A DNA stretch of 64,000 bases. Origin: Candidatus Moraniibacteriota bacterium (GTDB lineage Bacteria; Patescibacteriota; Minisyncoccia; Moranbacterales; GCA-2747515). Both the position numbers and the translations under genes were made by a program. The notes below the pieces were generated by a model. That model did no database searches and was not told the DNA's origin. It saw nothing but the letters and a program-made list of their open reading frames with translations. The stretch lies in contig CALNYG010000005.1 in assembly GCA_942490825.1 (NCBI GenBank), positions 70,240 through 134,239 of the forward strand, in the 5' to 3' direction. Below are positions 1 through 64,000 of the stretch, piece after piece; within the stretch, counting starts at the first letter, position 1, and each line of letters opens with the position of its first letter.

Positions 1-8
1 TAATAAAA

Positions 9-233
9 TTAAGAAAGGTTAAATGGGCGATGGACACACTTTGTTGAAGGGTCCCAAAATTTTATCCCTAACTCTGGGATCTTATACGCAACCAAATCAA
101 AATCATCATCTTCAATAACAATATCATCTTCCTTAAGTACATCATCAACAATATCAATCTCTTTATTTTTACAACCAGAAAAAACTGCAACAAATAACAT
201 CAGAAATACCACTTTACCAAAAATATTTTTCAT
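9..233 (-). CDS. small putative lipoprotein (hypothetical)
   Basis: 74-aa ORF. The N-terminus MKNIFGKVVFLMLFVAVFSGC is a signal peptide with a lipobox-like FSGC. The rest is acidic. No family recognised. Confidence 0.45.
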   Translation of the reverse strand: MKNIFGKVVFLMLFVAVFSGCKNKEIDIVDDVLKEDDIVIEDDDFDLVAYKIPELGIKFWDPSTKCVHRPFNLS

Positions 234-352
234 AACATAAAAAATTAATATTAACTTCTAAAAGCTTAACATTTTTTTCACAAAAAATAAAACTCCGTTT
301 TCACGGAGTCTTATTTCTACCTATTTGTTTTTGTTACCTACATTACATCACA

Positions 353-640
353 CTAAACACCTTTAACTGCATCCTTCAAAGCTTTACCAGCTTTAAACTT
401 AGGTACAGTTGTAGCAGCGATTTGAATTCGTTCACCAGTCTTAGGGTTAACTCCTTGACGAGCAGCACGGTCAGACGTTGAAAAAGTTCCAAAACCAACA
501 AAAGCTACATCATTACGAGATTGCAACTGAGCTGTAATTTCTTCAATTACTGCGTCAATAACACGCTCTGCATCTTTTTTACTCATATCAACTTTACCTG
601 CAACAGCATCAACTAACATTCCTTTATTTATTTTAGCCAT
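353..640 (-). CDS. hup: HU-family DNA-binding protein
   Basis: Product MAKINKGMLVDAV...FVGFGTFSTSDRAARQGVNPKTGERIQI...PKFKAGKALKDAV has the HU/IHF signature. A GAGGTG Shine-Dalgarno lies just upstream of the ATG at 640. The ORF-track GTG at 649 falls inside that SD. Confidence 0.92.
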   Translation of the reverse strand: MAKINKGMLVDAVAGKVDMSKKDAERVIDAVIEEITAQLQSRNDVAFVGFGTFSTSDRAARQGVNPKTGERIQIAATTVPKFKAGKALKDAVKGV

Positions 641-740
641 AATTTTCACCTCGCTTTCTATTTTAAATCTTTACTGATCAAATTAACTTATTCATTCTAC
701 TATTTTTCCCTTGTTTAAGGCAAATTAGTTATCCACAGAC

Positions 741-2273
741 TTACTTCGCATATTCTATCGATCGGGTCTCTCTTAAAACATTAACTTTAATCTCTCCAGG
801 ATATTTCAATTCCTCTTCAATCTTTTCTGCAATATCTCTTGCCAATTTATTCATTCCTAAATCATCAATTTCTTCTGGCTTAACAAAAATTCTAATTTCT
901 CTACCAGCCTGAATCGCAAAACATTTTTCTACCTGATCAAAACTACTACCAATTCCTTCTAACTCTTCTAATCGTTTAATATAATTCTCTACTGTATCTT
1001 TACGAGCTCCAGGTCGAGCAGCTGAAAGTGCATCAGCTGTAGCAACAATGAAAGATTCTGGAGTGGCAAATGGATATTCCTCATGATGAGACTTCATCGC
1101 ATCAGTTACTCTCTGATCAATCTTAAATTTCTCTAGAATTTTAATACCAATTTCTACATGAGTACCTTGAACTTCATGATCAACTGCCTTTCCAATATCG
1201 TGAAGAAGTCCAGCCATTTTAGCTACCTTAACATCTGCACCTAATTCTGCTGCTAAAGCTCCTGATAAATAAGAAACTTCTAATGAATGTAATAAAACAT
1301 TTTGTTTGAAACTTGTTCGATATCTTAAACGTCCTAACATGTAAAGTAATTTTGGATTCAATCCTGCTAGACCTACCTCATATGCTGCCGCTTCACCAGC
1401 TTCACGGATTCTATTATCAATTTCTTTCTCCGCCCAACTAACTGCTTCCTCAATTTTTGCTGGATGAATTCTACCATCTTCAATTAATTTTTCTAAAGCA
1501 GTTTTAGCAATTTCTCTCCGTACTGGATCAAAAGATGACAAAATAACTGAGTCTGGAGTTTCATCAATAATAATCTCAACTCCTGTATTTCTTTCCAAAG
1601 CTCGAATATTTCGCCCTTCTTTACCGATAATCTTTCCTTTAACTTCTTCTGAAGGAATAGTTAATGCTGAAGTCATGACGTCAGCTGCATGTGATCGAGA
1701 ATATTTTTGAATCACCTGAGTCATTATATTCCGAGCTTCTCTCTCTAAATCTTCATGAGTTAATTTTTGCAACTTATTCATTCGACTAACTAAGTCTTCT
1801 TTATTTTGTTCTTCAACAAGTTGTAAAAGAGCCTTTTTGGCTTGATCCTGAGTTAATTGACCGATTCTTTCTAATCGATCCATCTCCTCTTTTTTTAGTT
1901 TTTCTGCTTCTTTTCTAATTTCACGAATCTCCTCCGCTTTTTTCTCTAAAGTAGCTCTTCCTTTTTCAATTTCATCGAAACGATGATCAATCTTATTTTC
2001 TCTCTTTTCTAATCTTTTTTCTGACTCTCGAATTTCATCTTTTCTTTTTTTAGCCTGTTTCTCAGAATCTTCTAAAATATCAACAGCTTTATTTTTAGAC
2101 TTCAGAATAGCGTCTTGAGCTTTTGTTTTTGCATCGGTCAACATTTTTTGAACCTGACCTTCTGCGGTTCTTGCTTGGTTCTTAGCAACGATCTGTCGTA
2201 CAAAATAACCTATTATTGAGCCAATCAATAAAGTTAAAATTATAACGATCAATGATGTTAAACTATCAATCAT
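741..2273 (-). CDS. rny: ribonuclease Y
   Basis: 510 aa. N-terminal TM helix, long K/E-rich coiled coil, KH motif GKIIGKEGRNIRALE and HD motif LLHDIGK give the RNase Y architecture. Confidence 0.93.
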   Translation of the reverse strand: MIDSLTSLIVIILTLLIGSIIGYFVRQIVAKNQARTAEGQVQKMLTDAKTKAQDAILKSKNKAVDILEDSEKQAKKRKDEIRESEKRLEKRENKIDHRFDEIEKGRATLEKKAEEIREIRKEAEKLKKEEMDRLERIGQLTQDQAKKALLQLVEEQNKEDLVSRMNKLQKLTHEDLEREARNIMTQVIQKYSRSHAADVMTSALTIPSEEVKGKIIGKEGRNIRALERNTGVEIIIDETPDSVILSSFDPVRREIAKTALEKLIEDGRIHPAKIEEAVSWAEKEIDNRIREAGEAAAYEVGLAGLNPKLLYMLGRLRYRTSFKQNVLLHSLEVSYLSGALAAELGADVKVAKMAGLLHDIGKAVDHEVQGTHVEIGIKILEKFKIDQRVTDAMKSHHEEYPFATPESFIVATADALSAARPGARKDTVENYIKRLEELEGIGSSFDQVEKCFAIQAGREIRIFVKPEEIDDLGMNKLARDIAEKIEEELKYPGEIKVNVLRETRSIEYAK

Positions 2274-2565
2274 TTTTTTTAGGATCCAGAAAAAGCACCT
2301 TTTTGTTGTAAAAGATTTTTAAAGTTTGTCTATATTTTTATTCAACGAGAATAAGTGTTTCATTTTCAAAAATAAAGAAATTCAATTTAAAATCTTGCTA
2401 AACTATCGAATGTGCTCCAACGGAATTTTATTCATTAATTATACCTTATTATTTTACTTTAAATAAAGGGGTTTGTCAAAAGAAATAATTGTGCTCGCCG
2501 CACGGGCTTTTTAGGTTAGATAATAATCTGTAACCCTATCTTTAATATTATAATATTTGGTATTG

Positions 2566-2942
2566 CTACTCAAATATAGAAATAGCAATTTCTCTGTGCA
2601 TGAATAGCAAGATTGTATATTCAACCATTTCAATACTTTTAGAATAACAATGAGTTTTCCTATGAAATCTTGCTATATAATGTCTTAATTGATTATTCAT
2701 TCCTTCAACTGTAAAAGTCTCTGCTTTTGTTTGAATGTGCTTATCTTTTGGTAAAAATTTTTTATAAACATCCCAATGATCTGAACAGTATTTATCGCAA
2801 TCAATTTTTTGATTTTGTCCCATAATTTTCTTCCAGTTTTTTCACCTCTTGTCCCTATCACGAAATCAATTATTATTTTACTAGATCTATCAACTGCAAG
2901 CCAAATCCAGGCTTTTTTCTTTTTTTTAACACAAAATGCCAC
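2566..2942 (-). pseudogene. IS1 InsB-like DDE transposase ORF, frameshifted
   Basis: The intact paralog at 35679-36056 is a single 125-aa ORF. Here it is split into 81-aa and 85-aa pieces. The homopolymer at 2805-2810 is 6 nt, versus 7 nt at 35811-35817 in the other copy. Confidence 0.75.
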
Positions 2943-2971
2943 ATTTCATCTAATTCCATTTTTTCTATTTT

Positions 2972-3265
2972 CTAATATTTTACTTCTTTTTTACTTTTTA
3001 AAATATTCCTTAATTTTTTAGTTGCTTTTTTTACCCATCTTAATATACTAACGTTACTAACTTTCAGTATTCTTCCTATTGATCTAAATCCTAGTCCCTC
3101 TAAATACATTTCAATTATTTTTTTCTTAATTTCTTTAGGTTTTCCTCTTTTTGTAAATCTAGAAAAGTTATAGCTACATTCTTTACATAGATATCTTTGT
3201 TTTTTATTTACTTTACCATTTTTAACATAATTCTTATTATTGCAATGAGGGCATTTAATTTTCAT
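2972..3265 (-). CDS. IS1 InsA-like zinc-finger/HTH protein
   Basis: MKIKCPHCNNKNYVKNGKVNKKQRYLCKECSYNF is the CxxC...CxxC finger typical of IS1 InsA, followed by an HTH-like region (RSIGRILKVSNVSILRWVKK). Confidence 0.8.
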   Translation of the reverse strand: MKIKCPHCNNKNYVKNGKVNKKQRYLCKECSYNFSRFTKRGKPKEIKKKIIEMYLEGLGFRSIGRILKVSNVSILRWVKKATKKLRNILKSKKEVKY

Positions 3266-3589
3266 TTTTTTGTTTTTAGGTATTTAATTACCTATTCATT
3301 TTACATTATCTATAGTTTGGTAGCAATACCTAATATTTTAACCAGTACTTAAAATTTTTAAGCTGTAATTAGTATATCATCAGGTCATTCATTTCTAAAC
3401 ATTTCTGCACATTACGAAATTATAGATATTTTATTGATGTATCTTTATAGCCTATGTATTATAATCAATAAGAAGAATTTTTCAAGAAATTTGACTTAAG
3501 TCCAATTTTATGCTATTCTTACTATCATCAAGCGAAAGTTTATTTAAATAATCTTTTGTGATTTTTTTAACTTTTTCATTTTAATTTTC

Positions 3590-4732
3590 ATGAATTTTTC
3601 TAAAAAAAACTTATTGATAAAATTAGGATTTATTTTATTTTTAGCGCTGTTTGTTTTTGCAGGAGTAAGTGTTTACATGTTTTCAGATTTGTTTTTAATC
3701 AAACCAACTGCTAGACAAAATCACACAGAAGTATTACCAGATGAACCTTTTGTCATTGATTTTTCTAATTCTATTGATAAAAATTATTATAAGAAAAAAA
3801 TTACTTTAAAACCTAGAACTCCAATGACAGCAACAGTTAGTAAAGATGGTAGTAAAATTACATTGACTCCAAAAGATTCATGGGAGACTAACACTAATTA
3901 CAAAATTAGCATTCCTAAAGGTAGATCCTCTAGTCTAAGACCAATTAAGGAGTCTTACTTTTCTTTTAGAACTGTAAAACATCCGGAAGTTGAAAAAATA
4001 AATCCCGAAAGCGGTGTTGAAGATGTGGTTATTGATGAAGAAAATAAAATTAAAGTGGACTTTAATAAATCAACCGAAGGTTTTTTTATCGATTTTGCTT
4101 TAGAGCCTACAGTGGAAGAAGTTGAGTATTATAATAATGATGAAAAAACTTCTTTTGAAATTATACCTAAAAATGGATTGGAAGCTGGCATTGAATATAA
4201 GTTAGTAATAAGGTCAAAACCGAAAAATTCATCGGATGATAAATATAAAGAACTCTCTTCAACAACATTTACTACTCTTCCACCTCAACCAATAAGTTGG
4301 GCAGAAGAGTTGGATGAGCGTTTAGTTCAAGCAGAGAAATATACTCAACCGCAGATACGAAGTGGTAAGTATATTGATATCAATCTTTCTACACAGATCA
4401 TGACTATTTTTGAAGATGGTGATAAGTTAGGCACTTTTCTGGTTTCTTCTGGTAGAGCTGGAATGGGTACACCAAAAGGTCGTCATCAAATTTATAATAA
4501 ACATTCTCGTGCTTGGTCTAGTAAATATAGTTTATATATGCCTTATTGGATGGCAATTACTTCGGATGGTAAATATGGTATTCATGAACTTCCTGAATGG
4601 CCGAGTGGTTATAAGGAGGGTCAGAATCATTTGGGCATTGCTGTTTCGCATGGTTGTGTGCGTTTGGGAGTTGGGAATTCTCAAAGGGTTTATGACTGGG
4701 CTGAGGTTGGGACTCCGGTTATTGTTTATTAA
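3590..4732 (+). CDS. L,D-transpeptidase (YkuD domain) with N-terminal Ig-like repeats
   Basis: 380 aa. N-terminal signal anchor. The C-terminal domain has GTPKGRHQIYNK...YGIHELP...SHGCVRLG, the catalytic His/Cys motif of YkuD L,D-transpeptidases. Confidence 0.87.
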   Translation: MNFSKKNLLIKLGFILFLALFVFAGVSVYMFSDLFLIKPTARQNHTEVLPDEPFVIDFSNSIDKNYYKKKITLKPRTPMTATVSKDGSKITLTPKDSWETNTNYKISIPKGRSSSLRPIKESYFSFRTVKHPEVEKINPESGVEDVVIDEENKIKVDFNKSTEGFFIDFALEPTVEEVEYYNNDEKTSFEIIPKNGLEAGIEYKLVIRSKPKNSSDDKYKELSSTTFTTLPPQPISWAEELDERLVQAEKYTQPQIRSGKYIDINLSTQIMTIFEDGDKLGTFLVSSGRAGMGTPKGRHQIYNKHSRAWSSKYSLYMPYWMAITSDGKYGIHELPEWPSGYKEGQNHLGIAVSHGCVRLGVGNSQRVYDWAEVGTPVIVY

Positions 4733-5561
4733 GTATCCTATCTAACTTTTTAGTGAGTTGTTTAGTTTCTCTGAACAACTCCTTTGTTTTTTCCTTGGAA
4801 AGTGGAGGCGTTTTTTCTGTGTGAGAGTGAGCCACTTGATTTCTTATTTTTCTTAATTTTTGTATAAAAGCATAGTCTTCTTCTTTAATTATATTTTTTT
4901 CAAGGGCAAATCTAATCAATCTAAAAATTGGTATTTTGGATATGCCGTAGCCGTATTCCTTAACTAAAATACTTTCAATTTTTTCTAAAATCATTTTAAA
5001 TAAATGAATTGGAACATAATTATATTTTTCATTGTCAAAATCATAATTAGCCTCTGAAAAAGCTTTTTCTTTATTTTCTTTTCGTTCTTCTAAGAATGTA
5101 GACAAATTATTTTTTTGTTGTTTTGATACAAATAAAGCTGCTAGAATTCCTGAGATTGTAGAAAGAAGAGAGCTTATTAATACTTGTGAAAAATTAAAAT
5201 TATCTTTACTAAACCAAGAAAATATAAAGCCTAATATTACTAAAATAATAATTATTAATGAATAGATAAATGCTAAGAGATAAAAAATCTTTCCACCACT
5301 TTCTAAGAATTTTAACCATTTTATTTTTAATAAATAAGGAAAATCAAGTCTAATATAGTTTAATGAATAAAAATAAAGCGATACCCCAAGAGAACATAAA
5401 AATATAAACAATATTTTGTTAAAAGAATAAATCCCCAATAAAACATTTAATTCCATTGATTTTATTTTTGGATCAAAAGAATATAAAGTAAATATCACAG
5501 CTATAAAACCTACAATAAATCCTAATTTGTCACCAAAATTAATTTTATTATCTCCATTCAT
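4719..5561 (-). CDS. four-TM membrane protein with C-terminal HEPN-like (DUF4145-like) domain
   Basis: 280 aa. About four hydrophobic helices occupy aa 15-145. The soluble C-terminus contains LRKIRNQVAHSH, which matches the Rx4H HEPN motif (codons at 4827-4844). Confidence 0.5.
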   Translation of the reverse strand: MNGDNKINFGDKLGFIVGFIAVIFTLYSFDPKIKSMELNVLLGIYSFNKILFIFLCSLGVSLYFYSLNYIRLDFPYLLKIKWLKFLESGGKIFYLLAFIYSLIIIILVILGFIFSWFSKDNFNFSQVLISSLLSTISGILAALFVSKQQKNNLSTFLEERKENKEKAFSEANYDFDNEKYNYVPIHLFKMILEKIESILVKEYGYGISKIPIFRLIRFALEKNIIKEEDYAFIQKLRKIRNQVAHSHTEKTPPLSKEKTKELFRETKQLTKKLDRILNKQ

Positions 5562-5623
5562 TTTGCAAAAGCTTAACTTATAAAGTTAAAACACTCGTCA
5601 AAAGACGAGTGTTTTAAAAAAAT

Positions 5624-6658
5624 CTATTTATTTTCTTCCTCGACCTCTTCTACAGGATTTTCCACAATCTCATGGATCTTTCCCATAATCTCTTGCGTCA
5701 TTTCCTCATTATCTTTCAAAGTAGTCTTCGCCTTCTCCCGACCAACACCCAATTTCTCCTCACCATAACTATAAGAATGACCCTTTTTACCAATAACCTT
5801 AAATTGCACACCAGCATCTAAAACATCACCTACCAAAGAAATACCCTCACCGTACATAATATCAAACTCAGCAATCTTAAACGGAGGAGCAACCTTATTC
5901 TTCACAACCTTAACTTTCGTTCTATTTCCCACAATCGCATCACCTTTTTTAATCTGAGCCGCTCGACGAACATCCAAACGAACAGAACTATAAAATTTCA
6001 AAGCATTACCACCACTAGTCGTTTCAGGACTACCAAACATCACACCAATTTTCATTCTGATCTGATTAATAAATATCACCACACAGTTAGATTTAGAAAT
6101 AAGTGGAGTCAATTTTCTCATTGCCTGACTCATTAATCTCGCTTGTCGTCCAATATGATGATCTCCCATTTCACCATCAATTTCCGCCTGCGGAGTCAAG
6201 GCCGCCACAGAATCAATCACAATAACATCAACCGCATCAGAACGAACCAATGTTTCCACAATATTCAAAGCCTGTTCACCAGAATCAGGTTGAGAAACCA
6301 ACAATTCATTAATATTCACCCCAATATTCTTAGCATATTCCGGATCCAAAGCATGTTCCGCATCAACAAAAGCCACTGTTCCGCCATCTTTTTGAGCATT
6401 TGCAGAAATATGCAGAGCCAAAGTCGTTTTTCCAGAAGACTCTGGTCCATAAACTTCAATCACTCTTCCTCTGGGAACTCCGCCTATCCCCAACGCTAAA
6501 TCCAAAGAAATAGACCCAGTCGAAATAGTTGCAACATCAGTTTTTTTAATATCTCCTAATTTCATTAGCATTCCATCACCAAATTTAGAACTAATTTCAT
6601 CGAGAACAGAATCAATCTTTTTGTCATTATTCACCTCTTTTTTTGCTGTTTTTGCCAT
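5624..6658 (-). CDS. recA: recombinase RecA
   Basis: 344 aa. Walker [10 protein letters not shown] plus [29 protein letters not shown], a canonical RecA core. Confidence 0.98.
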
Positions 6659-6849
6659 ATCCTTTAAAAATAATACTTAAATAAAATTATAAAACTTTAA
6701 TTATACTAGCATACTTCTATTTTTCTTGCATTTTTAGTTTTTCAAAAGAATTTTTGTGCCAGTCTGCCATGCAACAGGCAGGATCGCCACACGAGCTTTT
6801 TGGGTCGAAAATTCTCAACCCATACAATTTTTATCTTTCAAGTTTGCTT

Positions 6850-7168
6850 GTCATTCTGAACCTGCCTTTGTCGCCTGCCTGTCGGCAGACAGGGCAGACA
6901 GACGTAATAAATTTATTGCAGATAAATTTATGAAGTGAAGCCTACCTGTCGGCAGACAGGAATCCCCCACAGAAAATCATAAAACTTCAAAATTAAAATA
7001 TCAGAAAAACTTCTTTACTACCGGAATTAGTGTGTCGAAGACCACTGATTCCGAAACGTTTCCAAACTAAAAGCTTTTAAAAATTACTGCAAAATCATCA
7101 AAAAAACTTACTGAGATTCTTCACTGCGTTAATTTTTTTTACAAAAAATTAACTTCGCTCAGAATGAC
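6850..7168. repeat. nested MITE-like element (GTCATTCTGAAC ... GCTCAGAATGAC ends)
   Basis: The terminal inverted repeats are related to those of elements at 15304-15463 and 47724-47872. The shared core reads ATGAAGTGAAG..ATCCCCCACAGAAAATCA..AAAATATCAGAAAAACTT. It contains nested CCTGTCGGCAGACAGG hairpins (6874-6893, 6941-6960) and a fragment of the 97-bp palindromic element (7021-7063). Confidence 0.7.
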
Positions 7169-7196
7169 TAGATTGTATTTACATAAAATACTAAAT

Positions 7197-8222
7197 TTAT
7201 TCATCATCAGCTTCTTCTTCAAATATAATTTTTTCTACAAGAACCTCTTCATCTTTTTTCTCAACTTCAAAAATAACATCATCAATAGCTTTATTTCTAT
7301 TACTCAAACTAGAAAACTCTTCATTATCATTAAACTTAGTCAAAGTATTTTTTCCGTCATTAGATGAAACTACAATTTTTTCTTTGGCAAAAAAATCCAT
7401 TTCTTCGTCAGCTTTTATTATATCTGAATAAACTTCAACATTATCAGCCACAACTTTTATCCAAATCGTTTTTTCGACAGCTTTAATTTTTAAAGATACT
7501 TTATCAATCTTTTCATCTCTCTCTTCTTGAGAAACTTCTTCGTATTCAGCATGAACGATTATATTTTCAACACTTTCTTTTTCAAACTTATTAATACTTT
7601 TGATTGTAATATTATTCAATCCTGGCGACAATCCAACTTGATCAGAAAAGTTTCCATCTAACCCCACGTGTATAAGTTGATCATTAATAAAAACTTTAGC
7701 ATCATTTTGAGTCGTTCCTTTTATGGTAATTTCCTGTTCTTTGGTAGTCAGTTCTCCAGCGGGTTCTTCAATTTTTAACCAAGGTGCAGAAACGAATTTT
7801 TGAAATCCAAAGAAGAGATAGGATCCTGCTAAAGTGATAATTAAAGTGGCTACAATAGCTACGATTGTTTTTGAAGTTAATATTATTCTAGGTAAGGCAG
7901 GTAATCGAGTTATATCTTCAGCTTGAGGCTCGTCTTTTTTGTGGATATTTTTATAAATTTGGTATTCACGATCAAAGATTTTTACTAATTTTTCTTCGGA
8001 TACATTAAAATATTTTGCATAAGCGTTTATAAAGCCTCTTGCATAAACTTTAGTTGGTAGTAATTGGTAGTCTCCTTTTTCTAAAGCTTTGACGTAAGCT
8101 TTTTTTATTTTTATATCTCTAGCTAATTCTTCAATGCTGAGTTTCTGGCTTTCTCTTAGTTTTACTAATCGGTCTCCTAATGTTAATGAGTCGATTCTGG
8201 ATTTGGTGAATTCTTTGTTCAT
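7197..8222 (-). CDS. RodZ-like HTH/transmembrane cytoskeleton protein
   Basis: 341 aa. N-terminal HTH (LGDRLVKLRESQKLSIEELARDIKIKKAYVKALEKGDY..LP..VYARGFINAYAKYF), one TM helix, and a beta-rich C-terminal domain give the RodZ layout. Confidence 0.75.
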   Translation of the reverse strand: MNKEFTKSRIDSLTLGDRLVKLRESQKLSIEELARDIKIKKAYVKALEKGDYQLLPTKVYARGFINAYAKYFNVSEEKLVKIFDREYQIYKNIHKKDEPQAEDITRLPALPRIILTSKTIVAIVATLIITLAGSYLFFGFQKFVSAPWLKIEEPAGELTTKEQEITIKGTTQNDAKVFINDQLIHVGLDGNFSDQVGLSPGLNNITIKSINKFEKESVENIIVHAEYEEVSQEERDEKIDKVSLKIKAVEKTIWIKVVADNVEVYSDIIKADEEMDFFAKEKIVVSSNDGKNTLTKFNDNEEFSSLSNRNKAIDDVIFEVEKKDEEVLVEKIIFEEEADDE

Positions 8223-8279
8223 ATTTTTTCGTTTGGTTTTGTTCTGTTGATCGGTTTAGTTAGTTATTGATCATATTTG

Positions 8280-8330
8280 ATTATAGCAGGAAAAGTTGGG
8301 GTTGACAAGATTTTTATTTCGTGATATTAT
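8280..8330. promoter_or_regulatory. back-to-back sigma70-type promoters with overlapping -35 boxes
   Basis: Minus strand (rodZ-like gene): TTGTCA (complement of 8303-8308), 17 bp, TATAAT (complement of 8280-8285). Plus strand: TTGACA (8302-8307), 17 bp, TATTAT (8325-8330). Confidence 0.65.
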
Positions 8331-8336
8331 TTGGTG

Positions 8337-8497
8337 TTGCGATATGAAATTAATTAATTTCAATTGTGACATAGTTCTTTAAATATTTTCATTTTTTCTT
8401 TGATTTATTGTGTTTTACTTCTTAATTTAGGAAATTAGATTTTGTTTAGTTTTTTGAATTTAAGAAGTAGAAACATTTAATAAACAAGGAGATTAAG
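8337..8497 (+). promoter_or_regulatory. conserved 5' leader, copy A (unknown cis-regulatory RNA)
   Basis: Homologous to 44603-44778. It shares the block GAAATTAA(A)TTAATTTC..AATTGT..AGTTCTTTAAAT..TTTTTCTTTG. Its distal hairpin ACTTCTTAA/TTAAGAAGT (about 8418-8470) corresponds to TTCCTTCAA/TTGAAGGAA in copy B. Confidence 0.45.
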
Positions 8498-8731
8498 ATG
8501 CAAACCACTTATGAAGCTAAGTGCGGTATAAATGATAGAAAAATTGTTTGTACTGTATATACGGAAAAAGCGGCCATTTGGTTAGAAGGGCAAATTAAAA
8601 CTTATGCCACTTGGCCAGAAAAAGTCACGAGACCTTTTCCTTCTAACGTTATATTTGAAGTTAAAGGAAATTGTGATTTTGATGAAACTTTAAGCTGGTT
8701 TCAAAAAAAGTCGAGGTGTCCAATTGATTAA
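8498..8731 (+). CDS. hypothetical 77-aa protein
   Basis: Strong SD AAGGAG upstream of the ATG. Followed by a rho-independent terminator. Four Cys residues. No family recognised. Confidence 0.55.
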   Translation: MQTTYEAKCGINDRKIVCTVYTEKAAIWLEGQIKTYATWPEKVTRPFPSNVIFEVKGNCDFDETLSWFQKKSRCPID

Positions 8732-8775
8732 CTTCAAGCTCATTGCGGAAAAGTGAGTCTAAAAAATTCTTTCAC

Positions 8776-8803
8776 GCAGTCTGACCGCAAAGACTGCTTT
8801 TTT
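8776..8803 (+). terminator. rho-independent terminator
   Basis: Stem GCAGTCT (8776-8782) pairs with AGACTGC (8791-8797), followed by T6. Confidence 0.8.
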
Positions 8804-8884
8804 ATTTGTCAAAAAAACAAAAATAAACTTAAAATTCATAGACTCAAAAGCCCGTGCGGCGAGCACTTTTTAAAAAATAAAAAA

Positions 8885-8907
8885 ACAAGAAGTTTAAAAT
8901 TTCTTGT
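8885..8907 (-). terminator. terminator downstream of ftsK (bidirectional hairpin)
   Basis: Stem ACAAGAA (8885-8891) pairs with TTCTTGT (8901-8907). A/T runs lie on both sides. Confidence 0.6.
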
Positions 8908-8935
8908 TTTTATTATCAAGGTTATCACTTCTTTT

Positions 8936-8960
8936 AGGGTTGAAAATTTTCAACCCCTAC
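8936..8960 (-). repeat. REP-like GTAG hairpin
   Basis: The minus strand reads GTAGGGGTTGAAAATTTTCAACCCT, a GTAG followed by a perfect palindrome, immediately after the ftsK stop. Confidence 0.6.
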
Positions 8961-8978
8961 ATTGCAATGACGTATAAT

Positions 8979-11522
8979 TTAAGCTTGCCACTTATCCCTT
9001 TTCATTTGATCATCTTCAGGACTATCATATTCAGTATCTTTCGTACTAATTAAAACCTTTCTCGGTTTAGAACCATCAGGAGGACCAACCACACCATTAT
9101 CTTCCAAAAGATCAATAATCCTAGCCGCTCGAGCATAACCAACTCGCAATCTCCTTTGAATATAAGAAGTCGACGCCTTTTTTGCTTGCACAACCAAATC
9201 CTTAGCCTCTTCATACAAAGGCTCATCATTTTCCGCACCACCACTTTCATTACCACCAGTCACATTATCAAAATTAACAGCAAAAATTCCCGCAGGATTA
9301 GTAACTTTTACACCATCACCACTTTCAAATTCCAATTCATCTTCGCCAGTATCAAAATTCTGATTTTTAATAAAGTCAACCACTTTTTTAACCTCATGCT
9401 CTTCAATAAAAACACCTTGTAACCTCTGAGCACTCACACTATTCGGAGCAACAAAAAGCATATCACCATGACCAACTAATTTTTCCGCACCCAAGCTATC
9501 AATAATAGTTCGCGAATCAATTCCTGTCGCCACTCGCAAAGCAATTCTCGTCGGTAAGTTAGCCTTAATCAAACCAGTAATAACCTCAACACTCGGTCGT
9601 TGAGTAGAAACAATCAAATGAATTCCAATCGCCCGAGACATCTGTGCCAAACGAACAATCGCACCTTCCACTTCTTTTCCATGAGAAGCCATTAAGTCAG
9701 CCAACTCATCCATAACAATCACAATCATCGGTAAATTTTCCATCTCTTCAGTAATTTTTTTACCAGTTTCAGGGTCAGGATAAACTCGCATTTCACCAGA
9801 CTTCCTTTTTTCATTATATGATCCAATGTCTCGAGAGCCAGTTTCTTGCAACAATTTATAACGTCGTTCCATTTCAGAAATTGCCCATTTTAACGCATTC
9901 AACACTTTATCATTATCAACAATAACATCAGCCAGTAAATGAGGTATTCCATTGTACAAAGAAAGCTCAACTCGTTTTGGATCAACCAGAATCATTTTTA
10001 AATCTTCCGGAGAATTTTTGTAAAGTAGAGAAATTAAAATACTATTAATGGTTACCGATTTTCCTGCTCCAGTCGCTCCCGCCACCAAAAGGTGAGGCAT
10101 CTTTGCTAAATCAGCAATTATAAATTCCCCGTTAACATCTTTTCCTAAAGCTAAAGTAAGGGCACTACTCTGATTTTTAAACTGATTACTTTTAACTAAC
10201 TCCTGCATTCTTACAGCAGCAACTGATTTATTCGGAACTTCGATTCCAACTAAAGATTTTCCAGGGATTGGAGCTTCAATTCTAATCGGATGAGCCGCCA
10301 AAGCCAAAGCTAAATCTGCATTTAAAGAAAGTATTTTAGTTAACTTAACTCCACTCGGTGGTCGGAAACTATATCGGGTTACAGTCGGCCCAGTTACAAT
10401 ATCGTGCAATTCCACATTAATTCCAAAATTTTCAAGAGTTTCTTTAATGACATTTGCATTGGCGTTAACATCGCCACCTTTAGACTTTCCCTGACTTTTT
10501 TCTAAAAGATTCATTGGTGGAAATTTCCAGACAGAACTTTTTCGAGCTTTAGATTTTTGAGGAACCTCTTCAAAAACTTCTTCTTCCTCATATTCGTACT
10601 CATCTTCCTCAACCTCTTCTTTAATAACATTTTCTTTTACAACTTTAGGTTTTTCGTAAAAATCTTCATCACCAACAACTTTTTTTTCAATTTCAATATT
10701 ATTAAATTCTGCATCATCAAAATCTTCATCTCCACCAAATGGGTCTTGAGGAATTTCTTCGCTTTTTTTAATATTCTTTTTCGTCTTCGGAGCAGTTTTT
10801 TCATCTTCAATAATTTCGCCAGTTTCTTCATCATAATATTCATACTCATCTTCCTCACTTTCTTCAACAGGCTCTTCAACAGACTCTTCTTCATATTCGT
10901 ACTCTTCGTCTTCAAGTTCCTCTTCAACTTTTTTACTTTTCTTTTTCTTTCTTTTGAACAATCCTAAAAATTTATTACTTTGTTCTTTCGGCATTTTTTT
11001 CTGCATATCTGAAAAAGAAACGTTGTAAGTAATTATTACTCCGATTAAAATTGTAGCAAATAAAACTAAGATTCCTACTATTTTTCCTACAGCGACTGTA
11101 ATTAAATGAGCGATTAAATATCCGATGTATCCTCCGCCATTTCCTTCTTTGGCTACTTCAACAAAATTTTCAGGTTCAAAAGGTATTAAATGGAACAAAG
11201 CTAAAATGCTGAGAAAGGTTACAATTACGCCAATTATTTTAGTTACGTAAACAACAGTTGAATTTTTTTTAATTAAGACAATTCCGGCAATTGCAAAAAC
11301 CAGTGGTGATAAATATTTACCCCAACCAAAAACGTAGCCAACCAAATGAGTCAGCTTTTTTCCAACGATACCTGCCAGATCGAAAAATCCCAAAGCGAAT
11401 ATTAAAGCTAAAATAAATAAAAAAATCGCAAAGATGCTTCTTTTTGCATCTGTGCTTAAATTTAAGGAAATAAATCCCTCACCATCTCCTTCGTAATCTT
11501 TATTTTTGTTTTTTCTTGCCAT
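8979..11522 (-). CDS. ftsK: DNA translocase FtsK/SpoIIIE
   Basis: 847 aa. N-terminal TM helices, a very acidic low-complexity linker (EDEYEYEEE repeats), a motor domain with Walker A GATGAGKS, and a C-terminal gamma winged helix (TSYIQRRLRVGYARAARIIDLLE). Confidence 0.94.
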   Translation of the reverse strand: MARKNKNKDYEGDGEGFISLNLSTDAKRSIFAIFLFILALIFALGFFDLAGIVGKKLTHLVGYVFGWGKYLSPLVFAIAGIVLIKKNSTVVYVTKIIGVIVTFLSILALFHLIPFEPENFVEVAKEGNGGGYIGYLIAHLITVAVGKIVGILVLFATILIGVIITYNVSFSDMQKKMPKEQSNKFLGLFKRKKKKSKKVEEELEDEEYEYEEESVEEPVEESEEDEYEYYDEETGEIIEDEKTAPKTKKNIKKSEEIPQDPFGGDEDFDDAEFNNIEIEKKVVGDEDFYEKPKVVKENVIKEEVEEDEYEYEEEEVFEEVPQKSKARKSSVWKFPPMNLLEKSQGKSKGGDVNANANVIKETLENFGINVELHDIVTGPTVTRYSFRPPSGVKLTKILSLNADLALALAAHPIRIEAPIPGKSLVGIEVPNKSVAAVRMQELVKSNQFKNQSSALTLALGKDVNGEFIIADLAKMPHLLVAGATGAGKSVTINSILISLLYKNSPEDLKMILVDPKRVELSLYNGIPHLLADVIVDNDKVLNALKWAISEMERRYKLLQETGSRDIGSYNEKRKSGEMRVYPDPETGKKITEEMENLPMIVIVMDELADLMASHGKEVEGAIVRLAQMSRAIGIHLIVSTQRPSVEVITGLIKANLPTRIALRVATGIDSRTIIDSLGAEKLVGHGDMLFVAPNSVSAQRLQGVFIEEHEVKKVVDFIKNQNFDTGEDELEFESGDGVKVTNPAGIFAVNFDNVTGGNESGGAENDEPLYEEAKDLVVQAKKASTSYIQRRLRVGYARAARIIDLLEDNGVVGPPDGSKPRKVLISTKDTEYDSPEDDQMKRDKWQA

Positions 11523-11587
11523 ATAAATTCAATTTTAGCACAAAAGTCCTTTCTTGAAAATCATATAAACTTTTCAAAAGAAATAAA

Positions 11588-11800
11588 GTGCTCGCCGCAC
11601 GGGCTCTGATACACATATGTAGAAATGAATTGCAATTCATCGCTACTACTTAGCTGGTTCAATCTTGTAGATTGAACCAAATGTTTATTTCAATTAAAAG
11701 ATGATTACATGAACTTTTAAGGTAAATAGAAAATTAGAGCTTGGAATAAAAAATGGTTCAATCGAGGACGATTGAACCAACTGAGACTCGCCGCACGGGC
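11588..11800. repeat. mosaic repeat cluster
   Basis: Contains the 17-mer GTGCTCGCCGCACGGGC (11588-11604), a GTAG hairpin GTAGAAATGAATTGCAATTCATCGCTAC (11619-11646), a two-hairpin element (hairpins at 11656-11678 and 11755-11778) and a second 17-mer core (11787-11800). Confidence 0.75.
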
Positions 11801-11882
11801 TATGATGCATTCTTGTAAAATTAATAATAGCCCAAATCCTGTATGAAGAACTTGAGCTATATAGCCTGAATAAATTGATATT

Positions 11883-12242
11883 TTATAAGGCAATCGAACG
11901 AAAAAAGTTATAAAAAAGATTATAGGTCTCCTCATTACACCTCAATTCTTTAAGGTTAAACTTCGTTTTCTGCCCTTCTTGAGGTGAGTGAGTACACTTT
12001 TCATCTGATATTTTAACTATTTCCATGCCAAACTGAGTTGAAACACCGAGCTTAAATACTTGTGTAGACTTAACTAAGTCAACACTCAAAAAAAATACAC
12101 TTCGTCGCCCATGTACAGCATGTTTAAATGTCACTGTTCCTATTTTTTCTCCGTAGAATTCGGGATTGACTTCTACAGTAAGAATTACATTATTTATAAT
12201 ACCTCTCTCTAAATATCCATAAAGAAAAAATATTGTTTCCAT
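11883..12242 (-). CDS. hypothetical 119-aa protein
   Basis: AGGAG SD 5 nt upstream of the ATG. No family recognised. The 3' end runs into the repeat cluster, so the true C-terminus is uncertain. Confidence 0.4.
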   Translation of the reverse strand: METIFFLYGYLERGIINNVILTVEVNPEFYGEKIGTVTFKHAVHGRRSVFFLSVDLVKSTQVFKLGVSTQFGMEIVKISDEKCTHSPQEGQKTKFNLKELRCNEETYNLFYNFFRSIAL

Positions 12243-12335
12243 AGTGTCTCCTATTAGGAAAGTTTTAAAATAAAACCTTTTAAACGAATATTATTTTAAT
12301 AAAATAACTTTAAAATATATCACAGAAACAAAACC

Positions 12336-12364
12336 TTGTCAACCCCACCTTTTCCTGCTATAAT
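12336..12364 (+). promoter_or_regulatory. sigma70-type promoter of smpB (probable leaderless mRNA)
   Basis: TTGTCA (12336-12341), 17 bp, TATAAT (12359-12364). The ATG at 12372 lies 7 nt after the -10 box. The 31-bp cassette is identical at 30 of 31 positions to the rodZ-like promoter (complement of 8279-8309). Confidence 0.65.
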
Positions 12365-12371
12365 CAACACC

Positions 12372-12821
12372 ATGAGCAATCTAGCAATAAACAGAAGAGC
12401 CAAGTACGATTACGAACTCCTCAATAGATACGAGGCAGGTTTAGTATTGCTCGGACACGAAGTCAAATCCACCAAAGCAGGACACATGAGTCTAAAAGGA
12501 TCCTTTGTAGCCATCAAAGACGGAGAAGCCTATTTAACCAACGCCTTAATTACCCTTTACAAATTCACATCATCAAAAATCGAATACGACCCAACCAGAT
12601 CCAGAAAACTATTACTCAAAAAAAGTGAGCTTAAATCTATAATAGGAAAAAAGTCAGTTGAAGGCTTGACATTGGTGCCGATTCGTGTTTATATAAAGGG
12701 TAGGCTGATTAAGTTAGAATTCGCATTGGCAAAAGGGAAAAAGAAATACGACAAAAGAAAATCAATTGCCGATCGAGAAAGCAAAGTAAAAATCGGTCGA
12801 GCGTTAAGAAGTAGAGTGTAA
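12372..12821 (+). CDS. smpB: SsrA-binding protein SmpB
   Basis: MSNLAINRRAKYDYELLNRYEAGLVLLGHEVKS...KGSFV... is the SmpB signature. The start is placed at ATG 12372 because the upstream TTG ORF start coincides with the -35 box. Confidence 0.93.
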   Translation: MSNLAINRRAKYDYELLNRYEAGLVLLGHEVKSTKAGHMSLKGSFVAIKDGEAYLTNALITLYKFTSSKIEYDPTRSRKLLLKKSELKSIIGKKSVEGLTLVPIRVYIKGRLIKLEFALAKGKKKYDKRKSIADRESKVKIGRALRSRV

Positions 12822-12832
12822 ATTTATTTCTC

Positions 12833-12860
12833 GTAGAAACGTTGCACTGCAACGTTTTAG
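12833..12860 (+). repeat. REP-like GTAG hairpin
   Basis: GTAGAAACGTTGCACTGCAACGTTTTAG, 12 nt after the smpB stop. Confidence 0.55.
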
Positions 12861-13042
12861 CAACGTTTTAGAAACAATCCACTTAAACACTAAAGTTTAA
12901 GATTCCAGATAAATTTTTGATTTTTTTAAAAATAAAAAATTTTCCGGAATAACACAGTTTGTTATTTTGTGAGATTCTTAAAGTCTCAAAAAGAATATTT
13001 AATAGATGCGATACAATTAATCGCATCCGCACATTGAAAAAT

Positions 13043-13464
13043 GGGGGTGTCAAGCTTCGACAGTTTGTCATTCGTCAATAAGCACGTCGGGCCATGATCA
13101 AGTATCCCGTAAAACTATTGATCAACTTTTTATAAGTGCAAACTTAGTAAAATCAGCAAAAGCAGTACTAGCGCAAGCTTTTACTCCAGCTTTTGCACCG
13201 TCTTTTGCTTAAATTTTAAGACAAAAGCCATCAACTAGCTAATATCTCATAGGCTAAATTGGTGTCATATCATGAGGATCGTCTAATTTTTTTGTTCCAA
13301 AATTTTAGACTAAACTTAGGAACTAGATATATAATGTTTTGTGAGTTTAGTAATTATATGTTGAAACTAGTTGATTTGCATCAACTTAAAAACTTTACTA
13401 AGCGTGTAGAAATTTGCCGGAGCGTACAAATTTGGACGTGGGTGCAATTCCCACCATCTCCACA
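13043..13464 (+). ncRNA. ssrA: tmRNA (SsrA)
   Basis: The 5' GGGGGTGTCAAGCTTCGACAG pairs with 3' CATCTCC (13455-13461). A T-arm-like GGACGTGGGTGCAATTCCCACC is present. The tag frame resumes at GCA (13138) after AUAAGU and encodes ANLVKSAKAVLAQAFTPAFAPSFA, then TAA (13210-13212). The 3' CCA is not fully encoded (ACAA). Confidence 0.87.
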
Positions 13465-13508
13465 AATTAGACTGAGTAGATTTTTAGATAATTAGATTTG
13501 TAGACATT

Positions 13509-13862
13509 ATGGCACATCAATATCAGAAATTAATTTTTTGGCAAAAATCTATGGATTTAGTTGAAATGGTTTATAAAATTACTGCTGATTTTCCAAAAAG
13601 TGAACAATTTGGATTAACATCTCAAATGAGACGATGCTCAGTTTCAATTCCTTCAAATATTGCTGAGGGTAGCAAACGTAATTCAAATAAAGATTTTTAT
13701 CATTTTTTAACTATATCATTTGGCTCTGGTGCTGAACTAGAGACTCAATTGCAAATTGCCAAAAGATTAAATTTTATATGCGAAGAAGAATATGAAAAAA
13801 TCAATTTATTTTTAACAGAAATCATGAAAATGATAAATAAGTTTAGATCCACTTTAAAATAA
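13509..13862 (+). CDS. four-helix-bundle protein (23S rRNA IVS / Avd-like family)
   Basis: 117 aa. ...LIFWQKSMDLVEMVYKITADFPKSEQFGLTSQMRRCSVSIPSNIAEGSKR....F..FL.IS.GS..ELETQL is the typical signature of the S23/IVS four-helix-bundle family. Confidence 0.85.
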   Translation: MAHQYQKLIFWQKSMDLVEMVYKITADFPKSEQFGLTSQMRRCSVSIPSNIAEGSKRNSNKDFYHFLTISFGSGAELETQLQIAKRLNFICEEEYEKINLFLTEIMKMINKFRSTLK

Positions 13863-13928
13863 TTTTATCAGTCTAATGATCTGATAATCTACCCCTCTAA
13901 TAATCTAATTAATCTAATTACTAATATA

Positions 13929-14477
13929 ATGCGAAGAAGATTTAGAAGAAAACCTAAGAAAACTGCTAAAATACCTCAGATGAGATCAAATGAGCGTATT
14001 TTTACTGATCCAATTTCTTTGATTGATCATAACGATGAACACAAAGGAGAAACTCCACTTGCAGAAGCTAGAGCTTTAGCGGAAAGTGTTGGCTTAGATT
14101 TAGTTGAGGTCTCTCCTAAAGCTAATCCTCCTGTTTGTAAGATTATCGATTATGGTAAGTTTCAGTACAGCCAAGCAAAACAGTATAAACAAAATAAAAG
14201 TCAGCAGAAAAAAGTTGATACTAAAGGTGTTCGAATCGGTCTTCGAACTGGAGAACACGATTTAGACTTTAAAAAAAGACAGGTTGAGAAATTTATCAAG
14301 AAAGGAAACAAAGTTAAAATTGATGTTGTTTTACGAGGACGAGAAAAAGCTCATATGGACTTGGGCAGAAAAAATCTTGAAAATTTCCTTAAAATTATTA
14401 AAGAAGCTCAATTTAAAATTGAAGATGAGATTAAAAGATCACCAGAAGGATTTAGTATATTAATCGCGCCGGAATAG
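13929..14477 (+). CDS. infC: translation initiation factor IF-3
   Basis: 182 aa. LDLVEVSPKANPPVCKIIDYGKFQY and VRIGLRTGEHDLDFK...GNKVKIDVVLRGRE match the IF-3 N and C domains. infC often uses a non-ATG start, so the exact start is uncertain. Confidence 0.9.
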   Translation: MRRRFRRKPKKTAKIPQMRSNERIFTDPISLIDHNDEHKGETPLAEARALAESVGLDLVEVSPKANPPVCKIIDYGKFQYSQAKQYKQNKSQQKKVDTKGVRIGLRTGEHDLDFKKRQVEKFIKKGNKVKIDVVLRGREKAHMDLGRKNLENFLKIIKEAQFKIEDEIKRSPEGFSILIAPE

Positions 14478-14565
14478 TTCATTTTTCTTGACAATTCTTT
14501 GATTAAAAGCTATTATTCTTTAATAGTAGTACAATTTTATATTTATACATTTATAGGATAAATTT

Positions 14566-14760
14566 ATGCCAAAGATCAAAACACGAAAATCTCTTGTTAA
14601 AAAAGTTAAAGTTTCTAAAAATGGAAAAGTGACTCGTCGAGCATCTGGTCAAAATCACTTTAATTCTAAAGATACTGGAAGTGAAACTAGAGCGAAGAGA
14701 AAAGATAAGAGACTTTCTAAAAAAGACGAGCAAAATGTTTTAAAAGCATTGGTTAACTAA
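14566..14760 (+). CDS. rpmI: 50S ribosomal protein L35
   Basis: MPKIKTRKSLVKKVKVSKNGKVTRRASGQNH is the L35 signature. It follows infC, the conserved operon order. Confidence 0.94.
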   Translation: MPKIKTRKSLVKKVKVSKNGKVTRRASGQNHFNSKDTGSETRAKRKDKRLSKKDEQNVLKALVN

Positions 14761-14809
14761 TAATTAATTTCCAGTTACTAGTTTACTAGTTTACTGTTTT
14801 ACTAAAAAT

Positions 14810-15154
14810 ATGCCTAGAGTTAAGCGCGGGGTTACCGCATCTAAAAGAAGAAGAAATCTATTGAAGCTAGCAAAAGGTTTTAAATGGCGACGAAGTACTC
14901 ATTATCGAGCAGCTAAAGAAGCTATTATCAAAGCTGGTAAGTATAAATATCGTGATCGTCGAACAAAGAAACGAACTATGAGAGGTTTATGGATAATTCG
15001 TTTGAATAATGCTTTGAGACTTCATGGTTTGAAATATAGCACTTTCATCAATGATATGTCTAAGAAAGATATTCAACTTGATAGAAAAGTTTTGTCTTTC
15101 ATGGCAATGGAAAATCCTGAGATTTTTGCAAAGTTTATTGAAAAGATTAAATAA
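14810..15154 (+). CDS. rplT: 50S ribosomal protein L20
   Basis: MPRVKRGVTASKRRRNLLKLAKGF...YRDRRTKKRTMRGLWIIRLNNA is the L20 signature. Confidence 0.96.
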   Translation: MPRVKRGVTASKRRRNLLKLAKGFKWRRSTHYRAAKEAIIKAGKYKYRDRRTKKRTMRGLWIIRLNNALRLHGLKYSTFINDMSKKDIQLDRKVLSFMAMENPEIFAKFIEKIK

Positions 15155-15170
15155 GACTTTCTTTAAAAAA

Positions 15171-15192
15171 TCACCCGAAAGGGTGGTTTTTT
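15171..15192 (+). terminator. rho-independent terminator after rplT
   Basis: Stem TCACCC, loop GAAA, stem GGGTGG, followed by a T run. Confidence 0.85.
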
Positions 15193-15303
15193 GTTTGCAT
15201 AATTTTAATTTAAATTGTGCTCGCCGCACGGGCTTTTCACTATTGAACATTTTCCGAAATTCTAAAAAATTCTCTGTAATTTTTACCGCCCTTTAAGTCT
15301 ACT

Positions 15304-15463
15304 GTCATTCTGAACGTAGTAAATTTATCGCAGATAAATTTATGAAGTGAAGGATCCCCCACAGAAAATCACAAGGTTTTAAAATTAAAATATCAGAAAA
15401 ACTTACTGGGATTCTTCACTGCGTAATTTTGTTTAACAACAAAATTACTTCGTTCAGAATGAC
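15304..15463. repeat. 160-bp MITE (GTCATTCTGAACG / CGTTCAGAATGAC inverted ends)
   Basis: 13-bp perfect terminal inverted repeats at 15304-15316 and 15451-15463. The internal sequence is shared with 6850-7168 and 47724-47872. It contains a GTAG-hairpin (15316-15342). Confidence 0.8.
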
Positions 15464-15494
15464 ATGTTGAATTATTAAAAAATCTCTCAAACAT

Positions 15495-15686
15495 GTCATT
15501 CCGGAAAATAATTTTGTAACGTAGTGGAAAAATTATTTATCCGGAATCTAGGTGGAGTTAATCTTGAAGTTTATAAATTGACTTTAGTTTTTTGTAAAAT
15601 TTAAAGTTTCATTCTCCTGGATCACGGATAAATTATTTTCTATTTCATCGCTTCGCTCTGAAAGAAAATATATTTTCCGAGATGAC
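15495..15686. repeat. MITE of the GTCATTCCGG subfamily
   Basis: Ends are GTCATTCCGGAAAATAATTTT and AAATATATTTTCCGAGATGAC. Homologous to 38813-39020 and 42857-43004, with shared CTAGATTCCGGATAAAT(T/A)ATTTT blocks. Confidence 0.75.
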
Positions 15687-15744
15687 ATACTGGGATATTT
15701 TTTATGTTATAATAAAGAAGGTTAATTTTTGAAAAAAAGATAAT

Positions 15745-15954
15745 ATGGATTTATTTATAAGTATAATGGGATTTGCAGGTTTTGGTATAATTGTTTTAGC
15801 TTCTCCTATACTGATAGTAACTACAATAATTGGTTTTGTCGAAAAAGATTTTAAATATTTTAAAACGACTTTAAAAATTTGGGGAGCAGGTCTATTGATG
15901 TTAGTAATAGCTATGATTGTATTTGTTATTTTACAAACATTAACAAATATTTAA
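15745..15954 (+). CDS. hypothetical small membrane protein
   Basis: 69 aa with two hydrophobic helices. The ribosome-binding site is weak. Confidence 0.35.
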   Translation: MDLFISIMGFAGFGIIVLASPILIVTTIIGFVEKDFKYFKTTLKIWGAGLLMLVIAMIVFVILQTLTNI

Positions 15955-15959
15955 ATTTG

Positions 15960-16355
15960 ATGAATAGATCAAAGAAAAAATTTTCTATTAAAAATGGTTT
16001 TAAGCCTTTTTATATAAAAAGCTGGCGATTTAGGCTGTTTATTTTTTTGATTTTGATTTTTTCAATCTATGCTCCAGATTATCTAAAATCAATAAATTAT
16101 GATGAAAATTTTATAAAATTGAGCATGATAACATTCTCCATATCCTTAATTTTAAGCCCTTTCACTCAAATAATAAAATACATTTTCTATACAATTAGAA
16201 AGATTGGGATAATTAGGCTTAATAGGTGGGATGATGACATTGAAGAATCCGCTAAATCTTTTTTACTTGATACAGGAATTTTTGGTGTTGAATTATTAAT
16301 TTTTTTGTTTGGGATAACTATTTTTGTAGGTCAAATAATTTTTTATTTTTTCTAA
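15960..16355 (+). CDS. hypothetical membrane protein
   Basis: The start is trimmed to ATG 15960 (MNRSKKKF...). The product has multiple hydrophobic helices. No family recognised. Confidence 0.4.
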   Translation: MNRSKKKFSIKNGFKPFYIKSWRFRLFIFLILIFSIYAPDYLKSINYDENFIKLSMITFSISLILSPFTQIIKYIFYTIRKIGIIRLNRWDDDIEESAKSFLLDTGIFGVELLIFLFGITIFVGQIIFYFF

Positions 16356-16468
16356 ATATTCACTATTAGTTTTTTTAAGAAAGCATTTTGCAACCCATTC
16401 CAAAATATTTTTAAAAACAAAAAGAACCAGTTGTAAAACTGGTTCTTGCTTTTTTATGCAGACAAAAA

Positions 16469-17605
16469 CTAAACACTCTTCCCCAATTCTTCCATCAACT
16501 CCATATAAAACCTCAAGTTATGAATCGTCGCCAACTGCGGACCCAATGGCTCCTTTGTCCGAAAAAGATGATTAATATAAGCACTCGTATGATTCGCACA
16601 AGCATAACAATCACAATTCCCATCAATCGGCGTAAAATCCTCTTTAAATCGACTATTTGAAATATTTATCGTTTCATAAAAATCCTTCGAATCATTTTCA
16701 AAAATAACATCTTTATCTTTCCATTTAAAAATTCTACTGTGTCGCCCTTCCCGTGTCGGAATCACACAATCAAACATATCCCAGCCAGCCGCAAAACACC
16801 TGGCAATATCTTGCGGAGTACCAATTCCCAAAGCAAACTTCAACGCATCATCAGGAATATAACTAGCCGTGTCTTTAATTATCTGCTCAAGAAAAACATC
16901 ATTCTCATCAAGATGTCGCCCACCAAAACCATAACCATCAAAACCAATTTCTTTCAAACCATCAGCACACTTTTCTCGTAAGTCAGAATGAAGTCCGCCT
17001 TGTACTACACCAAAAAGCAAAGGTCTTTTATCTTCGGAAATTTCTCTTTTTTCAATTTGTTTTTCAAATTCAATCTTACATCTTTTCGCCCAACGGACAG
17101 TTCGCTCAACTGATTCATCCATTATCTCTTTCTCAATATTATTCGGACGAGGATCATCTAAAACCACAATCATGTCTACACCTAAATCAAACTGAACTTC
17201 AATTGCCAATTCAGGAGTCAATAAATGTTTTGATCCATCAATTACACTTTTAAATACTGCACCATCTTCAGTGATTTTTCCTAATTTTGGATTTTTGTGA
17301 ATGAGTGAATAAACTTGATAACCACCACTATCAGAAAGCAAAGGTTTTTTCCAATTCATAAATTTGTGAACTCCGCCTGCCTTTCTGATTAAACCCATTT
17401 TTGGTTGTAAAAAAAGATGGTAGGTGTTTACTACCATTGCTCGAATCCCTGTTTCATCCAATCGATTGTTTGTCAGCCCACGAACACTGGCTCGAGTGGC
17501 GTCTGGCATGAAAAAAGGCGTGGTTATTTTTCCTGATTTTAATTCAACTTCAAGAGTTCGACTTAGATTTTTTTCGCTTTCAGATATTTTTTTAATGTGA
17601 TTCAT
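16469..17605 (-). CDS. tgt: queuine tRNA-ribosyltransferase (tRNA-guanine transglycosylase)
   Basis: 378 aa. LLSDSGGYQV, GFGGRHL and the Zn motif CDCYAC....H are TGT signatures. Confidence 0.9.
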   Translation of the reverse strand: MNHIKKISESEKNLSRTLEVELKSGKITTPFFMPDATRASVRGLTNNRLDETGIRAMVVNTYHLFLQPKMGLIRKAGGVHKFMNWKKPLLSDSGGYQVYSLIHKNPKLGKITEDGAVFKSVIDGSKHLLTPELAIEVQFDLGVDMIVVLDDPRPNNIEKEIMDESVERTVRWAKRCKIEFEKQIEKREISEDKRPLLFGVVQGGLHSDLREKCADGLKEIGFDGYGFGGRHLDENDVFLEQIIKDTASYIPDDALKFALGIGTPQDIARCFAAGWDMFDCVIPTREGRHSRIFKWKDKDVIFENDSKDFYETINISNSRFKEDFTPIDGNCDCYACANHTSAYINHLFRTKEPLGPQLATIHNLRFYMELMEELGKSV

Positions 17606-17687
17606 ATAGTAGGTTTATTAAATAATTAGATTTGCATATTTTTTACGACACACTATCTTCGGAAAAGATTTGTAAAAATTTACTTAC

Positions 17688-17783
17688 GCCGGAATGGGTG
17701 TGTCAGAGATCACCCATTCCGACCTGTCCGCCAAATGGGCGGGAACGTTACAGAAGCAGTGGTCACGACACACTACTTCTGGC
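17688..17783. repeat. 97-bp palindromic element
   Basis: GCCGGAATGGGTGTGTCAGAGATCACC...GTGGTCACGACACACTACTTCTGGC has long inverted arms. Copies lie at 43135-43231 and 49631-49727 (inverted), with a fragment at 7021-7063. Confidence 0.75.
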
Positions 17784-17871
17784 AAAAAACACATTACTTC
17801 CAGTAAGGATTTGTAAAAACGCTGAATTATCACATTTTTTAATTATTAAAAAATGTAGCCAAACGATCGCT

Positions 17872-18012
17872 GGTTCAGTCTTGTAGACTGAATTTCCTGT
17901 TTATCCCAATTTTTAAAATGTTCAACTAATTTAAACATTTAGTTCAATCTACAAGATTGAACTAACCCAAAAAAAGCCCGTGCGGCGAGCCTGCCCATCA
18001 GCAAGACAGGCG
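17872..18012. repeat. two-hairpin element fused to the 17-mer and a CCTG..CAGG hairpin module
   Basis: Contains hairpins TTCAGTCTTGTAGACTGAA (17872-17893) and GTTCAATCTACAAGATTGAAC (17941-17963), then AAAAAGCCCGTGCGGCGAGC (17976-17990), then CCTGCCCATCAGCAAGACAGG. Confidence 0.7.
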
Positions 18013-18022
18013 TTTTTTTATT

Positions 18023-19903
18023 CTACTCTAATACAAAACTATTATTACCTTTCTGTGTTTCATCATCTTCTTTCAAATTAATTGTTTTTGTAAGATAATC
18101 TTTATAAAAATTTTCACCCGTAAACACATCCATAAAGTCAAGATTAATGTCTTTGATTAAAATAGGACTTTTTCCTGCTTGATCTACGCTAGGAATAATG
18201 CTTACATCAAAACTTATTTTTTGTGTCGGTGAAAGAAAACCTTCGCCATGAGTGACTCCGCCAACTTTCCAAACCATTGCATTAGCTCGCTCATTAAACG
18301 ACAATTTATCTTTTTTATCTCCCGTAACATTTTTTTTCCATGAAACACCTGTTGGTAATACGGCTGAAATTTCAACTTCTTTCAAATCATTATTATAGCT
18401 TCCGACCTCCATTGTCAAAGTGTAAATTGTTTCTTTGCCGACTCTCGGTGGCAATTCACCTTCTTTATATTTTCCTGTTACTTCAAACGGAACATATGAA
18501 CCTAACTTTATTAATAAAACATTAGTTAAAATAGTTTTATTGTCACGAATTGGAGATGGAATATCCTCACTGTCAATAGATGCTCTTGTTTCAATTGTAA
18601 AATTTGCATCAGTCGTGTCTTGAATTGGTAATTCTTTTTTAACAGGAATAGTAAAATTCACCTCCCCTGACTCGTTTGGTTCAAGTAACTTCAACGCTGG
18701 AACATCCGATGCCTTCCAAATAATAGTTTTATTTTTTTTATCATAAAAACCTTTTCTGTCTAACTTTAATTCGCTGAAATCGAGCACTTCATCTTCAAAC
18801 TGAAGTTTTAAAATCGCATCTCGAATCGGTATATTGGCATCATTTGAAAATTCAACTGTATAATTTAGCTCATTTCCTGCATAAACAACTTCTTGATTAG
18901 TGTATTGACTTAAAGCTATGGGAGCATTAATAATCTTTGCTGCATATTCATGAATGGCATAGACAACGCTTCTTTCAGTGGCCTGAGTCTCAACCTGTGC
19001 TTTGAACTTTTGGAAAGTCCCAATTTTTCCACTTAAAACCCCTTTTAATCTAAATTCTTTTTCTTCCTGTGGCAACAATTCACCTATAAACCAAACTTTA
19101 TCTTGGGCAAAATCTGGCTTTTCTGACTTAAAAGAAAAATTGTCAGGATATTCCATTATTAACTTAATATTTTTAATAGACTCTCTGCTTGTGTTACGAC
19201 AAGAAATTATCAAATCTAAAGAGCTTCCGCTAACAATTTCTTGCGGGGAATCGAAATCTATTACGATTGGAGAGCTATTTATTGTTGTTGAGGATTTTCC
19301 TTGAGTCGAATAAATCGCGGAAGTTTTAGCTGGTTGATAACTTAAGGTTCCTTGAACGTTTTCTATAAAATTTTCTGGACCAACAAAGTAACCAGCGATA
19401 GTAATTTTTCCTTTTCCATAAGATCTAATATTACCAACTTCTATAACTCCGCTATTTAAACTAGCTACTTTAAAACTTGACTGATCTTCGATTGGTATAA
19501 AATATTTACCAAATTCAACTTTTATTTCTGCATTTGATAATGAAGCACGATTTTTATTTGTGTATTCAAAAGCAATTTCTACTAAATCATTGCTTTTTGC
19601 TGAATCAGGAGCTGTTAAAATTAAGCTGACATTTTCTTGTTTGAAAAAAGATCTTTGATAATAAACAAAACCAACAACTGATAATGAAATAATGATTACT
19701 ATTAGTAAAATTATTACTCCAGAAATTATAGCTCTTATTTTTGTTGCAAAGAGACGATCATATAATCTTTCCCAAACGGTTTTTTGTTTTTTTTGAACAT
19801 CTTCTTCAAATTTTTCCTCATGATAAGAAGTTTTTTCTGGTCGACGTCGAGCGTATTTTGAATATTTTTTTGGTAAGTCTTCTTGTATTTTTTTTAATGG
19901 CAT
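18023..19903 (-). CDS. membrane-anchored protein with repeated beta-sandwich (DUF11/CARDB-like) modules
   Basis: 626 aa. A basic N-terminus is followed by one TM helix (IRAIISGVIILLIVIIISLSVVGFVYY), then several segments of about 100 aa with alternating beta-strand patterns. It lies directly downstream of the giant fibre-like gene on the same strand. Confidence 0.6.
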   Translation of the reverse strand: MPLKKIQEDLPKKYSKYARRRPEKTSYHEEKFEEDVQKKQKTVWERLYDRLFATKIRAIISGVIILLIVIIISLSVVGFVYYQRSFFKQENVSLILTAPDSAKSNDLVEIAFEYTNKNRASLSNAEIKVEFGKYFIPIEDQSSFKVASLNSGVIEVGNIRSYGKGKITIAGYFVGPENFIENVQGTLSYQPAKTSAIYSTQGKSSTTINSSPIVIDFDSPQEIVSGSSLDLIISCRNTSRESIKNIKLIMEYPDNFSFKSEKPDFAQDKVWFIGELLPQEEKEFRLKGVLSGKIGTFQKFKAQVETQATERSVVYAIHEYAAKIINAPIALSQYTNQEVVYAGNELNYTVEFSNDANIPIRDAILKLQFEDEVLDFSELKLDRKGFYDKKNKTIIWKASDVPALKLLEPNESGEVNFTIPVKKELPIQDTTDANFTIETRASIDSEDIPSPIRDNKTILTNVLLIKLGSYVPFEVTGKYKEGELPPRVGKETIYTLTMEVGSYNNDLKEVEISAVLPTGVSWKKNVTGDKKDKLSFNERANAMVWKVGGVTHGEGFLSPTQKISFDVSIIPSVDQAGKSPILIKDINLDFMDVFTGENFYKDYLTKTINLKEDDETQKGNNSFVLE

Positions 19904-20076
19904 ATTTATTTTTTTCTGATAGTTATGTTTATAGTGTAGCAGATTTTACAAAAAATAAATATTTTTTTCATAAATTTTATATTTACTACATAATCTATTA
20001 TAAATATAAATTAAATAACGTGAAAGAGATGTGAGTTTTTAAAAAAGTTTGTTAGATTGCAACAGATTATATTTAT

Positions 20077-23000
20077 TTATAATTCACTTACATAGTACAA
20101 ATTAAAAACACTATCCCTAACAATTAGATCATCACTATTTGTAGTATTCATAACTTCAAGTTTAAAATTATCTCCAGCATTCGCATGTATTGTCATTGGT
20201 AAAGTAAAAGTCTGGAAGTTACTTACTCCTGATGTTGTAGCTCCAATTCTATATCCAACTGGAACTCCCTGAGTAATGTTATAAAGTCTAAGATAAAAAT
20301 CTTCTCCATTTCCACCTGATATTGTGATGGAAACATTTCCTACGTAATGACCAGCATTAATAAATGTCATTACATCATTTGATAAGCCAAATCCATTTGC
20401 TTCTCCTGAAAATAAATCATTTGTTGAATTAGTTAATTGTTCCCAAGTATCAACTGTACAATTAATAGTTTCCAATTTATTTTGAAATCCTCCATAAATA
20501 TAATAAATATTACTTTGTTTAAGTATTCCTCCAGTAATAATTACATCTCCATTTTCATCAATAACCATCCTTTCAACTCCAGCTGTATCAAACCTAATCT
20601 TATCTTCATCTGCACTTTCTTCAACTTGAATTTTAGTATCACCATCTGTATCACTTAAAGATAAGGCTGTGCTTCCAGAAATATCATCCTGCCAAGTCAA
20701 AGCACCAGATCCATCAGTTTTCAAAACCTGATTAGCTGAACCATCAGCTGTTGGAAGAGTATAATTTTTAAAAGAAATTAATCCATCATTTTTTACACTA
20801 AATAAATTAGCATTAGCACTATCATCAACTTTTAACGCATGAGCTGTGTCATCAGCGGTTGCACCTTTAATGTGAGTTTTAGCAGTGATAGAATTTGTTC
20901 CAATTCCTAAACTATCCGTTACATCATCCCAAAAGAAATTTGTATTATCTTCTGTTACTACTGAGCCTGAAGTAAATAAGATTGAACCCGCAGTAAATGA
21001 ACCTAGAGTATCAGTTAATCCTAAGAAAGTAGAAGTACCACCAGCATTATCATCCACATATTTTTTAGTAGCAGGTTCGTAATCTGCGTCAGGAGTAAAG
21101 GCATCAGTATTATCTAATTCAAGCACATTAGTTAAATCAGCTTTCAAATTCAAAGCAGTCTGAACAGCAGAGCTCACAGGTTTATCAGCGTCACTGGTAT
21201 TATCTACGTTTCCTAATCCTACATCAGATGAATCAACAGAATGAGGGTTTGTTGTTGTATCAGCCACATGACTATCCAATTGAGTATGTGTATTACTTCC
21301 AATATCAGTTAAAGAAGTATGTGATTTTGTAGTAAGATCAGCAATATCTGAAGTTGTTTTATCAACCTGTGCCCAAGTATAATCATTTGTTTGAGCAGTT
21401 ATATCTCCAGTTCTAGTAAATACGCTGGTCACTGCACCACTACTAATATTATCATCAACGTATTTTTTATTTGCCACTTGATAATCAGTTGTCGGAGCTG
21501 AACTTGGAGTTATAGAAAAACTTGAAAATGTCTTAACTCCAGCAACTGTCTGGGGATTTGTTAAATCAACAAAGTTTTGAGTTATTGAACCAGTCCCACC
21601 ATTTGCAATGGGTAATATACCAGTAACATCATCGGTTAAATCAATTTGGTTAGCAGTTATTTCTTGTCCTGATAAAGTTAAATAATCTTTTCCCGCTAAA
21701 GTTACAGCGTCATGTAATTGTGTAATATCAGCTTTCAAATTCAAAGCAGTCTGAACAGCAGTGCTCACAGGTTTATCAGCATCACTGGTATTATCAACAT
21801 TTCCCAATCCAACATCAGATGAGTCTACTGAATGAGGGTTTGTTGTAATATTTGCAATATGAGTATCAATAGTAGCATGATCGTTTGTTCCAATATTTTG
21901 AATATTAGCATGATCAATGCTTCCCTCAGTAAAATGAATACTCGAATCTCCAGTGTGAGAAGTTAAATCACCAGAACTCGCACTATTATCACTTATTGTA
22001 AAATCTGGATAAGTTCCTCCTAAAGTTACATTTGTGCCACCAGTAAAAGCTACTGTTTTATCGTAAAGATTAGTTGAGCCTTCCGTTAAGTCATCAGTTG
22101 TTTTAGAAGAAAAATTACTATCAAAGTTAGTAGAAAAATCTGTAATATTCAATTTCAAATTCAAAGCAGTTTGAACAGCTGAACTCACAGGTTTATCAGC
22201 ATCGCTAGTATTATCCACATTTCCTAATCCTACGTCAGATGAATCTACTGAATGTGGATTAGTTGTTGTATCAGCCACATGACTGTCCAATTGAGTATGT
22301 GTATTACTTCCAATATCAGTTAAAGAAGTGTGTGATTTTGTAGTAAGATCAGCAATATCTGAAGTTGTTTTATCAATTTGTGCCCAAGTGTAATCATTTG
22401 TTTGAGCAGTAACTACTCCAGTTCTTCCAAAAACACTAGTTATTGCACCACCAGAACCCACTAATTCATCCAGTGTCTCTAAAGCTTTTTGAACTGTATC
22501 ATCTAAAACACTAAGATTAGTATCAAAATTTGTAGTATCAAGATCTATTGTAGTTCCAGCTTGATTATGACTAGCTGGAGTAAACTCAGTCGGAACATCA
22601 TTTAAATCATTGTAAGATCCAGAAAAAGTTGAATAACCTGCAGTAGAATGATCTCCCCAACCAAAAGCAGTATCCCAATTACTAGCATTAGCTATTGCAG
22701 TTAAATCAGCTTTCAAATTCAAAGCAGTTTGAACAGCTGAACTCACAGGTTTATCAGCGTCACTGGTATTATCTACGTTTCCTAATCCTACGTCAGATGA
22801 ATCTACTGAATGTGGATTAGTTGTTGTATCAGCAACATGACTGTCCAATTGAGTATGTGTATTACTTCCAATATCAGTTAAAGAAGTGTGTGATTTTGTA
22901 GTAAGATCAGCAATATCTGAAGTTGTTTTATCAATTTGTGCCCAAGTGTAATCATTTGTTTGAGCAGTAACTACTCCAGTTCTTCCAAAAACACTAGTTA

Positions 23001-24528
23001 TTGCACCACCAGAACCCACTAATTCATCCAGTGTCTCTAAAGCTTTTTGAACTGTATCATCTAAAACACTAAGATTAGTATCAAAATTTGTAGTATCAAG
23101 ATCTATTGTAGTTCCAGCTTGATTATGACTAGCTGGAGTAAACTCAGTCGGAACATCATTTAAATCATTGTAAGATCCAGAAAAAGTTGAATAACCTGCA
23201 GTAGAATGATCTCCCCAACCAAAAGCAGTATCCCAATTACTAGCATTAGCTATTGCAGTTAGATCAGCTTTCAAATCCAAAGCAGTCTGAACAGCAGAGC
23301 TCACAGGTTTATCAGCGTCACTGGTATTATCTACGTTTCCTAATCCTACATCAGATGAATCAACTGAATGAGGGTTTGTTGTTGTGTCAGCAATATGAGT
23401 ATCAATAGTAGCATGATCATTTGTTCCAATATTTGATAATGCAGTATGATCTGTTACGCCTGCAGAATTATTAGTCCAACTTAAATCTCCTGATCCATCT
23501 GTAGTCAAAATCTGTCCAGAAGCTCCATCAGCACTTGGTAAACTTAGCACATCTAAAAATCCCGTTAAATCACCATGCTGAGAATTTGTTAAGTGATAAT
23601 ATTCGTCTGTTGCTCCGCCTTGAATATTATTTAAATCATTATGATCTGCAGTTCCAGCAGTCAAAGCTGATATATCAACAGTATTTCCAGTGGAAATAGT
23701 AATCTCGCCTGTACTGGAATTAAATGAAAGTGTTTGTGAATCTGTGTTTGTATCAGTATCAACATCAGCAGAACAAACAAAAGCACTTCCATTCCACTGA
23801 AGTTTATCAGTCCCGCTACAAGTCGGAGCATTTATAGAAACTTCTCCACTAGCTTCATTAAGTCCATCGCCTGCTGTAATACTGCTCATTCCACTAATAT
23901 CACCACAAGCCCATTGATCATCACCACCATCCCAATATAAAAAATCCCCATCATTCTCACATTCTAATTCACCTGAGCTATTTACATTTACACTATTATT
24001 ATCTAAGTCTCCAAAAACTGCATGTGTCGGTTTACGGCAATCCCATTCTTTTTCTCCTTCATGCCATTGTAAAATTCTATCATCATCAACACATCGTATT
24101 TGACCATCTTTAACTTTCACTGTTGTAGAATCATAATTAAAAGAAACATCATCAGCATCTTCAATATAAATCGTTTCAGTTATAGTTTTAGTTTCGACTA
24201 CATTTTGATTTTGTTGAGCTGAAGAAGAATTATTAGATGTATTTGATTCAGAAGTCGAATCATTTTTCTCAGTAGCTATTTCTTTATCATTTGAATTTAA
24301 AGAATCACTACCTTCTTCATTCAAAGAATTAGAAACAGAACTAAGAGTATCAGCCTCATCAGATTCATTATAATCGTTATCTTCTTTTCGAAGATTAAAT
24401 ATTATAATACCTCCAATTAACAATACAATGATAATTGCTGAAATCCATTTGGTGCTTGGACTAATTATATTCTCTTGATAGCTTTCTGGAATTTGTTTAG
24501 AAATAGAAGCTTTGTGTTTTGTGGGCAT
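20077..24528 (-). CDS. giant membrane-anchored surface protein with phage-tail-fibre-type repeats
   Basis: 1483 aa. N-terminal TM helix (WISAIIIVLLIGGIIIF) and a Ser/Asn-rich linker. Three copies of C..(D/G)..L.W.G....W.C. Five copies of TNPHSVDSSDVGLGNVDNTSDADKPVS.AVQTAL.LK, a GLGNVDNTSD.DKP motif known from phage tail fibre repeats. The C-terminal segment of about 150 aa is beta-rich. Confidence 0.85.
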   Translation of the reverse strand: MPTKHKASISKQIPESYQENIISPSTKWISAIIIVLLIGGIIIFNLRKEDNDYNESDEADTLSSVSNSLNEEGSDSLNSNDKEIATEKNDSTSESNTSNNSSSAQQNQNVVETKTITETIYIEDADDVSFNYDSTTVKVKDGQIRCVDDDRILQWHEGEKEWDCRKPTHAVFGDLDNNSVNVNSSGELECENDGDFLYWDGGDDQWACGDISGMSSITAGDGLNEASGEVSINAPTCSGTDKLQWNGSAFVCSADVDTDTNTDSQTLSFNSSTGEITISTGNTVDISALTAGTADHNDLNNIQGGATDEYYHLTNSQHGDLTGFLDVLSLPSADGASGQILTTDGSGDLSWTNNSAGVTDHTALSNIGTNDHATIDTHIADTTTNPHSVDSSDVGLGNVDNTSDADKPVSSAVQTALDLKADLTAIANASNWDTAFGWGDHSTAGYSTFSGSYNDLNDVPTEFTPASHNQAGTTIDLDTTNFDTNLSVLDDTVQKALETLDELVGSGGAITSVFGRTGVVTAQTNDYTWAQIDKTTSDIADLTTKSHTSLTDIGSNTHTQLDSHVADTTTNPHSVDSSDVGLGNVDNTSDADKPVSSAVQTALNLKADLTAIANASNWDTAFGWGDHSTAGYSTFSGSYNDLNDVPTEFTPASHNQAGTTIDLDTTNFDTNLSVLDDTVQKALETLDELVGSGGAITSVFGRTGVVTAQTNDYTWAQIDKTTSDIADLTTKSHTSLTDIGSNTHTQLDSHVADTTTNPHSVDSSDVGLGNVDNTSDADKPVSSAVQTALNLKLNITDFSTNFDSNFSSKTTDDLTEGSTNLYDKTVAFTGGTNVTLGGTYPDFTISDNSASSGDLTSHTGDSSIHFTEGSIDHANIQNIGTNDHATIDTHIANITTNPHSVDSSDVGLGNVDNTSDADKPVSTAVQTALNLKADITQLHDAVTLAGKDYLTLSGQEITANQIDLTDDVTGILPIANGGTGSITQNFVDLTNPQTVAGVKTFSSFSITPSSAPTTDYQVANKKYVDDNISSGAVTSVFTRTGDITAQTNDYTWAQVDKTTSDIADLTTKSHTSLTDIGSNTHTQLDSHVADTTTNPHSVDSSDVGLGNVDNTSDADKPVSSAVQTALNLKADLTNVLELDNTDAFTPDADYEPATKKYVDDNAGGTSTFLGLTDTLGSFTAGSILFTSGSVVTEDNTNFFWDDVTDSLGIGTNSITAKTHIKGATADDTAHALKVDDSANANLFSVKNDGLISFKNYTLPTADGSANQVLKTDGSGALTWQDDISGSTALSLSDTDGDTKIQVEESADEDKIRFDTAGVERMVIDENGDVIITGGILKQSNIYYIYGGFQNKLETINCTVDTWEQLTNSTNDLFSGEANGFGLSNDVMTFINAGHYVGNVSITISGGNGEDFYLRLYNITQGVPVGYRIGATTSGVSNFQTFTLPMTIHANAGDNFKLEVMNTTNSDDLIVRDSVFNLYYVSEL
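22155..23270. repeat. 2 x 558-bp near-identical tandem duplication inside the giant gene
   Basis: 22155-22712 and 22713-23270 differ at only a handful of positions, and more than 400 bp are identical by eye. Each unit encodes 186 aa in frame. More diverged partial copies lie at about 21130-21420, 21715-21850 and 23271-23400. Confidence 0.9.
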
Positions 24529-24604
24529 AGTCTTTGATTTTTATTTTTGAAACAAAAAAAGGCGATACCTAAATACAGGCACACCCTTTTTATCTCTTAA
24601 ATTC

Positions 24605-24633
24605 ATTATAACATGGCTTGACACAAAAGTCAA
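24605..24633 (-). promoter_or_regulatory. consensus sigma70-type promoter of the giant gene
   Basis: The minus strand reads TTGACT (complement of 24628-24633), 17 bp, TATAAT (complement of 24605-24610), about 75 nt upstream of the ATG at 24528. Confidence 0.65.
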
Positions 24634-24644
24634 ATTGATGAAAT

Positions 24645-25370
24645 TTACCGCAAAATCCACTCTAAAACATCCTTTGTTATTATAGACATTTGATAATTAA
24701 CTTTATTGTCTACGGACACTTTTATTAAATTTTTTAAGTTATTTTTTGTAATTAATCGTAAAGCTTTGATTGTGTTAATGTCAATTAAATTTTTAAATTT
24801 AGTTTTTCTTCCGCAATTCTGACAAACTACGCCACTAACATGTGTGCTGAAAAAATTTAGTTCTTGATCGGAGATTTTTTTCCCACATTCCCTGCAATTT
24901 ACAAAGGAAAAGTTGTAGCCTTGTGATTGATAAAGTTTAAAAAGAAAAGAATTAGTTATCCAAACTATTTTCCCTTCAATATTTTCAGATTTTGTAAGTT
25001 CATTGGCTACTTTTAAATATTCCAAAAATAAGTTGAAAACTGCTGGATCGGTTTCAACTCCGTACATAAGTCGCAAAAAAATGTCTTTTGCTCGATATGT
25101 GTCTTTTAAAACTTCATAATTATTTTTTAAATCTGTGAATGAATGTTCGGCAATTGCTCCGGCTAATGTTCCGCGTCCTCGGTTTTTGGCGACGGCGATA
25201 TTGGCGAAAGTGAATATTTCTACCTGAGGTGCCAGTTTGGCTTGGGATTTTCGGATTCCTTTTGCGGGAACGTGTAAAAGACCGACTTCTCTTGTGTAAA
25301 AGGTGTAAAGTCGATCGGTTTCGGCGATGTCTTTTTTATTTAGGGAAATGGCTTGATAGTTGATTTTCAT
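24645..25370 (-). CDS. recO: DNA repair protein RecO
   Basis: 241 aa. An N-terminal OB-like region is followed by a Zn finger CRECGKK....CQNCG. Size and layout fit RecO. Confidence 0.82.
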   Translation of the reverse strand: MKINYQAISLNKKDIAETDRLYTFYTREVGLLHVPAKGIRKSQAKLAPQVEIFTFANIAVAKNRGRGTLAGAIAEHSFTDLKNNYEVLKDTYRAKDIFLRLMYGVETDPAVFNLFLEYLKVANELTKSENIEGKIVWITNSFLFKLYQSQGYNFSFVNCRECGKKISDQELNFFSTHVSGVVCQNCGRKTKFKNLIDINTIKALRLITKNNLKNLIKVSVDNKVNYQMSIITKDVLEWILR

Positions 25371-25474
25371 TTGTTAGCTTTACAAAATTTAAATAGTGTG
25401 TTACGATATGCAGTTGAGTAAATACTCAATATGTCTACTAACCATTTTAACGGTATAACAAAGGAGATTTAGTC

Positions 25475-25873
25475 ATGTTGGAAAAAGTTATTCGTAATAT
25501 AAAAAAATTTTTTTTGCCTGTAAAAGATGATTTGAGTTCTACTGAAATAAACGCGTATCAGGAACTAAGAGATACTGGAGACCCTACTCTAATTATAGAA
25601 ATTCTCATGAAATATTATGAGGAAAAGCTTTCTTCAAGTAAGAAAATTTTAGAGTCAGGCTCATATGCAGAACGGGGTCTTAAGAAACAGGCTTTGGAGA
25701 TAGCTGCTGAATATGCGTATAATTCAGGTTTTTACGCAGAAAGTGCAAACAGACGCACTAGAGCGAACAAGTATGATGCTACATCATACTACAAAAAAGC
25801 TTTAGAACTTTTTCCCGATGATAAAACATACCAAGAGGCTGTTAAAAGAAGTATTCTTGCAACAGAACAGTAA
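25475..25873 (+). CDS. hypothetical 132-aa helical protein
   Basis: AAGGAG SD and a downstream hairpin terminator. No family recognised. The final repeat (YYKKALELFPDD) is possibly TPR-like. Confidence 0.5.
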   Translation: MLEKVIRNIKKFFLPVKDDLSSTEINAYQELRDTGDPTLIIEILMKYYEEKLSSSKKILESGSYAERGLKKQALEIAAEYAYNSGFYAESANRRTRANKYDATSYYKKALELFPDDKTYQEAVKRSILATEQ

Positions 25874-25898
25874 AAAGTGTAAGTATTGAGAAGTAGAC

Positions 25899-25938
25899 AA
25901 TCGGCGATTTTCTTTGAAAGAATATCGCCGATTTTTTT
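25899..25938. terminator. bidirectional terminator between convergent genes
   Basis: Stem AATCGGCGAT (25899-25908) pairs with ATCGCCGATT (25924-25933), followed by a T run. It abuts the ileS stop. Confidence 0.8.
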
Positions 25939-28900
25939 ATTTCTTAATCCGCACAACAATCTTCTCCCCATCAACATCCAATTCCTTTTCCAAATCAAAT
26001 TCCTCCAAAGTTCCCTTCTCAAATTTCTCTGCCAAAACCTCTTTTACAATCATTTCACCAAACTTCTCAAAAACTTCCTCACCACCTTGATAACTCACAT
26101 TAATTCTGTCATCAACTTGATAATCTGCATTTTTTCGCATCTGTTGAATATGACGAATAATTTCACGAGCCTGTCCTTCAAGTTTTAATTCAGGAGTAAT
26201 TTCTGTGTCCAAAACAATATCAGTTTCAAGATTCTCATTAAAAATAACTTCTTTAACATTTAATTCTTCCTTGATAATTTCTTGCATCTCTTCGTTAAAA
26301 TCTTTTTTCACAGTAACTTTACTCAATGGCTGACGAACTTTCAATTTATTTTGAGAACGTAATTGTAAACCTTCACTAATCACATCTCGTAAATTTTCAA
26401 CCTGTTCATTCAACTTTTCATCAATTAATTCTTCATTAGTCTCAGGAAACTCAGCTAAGTGTACAGACGAAAAATCTTTCGTCTCTACGCTATTCATCAA
26501 ATTTTTATAAACCTCTTCCGCCATAAAAGGAGTAAACGGTGCCATCACCTTTGAAAGCTCAACCAAAACATAGTGCAAAGTCGCATAGGCATCATTTTTA
26601 TCACCATCATCTTCACTCTTCCAAAAACGCTTTCTTGAACGACGAATGTACCAGTTTGAAAGATTATCAGTAAACTTCGGCAACAATCGAGCTGCTTTGT
26701 GCAGTTCGTAAGCTTCCATATGATTATTAAACTCTCGGATCAAAACTTGTAATTCAGACACAATCCACTTGTCCAATAAATTAGTCTTACCTTCAGCTGA
26801 AAAATTTTTCTCCGCTTCCCACTTATCAATATTCGCATAAAGCACAAAGAAAGAGTAAGAATTCCACAACATTCGCATCATTCCCCGAACCACTTCACTC
26901 ACATCTTTTTCAGAGAAATTCAAATTTTGAGCTGCCACCACCGGAGACGCCATCAAATAATATCGTATTGAATCCGCTCCATATTTTTCAAACATTTCCA
27001 TTGGATTAGGATAGTTTTGCAATTTCTTCGACATTTTCTTTCCATCCTCCGCTAAAACAATTCCGTTAGCAATTACATTTTTAAAAGCAGGCTTTCCTTT
27101 GATCGCTCCGGCAATTGTGTGTAAATAATAAAACCAAGCTCGAGTTTGATCGATTCCTTCGGCAATAAAATCTGCTGGAAAAGTATTTTCAAATTTTTCT
27201 TTATTTTCGAACGGATAATGTTTTTGTGCGTAGGGCATTGAACCAGAATCAAACCAAGTGTCTAAAACATCAGGAATTCGATGCATTTCCCCGCTACATT
27301 TTTCACATGGAAAAACAATTTTATCCACAACATGTTTATGCAAATCATCAATTTTTTCTCCACTGATTTTTTCTAAATCTGCAACATTTCCAAAAACTTT
27401 CATTTCTCCACATTCACATTTCCAAATCGGTATTGCTGACGCCCAAAAACGCTGACGAGAAATTGACCAATCTCGTGCTCCCTCCAACCAATTTCCAAAA
27501 CGCCCTTCTTTCAAATGGGCTGGTGACCAATTTACTTCTTTGGCAGTTTCTAAAAGTTTATCTTTTATTTTTGTTACGGCGATAAACCAAGAAGATGTTG
27601 CGTAATTTATCAACGGAGTGTCACAACGCCAACAATGTGGATAACTATGATCATAACTTTCAGAATTAAAAATTTTCTTTTCTTCTTCTAAATAATTTAC
27701 AATCATCTTATCGGCTTTTCTGATTTGCACAACCCCCTTTTTTTCAGGAAATCGTTCACTGAGATTTAATTTTGCAAACTCTTCAAATTCTTTTTCATTT
27801 TTTAATTCTTCTTTAAAATTTCCATCCATTCCTACATGTTGTACAAAAGGTAAGTTATTTTCTTTTCCTAAATTCATATCGTCTTCACCAAATGCTGGTG
27901 CGATGTGAACTACTCCTGTTCCATCTTCTGTAGTTACAAAATCTGCTCCGTAAACTTTCCAACCGTTTTCTCGATTTTCTAAACTTTCATTTTCTGAATA
28001 AGTATTGAAAAGAGGTTTGTATTTTTTCCCGATTAATTTTTCCCCTTTTAGCTCTTCAATGATTTTATATTCCGCTTCACCAAAAATTTCTTCTAATTTT
28101 GCTTTTGCTAAAATAAATCTTTCGCTAAAATCAATTTTAAAATTTGGCTCATTAGTAACACCTTTTTCAAAGAAATGTCCTTTATTTTCTTCCTTATGTA
28201 AATTTGCATTCAATTTCCCTCCTAGTAAAAGAAAGTGTTCTTCTTTTATAATATTTTCATCTGAATAAATAACATCAACCTTATTGCTTATTTTATTCTT
28301 TATTTTTTCAAAATCCAATTCAAAATCAGTATATCCAGAATTTTTAACCCAATCAGGATTTGTTGATGAAAAAGATTTGCCTGGGTAGGTTGGAGCAATC
28401 ATTGTTAAACTTTCAATTTTAACTTCTTTATTTTCAAGAAATTTTAAAAATGTACTTGATCCTAGGGAATGAACGATAACATGAGAATTATTAAAGTCAT
28501 ATTTTTCCAATAATTCTAAGTTTTCTTTTAAGTTTGGATTACTGTTATTCTTATGATCTATAATTGTGACATTATAACCATTTTTTTCTAATTTTTCTTT
28601 TAATTTTTGAAAATAAGAATCAGAAGCAAAAGCGTGCTTACCGGAAATCAAAAACACATTTTTATACCAGCTCTCTTTCTCAATTTTCACATAATCAATA
28701 TCCTCACCCACAGCCAATGCAACATTTCCCGGAAGAGTCCAAGGAGTAGTCGTCCACGCAAGAATAAAAGTATTCGGTTCATCAACCAATTCAAACTTCG
28801 CCGTTACCGATAAATCCTTAATATCCTGATAACCCTCCGCAACCTCAGACTGCGAAAGAGTCGTCTCACATCGAGGACAAATGTGCATTGAACGGTAACT

Positions 28901-29422
28901 TTCATAAACCAAGCCCTTATCAAAAAGTTCCTTAAAAACCCACCAAACAGATTCCATAAAATCCTTATCCATCGTTCGATAGGCATTTTCCATATCTGCC
29001 CAACGTCCCAAACGCTCGATCGCCTTTTCCCAATCATCAACATATCCCAAAACCTTACTTCTACACAACTCATTAAACTTATCCACACCCAATGCCTCAA
29101 TATCTTTCTTTTTCTGCGATCCCATTTCCTTTTCCACAATATTCTCAATCGGCAAACCGTGACAATCCCAACCCCACTTTCGCTCCACGTAAAAACCACG
29201 CATCGTCCAATATCGTGGCACAACGTCTTTCATAATACTTCCCACAAGATGCCCATAATGTGGCAACCCAGTCGCAAAAGGAGGTCCATCATAAAATGTA
29301 TATTCCTTCGCATCTTTTCGATTATCCAAAGATTTCTGAAAAGTTTTGTTTTCCTTCCAAAATTCAATTATTTCTTTTTCCATTTCAGGAAACTTTTGTC
29401 GTGATTCTACTTTTTTAAACAT
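25937..29422 (-). CDS. ileS: isoleucine--tRNA ligase (type 2) carrying an inserted serine-hydrolase-like domain
   Basis: 1161 aa. HIGH-type PHYGHLVG, KMSKKL, editing-domain motifs TTPWTLPGN and GTGVVHIAPAFGEDD, and HSYPHCWRCDTPLI are all present. In addition, an extra segment of about 180 aa (aa about 250-430) lies between DYVKIE and KYKPLF. Confidence 0.96.
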   Translation of the reverse strand: MFKKVESRQKFPEMEKEIIEFWKENKTFQKSLDNRKDAKEYTFYDGPPFATGLPHYGHLVGSIMKDVVPRYWTMRGFYVERKWGWDCHGLPIENIVEKEMGSQKKKDIEALGVDKFNELCRSKVLGYVDDWEKAIERLGRWADMENAYRTMDKDFMESVWWVFKELFDKGLVYESYRSMHICPRCETTLSQSEVAEGYQDIKDLSVTAKFELVDEPNTFILAWTTTPWTLPGNVALAVGEDIDYVKIEKESWYKNVFLISGKHAFASDSYFQKLKEKLEKNGYNVTIIDHKNNSNPNLKENLELLEKYDFNNSHVIVHSLGSSTFLKFLENKEVKIESLTMIAPTYPGKSFSSTNPDWVKNSGYTDFELDFEKIKNKISNKVDVIYSDENIIKEEHFLLLGGKLNANLHKEENKGHFFEKGVTNEPNFKIDFSERFILAKAKLEEIFGEAEYKIIEELKGEKLIGKKYKPLFNTYSENESLENRENGWKVYGADFVTTEDGTGVVHIAPAFGEDDMNLGKENNLPFVQHVGMDGNFKEELKNEKEFEEFAKLNLSERFPEKKGVVQIRKADKMIVNYLEEEKKIFNSESYDHSYPHCWRCDTPLINYATSSWFIAVTKIKDKLLETAKEVNWSPAHLKEGRFGNWLEGARDWSISRQRFWASAIPIWKCECGEMKVFGNVADLEKISGEKIDDLHKHVVDKIVFPCEKCSGEMHRIPDVLDTWFDSGSMPYAQKHYPFENKEKFENTFPADFIAEGIDQTRAWFYYLHTIAGAIKGKPAFKNVIANGIVLAEDGKKMSKKLQNYPNPMEMFEKYGADSIRYYLMASPVVAAQNLNFSEKDVSEVVRGMMRMLWNSYSFFVLYANIDKWEAEKNFSAEGKTNLLDKWIVSELQVLIREFNNHMEAYELHKAARLLPKFTDNLSNWYIRRSRKRFWKSEDDGDKNDAYATLHYVLVELSKVMAPFTPFMAEEVYKNLMNSVETKDFSSVHLAEFPETNEELIDEKLNEQVENLRDVISEGLQLRSQNKLKVRQPLSKVTVKKDFNEEMQEIIKEELNVKEVIFNENLETDIVLDTEITPELKLEGQAREIIRHIQQMRKNADYQVDDRINVSYQGGEEVFEKFGEMIVKEVLAEKFEKGTLEEFDLEKELDVDGEKIVVRIKK

Positions 29423-29452
29423 AGGTTTATTTAGTTAATTATGATTATTTTA

Positions 29453-29866
29453 TTAAATTGTTTCTAAAAAATCTTCTATTGTTTTATACCTTTCTTCAAA
29501 AATCAAATATAATGTGTCTGGTTTTTCTGGTTCTCCGATAAGAATAAGTTTTTTACCCAATCCATATGCAATTCCAGCTTCAATATGTACTGAATTTCCA
29601 GCTGGCAATAATACAATAATTTTTTCAGCATTTTTCAATCCATCTAAATCTTCTTTAAAAAGTTTCTGAAAATGTTCATTGTTGTAAAAATCTTTTACAC
29701 TCTCAAGTACTTTCATTTGATCTTCTGGATTACCCTCAGGATTAGAAGAGTCTGCAGGATTATCAAAAAAATTGTAACAACTTTTACCTTTTTCTTCTAG
29801 TTTTTCAATAAGTTGATCTACATTTTCTTTATTTCTAAATTTCGCTAAAACTGTATATTCTGTCAT
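29453..29866 (-). CDS. nucleoside 2-deoxyribosyltransferase-like (Rossmann-like) protein
   Basis: 137 aa. KIIVLLPAGNSVHIEAGIAYGLGKKLILIG resembles the D/E-x-G-T-x-x-E-x-G-Y-A-x-G-K motif region of the NDT-like superfamily. The assignment is tentative. Confidence 0.4.
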   Translation of the reverse strand: MTEYTVLAKFRNKENVDQLIEKLEEKGKSCYNFFDNPADSSNPEGNPEDQMKVLESVKDFYNNEHFQKLFKEDLDGLKNAEKIIVLLPAGNSVHIEAGIAYGLGKKLILIGEPEKPDTLYLIFEERYKTIEDFLETI

Positions 29867-29870
29867 ACTT

Positions 29871-30494
29871 TTAAATTATTTTATTATTATTTTTAAATTC
29901 TAAATTTTCTTCATCAAATGACCATTTTAATGGATTCTCATAAATATATTGTTGTATCTTATTTAAAGATTTTTCATTTCTGATTATATGATCATAATAT
30001 CTGGGTTGCCATTTAAAATTGATTTGTTTTTGTGATTTGTTGATTTCAAATGAACATCTACCTTTAAACCAACGAATCATTGTTGCTAAATTTTCATGCA
30101 ACATTGGATTATGTTGTTTTGTAACACCGCCCATTTTTGTTGTACAAACGCGATTTATCGCGTTTCTTGTATTATCATCAACGGTATCATTGAAACGCGA
30201 TAAATCGGCGTTTCTACAATTTTTAATTCCAATAATTCCATGAATATGATTTGGCATAATTATAAATTCATCTAATTCTACATTATCAAAATGTTGTGGT
30301 ATTTCCAACCAAAATTTTTTTGCCTTTTTTCCAGTTTCATTTAAAGCTGTTTTTTCATTTTCGACTTTACCAAAAAAATATTGTTTGTCTTTTGTGCAGA
30401 CGGTTACGAAATAAAATCCATCATTGGAATAATCCCAATTTTGCAAACGATGTGATCCGATGCGGTATTTATTTTTGAATTTGGGTTGTTGCAT
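29871..30494 (-). CDS. REP-associated tyrosine transposase-like Y1 (HUH) transposase
   Basis: 207 aa. YRIGSHRLQNWDYSNDGFYFVTVCT is followed by the HUH motif MPNHIHGII and the C-terminal Tyr motif WQPRYYDHIIRN, matching the IS200-like/RAYT family. The ORF contains two copies of the REP palindrome AAACGCGAT..ATCGCGTTTC (30142-30169, 30192-30217). Confidence 0.82.
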   Translation of the reverse strand: MQQPKFKNKYRIGSHRLQNWDYSNDGFYFVTVCTKDKQYFFGKVENEKTALNETGKKAKKFWLEIPQHFDNVELDEFIIMPNHIHGIIGIKNCRNADLSRFNDTVDDNTRNAINRVCTTKMGGVTKQHNPMLHENLATMIRWFKGRCSFEINKSQKQINFKWQPRYYDHIIRNEKSLNKIQQYIYENPLKWSFDEENLEFKNNNKII

Positions 30495-30507
30495 AAATTA
30501 TTTATTT

Positions 30508-30532
30508 GAAACGCGATGAATCGCGTTTCTAC
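30508..30532 (-). repeat. REP hairpin flanking the RAYT gene
   Basis: The minus strand reads GTAGAAACGCGATTCATCGCGTTTC, 13 nt upstream of the RAYT ATG. The same palindrome occurs at 38967-38992 and twice inside the RAYT ORF. Confidence 0.75.
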
Positions 30533-30548
30533 GCATTGATTATTTTTT

Positions 30549-30745
30549 AAAAACAAAAAATCCCCAAACAAATAAATGTTTAAGGACGATTAAACGCGGT
30601 GCCACCTTAATTCGTTAAAAAATAACGCTCTCAATTTTAGTGATTTACGGACACTTACCGACAAGGTCTACTTAGCTAATGCTTTTCTGCTTGTATCCCC
30701 TGTTTTTCAACAGATCCAATGGTGATAGCCACTGTCAAAGGATTT
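30549..30745 (-). promoter_or_regulatory. T-box riboswitch leader (candidate Ile specifier)
   Basis: The minus strand at 30595-30612 reads AATTAAGGTGGCACCGCG, the T-box sequence. The antiterminator AAGG[UGGCACC]GCG...CGUCCUU is mutually exclusive with a terminator stem (30561-30570 pairing with 30577-30586) followed by U6. Upstream lie AGAAA and AGUAG Stem-I-like motifs, GCGUUA (F-box-like) and a candidate specifier AUC followed by A (30641-30644). Confidence 0.8.
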
Positions 30746-30873
30746 TATAATTGTACTCTATTTATACTATTTTTTTGGGTTAAACGCAAATTTTTGTAAC
30801 TTACAAACAAAATTAATAAACTCAAAATTTTATGAAATATGTTAAATAAACTTAAAAATGCCTAAATTTATAA

Positions 30874-31371
30874 TTAAGTAAATATTTTATTAAAAAATAC
30901 AAAAAGTGACATAAATATGGGGAGCAATAAAAATGTAATGAAAACTACTATTTTCGAAAGAATGTACATTATTACTATTGGTGACCTACCTAAAAAAATA
31001 GCTGTTTTTTCTTCAAATATTTTTTTACTTTTTGTTTTTGTATACAATCCCCAAGCAATCAATATACTAATTAGAATTAGATAGCCAAAAATAAATTCAA
31101 ATAACATAAATGAACAATCCCTACCAGATGCTTCACATATATTTATCAATGACATAGGAAACGACAAAAAAGTAAAGATAGCTCCAAAAATATAATGAGC
31201 ATATCTAGACATATTGCTTTTATCAAAAGTAATTCTCAATAAAAATATAATATAAAACCAACCTAAAATAATAACTAAAAAGGAGTTACTTTTCGCAATA
31301 AAAAATACTGTAAGAAACCATAGTATGAAATAGAGTATATACCTTATCCACTTCTTGAAATCACTAGACAT
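30874..31371 (-). CDS. hypothetical polytopic membrane protein
   Basis: 165 aa with about five hydrophobic helices. No family recognised. Confidence 0.5.
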   Translation of the reverse strand: MSSDFKKWIRYILYFILWFLTVFFIAKSNSFLVIILGWFYIIFLLRITFDKSNMSRYAHYIFGAIFTFLSFPMSLINICEASGRDCSFMLFEFIFGYLILISILIAWGLYTKTKSKKIFEEKTAIFLGRSPIVIMYILSKIVVFITFLLLPIFMSLFVFFNKIFT

Positions 31372-31475
31372 CTTATTTATTATTATTTGAACTTTATTTA
31401 AAAATAAAACTATTCTATATTATTTATATAATTTTTTGAGAACATGACAATACCTTCAATCTGATAAAGACATTT

Positions 31476-32435
31476 TTACTCCTTAATCTCCTGCACCTTA
31501 ACATCAATAACCCCCGCACCAATACTAGCAATCTTTTTAAAAGCCACTTTATCCAAATCAATAATATGACCAGTATAATCAGCTGGACCATAATCATTTA
31601 CAATAACAATAACACTTTTTCCACTCCCTTGATTAGTAACTTTCAAATAAGTTCCTTTCGGATAATCCCTCGAAGCACAAGCTAAAGTTCCCGTGTAAGC
31701 ATACCAAGTAGCACTCCCCTTATCCGCCTTACCCAATTTCATTCTAGTCCCCTGAACAATCACCTTATCAACAGGCTCTTTTATTACATTTTCACTAACC
31801 TTTTCCCTACCAACTTCCTCGCCATTATGATAAGAAATTTCATAAACAATCTCTTTTTCACCATATTCACCCTCAGTTTTAGTAAATTTCTTTAAATAAC
31901 TCGTTTCTGGATCGTCTTTCTTAACAGTTTCAAAATCAATTTTTTTAGTTTCCTTTTCTTCTTTAATTTCTACTTTTACTATTTCCACTTCCAAATCTTT
32001 TTTAACAATAGTTTCTTTATTAGGAGTAATTAAATCATCACTGTCTAATTCAATATTTGCTTCAGTAATAACGTTTTCCAAAGAATCGCCATAAGTTTTC
32101 ACTTCTTGTTCGTCATCAGCTATTTTTATTTTTACGGTTTTTTCTCGATTTATCCTGATTACATCATTAGAAAAAATTTGATCTTCTCGTTTAGGGAAAA
32201 TTCGATCTTGTTCAGAAATATCTTCATCATAAAATTTTACCGCCTCAGAAATTGTTTTAGCTGGCACATTCTCTAATTCTATAATATTCCCATCATCTAC
32301 AACTGTTATATTAACAGGCTGATCAATAGGCTCAAAATCGTGATCATTTCCTGACAAGGCTAAAGTTGGAACGGCTACTAAAGCCATTCCCCAAGCGATC
32401 TTTTTATTTCTTTTTTGACGTATTTTTTTGTGCAT
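31476..32435 (-). CDS. secreted DUF348/G5/RlpA-like (DPBB) cell-wall protein
   Basis: 319 aa. Signal anchor, a G5-like segment (ETVKKDDPE...GEKEIVYEISYHNGEEVGREKVSENVIKEPVDKVIVQGT), and a C-terminal GSATWYAY...VIVIVNDYGP....IDLDKVAFKKI double-psi beta-barrel motif. Confidence 0.8.
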   Translation of the reverse strand: MHKKIRQKRNKKIAWGMALVAVPTLALSGNDHDFEPIDQPVNITVVDDGNIIELENVPAKTISEAVKFYDEDISEQDRIFPKREDQIFSNDVIRINREKTVKIKIADDEQEVKTYGDSLENVITEANIELDSDDLITPNKETIVKKDLEVEIVKVEIKEEKETKKIDFETVKKDDPETSYLKKFTKTEGEYGEKEIVYEISYHNGEEVGREKVSENVIKEPVDKVIVQGTRMKLGKADKGSATWYAYTGTLACASRDYPKGTYLKVTNQGSGKSVIVIVNDYGPADYTGHIIDLDKVAFKKIASIGAGVIDVKVQEIKE

Positions 32436-32527
32436 GAAATTGATAACTTTTTAGTATCCTAAGTGTACAATGGACTGAGTATATTTTCAACTAGTGAAGG
32501 GATATTTAAAAAAAATTTTAAATTTTT

Positions 32528-32668
32528 GTAGGAGCAATGCCTTGTGCCTGACCTGTGGTGAACGAAAAGCTTTATTAAAAGGGCGACCACCAGTAGAAAC
32601 GAATTGCAATTCATTTCTACAAATATGTATCATAGCCCGTGCGGCGAGCCTACCTATCGGCAGACAGG
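32528..32668. repeat. mosaic repeat cluster
   Basis: Contains GTAGGAGCAATGCCTTGTGCCTGACC (32528-32558), GTAGAAACGAATTGCAATTCATTTCTAC (32593-32620), the 17-mer core GCCCGTGCGGCGAGC (32635-32649) and the hairpin CCTACCTATCGGCAGACAGG (32649-32668). Confidence 0.8.
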
Positions 32669-32728
32669 CACTTTTTAAAGTTGTTTTTATGTTATTATTA
32701 AATTATTAAAAAAATAAAAATAGAATTT

Positions 32729-33490
32729 ATGTCAAAAATAATAAAAGTAGTTATTTTGGTTTTCGTTTTAATATTAATCTCTTTTTTGTTCGTGAGTTGT
32801 ACGATGTCTTCTGAAAAAGATTTGGATGAGCAACAAGAAGTAAAAGAACTTAATGAGATTGATAAGAATGTGACATTGCAAGACTCTTCAGAAAGTGAAG
32901 TAGAAGTTATTAAAAGTGTTAACAAAACAGCCAAATATAAAATAGAATTTATTGCGGAGTGGAGTGAAAAAACTCACCCTGACAATTATCCAAAAAACGC
33001 ACATTTTTCTCCTTTTGTGGCGTATTCACATAATGGATCTGTTGAAGCAAAGATTTTTTCGGAAGGTAAATTGGCGACGGCTGGTGTTGAGGACATGGCG
33101 GAAACTGGTGCGACTGGAACTTTAGTTAAAGAAATTAAAAGTTTAATAAATTCTAAATTAGTTTATCAACAAACAAAAGGTAAGGTTTTTGATTCACCTG
33201 GAGGTGATATTTCTGAATTGAGTTTTTCTCAGGAGTATAGTAATTTTTTGTTTGTGAGTATGTTGGCACCGAGTCCTGATTGGTTTGTGAGTGGTTCAAC
33301 TGATTTGTTTGAAGATGGTGACTGGGTGGAAAGGGCTGAAATTGATTTGGTTACTTTTGATGCGGGGACGGATGATGGAGTTGAACTTACTTCACGTGAT
33401 AAAGATTCTAAACCAAAGCAACCTATTGTTGTTTTTGGGGATGAGTTGCAGGGTTTGGGGAGAGTTGTTTTGAGTAGGATTGATAAATAA
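32729..33490 (+). CDS. Spondin_N-domain lipoprotein
   Basis: 253 aa. Lipobox LFVSC. YKIEFIAEWSEKTHP..YP.NAHFSPFV...H and MLAPSPDWFVSG...L..DG.W match the spondin N-terminal domain pattern. Confidence 0.75.
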   Translation: MSKIIKVVILVFVLILISFLFVSCTMSSEKDLDEQQEVKELNEIDKNVTLQDSSESEVEVIKSVNKTAKYKIEFIAEWSEKTHPDNYPKNAHFSPFVAYSHNGSVEAKIFSEGKLATAGVEDMAETGATGTLVKEIKSLINSKLVYQQTKGKVFDSPGGDISELSFSQEYSNFLFVSMLAPSPDWFVSGSTDLFEDGDWVERAEIDLVTFDAGTDDGVELTSRDKDSKPKQPIVVFGDELQGLGRVVLSRIDK

Positions 33491-33608
33491 ACTTTACAAA
33501 TCTTTATATATCTACCCTTTTATCTACCTTTTAACTTTTTTAATAAAATGGCTAAGATAAAGGTTTTTTGATAAATTTTTATCTTAAGTCTACCTTGAGT
33601 CTACCCTT

Positions 33609-35279
33609 TTAACTATTTATTCTCCAATAAGCGGATGGTGATCTTTGTTTACCATCAAAATAAATTTTTTCTTCATCTCTTAACAAATTTAATAAGTTTT
33701 GAATTTTTTTGCTACTCAATTTTCCTTCAAATAAACCATCTCTGAAATCACCCATCCTGCCTTTTTTATGTTGTTCAAAAAAGTTCCAAAGAACTTTTTT
33801 TTGTTGATCTTTAGCAAGCCACTTCTTTCTTGTATACTCACTATTTTCTCCAGTAAAATTGTAAAATTTACTACTAAGTAAATATTTTGTTCCACGTCCT
33901 ATTCCAATCTTTTCTAATATTCCTAATTTTAAAAATTTATCTTTTCTTTTAGTGTCTGCAGAAAATTGTTTTTCTCTTATTTCGTCTAAAAAAATAAGAT
34001 CTTTAACAAAGTCAAATTCGACTTGTTTTTCTTTTGAAATTCTTTCTAAAAAAATAACAAAATTTTCATCTTTGATTTGAGTAGGGATTGTAAGTTTTAC
34101 AAAATTTGTTGTAGTTTCTTCAATGAGAGGTCTTCCTTTTCCTTCTAAAATAGCTTTATTAAAAATTCTATCTAATCCATGTCCATATCTCTCAACAAGT
34201 CCAATTTTTCCAAGTGTTTCCATAAGCAAGCGATTTCTCCATTTTCCTACAGCATCAAGTATATTTTTAGAAGATACTCCTGACAAAAATTTTCCTGGAC
34301 TTTTTATAATAAATTTTTGAAGTGTTGCTTCAATAAATATAGAGCCTCTTTCTTCATAGTCTCTATGCGCAAACGCATTTAATATTGCTTCACGAATACT
34401 TTCTTTATCAAATGCCCAAACATCCCCCTCAAAAAAACCTTCTTTAAAAGGAGTTCTTGTATTTCGTACATTAATAGTTTCCCAAATCTCATCAATCATT
34501 AATAAAAAAGCAGTTCTCCAATCTTTTGAAAAATCAAAATCAAGTTTATTAAAATCATTTTTCCAACCAAATCGAATTTCTGCTTCAGGAATAAACTCAG
34601 CTATTTTTTCACTTTTTCCACAAAGTAAAATTGCTGCAAAAGTAATTTCATTTGATTTTTTAAGAAGTAATTTATCAAGCATTTCTTCATAAGAAAAACT
34701 TAAATATTTCTCATCATTTTCCTTTTCTGCCCATTTTTCTTTTAAAATACTTAATGCATTTTTATCCAAATCTTGGAAAGTGGCATTTTCACAAATTTGT
34801 GAAGAAAAGTCATAATTTTCCTTTTTCAATAAAATATTTCTTTGTCTTTCAGGATAGGCAGAAAGGAGTTGATTATGAGAATCTTTTCTAATATAAGGTA
34901 CTTTTTCAAAAAGGATAGGACTATTTCCACAATTTTTTATTTGCACAACAAAAATTCTTTTATCTTCTACAATAAATTCATATTCATTCCAATGACATTG
35001 TTTATTAAGTTTTTCATTTAACCAAATATTTCCCGTTCCGCCTTTTGGCTTTAATTTTTGTAAAGAAAATTCTGTTCCAATGATTCTCCATGTTTTATCT
35101 TCAATACCCCAGATAAAATATGCGAACTCTTCATTTTCATAACTTGCGGAATTAGCAAGAGCAGAAAATGTTTTTCCAATCTTGTCTGGATCCGCTAAAG
35201 AATTTTTTATTTCAATCCAAGAAATTTCATTTTCAGCACGAACTTTTTTTATTAAACTTTCTAATAATTCTTTAGTCAT
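33609..35279 (-). CDS. AlbA_2 (Schlafen-like) + HATPase_c_4 + winged-helix protein
   Basis: 556 aa. The N-terminus has EISWIEIKNSL..PDKIGKTFSALANS....FAYFIWGIED (AlbA_2-like). The middle has IREAILNAFAHRDYEERGSIFIEA....IIKSPG (HATPase_c_4-like). Proteins of this type are often annotated as RecG-like or as transcriptional regulators. Confidence 0.72.
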   Translation of the reverse strand: MTKELLESLIKKVRAENEISWIEIKNSLADPDKIGKTFSALANSASYENEEFAYFIWGIEDKTWRIIGTEFSLQKLKPKGGTGNIWLNEKLNKQCHWNEYEFIVEDKRIFVVQIKNCGNSPILFEKVPYIRKDSHNQLLSAYPERQRNILLKKENYDFSSQICENATFQDLDKNALSILKEKWAEKENDEKYLSFSYEEMLDKLLLKKSNEITFAAILLCGKSEKIAEFIPEAEIRFGWKNDFNKLDFDFSKDWRTAFLLMIDEIWETINVRNTRTPFKEGFFEGDVWAFDKESIREAILNAFAHRDYEERGSIFIEATLQKFIIKSPGKFLSGVSSKNILDAVGKWRNRLLMETLGKIGLVERYGHGLDRIFNKAILEGKGRPLIEETTTNFVKLTIPTQIKDENFVIFLERISKEKQVEFDFVKDLIFLDEIREKQFSADTKRKDKFLKLGILEKIGIGRGTKYLLSSKFYNFTGENSEYTRKKWLAKDQQKKVLWNFFEQHKKGRMGDFRDGLFEGKLSSKKIQNLLNLLRDEEKIYFDGKQRSPSAYWRINS

Positions 35280-35355
35280 AAAAATTTTTTGGTATTGCTA
35301 CCAAACTATAGATAATGTAAAATGAATAGGTAATTAAATACCTAAAAACAAAAAA

Positions 35356-35748
35356 ATGAAAATTAAATGCCCTCATTGCAATAATAAGAATTATGTTAAA
35401 AATGGTAAAGTAAATAAAAAACAAAGATATCTATGTAAAGAATGTAGCTATAACTTTTCTAGATTTACAAAAAGAGGAAAACCTAAAGAAATTAAGAAAA
35501 AAGCAATTGAAATGTATTTAGAGGGACTAGGATTTAGATCAATAGGAAGAATACTGAAAGTTAGTAACGTTAGTATATTAAGATGGGTAAAAAAAGCAAC
35601 TAAAAAATTAAGGAATATATTAAAAAGTAAAAAAGAAGTAAAATATTGGAAAATAGAAAAAATGGAATTAGATGAAATGTGGCATTTTGTGTTAAAAAAA
35701 AGAAAAAAGCCTGGATTTGGCTTGCAGTTGATAGATCTAGTAAAATAA
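35356..35748 (+). CDS. IS1 InsA-like protein (upstream frame)
   Basis: Same Zn-finger/HTH sequence as 2972-3265, with I/A and other single substitutions. The frame continues past the A8 run. Confidence 0.8.
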   Translation: MKIKCPHCNNKNYVKNGKVNKKQRYLCKECSYNFSRFTKRGKPKEIKKKAIEMYLEGLGFRSIGRILKVSNVSILRWVKKATKKLRNILKSKKEVKYWKIEKMELDEMWHFVLKKRKKPGFGLQLIDLVK

Positions 35749-36056
35749 TAATTGATTTCGTGATAGGGACAAGAGGTGAAAAAACTGGAAGAAAATTATG
35801 GGACAAAATCAAAAAAATTGATTGCGATAAATACTGTTCAGATCATTGGGATGTTTATAAAAAATTTTTACCAAAAGATAAGCACATTCAAACAAAAGCA
35901 GAGACTTTTACAGTTGAAGGAATGAATAATCAATTAAGACATTATATAGCAAGATTTCATAGGAAAACTCATTGTTATTCTAAAAGTATTGAAATGGTTG
36001 AAAATACAATCTTGCTATTCATGCACAGAGAAATTGCTATTTCTATATTTGAGTAG
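35679..36056 (+). CDS. IS1 InsB-like DDE transposase frame (expressed as an InsAB' fusion by -1 frameshift)
   Basis: Uninterrupted 125-aa frame ...KAWIWLAVDRSSKIIIDFVIG.R...CSDHW..Y........H.Q.KAET..VEG.NN.LRHY..RF.RKT.CYSKS, which is IS1 InsB-like. Confidence 0.8.
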   Translation: MAFCVKKKKKAWIWLAVDRSSKIIIDFVIGTRGEKTGRKLWDKIKKIDCDKYCSDHWDVYKKFLPKDKHIQTKAETFTVEGMNNQLRHYIARFHRKTHCYSKSIEMVENTILLFMHREIAISIFE

Positions 36057-36088
36057 CAATACCAATTTTTTATTATTTTATAAAAATT

Positions 36089-37615
36089 TTATTCCCCCTT
36101 CGCCCGATACTGAATCCCCTCCGCAATATGATTCTTCAAAATCTTTTCACTCCCATCCAAATCCGCAATCGTCCTTGCCAATTTAATAATCCGATGATAA
36201 GCCCGCGCACTCAAATTCAACCTCTCCGTAGCCGATCGCAACAAAGCCCGAGACTCATCATCCAACTCACAAAACTGCCGAACCTGTTTACTACTCAATT
36301 CCGCATTAGTAATTTCCTTAACATCTTTCAAACGATCTTTCTGAATATTTCTCGCTTTTTCCACTCGATTTCGAATATCCACACTTTTCTCACCCAATTC
36401 ATTACTTTCCAATTTATCAATATTAATCCTCGAAACCTCAACGTGCATATCAATCCGATCAAGAATTGGTCCAGAAATCTTTTGTGTGTAACGAATTCTT
36501 TGCACTGGCGAACAAGTACATTCCTTATCAGGATCAGTCGCAAAACCACATGGACACGGATTCATCGCTGCCACCATAATAAAATGAGCAGGAAAAGTTA
36601 AAGTTCCCTGTGCTCGAGCAATCGTCACCAAACCATCTTCAAGCGGTTGTCGCAAGTTTTCCAAAACCAATCTTGGAAATTCCGCAAACTCATCTAAAAA
36701 TAAAACCCCTCGATGTGCCAAACTAATTTCTCCGGGACTCGGATTAGTTCCACCTCCAATTAAAGAAACCGCACTGGCACTATGATGTGGAGAGCGAAAA
36801 GGTCGAATCGTAATCAATTTTTGATTATCATCTAACATTCCAGAAACGCTGTAAATTTTAGTAACTTCCAAAGATTCCTCTAAATTCAAACGTGGCAAAA
36901 TAGAAATAAAAGTTTTCGCCAATAAAGTTTTTCCAGATCCCGGAGGACCATGAAAAAGAACATTATGTCCACCTGATGCTGCGATTTCCAAAGCACGTTT
37001 TGCATGTTCGTGCCCTTTCACATATTTCATATCCAATTCTGTCTCGGCGTACTGACATAACTTTTCCGCTGAGATTTTTTCCGCTGGCTCAATTATTTGT
37101 TCATTATTTAAATGACTAACTAGAGAAGCTAAAGTTTTGACAGGAATAATTTTAATATCTTCAACAACAGAAACCTCTTCAATATTTTCCGCTGGTAAAT
37201 AAAGTTCTTTAATCCCAATCTCTTTAGCAAAAAGTGCGATCGGCAAAGCACCTCGTACTGGACGTACTCGACCGTCTAAAGCTAATTCACCAACAAACAT
37301 TTTATTTTCAGTTTCAAATTCAATTTGATGAGTAGCTATTAAAAAACCAATTGCGATCGGTAAATCATAAATTGGACTGGCTTTTGGTAAATTGGCAGGT
37401 GCTAAATTTACGGTAATTCGTCCGCACTGATATGGCGGTTTGAAACGACTATTTTTTATAGCACTGGAAACTCGGTCTCTTGATTCTTTTACGGAAGTAT
37501 CTGGTAGTCCAACTAAAGTGAAAGTGTGCAATCCTTTTCCAAGTACGTCCACTTCAACTTCGACTAATGCTCCTGAAAGTCCGATTGTAGCTGCTGAGTA
37601 TATTTTTGATGGCAT
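36089..37615 (-). CDS. comM: Mg-chelatase-like AAA+ protein ComM/YifB
   Basis: 508 aa. N-terminal Lon-protease-like domain, Walker A GPPGSGKT, VLFLDEFAEF, and the C-terminal ChlI-like SARAYHRIIKLARTIADL. Confidence 0.93.
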   Translation of the reverse strand: MPSKIYSAATIGLSGALVEVEVDVLGKGLHTFTLVGLPDTSVKESRDRVSSAIKNSRFKPPYQCGRITVNLAPANLPKASPIYDLPIAIGFLIATHQIEFETENKMFVGELALDGRVRPVRGALPIALFAKEIGIKELYLPAENIEEVSVVEDIKIIPVKTLASLVSHLNNEQIIEPAEKISAEKLCQYAETELDMKYVKGHEHAKRALEIAASGGHNVLFHGPPGSGKTLLAKTFISILPRLNLEESLEVTKIYSVSGMLDDNQKLITIRPFRSPHHSASAVSLIGGGTNPSPGEISLAHRGVLFLDEFAEFPRLVLENLRQPLEDGLVTIARAQGTLTFPAHFIMVAAMNPCPCGFATDPDKECTCSPVQRIRYTQKISGPILDRIDMHVEVSRINIDKLESNELGEKSVDIRNRVEKARNIQKDRLKDVKEITNAELSSKQVRQFCELDDESRALLRSATERLNLSARAYHRIIKLARTIADLDGSEKILKNHIAEGIQYRAKGE

Positions 37616-37659
37616 AGAGAAGTTAGTAATGAGTAAATTAATATTTTATTATTAAAACA

Positions 37660-37887
37660 CTACTTAATTAAATACAGATAAAACTTAATTAATATATAAA
37701 TTAAAAATCCAAACTTCATTAACATTGCAGACCAATATAGATAAGGGTGTCTCTTTTTATTAGTCCTATTTGGAGTGAACATCTTACCGCTTAAAGTCCA
37801 TCCTCGTTTTAAACTTTTATATAAATCTACAGAAATTGCAGAAATTATAAAAATAACAAAAACTACTGCTATAACTTGTGTTAACAT
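37660..37887 (-). CDS. hypothetical small membrane protein
   Basis: 75 aa with two hydrophobic helices. It abuts lspA on the same strand. Confidence 0.35.
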   Translation of the reverse strand: MLTQVIAVVFVIFIISAISVDLYKSLKRGWTLSGKMFTPNRTNKKRHPYLYWSAMLMKFGFLIYILIKFYLYLIK

Positions 37888-37893
37888 AATAAC

Positions 37894-38331
37894 TTATTTA
37901 TCATCAATTAATATTATTAAAACAACCCCAACCGAAATAAAAGCATCTGCCAAATTAAAAGTAGAAATATTCAAAAACGGAATATAATCAATTACACAAC
38001 CATGAACTGCTCTATCTATAACATTACCTAATCCTCCAGAAATAATCAATAGAAAAGGAACTTGTACTAAAAATTTATTATTTAATTTATTGTGCCATAA
38101 ATATAAAATATAAGCCATTATCGGCAACCAAATTATTGCAAGTAAAATTATTGGCAATTTAATCCCAAAAGCAATTCCATAATTACAAGTATGAGCAATA
38201 TTTTTTTCTAAAATAAAATATTTAACAATCTGATCAATTCCAATTAAAACTACAATCATAAAAATCCCATGGACAAGACCACGGGATTTTATTTTTTTAA
38301 ATAAATTTTGAAATATATTATTCAGAAACAT
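37894..38331 (-). CDS. lspA: lipoprotein signal peptidase (signal peptidase II)
   Basis: 145 aa. GGLGNVIDRAVHGCVIDYI and FNLADAFISVGVVLII are LspA signature blocks. Confidence 0.88.
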   Translation of the reverse strand: MFLNNIFQNLFKKIKSRGLVHGIFMIVVLIGIDQIVKYFILEKNIAHTCNYGIAFGIKLPIILLAIIWLPIMAYILYLWHNKLNNKFLVQVPFLLIISGGLGNVIDRAVHGCVIDYIPFLNISTFNLADAFISVGVVLIILIDDK

Positions 38332-38665
38332 TTGTACGAGCTGCTGGATAAACTCTTAAACGATCAATGTTAATTTCTTCGCCAGTATTTTCATCTACAC
38401 CATAAGTTCCTTCCTCCATTTTTTTCAAGGCATCAATAGCATCATTCAATTGAACTTCCAAACTTTTTTCGACTCCTAAATTTCCAACATATTCTTCTAC
38501 TTCATTGGCATTGTCTTCCATGTCATCTGATATTTCTTTAAACTCTGTCTTAAAATCACCTTCAGTATCAGTTGGTTTTGCGAAACGACCTAATTCTTCT
38601 TCTAAGCCCTTTTTTTCTTCTAATAATTTTACTTTCAATTCTTCTAATGTTTTTTGATCAATCAT
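38318..38665 (-). CDS. DksA/TraR-family protein lacking the four zinc cysteines
   Basis: 115 aa. A coiled coil is followed by ALKKMEEGTYGVDENTGEEINIDRLRVYPAARTN, which aligns to the DksA/TraR C4 finger region but has no Cys. It overlaps lspA by 14 nt. Confidence 0.6.
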   Translation of the reverse strand: MIDQKTLEELKVKLLEEKKGLEEELGRFAKPTDTEGDFKTEFKEISDDMEDNANEVEEYVGNLGVEKSLEVQLNDAIDALKKMEEGTYGVDENTGEEINIDRLRVYPAARTNVSE

Positions 38666-38739
38666 ATTTTTAATTAATTCTGTTTATTTATAACTTAATT
38701 TTAACAAATAAAAATTTTTGTGTCTAGAAAAAAAATCTT

Positions 38740-39020
38740 GTGCTCGCCGCACGGGCTTTTGGAGTTCAAAGTTTTTAACCTCCATAAAAATTTATGATAG
38801 CCTTCCAGACATGTCATGCCGGAAGACAGAATTTATTCAAGAGCGTAGCGATTGATTTAAATTCGTCTATCCGGTATCTAGGAAACTATCAGAAAATAAC
38901 TAAATTTTAAAGTTTATAACTAATCTTAAAGCTTCCTAGATTCCGGATAAATTATTTTCTATCTATAAAACGCGATAAATCGACGTTTCTACAAAAGAAA
39001 ATATATTTTCCGGAGTGACA
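38740..39020. repeat. 17-mer plus GTCATGCCGG-type MITE carrying the REP palindrome
   Basis: GTGCTCGCCGCACGGGC lies at 38740-38756. The MITE spans 38813-39020 (ends GTCATGCCGGAAG and CCGGAGTGAC) and has AAAACGCGATAAATCGACGTTTCTAC inserted at 38967-38992. Confidence 0.75.
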
Positions 39021-39055
39021 AGCCTGGGAATATTCAGAAAAATGAATTTACTATC

Positions 39056-39469
39056 TCAAAAAAATATATTCTCTAAATGCTCAACCTTAGGTTTTTCACT
39101 GTCTGAATAAAAAATAACAGAAATAGCATCAAATTGCCAATCGCTTTCCCACAAGTCATTATCCGCAATATAAGTCTCTGCAATTTTTTGCAATTTATCG
39201 ATTTTACGAAAATCAATCTGCTCTTCAGGATTTATTTCCTCAACTAATTTTAAAGATCTAACTTTTCTAGTTTTAACTTCTACAAAAATAATATCATTAT
39301 CTTTATTTTTTGCAATAATATCAATTTCACCTAGTCTTTGTCCTTTTCTATTAAACCAATTGCGATCTAAAATTTTATAATCATTTTTTTTCAAATATTC
39401 TGTAGCTTCCAGCTCACCTTGTTCTCCAGTTTTTAAATGACTATTATCTTTTAATCCTTTTTCAATCAT
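39056..39469 (-). CDS. YraN-family (UPF0102) endonuclease-like protein
   Basis: 137 aa. GEQGELEATEYLKKNDYKILDRNW....GEIDIIAK..DNDIIFVEVKTRK is the YraN pattern. Confidence 0.8.
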   Translation of the reverse strand: MIEKGLKDNSHLKTGEQGELEATEYLKKNDYKILDRNWFNRKGQRLGEIDIIAKNKDNDIIFVEVKTRKVRSLKLVEEINPEEQIDFRKIDKLQKIAETYIADNDLWESDWQFDAISVIFYSDSEKPKVEHLENIFF

Positions 39470-39539
39470 AGTTAAACTTTTTTAAAAACCTTATGAAAAA
39501 CAAAAAACGCCTTTAAAAAGCGTCTTTCATTCAAACATT

Positions 39540-40160
39540 TTCCGGTGAAATTAAACTTTCATCAAGAAATGTTTAAGGTTTTTCACCGGGGCCAAAGCCC
39601 CTAAATAATATTTTGGGTTTGGCACCCGGATCAGTTCGTATGCACGAACATGCTATTAGTTTACATCAAATCGTTTTAGTTTCGGGTGAAAAACTTTACT
39701 TTTTTAATGTCCAGCATGTATTTTCTTTGCATACTATTTTGTTCGCAGTTTCGCGCTGCATTTTCTTCCCATCCATCGGCTATTCGCCTGTTTTAAAAGA
39801 ACTGTTATTTTTTCTATTTATTTTTGTTTTGAAAAAATGTTTTTTGTTTTTGTTTTTTTTGTTGTAAGAATTGAAGTTGCGAAAATTTGTTAATTCTTAC
39901 GATAGAAAGACATTGCTTTCTATATAATTTTGGACAGGTAGATTTCCAATTACAAATAGGGGGATATTGTAATTGGAAATCTACCTACCGAATTATTATT
40001 CGATTATTTTTAGTTGTTAAAGAAGTTTGTTTTTGAAGTAATCTCTTCTCTACTTCAGTACCCTTATTATATCAACAAAAAATGTCAGGGTCAATTACAT
40101 GCACCCAAAACCTCGCAAACAAAGGACTTTCAACTATATTGCTTTTACCTTAATAAAAAC
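39540..40160 (-). ncRNA. rnpB: candidate RNase P RNA (bacterial type A-like, atypically expanded)
   Basis: The minus strand carries, in the correct order: GAAAGTCC (complement of 40124-40131), GGGTGCATGTAATTGACCC (40088-40106; compare GGGUGCCAGGUAAC), ACAGGCGAATAGCCGATGG (ending at 39773), CACCCGAAAC (39679-39688), AATAG...GTTC...ACTGATCCGGGTGCC (39621-39635; compare ACUGAACCCGGGUAGGC), and GGGGCTT (complement of 39596-39602), which can pair with AAG(U)CCUU as P4. A terminator lies at 39501-39528. Ends are uncertain, no clear P3 was found, and about 300 nt of extra hairpins sit in the P12 position. Confidence 0.45.
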
Positions 40161-40203
40161 AGCTTATAAATATAAAAAATTAAACAGATTTTCTTTTTAA
40201 ATA

Positions 40204-40461
40204 CTTATCAACTTATTAACAAGTTATCCACATTATACATAGTTTATCCACATATTTTATAGACACCTCCTGTTAATACAACTACGCACTTCCAATTTAA
40301 CCAAAAACAATCTCCATTGTCTTTGACAAAATAATTAAAAAAGCTATACTATATATACTTTAAGCAATAGAAATTTTTATAGATGAACTAGGAAAAATCC
40401 TTTTTCTTACATAAAAATTTTAGAAAGGCATTAAATATATCAAATTTTTATCTGTGGATAA
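40204..40461. other. DnaA-box cluster / candidate replication origin
   Basis: Perfect TTATCCACA boxes lie at 40224-40232 and 40244-40252, and in reverse (TGTGGATAA) at 40453-40461. Degenerate boxes include TTATCAACT (40205) and TTATAGACA (40256). AT-rich tracts lie at 40141-40200. The cluster sits at the coding-strand switch: mostly minus-strand genes to the left and mostly plus-strand genes to the right. Confidence 0.5.
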
Positions 40462-41608
40462 AATTAAAAAACTTTTAAAAACACTACGTTCACTATTTTA
40501 CATAGTGGAAAGTTTTTTTATTAATCTTTTTAAAAAATATCACTTTTTTGGATTAGGCCGATTCATTCGTAGTAATGGTAGTTTTGCAGTTATTCTATTT
40601 ATTGCTGCTTTTGTTTCATTTAGCAACATTTCTGCTAAAAGTGAGAATGATACTTTTCTCGTAGGTTATTGGCAAGATGAAAGAAATAAAGTTGTTCATA
40701 ATGTAAGTGAAGAAGATGAACTATTTTTAGAAGAAGCTTCTTTAACGGAAAGATCTTCTATAATCTTAACTGAAGGTGGTGAAAAAGTAGACGAAGATAT
40801 TTATCAGACTAATGTTCAAATTTTAGCTGGAGACAATGAGGAGTTATTAGGAGAATCAACTGGTGTAAAGCGTCGTGTGGGATCTGGGGATTCAGATAAT
40901 GAAGATGATGTTAAAACTTATATTGTTAAAGATGGGGATACAGTTAGCCATATTGCTAAAAAATTCGACGTCAGTGTGAATACTATTCTTTGGGCTAATG
41001 AAGTTGATGATGTTACAGAAATTAAACCAGGTCTTACATTGTTTATCTTGCCAACTTCAGGCGTTAAACACAAAGTTAAGAAAAATGAAACTATAGACAA
41101 AATTGCTAAAAAATACGAAGTGGACGATATAAAGCAAATTATTGAATTTAATGATTTACCTGCTAATGGAGAGCTTGAGGAAGGACAAGAGTTAGTTATT
41201 CCTGGTGGTGAAAAAGAAACGCCAACAGCTTTATTTGCTAGACGTGATTATATTCCTGGTAATGTTAATATAATCAGTTCAACTGTTAAGAAACATGGAA
41301 AAGGTCATAGTTTTCCTTATGGTTATTGTACTTGGTATGTAGCACAAAAGAGATTTGTTCCCTGGGGAGGAAATGCTGGGGCATGGTTATATAATGCTAA
41401 AGCTCAGGGTTTTAATACTGGAAAGAAGCCCAAAGCTGGTTCTATTGTGGTTACGACTGAGGATGCTTATTATGGTCATGTGGCTTATGTTGAGTCTGTT
41501 GGTAAAGGAACTATTACTATTTCAGAGATGAATTATAAGGGTTTTGGAGTTAAGAGTAGTAGGACTTTGTCACAAAATTCTAGAGTTATTCGAGGGTATA
41601 TTTATTAG
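40454..41608 (+). CDS. secreted LysM-LysM-CHAP peptidoglycan hydrolase
   Basis: 384 aa. Signal anchor. Two LysM repeats (YIVKDGDTVSHIAKKFDVSVNTILWAN; HKVKKNETIDKIAKKYEV....). C-terminal CHAP (YGYCTWYVAQKR....GNAGAWL......GSIVV....YGHVAYVESV). The GTG start overlaps a DnaA box. Confidence 0.85.
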   Translation: MDKIKKLLKTLRSLFYIVESFFINLFKKYHFFGLGRFIRSNGSFAVILFIAAFVSFSNISAKSENDTFLVGYWQDERNKVVHNVSEEDELFLEEASLTERSSIILTEGGEKVDEDIYQTNVQILAGDNEELLGESTGVKRRVGSGDSDNEDDVKTYIVKDGDTVSHIAKKFDVSVNTILWANEVDDVTEIKPGLTLFILPTSGVKHKVKKNETIDKIAKKYEVDDIKQIIEFNDLPANGELEEGQELVIPGGEKETPTALFARRDYIPGNVNIISSTVKKHGKGHSFPYGYCTWYVAQKRFVPWGGNAGAWLYNAKAQGFNTGKKPKAGSIVVTTEDAYYGHVAYVESVGKGTITISEMNYKGFGVKSSRTLSQNSRVIRGYIY

Positions 41609-41679
41609 ATTTTAGAAAAAAATAAAAGGATGGCTATTTGTTAAAATAACACATCCTTCCCTAATACCTTCATTTGATT

Positions 41680-41952
41680 TCAATTAACACAACTAATAGC
41701 TGTAATTAAATGTTGGAAAAAGCAAAAAGGTAGAGATTTTGTAAGATACATCATAGATACTACTATAATATATTCCAGAGTAACTATTTGAACTCCATAC
41801 CATTTTTTATTATTTGAAGTCCAGACCTTTTTTCCAAATAAAGGCATGAGGTCAAATTTTGGTCGCAAAGTATTTACTAACGCTAAAAAGAAAAAGATTA
41901 TTGTTGAATTGATAATATTAACAATAAGATCTACATTAATATAAGAGTACAT
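41680..41952 (-). CDS. hypothetical small membrane protein
   Basis: 90 aa. GGGAGAG SD upstream. A hairpin plus T run follows on the minus strand (about 41623-41660). Confidence 0.4.
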   Translation of the reverse strand: MYSYINVDLIVNIINSTIIFFFLALVNTLRPKFDLMPLFGKKVWTSNNKKWYGVQIVTLEYIIVVSMMYLTKSLPFCFFQHLITAISCVN

Positions 41953-42030
41953 AAACTCTCCCTTTTAATAAAGTTTATAAAATAAATAAAAGAACAACAT
42001 AACACATAAGTATCTGATAAATAAACTATC

Positions 42031-42744
42031 TTGTCAATTATGCTAATAAGCGGAATACAAAAATTTACTGCTATTGATTATCCAGAAAAAATAGCTGCAA
42101 TCATATTTACACCAGGGTGCAACTTTAGGTGTGGGTTTTGCTATAATCAAGAATTTGTTTTACCAGAAGAGATTGCAAAAATAAAAGATAACTTTATTCC
42201 TGAAAAAGCCGTATTAAACTTTCTAAAAACTCGTGTTGGTAAAATAGATGGCGTAGTACTTTCAGGTGGTGAACCAACTTTACAAAAAGATTTAGAAAAT
42301 TTTATTGATAAAGTCAAAGAATTAGGATTTTTAGTTAAGCTAGACACAAACGGAACTGATCCAAAAATATTAAAAAAACTAGTTGAAAGTAAAAAGATTG
42401 ATTTCATAGCGATGGATATTAAAACTAGTTTTGATAATTACAAAAGTTTAGTTGGTGAAAATATCAATTTAGATGACATTAAAGAAAGTATGGAATTTTT
42501 AAAAACAAACGTAATTCCCTACGAATTTAGAACTACTGTAGTTGGGGGAATGCACACACCAGAAATTTTCGAAGAAATGGGAAAAATGTTGAAAGGTTCT
42601 GAAAAAATATATTTACAAAATTTTCGTGCACAAACTACGCTAGATCCAGAATTTGCTACGAGAAAATCTTTGACTAAAAGTGAGATGAATGAGGCAATTA
42701 AAATTCTTTCTAAATATATTGGTGAAGTTTCAGTTCGGGGATAA
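42031..42744 (+). CDS. nrdG: anaerobic ribonucleotide reductase-activating protein-like radical SAM enzyme
   Basis: 237 aa. FTAIDYPEKIAAIIFTPGCNFRCGFCYN carries the CxxxCxxC cluster in the NrdG/PflA-type context, and LSGGEPT is present. No nrdD is visible in the window. Confidence 0.78.
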   Translation: MSIMLISGIQKFTAIDYPEKIAAIIFTPGCNFRCGFCYNQEFVLPEEIAKIKDNFIPEKAVLNFLKTRVGKIDGVVLSGGEPTLQKDLENFIDKVKELGFLVKLDTNGTDPKILKKLVESKKIDFIAMDIKTSFDNYKSLVGENINLDDIKESMEFLKTNVIPYEFRTTVVGGMHTPEIFEEMGKMLKGSEKIYLQNFRAQTTLDPEFATRKSLTKSEMNEAIKILSKYIGEVSVRG

Positions 42745-42756
42745 ATAGACGATTAG

Positions 42757-43611
42757 AACGGTAGATTTTTAGATTGGTAGAGACATTACATTGCGATGTC
42801 TTTTTTAATAATTATGACAAGCGACCTTTTTTGTTTTTTGCGAGTCTCTAGAGTATGTCATTCCCGCGGAGGCGGGAATCCAGGATCTCAAAACTTTTAT
42901 TTATGTGAAAAACTAGAATTCATCTATAAACTTTTAATTTTATTATCCTAGATTCCGGATAAATAATTTTTTCACTACGTTACAAAATTATTTTCCGGAA
43001 TGACATGTCTGGGGGATTTGTTAATTTTGTAGGGGCAGTGTCTTGTGCCTGCCCTCCGATGAATAAAAAGTTTTGTGATGAGTGCGACCACGAGTAGAAA
43101 TTAATTGCAATTCATTTTTACAAATATACTTTCTGCCGGAATGGGTGTGTCGTAGACCACCCGTTTCGACCTGTCCGCCAAATCGGCGGGAACGTTTCGG
43201 AAGCAGTGGTCTACGACACACTACTTCCGGCATTTGAGAATTTATGAATTTTGTAGGGACAGTGCCTTGTGCCTATCCTGCTATGAACGAAAAGTTTTGT
43301 GATATTCTACGGGGGATTCTTCACTCCGCTATGCTACGTTCAGAATGACAGAAAAATTTAAAGTTATGTATCATAGCCCGTGCGGCGAGCACTTTATTTC
43401 TTTTTCTTAATGTTTCAAGTTATAATGATTACATTAAATATTTTTCTATGTCATTTCGACTGGAGCGTAGCAGAACAGAGAAATCTCAAAGCTCTAGGAT
43501 AATCCTAAACTTTTGAGATCCTCCAGGGGATATTCTCTACCTACGGCATTCATCTTATCTCTCCACTCCATATTTTAAAACTTCGTTTAAAAATATTCTG
43601 GTCGAGATGAC
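42757..43611. repeat. about 860-bp intergenic mosaic made almost entirely of repeat modules
   Basis: Modules in order: the GTAGATTTTTAGAT module and GTAG hairpin/terminator (42757-42802); a MITE (42857-43004); a GTAG class-D hairpin (43029-43057); GTAGAAATTAATTGCAATTCATTTTTAC (43094-43121); the 97-bp palindromic element (43135-43231); a GTAG class-D hairpin (43253-43281); an orphan MITE end CGTTCAGAATGAC (43337-43349); the 17-mer (43376-43392); and a MITE with GTCATTTCGAC/GTCGAGATGAC ends (43450-43611). Confidence 0.85.
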
Positions 43612-43647
43612 ATATTTAATATTTTTTTAAAAAAATAAAACAAAATT

Positions 43648-44571
43648 ATGAAATTAGACGATCTTTTCTTGGATTACTTGGAATATTTGGAAATTGAAAA
43701 AAATAATAGTCAGAAAACTGTTGAAAATTATAATCATTATTTGCGACGTTTTTTAGCGTTTGCGGAAGATAAATTTAAAGTTGAAAAACCGCAGGATATT
43801 ACTTTAGATGTGGTGCGGAAGTATCGGATTTATTTGAATCGGTTGAAAGTTGATAAAGATAAAACGTTGAAAGTTTCGACGCAGAATTATCATGTGATTG
43901 CTTTGCGGAACTTTTTGAAATATATGACCAGACGGGATATTGAAACTTTATCGGCGGAAAAAATTGAGGTTGGTAAAAATCCTACTCGGCAAATTGATTT
44001 TTTGACAGCGGATGAAGTTGAACGTTTATTGAACGCGGCGAAAGGTGAAGATTTAGCGGGATTGCGTGATCGTGCGTTGTTGGAATTGTTATTTTCGACG
44101 GGTTTGCGGGTTTCAGAATTAGTGAATCTTGATCGGGAAATTTTGAATTTAAAGCGTCAGGAATTTAGTGTTCGGGGTAAAGGTGATAAAATTAGAATTG
44201 TTTTTGTTTCAAATACAGCTAAAAATTCTTTGGAAAAATATTTAAATAAACGGATGGATATTGATCAGGCGGTTTTTGTGCGGATGACTAAGGGTTTGAA
44301 TGTTGATGCTGATGAAGAATCTTTGCGTTTGACGACACGGAGCGTTCAGCGGATTGTGAAGAAATATGCTTTGAAAGCAGGGATAGTGAAGGATGTGCAT
44401 CCGCATACTTTGCGTCATAGTTTTGCGACTGATTTATTGCAGAATGGTGCGGATATTCGTTCGGTGCAGGAGTTGTTGGGGCATTCGGATATTACGACTA
44501 CACAGATTTATACGCATGTTACGGATGGTGGTTTGAGGGATGTTCATCAGAAGTTTCATGGAAGGGATTGA
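43648..44571 (+). CDS. XerC/XerD-family tyrosine recombinase
   Basis: 307 aa. An N-terminal SAM-like core-binding domain is followed by a catalytic region with R...HPHTLRHSFATDLLQNGADIRSVQELLGHSDITTTQIYTHV. Confidence 0.9.
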   Translation: MKLDDLFLDYLEYLEIEKNNSQKTVENYNHYLRRFLAFAEDKFKVEKPQDITLDVVRKYRIYLNRLKVDKDKTLKVSTQNYHVIALRNFLKYMTRRDIETLSAEKIEVGKNPTRQIDFLTADEVERLLNAAKGEDLAGLRDRALLELLFSTGLRVSELVNLDREILNLKRQEFSVRGKGDKIRIVFVSNTAKNSLEKYLNKRMDIDQAVFVRMTKGLNVDADEESLRLTTRSVQRIVKKYALKAGIVKDVHPHTLRHSFATDLLQNGADIRSVQELLGHSDITTTQIYTHVTDGGLRDVHQKFHGRD

Positions 44572-44778
44572 CAGGTATTTTAATTCGTGCTATTATTATC
44601 TGTTACGATCTGAAATTAAATTAATTTCTAATTGTAAAAAAGTTCTTTAAATTAAAATTTTTTCTTTGTATTTTATTTGTAAAAGTTAAGTTTCCTTCAA
44701 GAAACTAATATCAATTTTAAAATTGGTTTTTTGAAGGAAGCTTAATTTATTTTTTATTAATTACAAAGGGAGATCGCT
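44568..44778 (+). promoter_or_regulatory. promoter plus conserved 5' leader, copy B
   Basis: TTGACA (44568-44573, overlapping the xer stop codon), 17 bp, TATTAT (44591-44596). The leader is homologous to 8337-8497, with palindrome GAAATTAAATTAATTTC and distal hairpin TTCCTTCAA/TTGAAGGAA. Confidence 0.5.
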
Positions 44779-45306
44779 ATGTTTATACCTCGAAAAATAA
44801 TGGGCGACACTGTAGCAAAAACAGGTTACGAAGCTGGTAGAAAGTCAGATTTAAGTTTTGAAACTGAACCAGATTGTAACAGTCCAGAGTATTGGTTTTG
44901 GCGATTTGGTTTTGGCTTAGGTCTGATTCACAGAAAACGTTCTAATTTATTTCTTGCTGTACTTTCAAGTGGAATACGTAACTTTCGATCGTTTTCAATT
45001 AGTAAAAAGATCGGCATGGGGATAATTTTAATAGGAATTATTAGTTCCATTTTTTTTGGAGGTCACGCATATCTTCAATTCGCCCCAATCACTGTAGTAG
45101 GAAAGATTTTAGCTGTGATCCCTACTACCATTATAACTATGTTGGTAAATGGAATGTTGTTTTTACCAGCAGGTATTTTTGATAGTATTTACGAAGAAAA
45201 AGAGGATACTGAAAAATCCTATTGGAATGGAATAATTCTCACCATCATAATTTGGTGGTTTATAATAGGAGTATTTCTATCCTCAACTGGAAAGCCTTTA
45301 TTTTAG
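44779..45306 (+). CDS. hypothetical membrane protein
   Basis: 175 aa. GGGAG SD. Three to four hydrophobic helices in the C-terminal half. No family recognised. Confidence 0.5.
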   Translation: MFIPRKIMGDTVAKTGYEAGRKSDLSFETEPDCNSPEYWFWRFGFGLGLIHRKRSNLFLAVLSSGIRNFRSFSISKKIGMGIILIGIISSIFFGGHAYLQFAPITVVGKILAVIPTTIITMLVNGMLFLPAGIFDSIYEEKEDTEKSYWNGIILTIIIWWFIIGVFLSSTGKPLF

Positions 45307-45405
45307 TTCTAAGATAAAGGTGGATAGTTCGCAAGAAACTATAAATCTTGTATCAAGGGCAGAAACAAAACAATGTTTCCGCCCTTTTTAAATTTCTCAA
45401 AAAAA

Positions 45406-47673
45406 TTATTTCAACCCTGCAAACCCCTTCGCCAATCTCTTCAAACCAAAATCCTTAAAAACAACAGTAATCACCTTATCATCCTGCGAAACAACAACAC
45501 CCTCACCAAACTTATCATGACTAACTTTCCCACCATCCTTAAACTCCTTAACATTCACAGATTCCTGAATACCACTATATTTTTTAACATTTCTTTGAAA
45601 AGAATCATTTTCTCCTCGATTTGTCCCAGATGAAAATGGCACAGTCGGAGAATTTTTTTTATTATCAAAATATTCCAAAAGATCATTTGGAATATCACCC
45701 AAGAATCTCGATGGCGGACTAGACTTCAAAGACCCAAACAAAATTCTTTGTCTTGCCGACACCAAATAAACCCGCTCTTTTGCCCTCGTAATCCCAACAT
45801 ACATCAATCTCCTCTCCTCCTCCATTTCCTCCTCATTCTGCAAAGCCCTCGAGTGTGGCATCAATCCCTCTTCCAAACCAATCACAAAAACCACCGGAAA
45901 CTCCAAACCTTTCGCACTGTGCAAAGTCATTAAATGCACCATGTCCACATCCTGATTAATGGTGTCCGTATCACTGATCAACGCCACCTCCTCCAAAAAA
46001 ATATGTAAAGAATTCTCAATACCATCATACTTCCCCGCCACAGAAAGAAGTTCCTGCACATTCTCATCTCGCGTTTCCCCTTCGATACTTCCATCCAATA
46101 AAGATTTTTTATAACCACTTTTTTCATAAACCTCTTTAATCAATTCAGTCAGTTTAATTTTTGTAGTTTCTGTATTTTTTTCAGTTTTTTCAATTCTCTG
46201 TAAATCTGGTGTAAATAAATTACCATCAATTTCAATATTTTCTAAATTGTAAGTTTGAACTTTTTTGTTTAAATTTTCAATAAACTTACAAAAGTCAGCG
46301 ATTGATTTTTGACGAGCCTTTGATTTTATAACTTTTTTAAGATGTTCACTCGCTCCGAAAACAATTGGATTCATTTCTAAACTTTTTGCACCAACAAGCC
46401 ACTGTTCTAAAGTTTTACCACCAATTCCCCGTTTCGGCTCACCTAACGCACGCTCCAAAGAAACAACATCTTTTAAATTATTAATCAATCTTAAATAGGC
46501 AATAATATCTTTAACTTCTTTTCGAGCATAAAATTTAATTCCACCAACAATTCGATAACTGATACTTTCTTTCAATAAACATTCCTCCACCGCACGGGAC
46601 TGAGCATTGGTTCTATAAAGAACAACAAAATCATTTAAACTATAATTTTTCTCTTCCACCAACCTTTTAATATTCTGAGCAATAAAACCAGCTTCCTCCT
46701 GTTCACTATTCGCTTGAAATAGAACAAGGTTTTTTCCGTCAGTTTTTTCCGTCCAAATTTTCTTTTCGCTACGACTAACATTATCTTTAATCACATGATG
46801 AGCCGCATCTAAAATTTTCTGTGTTGATCGATAATTTTGTTCTAATTTAATAATTTGAGCTTTTGGATAATCTTTTTTAAAATTTAAAATATTACTAACA
46901 TCTGCCCCACGCCAACGGTAAATCGATTGCCAGTCATCACCCACCACAAAAATATTCTGATGTTCGCTTGCTAAAAGTTTAATCAATTTATACTGAGCGT
47001 AATTAGTATCTTGATACTCATCAACTAAAATATATTGAAAACGTGCTCGATATTTTTCTAAAATTTTCGCATCTTTTTGAAATAAAATGATTGTCAATCT
47101 AATTAAATCATCAAAATCTAAACTGTTATTTTCTCGTAAATATTTTTGATAACGGTCGTAAACTTGAGAAACTTGCTCTTCATAATAACTTCCCGCTTGA
47201 CTATACAAATCTTTCGGAGATAATAAATTATTTTTTGCCCGCGAAAGACTACCGCTAACTACTTTCGGTGCAAACTGCTCAGGCGGTAATTCCATTTCTC
47301 GCAAAACTTTTTTCACCACCACTAAATGATCCTGCTGATCTAGAATTGAAAAGTCAGCACTGTAGCCTAAACCATGAATTTCTCCTCGCAAAATCCGTAC
47401 ACAAATACTATGAAAAGTTCCAATTAACGGCATAGCAAATTCACTGCCTAAATATTCAGCAACTCGCTCTTTCATTTCGCCTGCAGCCTTATTCGTAAAA
47501 GTTACAGCGAGAATGTTAAAAGGTGAAACATTTCTTTCCCTAATTAAAAAAGCCACTCGTCGAGTTAAAGCGGTTGTTTTCCCCGATCCTGCCCCAGCAA
47601 TTACCAGAAATGGTCCCTTGTCTGCCGTCACTGCTTCTTTCTGTGGATTGTTAAGATTTTGTAATAAAGTCAT
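45406..47673 (-). CDS. pcrA: ATP-dependent DNA helicase PcrA/UvrD
   Basis: 755 aa. AGAGSGKTTALTRRVA (motif I), ILVDEYQDTN (motif II), VGDDWQSIYRWRGA, TLHSAKGLEF and YVGITRAK are present. Confidence 0.94.
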   Translation of the reverse strand: MTLLQNLNNPQKEAVTADKGPFLVIAGAGSGKTTALTRRVAFLIRERNVSPFNILAVTFTNKAAGEMKERVAEYLGSEFAMPLIGTFHSICVRILRGEIHGLGYSADFSILDQQDHLVVVKKVLREMELPPEQFAPKVVSGSLSRAKNNLLSPKDLYSQAGSYYEEQVSQVYDRYQKYLRENNSLDFDDLIRLTIILFQKDAKILEKYRARFQYILVDEYQDTNYAQYKLIKLLASEHQNIFVVGDDWQSIYRWRGADVSNILNFKKDYPKAQIIKLEQNYRSTQKILDAAHHVIKDNVSRSEKKIWTEKTDGKNLVLFQANSEQEEAGFIAQNIKRLVEEKNYSLNDFVVLYRTNAQSRAVEECLLKESISYRIVGGIKFYARKEVKDIIAYLRLINNLKDVVSLERALGEPKRGIGGKTLEQWLVGAKSLEMNPIVFGASEHLKKVIKSKARQKSIADFCKFIENLNKKVQTYNLENIEIDGNLFTPDLQRIEKTEKNTETTKIKLTELIKEVYEKSGYKKSLLDGSIEGETRDENVQELLSVAGKYDGIENSLHIFLEEVALISDTDTINQDVDMVHLMTLHSAKGLEFPVVFVIGLEEGLMPHSRALQNEEEMEEERRLMYVGITRAKERVYLVSARQRILFGSLKSSPPSRFLGDIPNDLLEYFDNKKNSPTVPFSSGTNRGENDSFQRNVKKYSGIQESVNVKEFKDGGKVSHDKFGEGVVVSQDDKVITVVFKDFGLKRLAKGFAGLK

Positions 47674-47723
47674 GTTATAATTGAAGAATTATGATTTAAG
47701 AATTACGAATTTTAAAATTTTAT

Positions 47724-47872
47724 GTCATTCTGAACGGATTTGTTTTTTCGTTAGAAAAAATAAAGAAGTGAAGAATCCCCTACAGAAATTCACAAAACCT
47801 TAAAATAAAATATCAGAAAAACTTACTGAGATTGCCACGTCGTCGCTTCGCGTCTCCTCGCAATGACGTGAT
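47724..47872. repeat. hybrid MITE (GTCATTCTGAACG left end, CTCGCAATGACGTG right end)
   Basis: Shares the core GAAGTGAAGAATCCCCTACAGAAATTCACAAAACCTTAAAATAAAATATCAGAAAAACTTACTGAGATT with 15304-15463. Its right arm is the inverted counterpart of 49545-49600. Confidence 0.7.
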
Positions 47873-47884
47873 GTACTTAACGCA

Positions 47885-49537
47885 ATGTATTTAATTATAA
47901 CATCAATTCAAAAAATGACTCGATTACAAAAAATAAAGCAAAAGATTGAAAAAATAGAAAACCAGCCAATTAAATTCGAAGTTTGGTTAATTTTATTTAC
48001 GGCTATAATTTTAGTCAGGCTTTGCGAAGAAATTTTTTTAAATATCAAGGATGTGCAAACAAATGCTTTTATTTGGCACGACTTTGTTCATATTTTTTTA
48101 GTTTTTGCTTTTGTAAATCTAACCGCTTATTATCTTTTTAAAAAAACTTTAAAAATTAGTTCACGAGCTTTTTTGAATCTAAGCTTAATTGGAACATTTC
48201 TTTTATCAATCGTGCCACCTTTTTTAGATTTCTTTTTTTCTAAAAAATATTCAATGATAAATTTCTATGAATTTTATAGTTTAAAAGAATGTTTCATTAA
48301 TTTTTTCACTTTTCTCCATCAAGATCCGTTAATTGGCACAACACCAGGACAAAGAATTGGAATTCTAATTTCTATGATTGTAGTCGGTCTTTACACTTTT
48401 TTAAAAAGCTCTAAAATTTCGATCTCTGTAATTAATTCTATAATTTTTTACGCCATCTTTTATTTTGTTTCTACGCTTCCCTCTTGGATAACATTTTTAG
48501 TGAAAGGTTTTGATTCATCTCGAACTGACGTGGCAACTTTATTTTTTGCACCAAAAGATTTTTTAAATCAAGCACCTTTTTCAATAAATATAGTTTTACA
48601 TAAAAAAATTATTTTTACGTACATCATTTTATTAACAATCACTTCTTGTATTATTTTCGCAAAAAATAAACTCTTTCAAGAGTTATTAAAAAATATTCGT
48701 CCAATTCAAGCTATCTATCATTTAGGATTGTTTTCTATTGGTTCGGGAATGGCAATCATTTTTGGTGAAATAATTAATATTTTTAGCTTTTTTAACATAA
48801 TTGCTTTGATCACAATGTTTTTAATTATCGTGGCAATGTGGTTTAGTTCGGTTATTGTTAATGATTATTTTGATGAAAAAATTGACGAAATTAGTAATCC
48901 GGAACGACCTTTGTTTTTAAACATTATTGAGAAAAGTGATTATTTAAAAATTGGAATATTTGTTTTTGCTTTTGCTATTATAATGTCTTTACTAATTAAT
49001 CCAAAAATTACTCTTTTATTGTGTTTCTACTATGCTTTAACTTTAATTTATAATGTTCCACCGTTAAGACTGAAAAAAGTCCCTCTTGTGGCAACTTTCA
49101 CTTCAGCACTGGCATCAATGTTGGTTATTTTTTCGGGATATTTAATGATCACTTCGGAAAATAATCTGAGTAACTTTCCGATAAATATTATTTATTTAAT
49201 TTTAATTACTTTTACAATTTCCTTGCCGTTGAAAGATTTTAAGGATATTAAGGGCGATAAAAAAAATGGTGTTTTAACAATCCCAGTAATTTTTGGCGAA
49301 AAGTTAGCACGATTGATAGTTGGGATTAGCGTTTTCATTTCTTTTGTGTTGAGTGTTTATTTTTTAAATGAAGGTAGATTGATTTTTCCTGCTTTAGTTT
49401 CTGGTTGCTTGAGCTTTTTAGTGATTAATTTTAATAAAAAGTTAGGATTTCTTATTAGTACTAGAAAAATTACACCAATTATTTTTGGTCTAGTCCTTAT
49501 TTATGGAATAATTTTAGTTTCGATTATTTTTCTTTAA
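47885..49537 (+). CDS. UbiA-family prenyltransferase with a long N-terminal polytopic extension
   Basis: 550 aa. The C-terminal half has NDYFDEKIDEISNPERPL (NDxxDxxxD) and a second Asp-rich region (DFKDIKGDKKNG). About 15 predicted TM helices overall. Confidence 0.78.
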   Translation: MYLIITSIQKMTRLQKIKQKIEKIENQPIKFEVWLILFTAIILVRLCEEIFLNIKDVQTNAFIWHDFVHIFLVFAFVNLTAYYLFKKTLKISSRAFLNLSLIGTFLLSIVPPFLDFFFSKKYSMINFYEFYSLKECFINFFTFLHQDPLIGTTPGQRIGILISMIVVGLYTFLKSSKISISVINSIIFYAIFYFVSTLPSWITFLVKGFDSSRTDVATLFFAPKDFLNQAPFSINIVLHKKIIFTYIILLTITSCIIFAKNKLFQELLKNIRPIQAIYHLGLFSIGSGMAIIFGEIINIFSFFNIIALITMFLIIVAMWFSSVIVNDYFDEKIDEISNPERPLFLNIIEKSDYLKIGIFVFAFAIIMSLLINPKITLLLCFYYALTLIYNVPPLRLKKVPLVATFTSALASMLVIFSGYLMITSENNLSNFPINIIYLILITFTISLPLKDFKDIKGDKKNGVLTIPVIFGEKLARLIVGISVFISFVLSVYFLNEGRLIFPALVSGCLSFLVINFNKKLGFLISTRKITPIIFGLVLIYGIILVSIIFL

Positions 49538-49544
49538 ATAATTC

Positions 49545-49814
49545 ACGTCATTGCGAGGAGCGACCATAGGGAGAGACGTGGCAATCTCGATAAGACTTGA
49601 AATAAATTTAAATATCGAAAAAAAACTTGTGCCGGAAGTAGTGTGTCGAAGACCACTGCTTTCGTAACATTCTTGCCGATTTGGCGGACAGGTCGAAACG
49701 GGTGGTCTAGCGACACACCTATTCCGGAAAAATATAACTTTTCGTTCATCATAGGGCAGGTACAAGACACTACCCCTACAATTCTGTAGTGAACGGTTTC
49801 AAACCGTTCACTAC
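49545..49814. repeat. mosaic repeat cluster
   Basis: Contains the MITE end CACGTCATTGCGAGGAG (49545-49560), the 97-bp palindromic element (49631-49727, inverted), a class-D hairpin ending CCCCTAC (49752-49778), and GTAGTGAACGGTTTCAAACCGTTCACTAC (49786-49814). Confidence 0.8.
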
Positions 49815-49880
49815 GAACCGATAACGTTTTACAAAAACAAAAAAGCTCTGCAATAAAGCAGAACTTTTTTGTTTATCTTG

Positions 49881-49952
49881 TCGGGGTACAGAGACTCGAA
49901 CTCTGACTAAATCGTCCCAAACGACTCGTGCTAGCCATTACACTATACCCCG
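49881..49952 (-). tRNA. tRNA-Pro (anticodon TGG)
   Basis: The minus strand reads CGGGGTA TA GTGT AATGGCTA GCAC G AGTCG TTTGGGA CGATT .. CAGAG TTCGAGT CTCTG TACCCCG A. The cloverleaf is canonical, with U33, G37 and anticodon UGG. Confidence 0.9.
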
Positions 49953-50099
49953 TTGATTCACTAATTCACTATCATATTGTATAACTTTTTTGAAAAAAAA
50001 TCAAGGTTATTGACTAAGAATACCTTTAAAGTTATAATAAATTTCTTATGTAAGATTGATTTCTTATATAATTTAATTAGTGAAAGTAATAATATTTTT

Positions 50100-50708
50100 A
50101 TGAAAAATGGAGTTATAGAGAAAATAGCTATTACAGTTGGTATAATTTTTGTGATTGCTATTGGTGTATTTATTTTTGTTCTTAAGAAAGAAAATGATAT
50201 TAATAAGATAGTAAATGTTGAGAAAAAAGTGAAAGAAGTTAAGAAAGAAGAAATTGTAAAAAAAGATGATAAAGTTGATGTAGCAATTGATGATGAATTT
50301 AGTGATTGGAAAACCTATGAGGATGAAGAATATGGATTTGAATTTAAATATCCTTCAGATTTTTCTATTAAAAAAGAGAAGTTTATGTCGGGTGATTTTG
50401 TAGCTATAGAAAAAATATCAGATAATGGTAAAATTAGTTTTCATGTTGATGTTAATACTGATGGATTTGGTCCAATATTTTATGATAAAACTTTTATTTT
50501 AGAAAATAAATCAGGAAATCTTGTTGTAAAGTCAGAAAAAATTATTGACAAAGATGAGTGGAGTGATGATGGCAGATTTATTGCAGGCACACCTGAAAAA
50601 ATAAATTTTAAGGAAGACATGTATAATTTTGGATATTCTTATAGTGAAAAAGATGATTTGGATATCTTACTTAAGAAAATACTTTCTACTTTTAAATTTT
50701 CAGAATAA
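50100..50708 (+). CDS. signal-anchored secreted protein, paralog 1
   Basis: The start is trimmed to ATG 50100 (MKNGVIEKIAITVGIIFVIAIGVFIFVLKKENDIN). It has one TM helix, a K/E-rich linker and a motif SDWKTYEDEEYGFEFKYP. Confidence 0.6.
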   Translation: MKNGVIEKIAITVGIIFVIAIGVFIFVLKKENDINKIVNVEKKVKEVKKEEIVKKDDKVDVAIDDEFSDWKTYEDEEYGFEFKYPSDFSIKKEKFMSGDFVAIEKISDNGKISFHVDVNTDGFGPIFYDKTFILENKSGNLVVKSEKIIDKDEWSDDGRFIAGTPEKINFKEDMYNFGYSYSEKDDLDILLKKILSTFKFSE

Positions 50709-50730
50709 ATTAATTAATAATAAAATTTTT

Positions 50731-51345
50731 ATGAAAAATAAGTTAATGGAGAAAATAGCTATTACAGTTGGTATAATTTTTGTGATTGCTATTGGTGTAT
50801 TTATTTTTGTTCTTAAGAAAGAAAATGATATTAATCAAGGAGAAATAATTCTTGATAAAATTGTAAAAACTGAAAAAGTAACTAAAAAGGATATTGAGAA
50901 AATTGAAGAAAAAACTATTGAAAGTGAGGAAATTGAAAAGGAAAAAATTGTTGATGAAATAGCTGATTGGAATACTTATAAAAATGAAAAGTATGGTTTT
51001 GAAATGAAATACCCTGATTCAATGCCTATCATTTCTACTAAAGAAGAAGTTTTTGATGGAGAGGATAGAGTTTCTTTAATGGTTCATGTAAATGACTGGG
51101 GTAAGGAAGAGAAATTCCCATTATTTTCCGTTTTTATATGGAATAAAAATACTTATCAAGAGTTGATAAATTCTGATAGTTATTCAGGTGTGAGATATCA
51201 GGATGGTACAGCTATAACTTTTGAAAAAGAAGATAAGGTTTATGAATTATCATTTGGTGGACAAGATGCTCCCAAAATTATAATGGATTTTATTAAATCT
51301 GATGATTATCGCAAAATGGAGAATTCTTTTAAATCTTCTAACTAG
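50731..51345 (+). CDS. signal-anchored secreted protein, paralog 2
   Basis: The start is trimmed to ATG 50731 (MKNKLMEKIAITVGIIFVIAIGVFIFVLKKENDIN). Its motif is ADWNTYKNEKYGFEMKYP. It is a tandem paralog of the preceding gene. Confidence 0.6.
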   Translation: MKNKLMEKIAITVGIIFVIAIGVFIFVLKKENDINQGEIILDKIVKTEKVTKKDIEKIEEKTIESEEIEKEKIVDEIADWNTYKNEKYGFEMKYPDSMPIISTKEEVFDGEDRVSLMVHVNDWGKEEKFPLFSVFIWNKNTYQELINSDSYSGVRYQDGTAITFEKEDKVYELSFGGQDAPKIIMDFIKSDDYRKMENSFKSSN

Positions 51346-51420
51346 TATTTATAAAGATTAAATTTAAAACCACTTTAGAAATAAAGTGGTTTTTTATTTT
51401 TACAAAAAACTTTAATTGCT

Positions 51421-51598
51421 AGTTCAATTGTCCTCGATTGAACTATTTTTTTATCCCAAATTTTAAATTTTATAAAAAACTTAAAATGTAAAATGAATTT
51501 TTGAAGTGATATAAACAAGAAAGTTCAATCTACAAGATTGAACCAACACTAGAAGTTTAAAAATCCCGTGCGACAAGCCTACCTGTTCGGCAGACAGG
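51421..51598. repeat. two-hairpin element plus degenerate 17-mer plus CCTGTTCGGCAGACAGG hairpin
   Basis: Hairpin A AGTTCAATTGTCCTCGATTGAACT lies at 51421-51444 and hairpin B GTTCAATCTACAAGATTGAAC at 51523-51544. The element is roughly 90% identical by eye to 54329-54452. It is followed by TCCCGTGCGACAAGC (51565-51579). Confidence 0.8.
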
Positions 51599-51841
51599 CA
51601 CAAAAAATATAAATAACAAAACTTTCAATTTTTCGTAAATCTTCAATAAAACACTAGCAAACCACTTGCAAAATATCCATTTTAATGATAGATTAAATAA
51701 AGATAACCATCGGCTAGATCGATGGATTTTTTAAGGTTACGCTATTTAATTATTAAAGCATTTGTCAGCGTCAAATGCACAATCCATATTTCAATCAACA
51801 AAGTTAAAAAACTAAGTGGTTGAAATTGTGGAAAAAACTTT

Positions 51842-53137
51842 ATGTCAAAAGCAAAAGATCTTTTAGATAAGATTGTGAGCGAAGTGAAAGGAGAAGACGA
51901 AAAGAAAAAAGCTTCAGAAAAAAAAGTTGAAGTAAAAGAAATTGTAATAAATGAAAATGCGTCAATGGAAGAATTGATGCAAACAGCAGTTAGTGATTCA
52001 GACTTTATTAAAGTAGGAGATATTATCGAAGGTTCAGTTATAGATATTAGCGCTAATGTAACTCTTTTAGACATTGGTCCGATTGGAACAGGTATGGTAG
52101 TAGGACGAGAAGCTAAAAGTGGTTTGGCTGAGGATGACAAAGTAACAGTTGGCTCAATGGTTACTGCAATGGTAACTGATCTAGATAATGATGAAGGAAG
52201 CATTGAACTTTCTATTCGAGAAGCTGCTTATGGACGAGCTTGGGATGATTTAGAAGCGAAAAAAGAAAGTAAGGAAACAGTTCCTACTAAGATTTTGGAT
52301 GCTAACCGAGGTGGTTTGATGATCGAAATTAACGGAATTACTGGATTTTTACCAGTTTCTCAACTTGCTAGTGAAAACTATCCTCGTGTAGAAGATGGTG
52401 ATAAAAATAAGATTTTAGAAATCTTGAAAGCTTTAATTGGACGAGAACTAGGTGTTCGAATTTTAGATATTGATCAAGAAGAAGAGAAGTTGATTGTTTC
52501 AGAGAAAGCTGCACACAGTGAGAAAGAACGTCAGGTTATTGCTGATCTTTCTGTTGGTGATGAAATTGAAGGTTATGTTAGTGGCGTAGTTGACTTTGGT
52601 GCATTTATTAAATTTTCTCCAAAAGGTACAGATGAATCTAAAAACTTGGAAGGATTGGTACATATTAGTGAGTTGGCATGGCAATTGATCGATAATCCTC
52701 GTGAGATTATTAAAGTTAATGATAAAGTTAAGGCGAAAATTATCGGCATTGATGACACTCGAATTTCACTTTCAATTAAGGCTTTAACTAAAGATCCTTG
52801 GAGTATTATTGAAGAGAAATATCAAGTTGGCGAGCTTTATAATGGAAAGGTTGATAAAATTAATCATTTCGGAGCTTTTGTTTACTTAGATAGTGATATT
52901 CACGGACTTGCTCATATTAGCGAATTTCAAGAGTCTTTCCCTGGAAAGAAATTGGAAGATAAACTTGAAAGCGGAAAGGAATACATGTGGAAAGTTATTT
53001 CAATTGAATCTAAGTCTCATAGAATGGGTCTGGTTTTAGTTGATGAAAAGGCGGAGAAAAAGAAGAAAGAAAAAGAAGCTAAAGAGGTTAAAAAAGAAGT
53101 CACACCTAAAGACAAAGAAAAGTCTGAAGATAAATAA
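51842..53137 (+). CDS. rpsA: 30S ribosomal protein S1
   Basis: 431 aa with four recognisable S1 OB-fold repeats (e.g. GDIIEGSVIDIS, GLMIEINGITGFLPVSQL, GDEIEGYVSGVVDFGAFIKF, GELYNGKVDKINHFGAFVYL) and a Lys-rich tail. Confidence 0.9.
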   Translation: MSKAKDLLDKIVSEVKGEDEKKKASEKKVEVKEIVINENASMEELMQTAVSDSDFIKVGDIIEGSVIDISANVTLLDIGPIGTGMVVGREAKSGLAEDDKVTVGSMVTAMVTDLDNDEGSIELSIREAAYGRAWDDLEAKKESKETVPTKILDANRGGLMIEINGITGFLPVSQLASENYPRVEDGDKNKILEILKALIGRELGVRILDIDQEEEKLIVSEKAAHSEKERQVIADLSVGDEIEGYVSGVVDFGAFIKFSPKGTDESKNLEGLVHISELAWQLIDNPREIIKVNDKVKAKIIGIDDTRISLSIKALTKDPWSIIEEKYQVGELYNGKVDKINHFGAFVYLDSDIHGLAHISEFQESFPGKKLEDKLESGKEYMWKVISIESKSHRMGLVLVDEKAEKKKKEKEAKEVKKEVTPKDKEKSEDK

Positions 53138-53141
53138 TAAA

Positions 53142-53165
53142 AGCGCGCCTTCGGGCGCGTTTTTG
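53142..53165 (+). terminator. rho-independent terminator after rpsA
   Basis: Stem AGCGCGCC, loop TTCG, stem GGCGCGT, followed by T5. Confidence 0.85.
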
Positions 53166-53191
53166 CTTTTAAGTAACTTTATTTTAATTTT

Positions 53192-53746
53192 ATGATAATT
53201 ACAATAACAGGAGATGCTGGTGCTGGTAAAAGCACTCTTGGTGAAACGTTAGCTGAAAAATTGAACTTTGATAGATATTACATGGGACAAATTCTTCGTG
53301 ACCTAGCGAAGAAAAAAGGGATGACGTTGGTTGAATTATTGAAATATGGAGAAAGTCATTCTGAAATTGATAATGAAATTGATGATTATCAGAAACACTT
53401 AGGAGAAGAAAAAGACAATTTTATTATTGAGGGTAGGACAAGTTGGTTTTTAATTCCTCATTCTATTAAGCTTTACATTAAGGTTGATCCTAAAGTTGGA
53501 GCGGAAAGAATATTTAAAGATTTACAGCACGAAAATAAAAGAAACGAAGGGTCTAATTTAAATACTGTTGATGATGTTTTGAAAAATAGTCAAAAAAGGA
53601 GAAAAAGTGATGATATGAGATATAAGAAGTATTATGATAAAGATTGTTTCAATGAGGATAACTTTGATTTAGTAGTTAATACTACGAAAATGACTCCTGA
53701 AGAAGTACTTGATAAGATTTTAGAGTTTGTTGAAACAAAAAAATAA
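53192..53746 (+). CDS. cmk: (d)CMP kinase (short/archaeal-like type)
   Basis: 184 aa. The P-loop MIITITGDAGAGKST fits the short-type CMP kinase family, and the gene follows rpsA on the same strand. Confidence 0.8.
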   Translation: MIITITGDAGAGKSTLGETLAEKLNFDRYYMGQILRDLAKKKGMTLVELLKYGESHSEIDNEIDDYQKHLGEEKDNFIIEGRTSWFLIPHSIKLYIKVDPKVGAERIFKDLQHENKRNEGSNLNTVDDVLKNSQKRRKSDDMRYKKYYDKDCFNEDNFDLVVNTTKMTPEEVLDKILEFVETKK

Positions 53747-53835
53747 CTTTTAAATTACTATTTTTAAAAAGCTTCAGTTGTAAAAACTGAGGCTTTTTGT
53801 TATTATTAATATACAATTAATTTAAAATAAAAAAT

Positions 53836-54261
53836 ATGGAAGAAAATAGTTTACAAGAAATTAAAAGGCCTTGGCAAGGAACAACTTGGGCGTGGATAAC
53901 AACTATTTATTTAGCAATAGGCATAATAGGAGCAGTATTTCTTTCTTTAAGTTTTTTACTCATAGGATCAAAAAGAATATTTGAAAATGACAATAATCTT
54001 ACCCTGATAATATTAGGGATAATCATTTTTATATTATTAATTGTAATTCCGCTTCTTTTATTATTATACTTTGTCATAAAAGGATTTTTTAGAGGTTGGA
54101 AATGGGCTGTAATCGTAGCTATTATTTTAGAAATTTTAAGTTTAATTGGTAGCTTAATTAATTTAGAAAAGACTAGTTTTTTTGGTTTTTTATTTTCTGG
54201 ATTTATGTTATATCTAGCAATTGCTTGTGTGCAACATCCATTTTACAATAAGAAAAAATAA
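53836..54261 (+). CDS. hypothetical membrane protein
   Basis: 141 aa with four hydrophobic helices. A terminator hairpin (CTGTGATTTTCACAG plus T run) follows. Confidence 0.45.
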   Translation: MEENSLQEIKRPWQGTTWAWITTIYLAIGIIGAVFLSLSFLLIGSKRIFENDNNLTLIILGIIIFILLIVIPLLLLLYFVIKGFFRGWKWAVIVAIILEILSLIGSLINLEKTSFFGFLFSGFMLYLAIACVQHPFYNKKK

Positions 54262-54328
54262 CTCATTCAAAAACAAGACTTCATAAAACTCTGTGATTTT
54301 CACAGGGTTTTATTTTTAAAAAATTGCT

Positions 54329-54488
54329 AGTTCAATCGTCCTCGATTGAACTATTTTTTTATCCCAAATTTTAAATTTTATAAAAACCTTGAAATGTAAA
54401 ATGAATTTTTGAATTGATATAAACAGGAAGGTTCAATCTACAAGATTGAACCAAGGCTATAAGTTTAAAAAGCCCGTGCGGCGAGCAC
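54329..54488. repeat. two-hairpin element plus 17-mer
   Basis: Hairpin A AGTTCAATCGTCCTCGATTGAACT lies at 54329-54352, hairpin B GGTTCAATCTACAAGATTGAACC at 54430-54452, and GCCCGTGCGGCGAGCAC at 54472-54488. Confidence 0.8.
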
Positions 54489-54542
54489 TTTTTAATGCTA
54501 TAATTAGATTGAAGTAAGTTTAAACTTTATAAAAATACTGAA

Positions 54543-55505
54543 ATGAAAAACCTCGTAAAATACGTACAAAACACCAATTCTCGTCATAATCTATGGAAAA
54601 AAGGCGAAACAATAATTTTAGGTGTGTCGGGTGGTCCAGACAGCATGGTTTTATTTCATGTTTTTTCAATTTTAGCTAAAAAAGAAAATTTTAAATTAGT
54701 CGTGGCACATGTAAATTACGGATTTCGGGAAGATTCTTACAAAGATGAACAAATTGTTAGAGATTTTGCAGAAAAGATTAAAATTCCTTGTGAAGTTTTA
54801 TCAAATTTTAAACTAGATGAAAAAGATTGTAATGAAAATAAGTGGCGACAAGTCCGCTTTGACTTTTTTTCACAAATCAAAGAAAAGTATAATGCCAATA
54901 AAATTGCTTTAGCACATACAAAAAATGATCAGGCAGAAACTTTACTTTTACATCTTCTGCGTGGAAGTGGATTAAAGGGATTAAGTGCTATGCGATATAA
55001 GAGAGACGATATTATTCGACCACTTTTAAACGTTAAACGTCAGGAAATTTTAAAATATATTGAAGATAATTCCATTGATTTTGCGACAGATAGCAGTAAT
55101 AAAGACACAGGATTTTTACGTAATAAAGTCAGATTAGAATTACTTCCCTATTTGCAGGAAAATTACAATAAAAATATAGTGGACACTCTTTCGCAAGCCA
55201 CTAAAAATATTGCAGATGATTATGATTATTTAGCTAGCCAACAAGAAATTTTCTGGAAACTTGATTTTCAAAAGAGTAAAATTACTTTTTCAGCTGAAAA
55301 ATTTAGTAAAAAACACGTTTCAGAACAAAGATTTTCTTTACGAACGATTATTTTTGATCTTTTGGGTCATTTACAAAATATTGAAACAGGCACAATTGAG
55401 GAAATAAGATTCTTAATTTTGAGTGATAAAAATAAATCTCAAAAAATGGAGTTCAAAAGCTTGAAAATAGTCCGAAAAGGTGATATTATTACAGTGTTTA
55501 AGTAG
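54543..55505 (+). CDS. tilS: tRNA(Ile)-lysidine synthase
   Basis: 320 aa. The PP-loop ILGVSGGPDSMVLFH and LAHTKNDQAETLLLHLLRGSG are TilS signatures. Confidence 0.9.
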   Translation: MKNLVKYVQNTNSRHNLWKKGETIILGVSGGPDSMVLFHVFSILAKKENFKLVVAHVNYGFREDSYKDEQIVRDFAEKIKIPCEVLSNFKLDEKDCNENKWRQVRFDFFSQIKEKYNANKIALAHTKNDQAETLLLHLLRGSGLKGLSAMRYKRDDIIRPLLNVKRQEILKYIEDNSIDFATDSSNKDTGFLRNKVRLELLPYLQENYNKNIVDTLSQATKNIADDYDYLASQQEIFWKLDFQKSKITFSAEKFSKKHVSEQRFSLRTIIFDLLGHLQNIETGTIEEIRFLILSDKNKSQKMEFKSLKIVRKGDIITVFK

Positions 55506-55628
55506 ATTTTTTTGAAAAATATATAAAATCAATTTTAGTTTTTCTGCCAGCTTAGAAAGAACTATTTTTTAGGTAATTTCAAAGAGGTCTATTGTACTTA
55601 AATTTTATTTTTAACCTTATAAAGACAA

Positions 55629-57512
55629 ATGAAAAAATTGCAAAAAAATGCTTATTTAATCGTGATTTTAGTGCTTTTAATTGGATCATTTATAATCTTA
55701 TCCCAAAGCAATAAAGAAAAAATTGAAGATGTTAATCTTACTCAGTTAGTTACAGAAATTAACGAAGAGCAAGTAAAAAAGATAGAAATTGAAGGTACAA
55801 AAGTTTCAATAGAATTGAATGACGAGACTAAACAAAAAGTTAACAAAGAACTAGACTCTTCTCTTTCAGATACTTTAGTTAATTTAGGTGCAAATAAAGA
55901 AACATTAAATAAAGTAGCAATTGAAAGTAAGACACCATCAAAAGGGGCGCTTTTTGCAGGGACTGTTTTGCCAATTCTTCTTCCACTACTTCTTATCGTT
56001 GGAGTTATTTGGTTTATGATGAAACAAGCGATGCGAGGCAATAAACAAGCACTTTCTTTCGGGAGTAGCAAAGCTCGAATGATTGATCCAAAAGATAAAA
56101 AGAAAAGGACTACTTTTAAAGATGTGGCTGGAAATAAAGAAGGAAAAGAAGAATTAGGTGAAGTGGTTGATTTCTTAAAAGAGCCAAAAAAATTCCAAAA
56201 GTTAGGTGCTAAAATTCCAAAAGGTGTATTATTGTTAGGAAAGCCTGGAACTGGTAAAACTTTGATGGCGAAAGCAGTGGCTGGTGAAGCTGGCGTTCCT
56301 TTCTTTTCAATTAGTGGTTCTGAATTTGTGGAAATGTTCGTTGGAGTAGGAGCAAGTCGAGTGCGTGATCTTTTCAAACAAGCAAAGAAAAAAGCTCCGG
56401 CAATTGTATTTATTGATGAGATTGATGCAGTGGGACGACATCGTGGAGCAGGTATGGGTGGCGGAAATGACGAAAGAGAACAAACTTTAAATCAGATTTT
56501 GGTAGAAATGGATGGTTTTGAGGATAATGCAAATGTAATTGTAGTGGCAGCAACTAACCGTCCGGATGTTTTAGATCCCGCTTTACTTCGACCAGGACGT
56601 TTCGATCGTCGAGTTACTATTGATCTTCCAGACATTAAAGATCGTATTGAAATTTTGAAAATCCACGCTCGCGGAAAAAAAATGGAAAAAGATGTTGATT
56701 TAGAACAAATCGCTCAAAGAACCCCTGGTTTTTCTGGAGCAGACTTGGCTAATTTAATGAATGAAGGTGCTTTGTTGGCAGGTAGAGAAAATCTTGAAGA
56801 AGTTAAAATGGACAATTTGATTGAAGCAATCGAAAAAGTTCTTCTTGGACCAGCTCGAAAGAGTCGTCATTTAGATGAAAAAGAGAAAAAAATCACAGCT
56901 TATCATGAAGCAGGACATGCTTTAGTTGGTGCAAGCTTAAAAAATGCTGATCCTGTTCATAAAGTTTCTATCATTTCTCGAGGTTCTGCAGGTGGTTATA
57001 CCCTGTCAGTTCCTGAAAAAGATCAGACTTTGCATTCAAAAGCGTACTTTTTAGATAGATTAGCAGTATTATTGGGTGGTTATGTAGTTGAAAAGATGGT
57101 TTTCGGTGATACTACAACTGGACCTTCTAGTGATTTAGAGAGAGCTACTCATACTGCTCGAAGTATTGTTACCCGATACGGAATGAGTGAATTGGGAGCG
57201 AGGACTTTTGGTAAAAATAATGATTTGGTTTTCTTAGGTAAAGATAGCACGGAAGAACGTGATTATTCTGATAAGACTGCTGAGCAAATTGATCGAGTGG
57301 TTTCTGAATTTATTGAAAATGCTCGAAAGGTTGCCGAAGGGGTTGTTACTGAAAAACGTGATCTGTTAGATAAAATTTCTAACGTTTTATTGGAAAAAGA
57401 GACTATTGAGAAAGATGAGTTTAATGCGATTATGGAGGGAAAAGAATATATTCCTGAAGTAAAAGTTGAAAAGGTTGAGAAAAGTGAAGAGGCTGAAGAA
57501 GATGTAAAATAG
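55629..57512 (+). CDS. ftsH: ATP-dependent zinc metalloprotease FtsH
   Basis: 627 aa. Two TM helices, the AAA+ motifs [18 protein letters not shown] and [12 protein letters not shown], the SRH, and the HEAGHALV zinc site. Confidence 0.97.
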
Positions 57513-57524
57513 GTTTGTTTATAT

Positions 57525-57552
57525 GTAGAGACAAGGTATGCCTTGTCTCTAC
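57525..57552 (+). repeat. REP-like GTAG...CTAC hairpin
   Basis: GTAGAGACAAGGTATGCCTTGTCTCTAC is a perfect 11-bp stem bracketed by GTAG/CTAC. It lies between ftsH and tRNA-Val. Confidence 0.7.
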
Positions 57553-57557
57553 GAAAT

Positions 57558-57631
57558 GCGCGTGTAGCTCAGTTGGTTAGAGCGCTTGCTCGACATGCAA
57601 GAGGTCTCAGGTTCGAATCCCGACACGCGCA
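57558..57631 (+). tRNA. tRNA-Val (anticodon GAC), atypical
   Basis: GCGCGTG TA GCTC AGTTGGTTA GAGC G CTTGC TCGACAT GCAAG AGGTC TCAGG TTCGAAT CCCGA CACGCGC A. The cloverleaf is good, but position 33 is C rather than the near-universal U, and the T stem has an A-C mismatch (51:63). Confidence 0.75.
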
Positions 57632-57640
57632 CAAAGAAAA

Positions 57641-57670
57641 ACACAAGATTTTAAAATCTTGTGTTTTTTA
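57641..57670. terminator. bidirectional rho-independent terminator
   Basis: Stem ACACAAGATT (57641-57650), loop TTAA, stem AATCTTGTGT (57655-57664). The hairpin is flanked by A5 upstream and T6 downstream. It serves tRNA-Val on the plus strand and the DUF262-HNH gene on the minus strand. Confidence 0.85.
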
Positions 57671-57687
57671 TTTTTCTGAACAAAATA

Positions 57688-58851
57688 TTACCGATTTCCT
57701 TTTGATCTATTATGTGTTTTACATAACATCTCGCAATTTTCAGAATTTGTTGAACCACCCTTACTCCAAGCAGTAACATGATCAGCATCCATTTCGTTAA
57801 ATTTCCAAATTTTTTCTTTATTTGCATCATGACCAATTGCACAATGTGAACAATTTGATTTACCTTCATTTTTAGCTTTTTCTGTTTGAATTGCATAAGT
57901 TGATTTTTTGGTTGCTTCGTCGAAAATTCTAACATTTAGTAATTTTGTATCAATAGAACCGCCGAGAATATATTCAAAAATACCTTTACGATTTTTAACA
58001 TAAGGATCAGCGTAAAGTTTATGAACTTCCGCAGAAACTTTAGCTGGATCGTAAGATTTTTTGTGATATTCTTCATACAGTCGTCCCCATTCTAATCCTC
58101 GCATTTCGCTTTCTACATCATTGAATACTCCTGACACCCAATCAATTACGCTGTTAAAATAGTTTTTTAATTCTGTGATATTTTCATCATTGCGATGACT
58201 GCTCATGTATTCTCCAATGTCATTTTCACTAACCCATTCTAAAGCTCGCTCTAAAAATTCCTGTCGATTGGCACTTCCTGAAATGTAGGCACTCCATTTT
58301 TGAATATTAGCATTTTGGCTGTTGCTAAATTCTTCTTTACCGAGAGTTACAAATGTTCCAGAATAAACTGCATTTAACAATTCTTGATTATTTAACGGTA
58401 CTCCTGCAATGTTGATGGTTTTAAACCATTCTTTGATTTCGCTTTCTTCTCCTTCACATTCATAAATAAGAAATTGTGTTTCTAAAATTTTGTTTTGTTT
58501 ATCTTCGGCAATTCCGCTAAAATATTGTTCCATTCCGTTTTCATCTTTGATGGCAAATTTACCTGTTACATATCGTCCGACACTGGTAATTCGTTGTTGT
58601 CCGTCTAAAACTTCTAAATTATTTTCGCTAACTTTGTTGAAATAGATTAATCCTAATGGATAGCCTTTGAGAATTGATTCAATCACGGCGACGTCTTTTT
58701 TGCCGTCAGCGTAAATATAGTTTCGTTGGTATTCTGGTTGGATGGTTAGTTTTCCTGATAATCCGAATAATCCTTTGTCCTCGAGTTCGTTATAAATAAA
58801 TCCTTCACAAATGTCTTTGATGGTGATGTTGGTTTTTAAGGTTGTTTTCAT
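57688..58851 (-). CDS. DUF262 (ParB-like NTPase) - HNH endonuclease fusion, GmrSD/type IV restriction-like
   Basis: 387 aa. The N-terminus has IQPEYQRNY.....[12 protein letters not shown], the DUF262 DGQQR motif. The C-terminus has CSHCAIGHD....[33 protein letters not shown], an HNH motif. Confidence 0.85.
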
Positions 58852-58906
58852 GGTGTTGTTAAATTATTATTTTTTAACAAGGGGGTCATGACTCCTTGTT
58901 TAGTTA

Positions 58907-59004
58907 TGCACTAATTTTAATCTTTTTTGTGCATAGTTGCAAACCTTTGCACTGTTTTTTGATTTTTAGTGCATGGTTTTAGGTGCTTGCACTGTTGTAG
59001 TGCA
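58907..59004. promoter_or_regulatory. operator-like array of three TGCAC...GTGCA inverted repeats
   Basis: TGCAC lies at 58907, 58948 and 58988, a spacing of 40-41 bp. Each pairs with a GTGCA at 58929, 58969 and 59000 (spacers of 17, 16 and 7 nt). On the minus strand the array lies just downstream of a TATAAA -10-like box (complement of 59015-59020) and upstream of the DUF262-HNH ATG. Confidence 0.5.
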
Positions 59005-59049
59005 GACTTGTAATTTTATAACCTCAATTTTGCAAGTATAAAATATACT

Positions 59050-59874
59050 TTACTTTTCCAACTTCTTTTTAGGTTTTTTCTGTAAAAAATTATTTTTAGA
59101 AACTACTTTTTTGCCAGTTTCTTCTTCTAATTCTAATTTGGCATTTTTGGCAATTGTTCCGCCTTTTTTAGCAGAAGCTTTGTTTTCTTTGAAGCCAACT
59201 GATTTTGTGTTTTCGGCAATTTTACGAGTGGAAAGTTCAGCAAGAGCGGTAAAAAGTAATTCTGATTCATTCATATGATCTCTTAGGTTTTGGGATTTCA
59301 AACCTTTTAACTTTTTGTGTTGACTAATTCCCAAACCAGACCATTCTTGATGAATAATATTAGTCAAAATCGCAAATTCTTGCCCTTCTTTCACTTCATT
59401 TTTACTCCAATAATCGGTCAATTTGTTTCTGGTTTCTTGTCCCATCATTCTTTGTTGAATCCATTTTTGACTTCTGCCGTGTTTTTGCCAATTTTCTCTA
59501 GCTCTGTTTAAAGATTTTTCAGGGTTTTGAATTTCTTCAATTCTTTCTTGTCCTACTTTTGCTAGCCATAATTTGATTGGTTCAGCTTTTTTACTTGGTA
59601 TGGATTGAATGATTCTAAAAATATTCTCTAGATTTCCAGCGAGTGTTTTTCTTTCTTTTCCGCTTTCTGTGATCATTTCTACCTGGGGACAATTTGTCCC
59701 TATGTACAATCCTAATTCTTCATCTCTTTTTCTTATTTTTTTAAGATAATCGGTTGGATTTACTGAATCTGTTAAAATGCCGACTATGTCAACTACGGAA
59801 AAATGCCATTGTTCTTTATGCCAATTTCTTCTCACCTTTTTATCTTCGAAAATTGCAATTTTTTCTTCTTTCAT
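59050..59874 (-). CDS. Bro-N / DinD-like DNA-binding protein
   Basis: The start is trimmed to ATG 59874 (MKEEKIAIFEDKKVRRNWHKEQWHFSVVDIVGILTDS.NPTDY), which is Bro-N-like. The C-terminus KKGGTIAKNAKLELEEETGKKVVSKNNF resembles the tail of DinD/antirepressor-family proteins. Confidence 0.6.
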   Translation of the reverse strand: MKEEKIAIFEDKKVRRNWHKEQWHFSVVDIVGILTDSVNPTDYLKKIRKRDEELGLYIGTNCPQVEMITESGKERKTLAGNLENIFRIIQSIPSKKAEPIKLWLAKVGQERIEEIQNPEKSLNRARENWQKHGRSQKWIQQRMMGQETRNKLTDYWSKNEVKEGQEFAILTNIIHQEWSGLGISQHKKLKGLKSQNLRDHMNESELLFTALAELSTRKIAENTKSVGFKENKASAKKGGTIAKNAKLELEEETGKKVVSKNNFLQKKPKKKLEK

Positions 59875-59884
59875 GATGTTGTTT

Positions 59885-61402
59885 TTATTTATTAACTTCT
59901 TCAAATGCCTTTGCAACACTAGGACTATTTTTTGTAAGTTTTTTTATGGATAAATCTGTGGCTTTATTATTAGCCAATCGTAAATTATTATCAGATTTTA
60001 AAAGATTATCTTTCACCTTATTTAGATTATCAATTGTCTTGTCGATTCCTTTTATTGCTTCATTAAATTGTTTTGAGGCTGAATTATAATTTTTAGAAAA
60101 AGCTTCTTTAAAATTATTCATGTTAACTTCAAAATTTGAGACATCAATATTTTCATTTTTGAGCATATGAATTTCACGTCGGAGGTGTTGTGATTTCGTA
60201 TTTGCTTGACGCAAAAATCCAATCACCGTAATAAAATGTTGAGGTCTAATTGTATACATAAGTTTATATTCATGCACTGTTACAATATCATCATAGTATT
60301 CATTATCCTTTTCAAGTAAACTTACTAAAACAGCATATTCGCATTTTTTTTCTTCTCTATCATTATCAAGTTTTTTGAAAAAATCTTTGTTCTTTTTCTT
60401 AGTGGCAGTGCCATCATCCTCATTTTTCATTTCAAACATAATGGATAATATTTCATTTCCATCATTATCCATTTCTCTATAAATATAATCTCCTTTTGAG
60501 CCAGATTTTGACACAGCATTATCTTTACCAAATTGTGAGTTAGGGAATGCAATGGAGCGAATTTTATTAAATTCATTTTCACAATGTATTTCAAGTGATT
60601 CACCAATCATCTTAGTGCTCATTTTTGCACGCATTTCCTTAAGTGACACAAGGGCAGTCTCACTGGATTTGAGTTGTTCTTTGAGTTTTTCTTCACCTAA
60701 TTCTTTTTCATGCTTAATATCGCTAATTTCACTTTCTTTTTTGCTTAATTTCTCTTGGTATTCTTTTTCAACTTCCTGTTTTTCTTGAATATATTTTAAC
60801 TTTACATCTGATTCTGTTTTTTCAGCAATATTCTCAAGTTTTGAGCTAATTTCAATAATCTCTTTATCTTTTTCACTTTTGAGAGTACTAATTTCGGTAT
60901 TCTTTTCATTTAATTTCTCACGGTACTTTTCCTCAAGCTCTTGTTTTTCCTGATGAGTTTTCAGTTTTACATCCGATTCTGTTTTTTCAGCAATGTTTTC
61001 AAGTTTTGAATTAAGTGCAATAATTTCCTTTTCTTTTTCACTCAAGCTTTCTTTTGCACGATCTGCATATTCTTTTTCTTTGAGTTCTAATTTTAATTTA
61101 TTTTCATGTTCGATACGATCCGTTTCTTTTTTTAATTCATCATTGAATTTATTGATTTTTATAGAATTAACCACGCTCGCAATAGTCGTTTTATCAATAT
61201 CAGTTTCATGGATAGATTTAAGATCTATTATATCGCCTTTTGATCCGTCTTCTGACAGAATTAAGGTATTTTCATCCTTTATTGATACTTTGATTTTTTT
61301 CATATTATTTTTTAATTCTTCAAATTTACTTATAATATTTTCAATATCTCTGCTTATCCTCTTTGCATTCCAACCTCTTTTTCCATCTTTGTTGATTTTC
61401 AA
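59885..61402 (-). CDS. DUF2130-like coiled-coil protein with PD-(D/E)XK-like C-terminal core
   Basis: 505 aa. Long K/E coiled coil with a 55-aa internal tandem duplication (DNA about 60704-61033). It continues with GESLEIHCENEFNKIR...FPNSQFGKDN....KGDYIYRE(15)FEMKNE......K.FFKKLD.DREEKKCEYAVLVS, the DUF2130 pattern. D305 and E324-x-K326 fit a restriction-endonuclease-like motif. Confidence 0.7.
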   Translation of the reverse strand: MKINKDGKRGWNAKRISRDIENIISKFEELKNNMKKIKVSIKDENTLILSEDGSKGDIIDLKSIHETDIDKTTIASVVNSIKINKFNDELKKETDRIEHENKLKLELKEKEYADRAKESLSEKEKEIIALNSKLENIAEKTESDVKLKTHQEKQELEEKYREKLNEKNTEISTLKSEKDKEIIEISSKLENIAEKTESDVKLKYIQEKQEVEKEYQEKLSKKESEISDIKHEKELGEEKLKEQLKSSETALVSLKEMRAKMSTKMIGESLEIHCENEFNKIRSIAFPNSQFGKDNAVSKSGSKGDYIYREMDNDGNEILSIMFEMKNEDDGTATKKKNKDFFKKLDNDREEKKCEYAVLVSLLEKDNEYYDDIVTVHEYKLMYTIRPQHFITVIGFLRQANTKSQHLRREIHMLKNENIDVSNFEVNMNNFKEAFSKNYNSASKQFNEAIKGIDKTIDNLNKVKDNLLKSDNNLRLANNKATDLSIKKLTKNSPSVAKAFEEVNK

Positions 61403-61445
61403 TCGCCAAAAACCTAAATGAACTAGTTATTTATCAGATGTGTAT

Positions 61446-61658
61446 TTATCTTATTTTAATAAAATTAAAACTATCCTTTATATTTTGATGAAAATATTTG
61501 CCATGTGATAATGCATTCATAATATCATTATAAATATTAATTGGAACATTGGAATATTGATATATTCCGCCACTCAAAAATTCTATCTCTAACACACTAT
61601 TTTCATTATCATAGCCTATCGAATTAATATCTGATGATTGTACTTGTTGTCTATTCAT
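61446..61658 (-). CDS. KTSC-domain protein
   Basis: 70 aa. VQSSDINSIGYDNENSVLEIEFLSGGIYQYSNVPINIYNDIMNALSHGKYFHQNIK matches the KTSC domain pattern (S..I...GYD.....L.V.F..G..Y.Y..VP..VY..L..A.S.G.YF...I). Confidence 0.8.
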   Translation of the reverse strand: MNRQQVQSSDINSIGYDNENSVLEIEFLSGGIYQYSNVPINIYNDIMNALSHGKYFHQNIKDSFNFIKIR

Positions 61659-61674
61659 ATTTTTAAAAATTAAA

Positions 61675-62754
61675 TTATTCCCCCTTATGCCTAATTAAAA
61701 TCCGTGCATAAATTTCTTTATTATCAATCGTGAATCTTCTGCCATAATTTGGATTGTCCTCTACATATCTATCTATTCCAATAATCTCAAACTGTTCAGG
61801 ACAATACTTATCCAAAAAACTAATCGGCACACCCATTATTCCCTCAAAATCACTCGGAATCCCATTCGTAAACGGAATCTCAATCGCATCATAATTATCA
61901 TACTTTCGATAACTATTTTTATTAGCCTGCATTCTAGTATTAAACTTCTCATTTTCCTCCATAGACATTAACGGCAAAGGTTGATGACGCTTGCCATGAT
62001 CAATACTTGTAAACCAACATGAATTACCCATTCTTGTATAATCCCCAACATATCCAAGTCGTTCCGCTTTCTGTTTATCTTTTTCAGCAACTTCTGAACC
62101 TTCTGGAACAGCAAAAACCATATCATTACTATTTCCAGTCGCACCCAACCACATCTCATTCCCCTTAATCAAAGGAAAAACCTCCTTGTAAGTAATCGCA
62201 TTCATATTCCCAATAATCACAAACCGCTTCCCAGCCTCAACAATCCACCCCAAAAAATCCCTAAACAAACTAAACGGCGGATTCGTAATCACAATATCAG
62301 CCTCATCCCGCAAACCCATAATCTCCTCACTCCGAAAATCACCATCCCCTTTCAAATATTCCCATTCCAAATCATCAACATCCACCTTACCATCCCCCGT
62401 CTTATCATGCGTTAAAGTAAAAATCTTCCCCTGCTTTTCAGTTTTACTCTCATCAAACTGCGGATCGTCCGTTTCAAAAAGAGTCGGTTGATAATTCCCC
62501 TTATTATTCTTACTTTCCGCCGCATAACTCGTACTAATCAATTTCTTCAAACCAAACTTCTCAAAGTTTTGAGCAAAAAATTTCGTAAAATTACTCCACT
62601 CCGGATCATCACAGGGCAATAAAACCGTTTTACCTTGAAAAATTTTAGGATTATATTCAATATAAGCATTGATCTCCTTTTCAATATCATGATATTGAGT
62701 ATAAAATTCATCATTCTTCGCTTTTTTCGCATTAGTCAGATTGCTATTTGCCAT
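61675..62754 (-). CDS. N6-adenine DNA methyltransferase (EcoRI-methylase-like family)
   Basis: 359 aa. The N-terminus NAKKAKNDEFYTQYHDIEKEINAY...GKTVLLPCDDPEWSNFTKFF..NFEKFGLKKLI, together with the catalytic VITNPPFS (NPPF) motif, is typical of the EcoRI-like/phage orphan adenine MTase family. Confidence 0.85.
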   Translation of the reverse strand: MANSNLTNAKKAKNDEFYTQYHDIEKEINAYIEYNPKIFQGKTVLLPCDDPEWSNFTKFFAQNFEKFGLKKLISTSYAAESKNNKGNYQPTLFETDDPQFDESKTEKQGKIFTLTHDKTGDGKVDVDDLEWEYLKGDGDFRSEEIMGLRDEADIVITNPPFSLFRDFLGWIVEAGKRFVIIGNMNAITYKEVFPLIKGNEMWLGATGNSNDMVFAVPEGSEVAEKDKQKAERLGYVGDYTRMGNSCWFTSIDHGKRHQPLPLMSMEENEKFNTRMQANKNSYRKYDNYDAIEIPFTNGIPSDFEGIMGVPISFLDKYCPEQFEIIGIDRYVEDNPNYGRRFTIDNKEIYARILIRHKGE

Positions 62755-62946
62755 AATATTTAAAAAAATTATTTACTGTTTGCCTTGTCATCCTGAAAAA
62801 TTATTTCATTTTTTGTAAAAAAATTAAAAAATTTGTTCAGGATCTCAGATTAAAATTAAAAGTTTTGTTTTTATACAGATCTAAATTTACACTAACCTAC
62901 TCTAAATATAGCATGTAATATCTCTTTAAAGCAACGAGATTTCAGC

Positions 62947-63657
62947 TTATTCACTCACCAAACCCTCATAATCAATCCAATTATCCAACTCTTGAGGATT
63001 TTGAACATAGCCCACAAAATTAACAACTTCCCCACGATGAATCCCCAGATGCAAATGTTTCCTTTCATTATCAGTTTCCGAACTAAAACCCTCACCCAAA
63101 ATACCAATCTTCTGACCCTGATCAATATTTTCATTTAACTTTTTTGAAACACTCGCTAATTTCAGATGACCATAAATTACAGTAACAGCCTCATCATTAA
63201 TTTCACATTGTTGAACTATCACGCCACCATAACCAGCCATCCATCTTTTTACAATTAATCTCCCTGTGCAAATCGCCAAAACATCCACTTCCAGATTTTC
63301 CTCCTCTGCAAAAACTTCAAAGTCAACACTTGTATGATATCCATAGAATATTTCTGGTTGAACGGGTGAATTATTAGGAGAAACTTTAATACCAAAAGGC
63401 TTTTTAGTAACACGCTTTAAAGCGTTATCAATAGGTTTAGGAAACTCATTTTTTTCATCAGCATAAGAAATTGTTTCTTTTGACGTGAAATCTTTATTAT
63501 TATCATTTTGAACATCACTTTCAGTTATTATAGCTGTATTATCATTAATGTTTGCGTTATTTTTTCTTGATTTATTTAAGAAAATTAAGAATATTAAAAA
63601 AACAATAAAAATTATTAAAGTAATTCCTAAGATTGTAAATAAATTTTTTTTATTCAT
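62947..63657 (-). CDS. M23-family (LytM-like) metallopeptidase
   Basis: 236 aa. Signal anchor. GYHTSVDF, GYGGVIVQQCE.....TVIYGHL and HLHLGIH give the HxxxD / HxH zinc-site pattern of M23 peptidases. Confidence 0.85.
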   Translation of the reverse strand: MNKKNLFTILGITLIIFIVFLIFLIFLNKSRKNNANINDNTAIITESDVQNDNNKDFTSKETISYADEKNEFPKPIDNALKRVTKKPFGIKVSPNNSPVQPEIFYGYHTSVDFEVFAEEENLEVDVLAICTGRLIVKRWMAGYGGVIVQQCEINDEAVTVIYGHLKLASVSKKLNENIDQGQKIGILGEGFSSETDNERKHLHLGIHRGEVVNFVGYVQNPQELDNWIDYEGLVSE

Positions 63658-64000
63658 AATTTTTTATTAAAAGATAATTATACCGTTTTCAATTAACATC
63701 TCCTCATTCTTAAATATTTATTTGTGACAAAACATCACAAATGTTAATTATTAAAAATAATCACTGAGGAACAATTATTTAGAAATCGTATCAGAAGTAT
63801 CAGAGATGAATTGAAAAACTTAGCAAACAGGGCTTCTAACCCTGTTTGTACAGGGGTCGAATCCCTGTCTGCGAAAAAACAATTAGTTATATCAGAACTA
63901 GTAAATTCCTCTATAATTTTTATTTTATTTTTCAAAATAATAAAAAAACAAATCGTCCCCTATTTAAGTTACGGAGTAGTTTATTAGGGATGGTATTAAT

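Follow-up and report, generated by a model that had tools for sequence, protein, structure and literature searches.

Introduction

How does a transposase-like gene come to stand between a tRNA-sensing riboswitch and the essential gene that it should control? A locus on the minus strand of a 64,000-nucleotide stretch of Candidatus Moraniibacteriota DNA (the window) raises this question. Here the original prediction described a T-box leader followed by a REP hairpin, a RAYT transposase gene, a 137-aa gene and finally ileS, and proposed either that a REP/RAYT unit has wedged itself between riboswitch and target or that the transposase is transcribed under control of a tRNA-charging sensor. The synteny of relatives and the homology breakpoints with one of them, L001, directly support the wedge; transposase transcription under T-box control is compatible with it and would be its likeliest consequence. 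Overall, we regard it as probable that an Ile T-box, an old REP/RAYT insertion and a 137-aa gene insertion are co-transcribed by read-through into ileS. The features of the locus are given in Table 1.

Table 1. Positions in the window of the leader, its parts and the genes and repeats around it.
Feature	Coordinates	Strand	Basis or detail
Candidate leader promoter: TTGCGT 30789-30784, 17-nt spacer, TATAAA 30766-30761	30761-30789	minus	Read from sequence; inferred
Ile-specific T-box leader, Stem I to terminator U-tract	30549-30745	minus	RF00230 match, homologous leaders, covariation
Ultrashort Stem I, three-way junction	30695-30743	minus	Fold -14.5 kcal/mol, z -2.3
Stem I base AUCCU/GGGAU; main hairpin CAGUGG-CUAUCA-CCAUUG; side hairpin CUGUU-GAAA-AACAG	30734-30717 (main); 30713-30700 (side)	minus	
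Specifier AUC with conserved purine A	30726-30724; A 30723	minus	Stem I terminal loop CUAUCA
Stem II with S-turn, and Stem IIA/B pseudoknot	30639-30693	minus	cmscan alignment, covariation, columns
Stem III (CGUUA/UAACG 30627-30613), T-box sequence, antiterminator	30582-30627	minus	Alignment, covariation, fold
T-box sequence AATTAAGGTGGCACCGCG	30612-30595	minus	
UGGC bulge	30604-30601	minus	Within T-box sequence/antiterminator
Intrinsic terminator, 11 bp, with U-tract	30549-30587	minus	Fold energy
GTAG-type REP hairpin	30508-30532	minus	13 nt 5' of RAYT ATG
RAYT/TnpA_REP gene, 207 aa	29871-30494	minus	HUH H83-I-H85, WQ, Y183 in YIYENP
Two in-frame REP hairpins within RAYT ORF	30143-30217	minus	Cores 30213-30193 and 30165-30146
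137-aa gene, predicted nucleoside 2-deoxyribosyltransferase (NDT)/CMP N-glycosidase fold	29453-29866	minus	Motif PAGNSVHIEAGIAYGLGK, E96 invariant
ileS, 1161 aa, ancestral T-box target	25937-29422	minus	ORF/profile identification
Orphan REP copy GTAGAAACGTCGATTTATCGCGTTT	38968-38992	minus	Intergenic; only other copy in the window

Results

An Ile T-box leader belongs to ileS

In a 501-nt search the RF00230 covariance model matched the leader at 30775-30579 (-) with 49.8 bits (E 5e-10), in agreement with the T-box originally proposed. This score lies below the Rfam gathering score of 93, which explains why a scan of the whole window at the gathering score returned no T-box match. The leaders located 5' of ileS in five relatives behave alike, with RF00230 matches of 48-64 bits; E values for the window and these relatives run from 5e-10 (501-nt search) to 2e-7, and the sub-threshold scores are accounted for by a missing long Stem I. 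The T-box sequence itself reads as described, and a strict regular expression found the motif on the same strand 5' of ileS at 21 related loci. A relaxed expression added three to four ileS loci (L016, L021, L062 and possibly L035), for a total of at least 25. The suggestion that relatives may have the T-box next to ileS was borne out, as the motif lies only 69-122 nt from the ATG at most of these loci.

Covariation and column conservation were assessed in an alignment of 16 leaders, and terminal loops were compared in 22 leaders. Within the leader helices 98.8% of cells are paired, a value that none of 500 shuffles reached, and none of the 31 columns that are invariant across the family is altered in the window leader. 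Searching metagenomes for a Stem I pattern gave nine matches, among which the sole real T-box was L095, a leader like L017 that abuts ileS; the others were set aside as chance. From the family match, the homologous leaders and the covariation we conclude that the element is a genuine Ile T-box leader and the ancestral T-box of ileS in this Moraniibacteriota lineage. A limited literature search found no report of a T-box in Patescibacteria, Parcubacteria or the candidate phyla radiation (CPR), which is absence of evidence only.

A REP/RAYT unit and a 137-aa gene interrupt the leader-to-gene spacer

Homology between the window and L001, its closest genome-derived relative, is confined to 30777-30549 and 29449-29300. 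The breakpoints at 30549 and 29449 bracket the REP hairpin, the RAYT gene and the 137-aa gene. The intervening sequence is 1099 nt long in the window; in L001 its place is taken by a 204-nt inverted-repeat element (MITE). The gene spacing agrees with that first reported, with a 4-nt gap between the RAYT and the 137-aa ORF and a 30-nt gap between the latter and ileS. Two further loci share the wedge: L087 has the order RAYT-137aa-ileS with 92% nucleotide identity to the window across it, and L101 has the order T-box, REP, RAYT, 20-nt gap, ileS. Across 80 genome loci, the 6 kb around ileS contained no homolog of RAYT or of the 137-aa gene.

Other relatives carry different genes at this position, including PDDEXK_3 (L004), 23S_rRNA_IVP (L011 and L026), EamA (L019), TrpR-like (L067) and NUDIX-like (L021) genes as well as the 137-aa gene (L084), and every protein-coding insert in the ileS spacer of relatives is co-oriented with ileS. 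This comparison shows a leader-to-gene spacer that gathers small hitch-hiking genes repeatedly. The REP hairpin and RAYT entered a spacer of about 20-40 nt that separated the terminator from the start of ileS, and a wandering 137-aa NDT-fold gene later entered the same spacer in the lineage of the window and L087.

The product of this second insert gave weak Pfam matches (E 0.002; PF05014 at 18.8 and PF15891 at 19.1 bits, below 28.8 and 30, respectively), and a PDB profile search returned MilB/BcmB at E 0.012. An AF2 model (pLDDT 88) searched with Foldseek matched NDT, BcmB and MilB at E 5e-5 to 8e-4, with TM values of 0.53-0.69 for NDT and BcmB. The catalytic-Glu motif sought for the NDT superfamily was (D/H)xE-G-x-A-x-G-x-GK, and E96 aligns with HVEIG of MilB/BcmB. 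A total of 714 homologs were found, the best 120 of which are 64-81% identical. The modelled protein is thus predicted to have an NDT-type Rossmann-like fold.

Attenuation and predicted read-through into ileS

The antiterminator can form as originally drawn, with AAGG 30608-30605 pairing with CCUU 30585-30582, a UGGCACC bulge at 30604-30598 and GCG 30597-30595 pairing with CGU 30588-30586; its helices covary and are 98-100% paired across the 16 leaders. Its 3' strand is common to an 11-bp terminator stem (30587-30560) that is followed by UUUUUGUUUUU, which upholds the proposed mutual exclusion of the two structures, and the terminator is predicted at -12.7 kcal/mol (z -5.3) versus -4.3 for the antiterminator. 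A terminator sharing the antiterminator 3' strand is seen in relatives too. The leader hairpin runs straight into a tract of 5-7 U, with no Shine-Dalgarno sequestrator platform. From the terminator U-tract to the start codon there are 18-45 nt in relatives, compared with 65 nt to RAYT and 1.1 kb to ileS in the window. By default the terminator would form and attenuate transcription; binding of uncharged tRNA-Ile would tip the balance toward the less stable antiterminator, such that RNA polymerase reads on.

The layout of the candidate promoter ahead of the leader is kept in L001 (TTGCCA-17-TATAAA), although its -35 hexamer is under a 4-of-6 promoter criterion. From 30560 to the end of ileS the minus strand holds no further terminator-like site, in line with what was first stated for the stretch from the RAYT start to ileS. 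Both here and in nine insert-bearing relatives, no convincing terminator besides that of the T-box lies ahead of ileS; two extra matches in the terminator scan (L004 and L067) are minimal 5-bp stems, one within the antiterminator and one within an ORF. Given the co-orientation, the tight packing and the lack of a terminator after the passengers, the most likely arrangement is a single REP-RAYT-137aa-ileS operon that would be transcribed by read-through from the T-box promoter, with RAYT expression coupled to tRNA-Ile charging as a by-product. We infer co-transcription, tRNA binding and the leader promoter from the layout of the sequence.

A promoter-like TAGAAA-17-CATAAT at 29466-29438, just 5' of ileS, speaks against co-transcription alone. 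Since its CATAAT falls within a 19-nt block conserved with L001, ileS may also have its own promoter. Taken further, ileS could be transcribed mainly from a promoter in the insert or in the 30-nt spacer, leaving the T-box to govern RAYT (and maybe the 137-aa gene) or to add read-through under starvation to a constitutive level. An essential gene located 1.1 kb past a default-off terminator would gain from such a bypass, and the window and L001 agree over 100% of AATAATCATAATTAACTAA, compared with 71% identity over the leader as a whole. However, promoter-like sites are no commoner than in shuffled sequence (25 hexamers found versus 27.9 expected by chance in this AT-rich genome), and CATAAT is changed in L101 (TCATTAAT) and reads TATAAT in L087. 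The T-box, moreover, keeps every invariant column of its family, and at least eight independent inserts that are co-oriented and terminator-free are hard to explain if read-through is unimportant. We consider a mainly independent ileS promoter rather unlikely, and favor read-through from the leader. Against this, RAYT homologs in other settings (L082) point away from the gene upstream of them and must therefore carry promoters of their own.

The UGGC bulge

The original prediction flagged as odd that the bulge predicts a G73 discriminator, and the oddity is real; L001, L017 and L101 have UGGU. tRNA-Ile normally has A73, and if this holds for the tRNA-Ile here, antitermination would be weakened. 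No tRNA-Ile gene was found in the 64-kb window or in the 80 ileS loci scanned. The bulge could indicate that the T-box is a decaying relic, uncoupled from tRNA-Ile by a U-to-C change and acting merely as a leaky terminator. The window is indeed alone among the 16 aligned leaders in having C at this nearly invariant position, and its helix A2 begins with a G-U pair in place of A-U or G-C. All other conserved elements are nevertheless intact. Furthermore, UGGC occurs also in L015, whose T-box directly abuts ileS, indicating that UGGC is tolerated in the ordinary arrangement and is not tied to insertion, and L101 conversely combines the RAYT wedge with UGGU. A decaying leader is therefore improbable, and a working Ile T-box is the likelier reading.

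An old, probably domesticated RAYT gene

The RAYT ORF matches Pfam Y1_Tnp at E 2e-7 (31.5 bits, above the cut-off of 23) and NCBIfam REP_Tyr_transpos at E 5e-19 (68.5 bits, below the cut-off of 80), and the window holds no second RAYT-family ORF, in line with the earlier claim of a single Y1 transposase. Subclass 2.4 of the TnpA_REP proteins of Quentin et al. 2018, equivalent to Bertels group 4, has the motifs NH[IFV]H, WQ and YIxNNP (PMC6006769). The window protein resembles it in having NHIH, WQ, a YIxxNP motif with an invariant Y183, a length of about 200 aa, an adjoining GTAG REP, low copy number, and signs of vertical inheritance under purifying selection. It differs in its location within the leader-to-gene spacer of an aminoacyl-tRNA synthetase operon, in having a REP on its 5' side only with one orphan REP in 64 kb, in reading YIYENP, with E for the first N of YIxNNP, and in its NCBIfam score. 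We assign it to subclass 2.4 from these motifs, with the E in the tyrosine motif and the NCBIfam score below cut-off as qualifications. An exact look-up of the window's own RAYT protein matched no record, and PADLOC matched neither RAYT nor the 137-aa gene to a defence system.

The predicted GTAG REP hairpin folds at -13 kcal/mol. The same hairpin sits 5' of RAYT in L101 and flanks RAYT as doublets on both sides in L081; in the window a 3' REP hairpin is absent and the next gene begins after 4 nt. The REP pattern reads GTAGAAACGCGAT-N3-4-ATCGCGTTTC. The two copies within the RAYT ORF encode CRNADLSRF and TRNAINRVC, and the internal palindrome is translated in differing frames among RAYT homologs. 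Embedded REPs were considered as a novelty and rejected, in-frame internal REPs being a known hallmark of subclass 2.4 (PMC6006769).

RAYT dN/dS is 0.10 relative to L087 and 0.09-0.10 relative to L101, and its dS relative to L101 (0.62-0.74) is similar to that of ileS (0.57). Together with synteny, these rates show the RAYT wedge to be old, vertically inherited and under purifying selection. They largely refute a recent, active IS200-like insertion that landed here by chance and would soon be lost, as might be read from the GTAG hairpin at the 5' end and from a 10-nt direct repeat, AAAATAATCA, that brackets the insert. The same arrangement in L087 and L101, the dN/dS near 0.1, the lack of a 3' hairpin and the single copy in the window make such an event very improbable. 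The AAAATAATCA copies (30546-30537 and 29451-29442) were also rejected as a target-site duplication, since the window holds four copies versus 1.9 expected, 16 of 100 shuffles have as many, and the repeat is without conservation in L087 or L101.

An ultrashort Stem I with an AUC specifier

A hairpin of the same kind as the main Stem I hairpin of the window, with a covarying stem, is present in 22/22 leaders examined. An AUCA-containing terminal loop is likewise found in all 22, each with ileS downstream, and also in L084. MAFFT misaligns Stem I between two leader subgroups, and for this reason Stem I covariation was taken from anchored hairpins instead. The tRNA-Ile specificity originally assigned is thus right, but it rests on a different AUC from the one chosen: the AUCA first proposed, at 30644-30641, runs into CACU (30642-30639), which forms the 3' strand of the Stem IIA/B pseudoknot. 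Other motif readings have to be corrected as well. Specifically, the "Stem-I-like" AGAAA and AGUAG make up the S-turn of Stem II (30689-30684 and 30673-30666), the "F-box-like" GCGUUA belongs to Stem III as its 5' strand (30627-30623), and CCGUAA at 30650-30645 corresponds to the F-box.

Stem II has a CAAG/CUUG base, whose four pairs all show double changes and are 100% paired, and S-turn strands CAGAAA and AAGUAGAC. The pseudoknot, read by eye from the sequence, consists of CGG-UAAGUGU-CCG with its AGUG loop pairing with CACU. In the leader alignment, the GAA, AGUAGA and CGG..CCGUAA columns show little or no variation.

tRNA-Asn has a G73 discriminator that would suit UGGC, and the Stem I portion of the cmscan alignment puts GAAAAACA at a canonical GAA-N-codon-A specifier loop reading AAC, but sensing of tRNA-Asn is scarcely credible and we consider the GAAA-AAC-A specifier refuted by the fold and the 22 compared leaders, as that portion of the alignment has low posterior probability, its GAAA caps, as a tetraloop, a side hairpin that is confined to the window/L001 subgroup, the element kept in 22/22 leaders is the AUCA terminal loop, and the downstream synthetase gene is ileS in every relative.

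Discussion

T-box operons with a non-synthetase gene ahead of the synthetase gene exist, for example cysE-cysS of B. subtilis. The locus described here would follow the same order of T-box leader, other gene and synthetase gene, co-transcribed by read-through as we propose. However, known passengers share an amino-acid pathway with the synthetase, whereas the RAYT and the nucleoside-hydrolase-like gene found here have no obvious connection with isoleucine. A domesticated transposase has been stably held, over a divergence of dS about 0.6, within a riboswitch-controlled essential operon, its expression probably tied to amino-acid starvation. The ileS spacer is a recurrent, tolerated landing site in very compact CPR genomes, and the co-oriented, terminator-free state of its inserts reads as a rule for the survival of passengers beside essential genes. 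As a tentative extension, possible though well short of probable, the terminator-to-gene spacer of ileS behind an ultrashort, transcription-terminating T-box could be a privileged niche in which passengers, some perhaps promoterless, ride a starvation-induced essential transcript, with the single-stranded DNA activity of RAYT turned on when tRNA-Ile is uncharged. These passengers would include domesticated RAYT, PD-(D/E)XK, 23S-IVS-type, NUDIX and NDT-like genes.

The leader itself is best compared with the ultrashort ileS T-boxes of Actinobacteria (M. smegmatis, M. tuberculosis; Sherwood et al. 2015, in the summaries of PMC7583486 and bioRxiv 10.1101/2023.02.28.530422). In that class, by definition, Stem I is short, carries the specifier in its terminal loop and has no elbow platform, and the target is ileS (bioRxiv 10.1101/2023.02.28.530422). 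The window leader likewise has a short Stem I with AUC in its terminal loop and without a distal tRNA-elbow platform, a Stem II S-turn, a IIA/B pseudoknot, a Stem III that is variable and often long, a UGGN bulge, and ileS as the regulated gene. In contrast to the actinobacterial leaders, it has an intrinsic terminator and U-tract in place of a Shine-Dalgarno sequestrator, it belongs to a CPR phylum (Moraniibacteriota), its Stem I and those of L001, L017 and L015 form a three-way junction with an extra hairpin, and its target gene lies 1.1 kb downstream. The leader is therefore predicted to resemble an ultrashort T-box in tRNA recognition but to use a transcriptional platform.

With the canonical transcriptional T-boxes found in Firmicutes (B. 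subtilis tyrS and glyQS; RF00230) it shares the T-box sequence, the mutually exclusive antiterminator and terminator, the specifier followed by a purine and a default-off attenuation logic. It differs from them in that the long Stem I, the AG bulge and the distal-loop platform (IDTM) are absent, and in that its family members all reach just 48-64 bits, under the gathering score of 93. Since all of them fall under this threshold, standard annotation misses this phylum-wide family of CPR ileS T-boxes. The review PMC7583486 describes a long Stem I, AG bulge and IDTM as a general requirement of transcriptional T-boxes. In the CPR ileS T-boxes, by contrast, Stem I is ultrashort and the expression platform is an intrinsic terminator. 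If true, this combination would be at odds with the view that transcriptional T-boxes need an elbow platform for fast tRNA capture, and such leaders would allow a direct test of that need in kinetic (transcriptional) control.

The ileS leader is a divergent isoleucine T-box

IleS of the window (25937-29422, minus strand) shares 86% identity with its counterpart in the Candidatus Moraniibacteriota MAG L001 (JAGLWU010000026) and 58-65% with those of many other Moraniibacteriota/Parcubacteria MAGs, which places the window in a CPR bacterium. The locus is AT-rich (GC 0.20-0.43 around it). At gathering thresholds, Rfam reports only the tmRNA and two tRNAs across the whole window, and no T-box. A permissive scan of 30400-30900 matched the T-box model RF00230 at 30775-30579 on the minus strand (49.8 bits, E 5e-10, below the gathering score of 93), with high posterior probability over the 3' two-thirds of the model (Stem II, IIA/B, Stem III and T-box) and a poor alignment of Stem I. 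Since RF00230 also matches the equivalent site 5' of ileS in five relatives (L001, L007, L010, L017 and L084; 48-64 bits, E 2e-7 to 2e-11), the low score is a property of the whole family and is not peculiar to the window copy. With all of these scores below the gathering score, routine annotation would miss the family. A strict T-box motif (GGTGGNACC[GA]CG) has exactly one site in the window and one same-strand site 5' of ileS in 21 of the 80 ileS loci scanned, to which a relaxed motif adds L016, L021, L062 and possibly L035. The family is found phylum-wide in Moraniibacteriota (L003-L034, L061, L067, L084, L095, L101 and window 30745-30549), and its Stem III is highly variable, ranging from 5 bp to >100 nt.

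Covariation was scored at 15 pairs (Stem II base, IIA and both antiterminator helices) in an alignment of 16 sequences. Standard pairs occupied 98.8% of cells, a level reached by none of 500 shuffles; pairing fell to 24-49% when partners were slid out of register, and all four Stem II base pairs showed double changes. Together with the RF00230 matches in the window and relatives, this indicates that the predicted T-box upstream of ileS is genuine. The original prediction was essentially correct, but several elements within the leader had been misassigned: its "Stem I" motifs belong to the Stem II S-turn, its "F-box" is Stem III, and its specifier AUCA at 30644-30641 overlaps a pseudoknot strand. 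Each of the 22 related leaders inspected has a hairpin of 4-6 bp whose stem covaries strongly (for example GGAAGG/CCUUCC, UGAGG/CCUCG, GGGG/CCCC, UAAUAG/CUAUUA and CGAUAG/CUAUUG) and whose 5-8-nt loop ends in AUCA; L084 shows this too. The terminal loop of Stem I therefore presents the specifier, AUC (30726-30724) with A (30723) after it. An AAC specifier (Asn, G73), prompted by the cmscan placement of GAAAAACA and by the UGGC bulge, was rejected because its GAAA forms the tetraloop of a side hairpin confined to one subgroup. The T-box is Ile-specific and intact, with both terminator and antiterminator.

Features of the window leader and insert, of T-box-ileS spacers in relatives, and of 137-aa homologs (L-numbers are loci or contigs of relatives or homologs)
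Feature	Position	Strand	Remarks
Candidate promoter TTGCGT-17-TATAAA	30789-30761	minus	predicted; L001 keeps TTGCCA-17-TATAAA
Stem I, small three-way junction	30743-30695	minus	base AUCCU/GGGAU
Stem I main hairpin CAGUGG-CUAUCA-CCAUUG	30734-30717	minus	
Stem I side hairpin CUGUU-GAAA-AACAG		minus	
Stem II	30693-30662	minus	S-turn halves CAGAAA and AAGUAGAC
Stem IIA CGG-UAAGUGU-CCG	30660-30648	minus	loop AGUG able to pair with CACU (30642-30639)
F-box equivalent CCGUAA		minus	in leader
Stem III CGUUA/UAACG	30627-30613	minus	
Antiterminator AAGG[UGGCACC]GCG-UUUAAU-CGUCCUU	30608-30582	minus	-4.3 kcal/mol
Terminator, 11 bp	30587-30560	minus	-12.7 kcal/mol, z -5.3; then UUUUUGUUUUU
GTAG REP hairpin	30532-30508	minus	-13 kcal/mol; within 1099-nt insert
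RAYT ORF	30494-29871	minus	within 1099-nt insert
137-aa ORF	29866-29453	minus	4 nt after RAYT; 30 nt before ileS
PDDEXK_3 gene flanked by CTAC...GTAG inverted repeats	L004 5570-5953		T-box terminator-ileS spacer
23S_rRNA_IVP genes	L011 5326-5943; L026 5535-5912		T-box terminator-ileS spacer
EamA transporter	L019 5076-5939		T-box terminator-ileS spacer
Trp-repressor-like gene	L067 5199-5726		T-box terminator-ileS spacer
NUDIX-like ORF	L021 998-1519		T-box terminator-ileS spacer
Non-coding, MITE-like inverted repeats	L001 5766-5969; L018 about 2985-3225		T-box terminator-ileS spacer
137-aa homologs	L083 1595-2011; L085 3705-4121; L086 3701-4117		between rpoB and rpoC, short spacer; other Moraniibacteriota
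137-aa homolog	L084		between T-box and ileS without RAYT; gaps 16 and 22 nt
137-aa homolog	L088		beside NUDIX and ASCH genes
137-aa homolog	L089		after TP_methylase gene

The architecture is that of actinobacterial "ultrashort" ileS T-boxes, which carry the specifier in the terminal loop and all of whose members regulate ileS (bioRxiv 10.1101/2023.02.28.530422); the window leader displays AUC in the same position. In every relative the post-T-box hairpin runs directly into a 5-7-U tract and the start codon lies another 18-45 nt on, indicating a transcription terminator and not an SD sequestrator. Transcriptional T-boxes generally need a long Stem I with an elbow-binding IDTM, ultrashort Stem I's being a feature of translational T-boxes (review PMC7583486, section 6.2), whereas in Moraniibacteriota an ultrashort Stem I and a terminator occur in one leader. 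No paper tying T-boxes to Patescibacteria, Parcubacteria or CPR was found in the literature searched, which is not proof of novelty, and this class in CPR varies what is already known without being categorically new.

A REP hairpin, a RAYT gene and a 137-aa gene lie between leader and ileS

The T-box motif lies 1184 nt from the ileS ATG in the window versus 69-122 nt in most relatives. BLASTN against L001 gave two blocks, L001 5488-5765 with window 30777-30549 (71% identity; promoter, leader and terminator) and L001 5970-6123 with window 29449-29300 (90% identity; 19 nt 5' of ileS plus ileS), between which the window has 1099 nt versus a 204-nt non-coding inverted-repeat element in L001. These breakpoints and the short spacing in most relatives support the proposal that a REP/RAYT unit has wedged itself between riboswitch and ileS, and the order T-box, REP hairpin, RAYT, 4-nt gap, 137-aa gene, 30-nt gap, ileS was confirmed. 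The 10-mer AAAATAATCA bracketing the insert has no convincing statistical support. Bulge C (UGGC) occurs in the window and L015 only, with U in L001, L017, L101 and others; the L015 leader directly adjoins ileS, and L101 combines the wedge with UGGU, so UGGC and the insertion are independent of each other. Neither the window nor the 80 ileS loci contained a tRNA-Ile gene.

The RAYT matches Pfam Y1_Tnp (E 2e-7) and NCBIfam REP_Tyr_transpos (E 5e-19, below that family's cut-off), and many of its 1916 homologs are named RayT. All sequences in an alignment of 20 keep H83, H85 and Y183. A hypervariable insert separates the HUH strand from the following helix; it consists of the REP palindrome, whose reading frame differs among homologs from CPR, Flavobacterium and cyanobacteria (CRDAINRVS, VETRFIAS and similar), and two in-frame copies (30143-30217, minus strand) are embedded in the window gene. 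REPs embedded in the gene, together with the motifs NH[IFV]H, WQ and YIxNNP, characterize TnpA_REP subclass 2.4 (Quentin et al. 2018; PMC6006769). The window RAYT shows the embedded REPs, NHIH and WQ, with YIYENP as its Y motif, and a RAYT with embedded REPs is thus already known. The window has one RAYT and one orphan REP (38968-38992). Homologs at L081 and L082 occupy unrelated contexts, with REP doublets on either side of that in L081. A decayed copy (L100 1-807, 79% nucleotide identity to the window gene), its N-terminal part lost to an inverted-repeat (MITE-like) insertion, adjoins an unrelated secreted-protein gene.

The 137-aa gene has 714 homologs. The best 120 listed come from Moraniibacteriota and other Patescibacteria, share 64-81% identity with it (one further match reaches 94%) and nearly all measure 137-138 aa. 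Pfam NDT (nucleoside 2-deoxyribosyltransferase) matches are weak; a PDB-sequence profile search gave MilB/BcmB CMP N-glycosidases via the motif PAgnsvHIEaGiAyGlGK (E 0.012), and Foldseek matched the AlphaFold model (pLDDT 88) to NDT, BcmB, MilB and DNPH1 folds (E 5e-5, TM 0.53-0.69). The location of this gene varies widely among relatives (Table), and, small and conserved, it has come to lie within tight essential operons time and again.

The arrangement is old and under purifying selection

Two Logan contigs share parts of the arrangement. L087 (SRR32197422, 1037 nt) matches window 30165-29127 at 92% identity and has the gene order RAYT-137aa-ileS. L101 (SRR15144437, 973 nt) contains a T-box (UGGU), terminator, REP hairpin, RAYT, 20 nt and ileS, with no 137-aa gene between RAYT and ileS; its RAYT is 67% identical in amino acids to that of the window. 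Nei-Gojobori omega against L087 was 0.10 for the RAYT C-terminus, 0.05 for the 137-aa gene and 0.01 for ileS. Against L101 the RAYT gave 0.10 at the N-terminus (dS 0.74) and 0.09 at the C-terminus (dS 0.62), with a dS of 0.57 for ileS. RAYT divergence from L101 is thus close to that of ileS, and comparison with either contig shows purifying selection on the RAYT, which fits a vertically inherited, domesticated RAYT and argues against a fresh insertion. Over the initial 138 nt of ileS, the distances among the window, L087, L101 and L001 are roughly equal, and L001 either lost the RAYT or never had it. Stable residence of a RAYT within a T-box-ileS unit varies on known themes and is not categorically new.

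The L087 contig begins (position 1) exactly within the REP hairpin, as would happen if further copies of this hairpin in the L087 genome interrupted assembly. The internal REP of L101 (~172-200) is a different palindrome, GTAGAAACGCAGCAATGCTGCGTTTCTAC, also found 3' of the RAYT in L081.

The T-box-ileS spacer is a recurrent landing site

Relatives carry other inserts in the same spacer (Table), and every protein-coding one is co-oriented with ileS (p ~0.004 by our own binomial estimate, assuming random orientation and at least eight independent events). A terminator scan of the window and of relatives with inserts found the T-box's own terminator to be the sole convincing one between T-box and ileS, the remaining matches, in L004 and L067, being minimal 5-bp stems; this bears out the predicted absence of a terminator-like hairpin between the RAYT start and ileS. 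Passengers have inserted 3' of the terminator in an arrangement that is old, selected and co-oriented. Uniform co-orientation and terminator absence are the main indirect argument that leader read-through matters and that passengers are co-transcribed. Recurrent use of this spacer is again a new variant of what is known, not a new category.

We propose that uncharged tRNA-Ile would pair with AUC and the UGGC bulge and so stabilize the antiterminator, whereupon transcription would continue across the REP hairpin, the RAYT and the 137-aa gene to ileS. As a by-product, this would couple RAYT expression to tRNA-Ile charging. Alternatively, basal ileS expression may come from a secondary promoter near 29466-29438.

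Further observations at the locus

A 165-aa hydrophobic ORF (30874-31371, minus strand; GC 0.20-0.26) without a family match lies between a G5/DPBB gene (31476-32435) and the T-box promoter. In L001, ~25 nt separate the end of the homologous G5/DPBB gene from the promoter, so the leader adjoins a second lineage-specific insertion, this ORF. IleS has an insertion of ~165 aa in its CP1/editing region (about 28666-28163, minus strand; residues ~253-420) that is missing from L001 (86% identity elsewhere), L017 and L084, coincides with a GC dip to 0.25 and shows weak alpha/beta-hydrolase likeness (Abhydrolase_5 E 2e-4, Ser_hydrolase E 2e-3; HSLGS elbow). A 1483-aa ORF (20077-24528, minus strand) with several near-identical ~110-aa internal repeats (…TNPHSVDSSDVGLGNVDNTSDADKPVSSAVQTALNLKADL…) may be a surface or fibre-like protein. 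The tmRNA gene (13043-13465, plus strand; 119 bits) encodes the tag peptide ANLVKSAKAVLAQAFTPAFAPSFA, and L007 likewise has a tmRNA, <5 kb from ileS.
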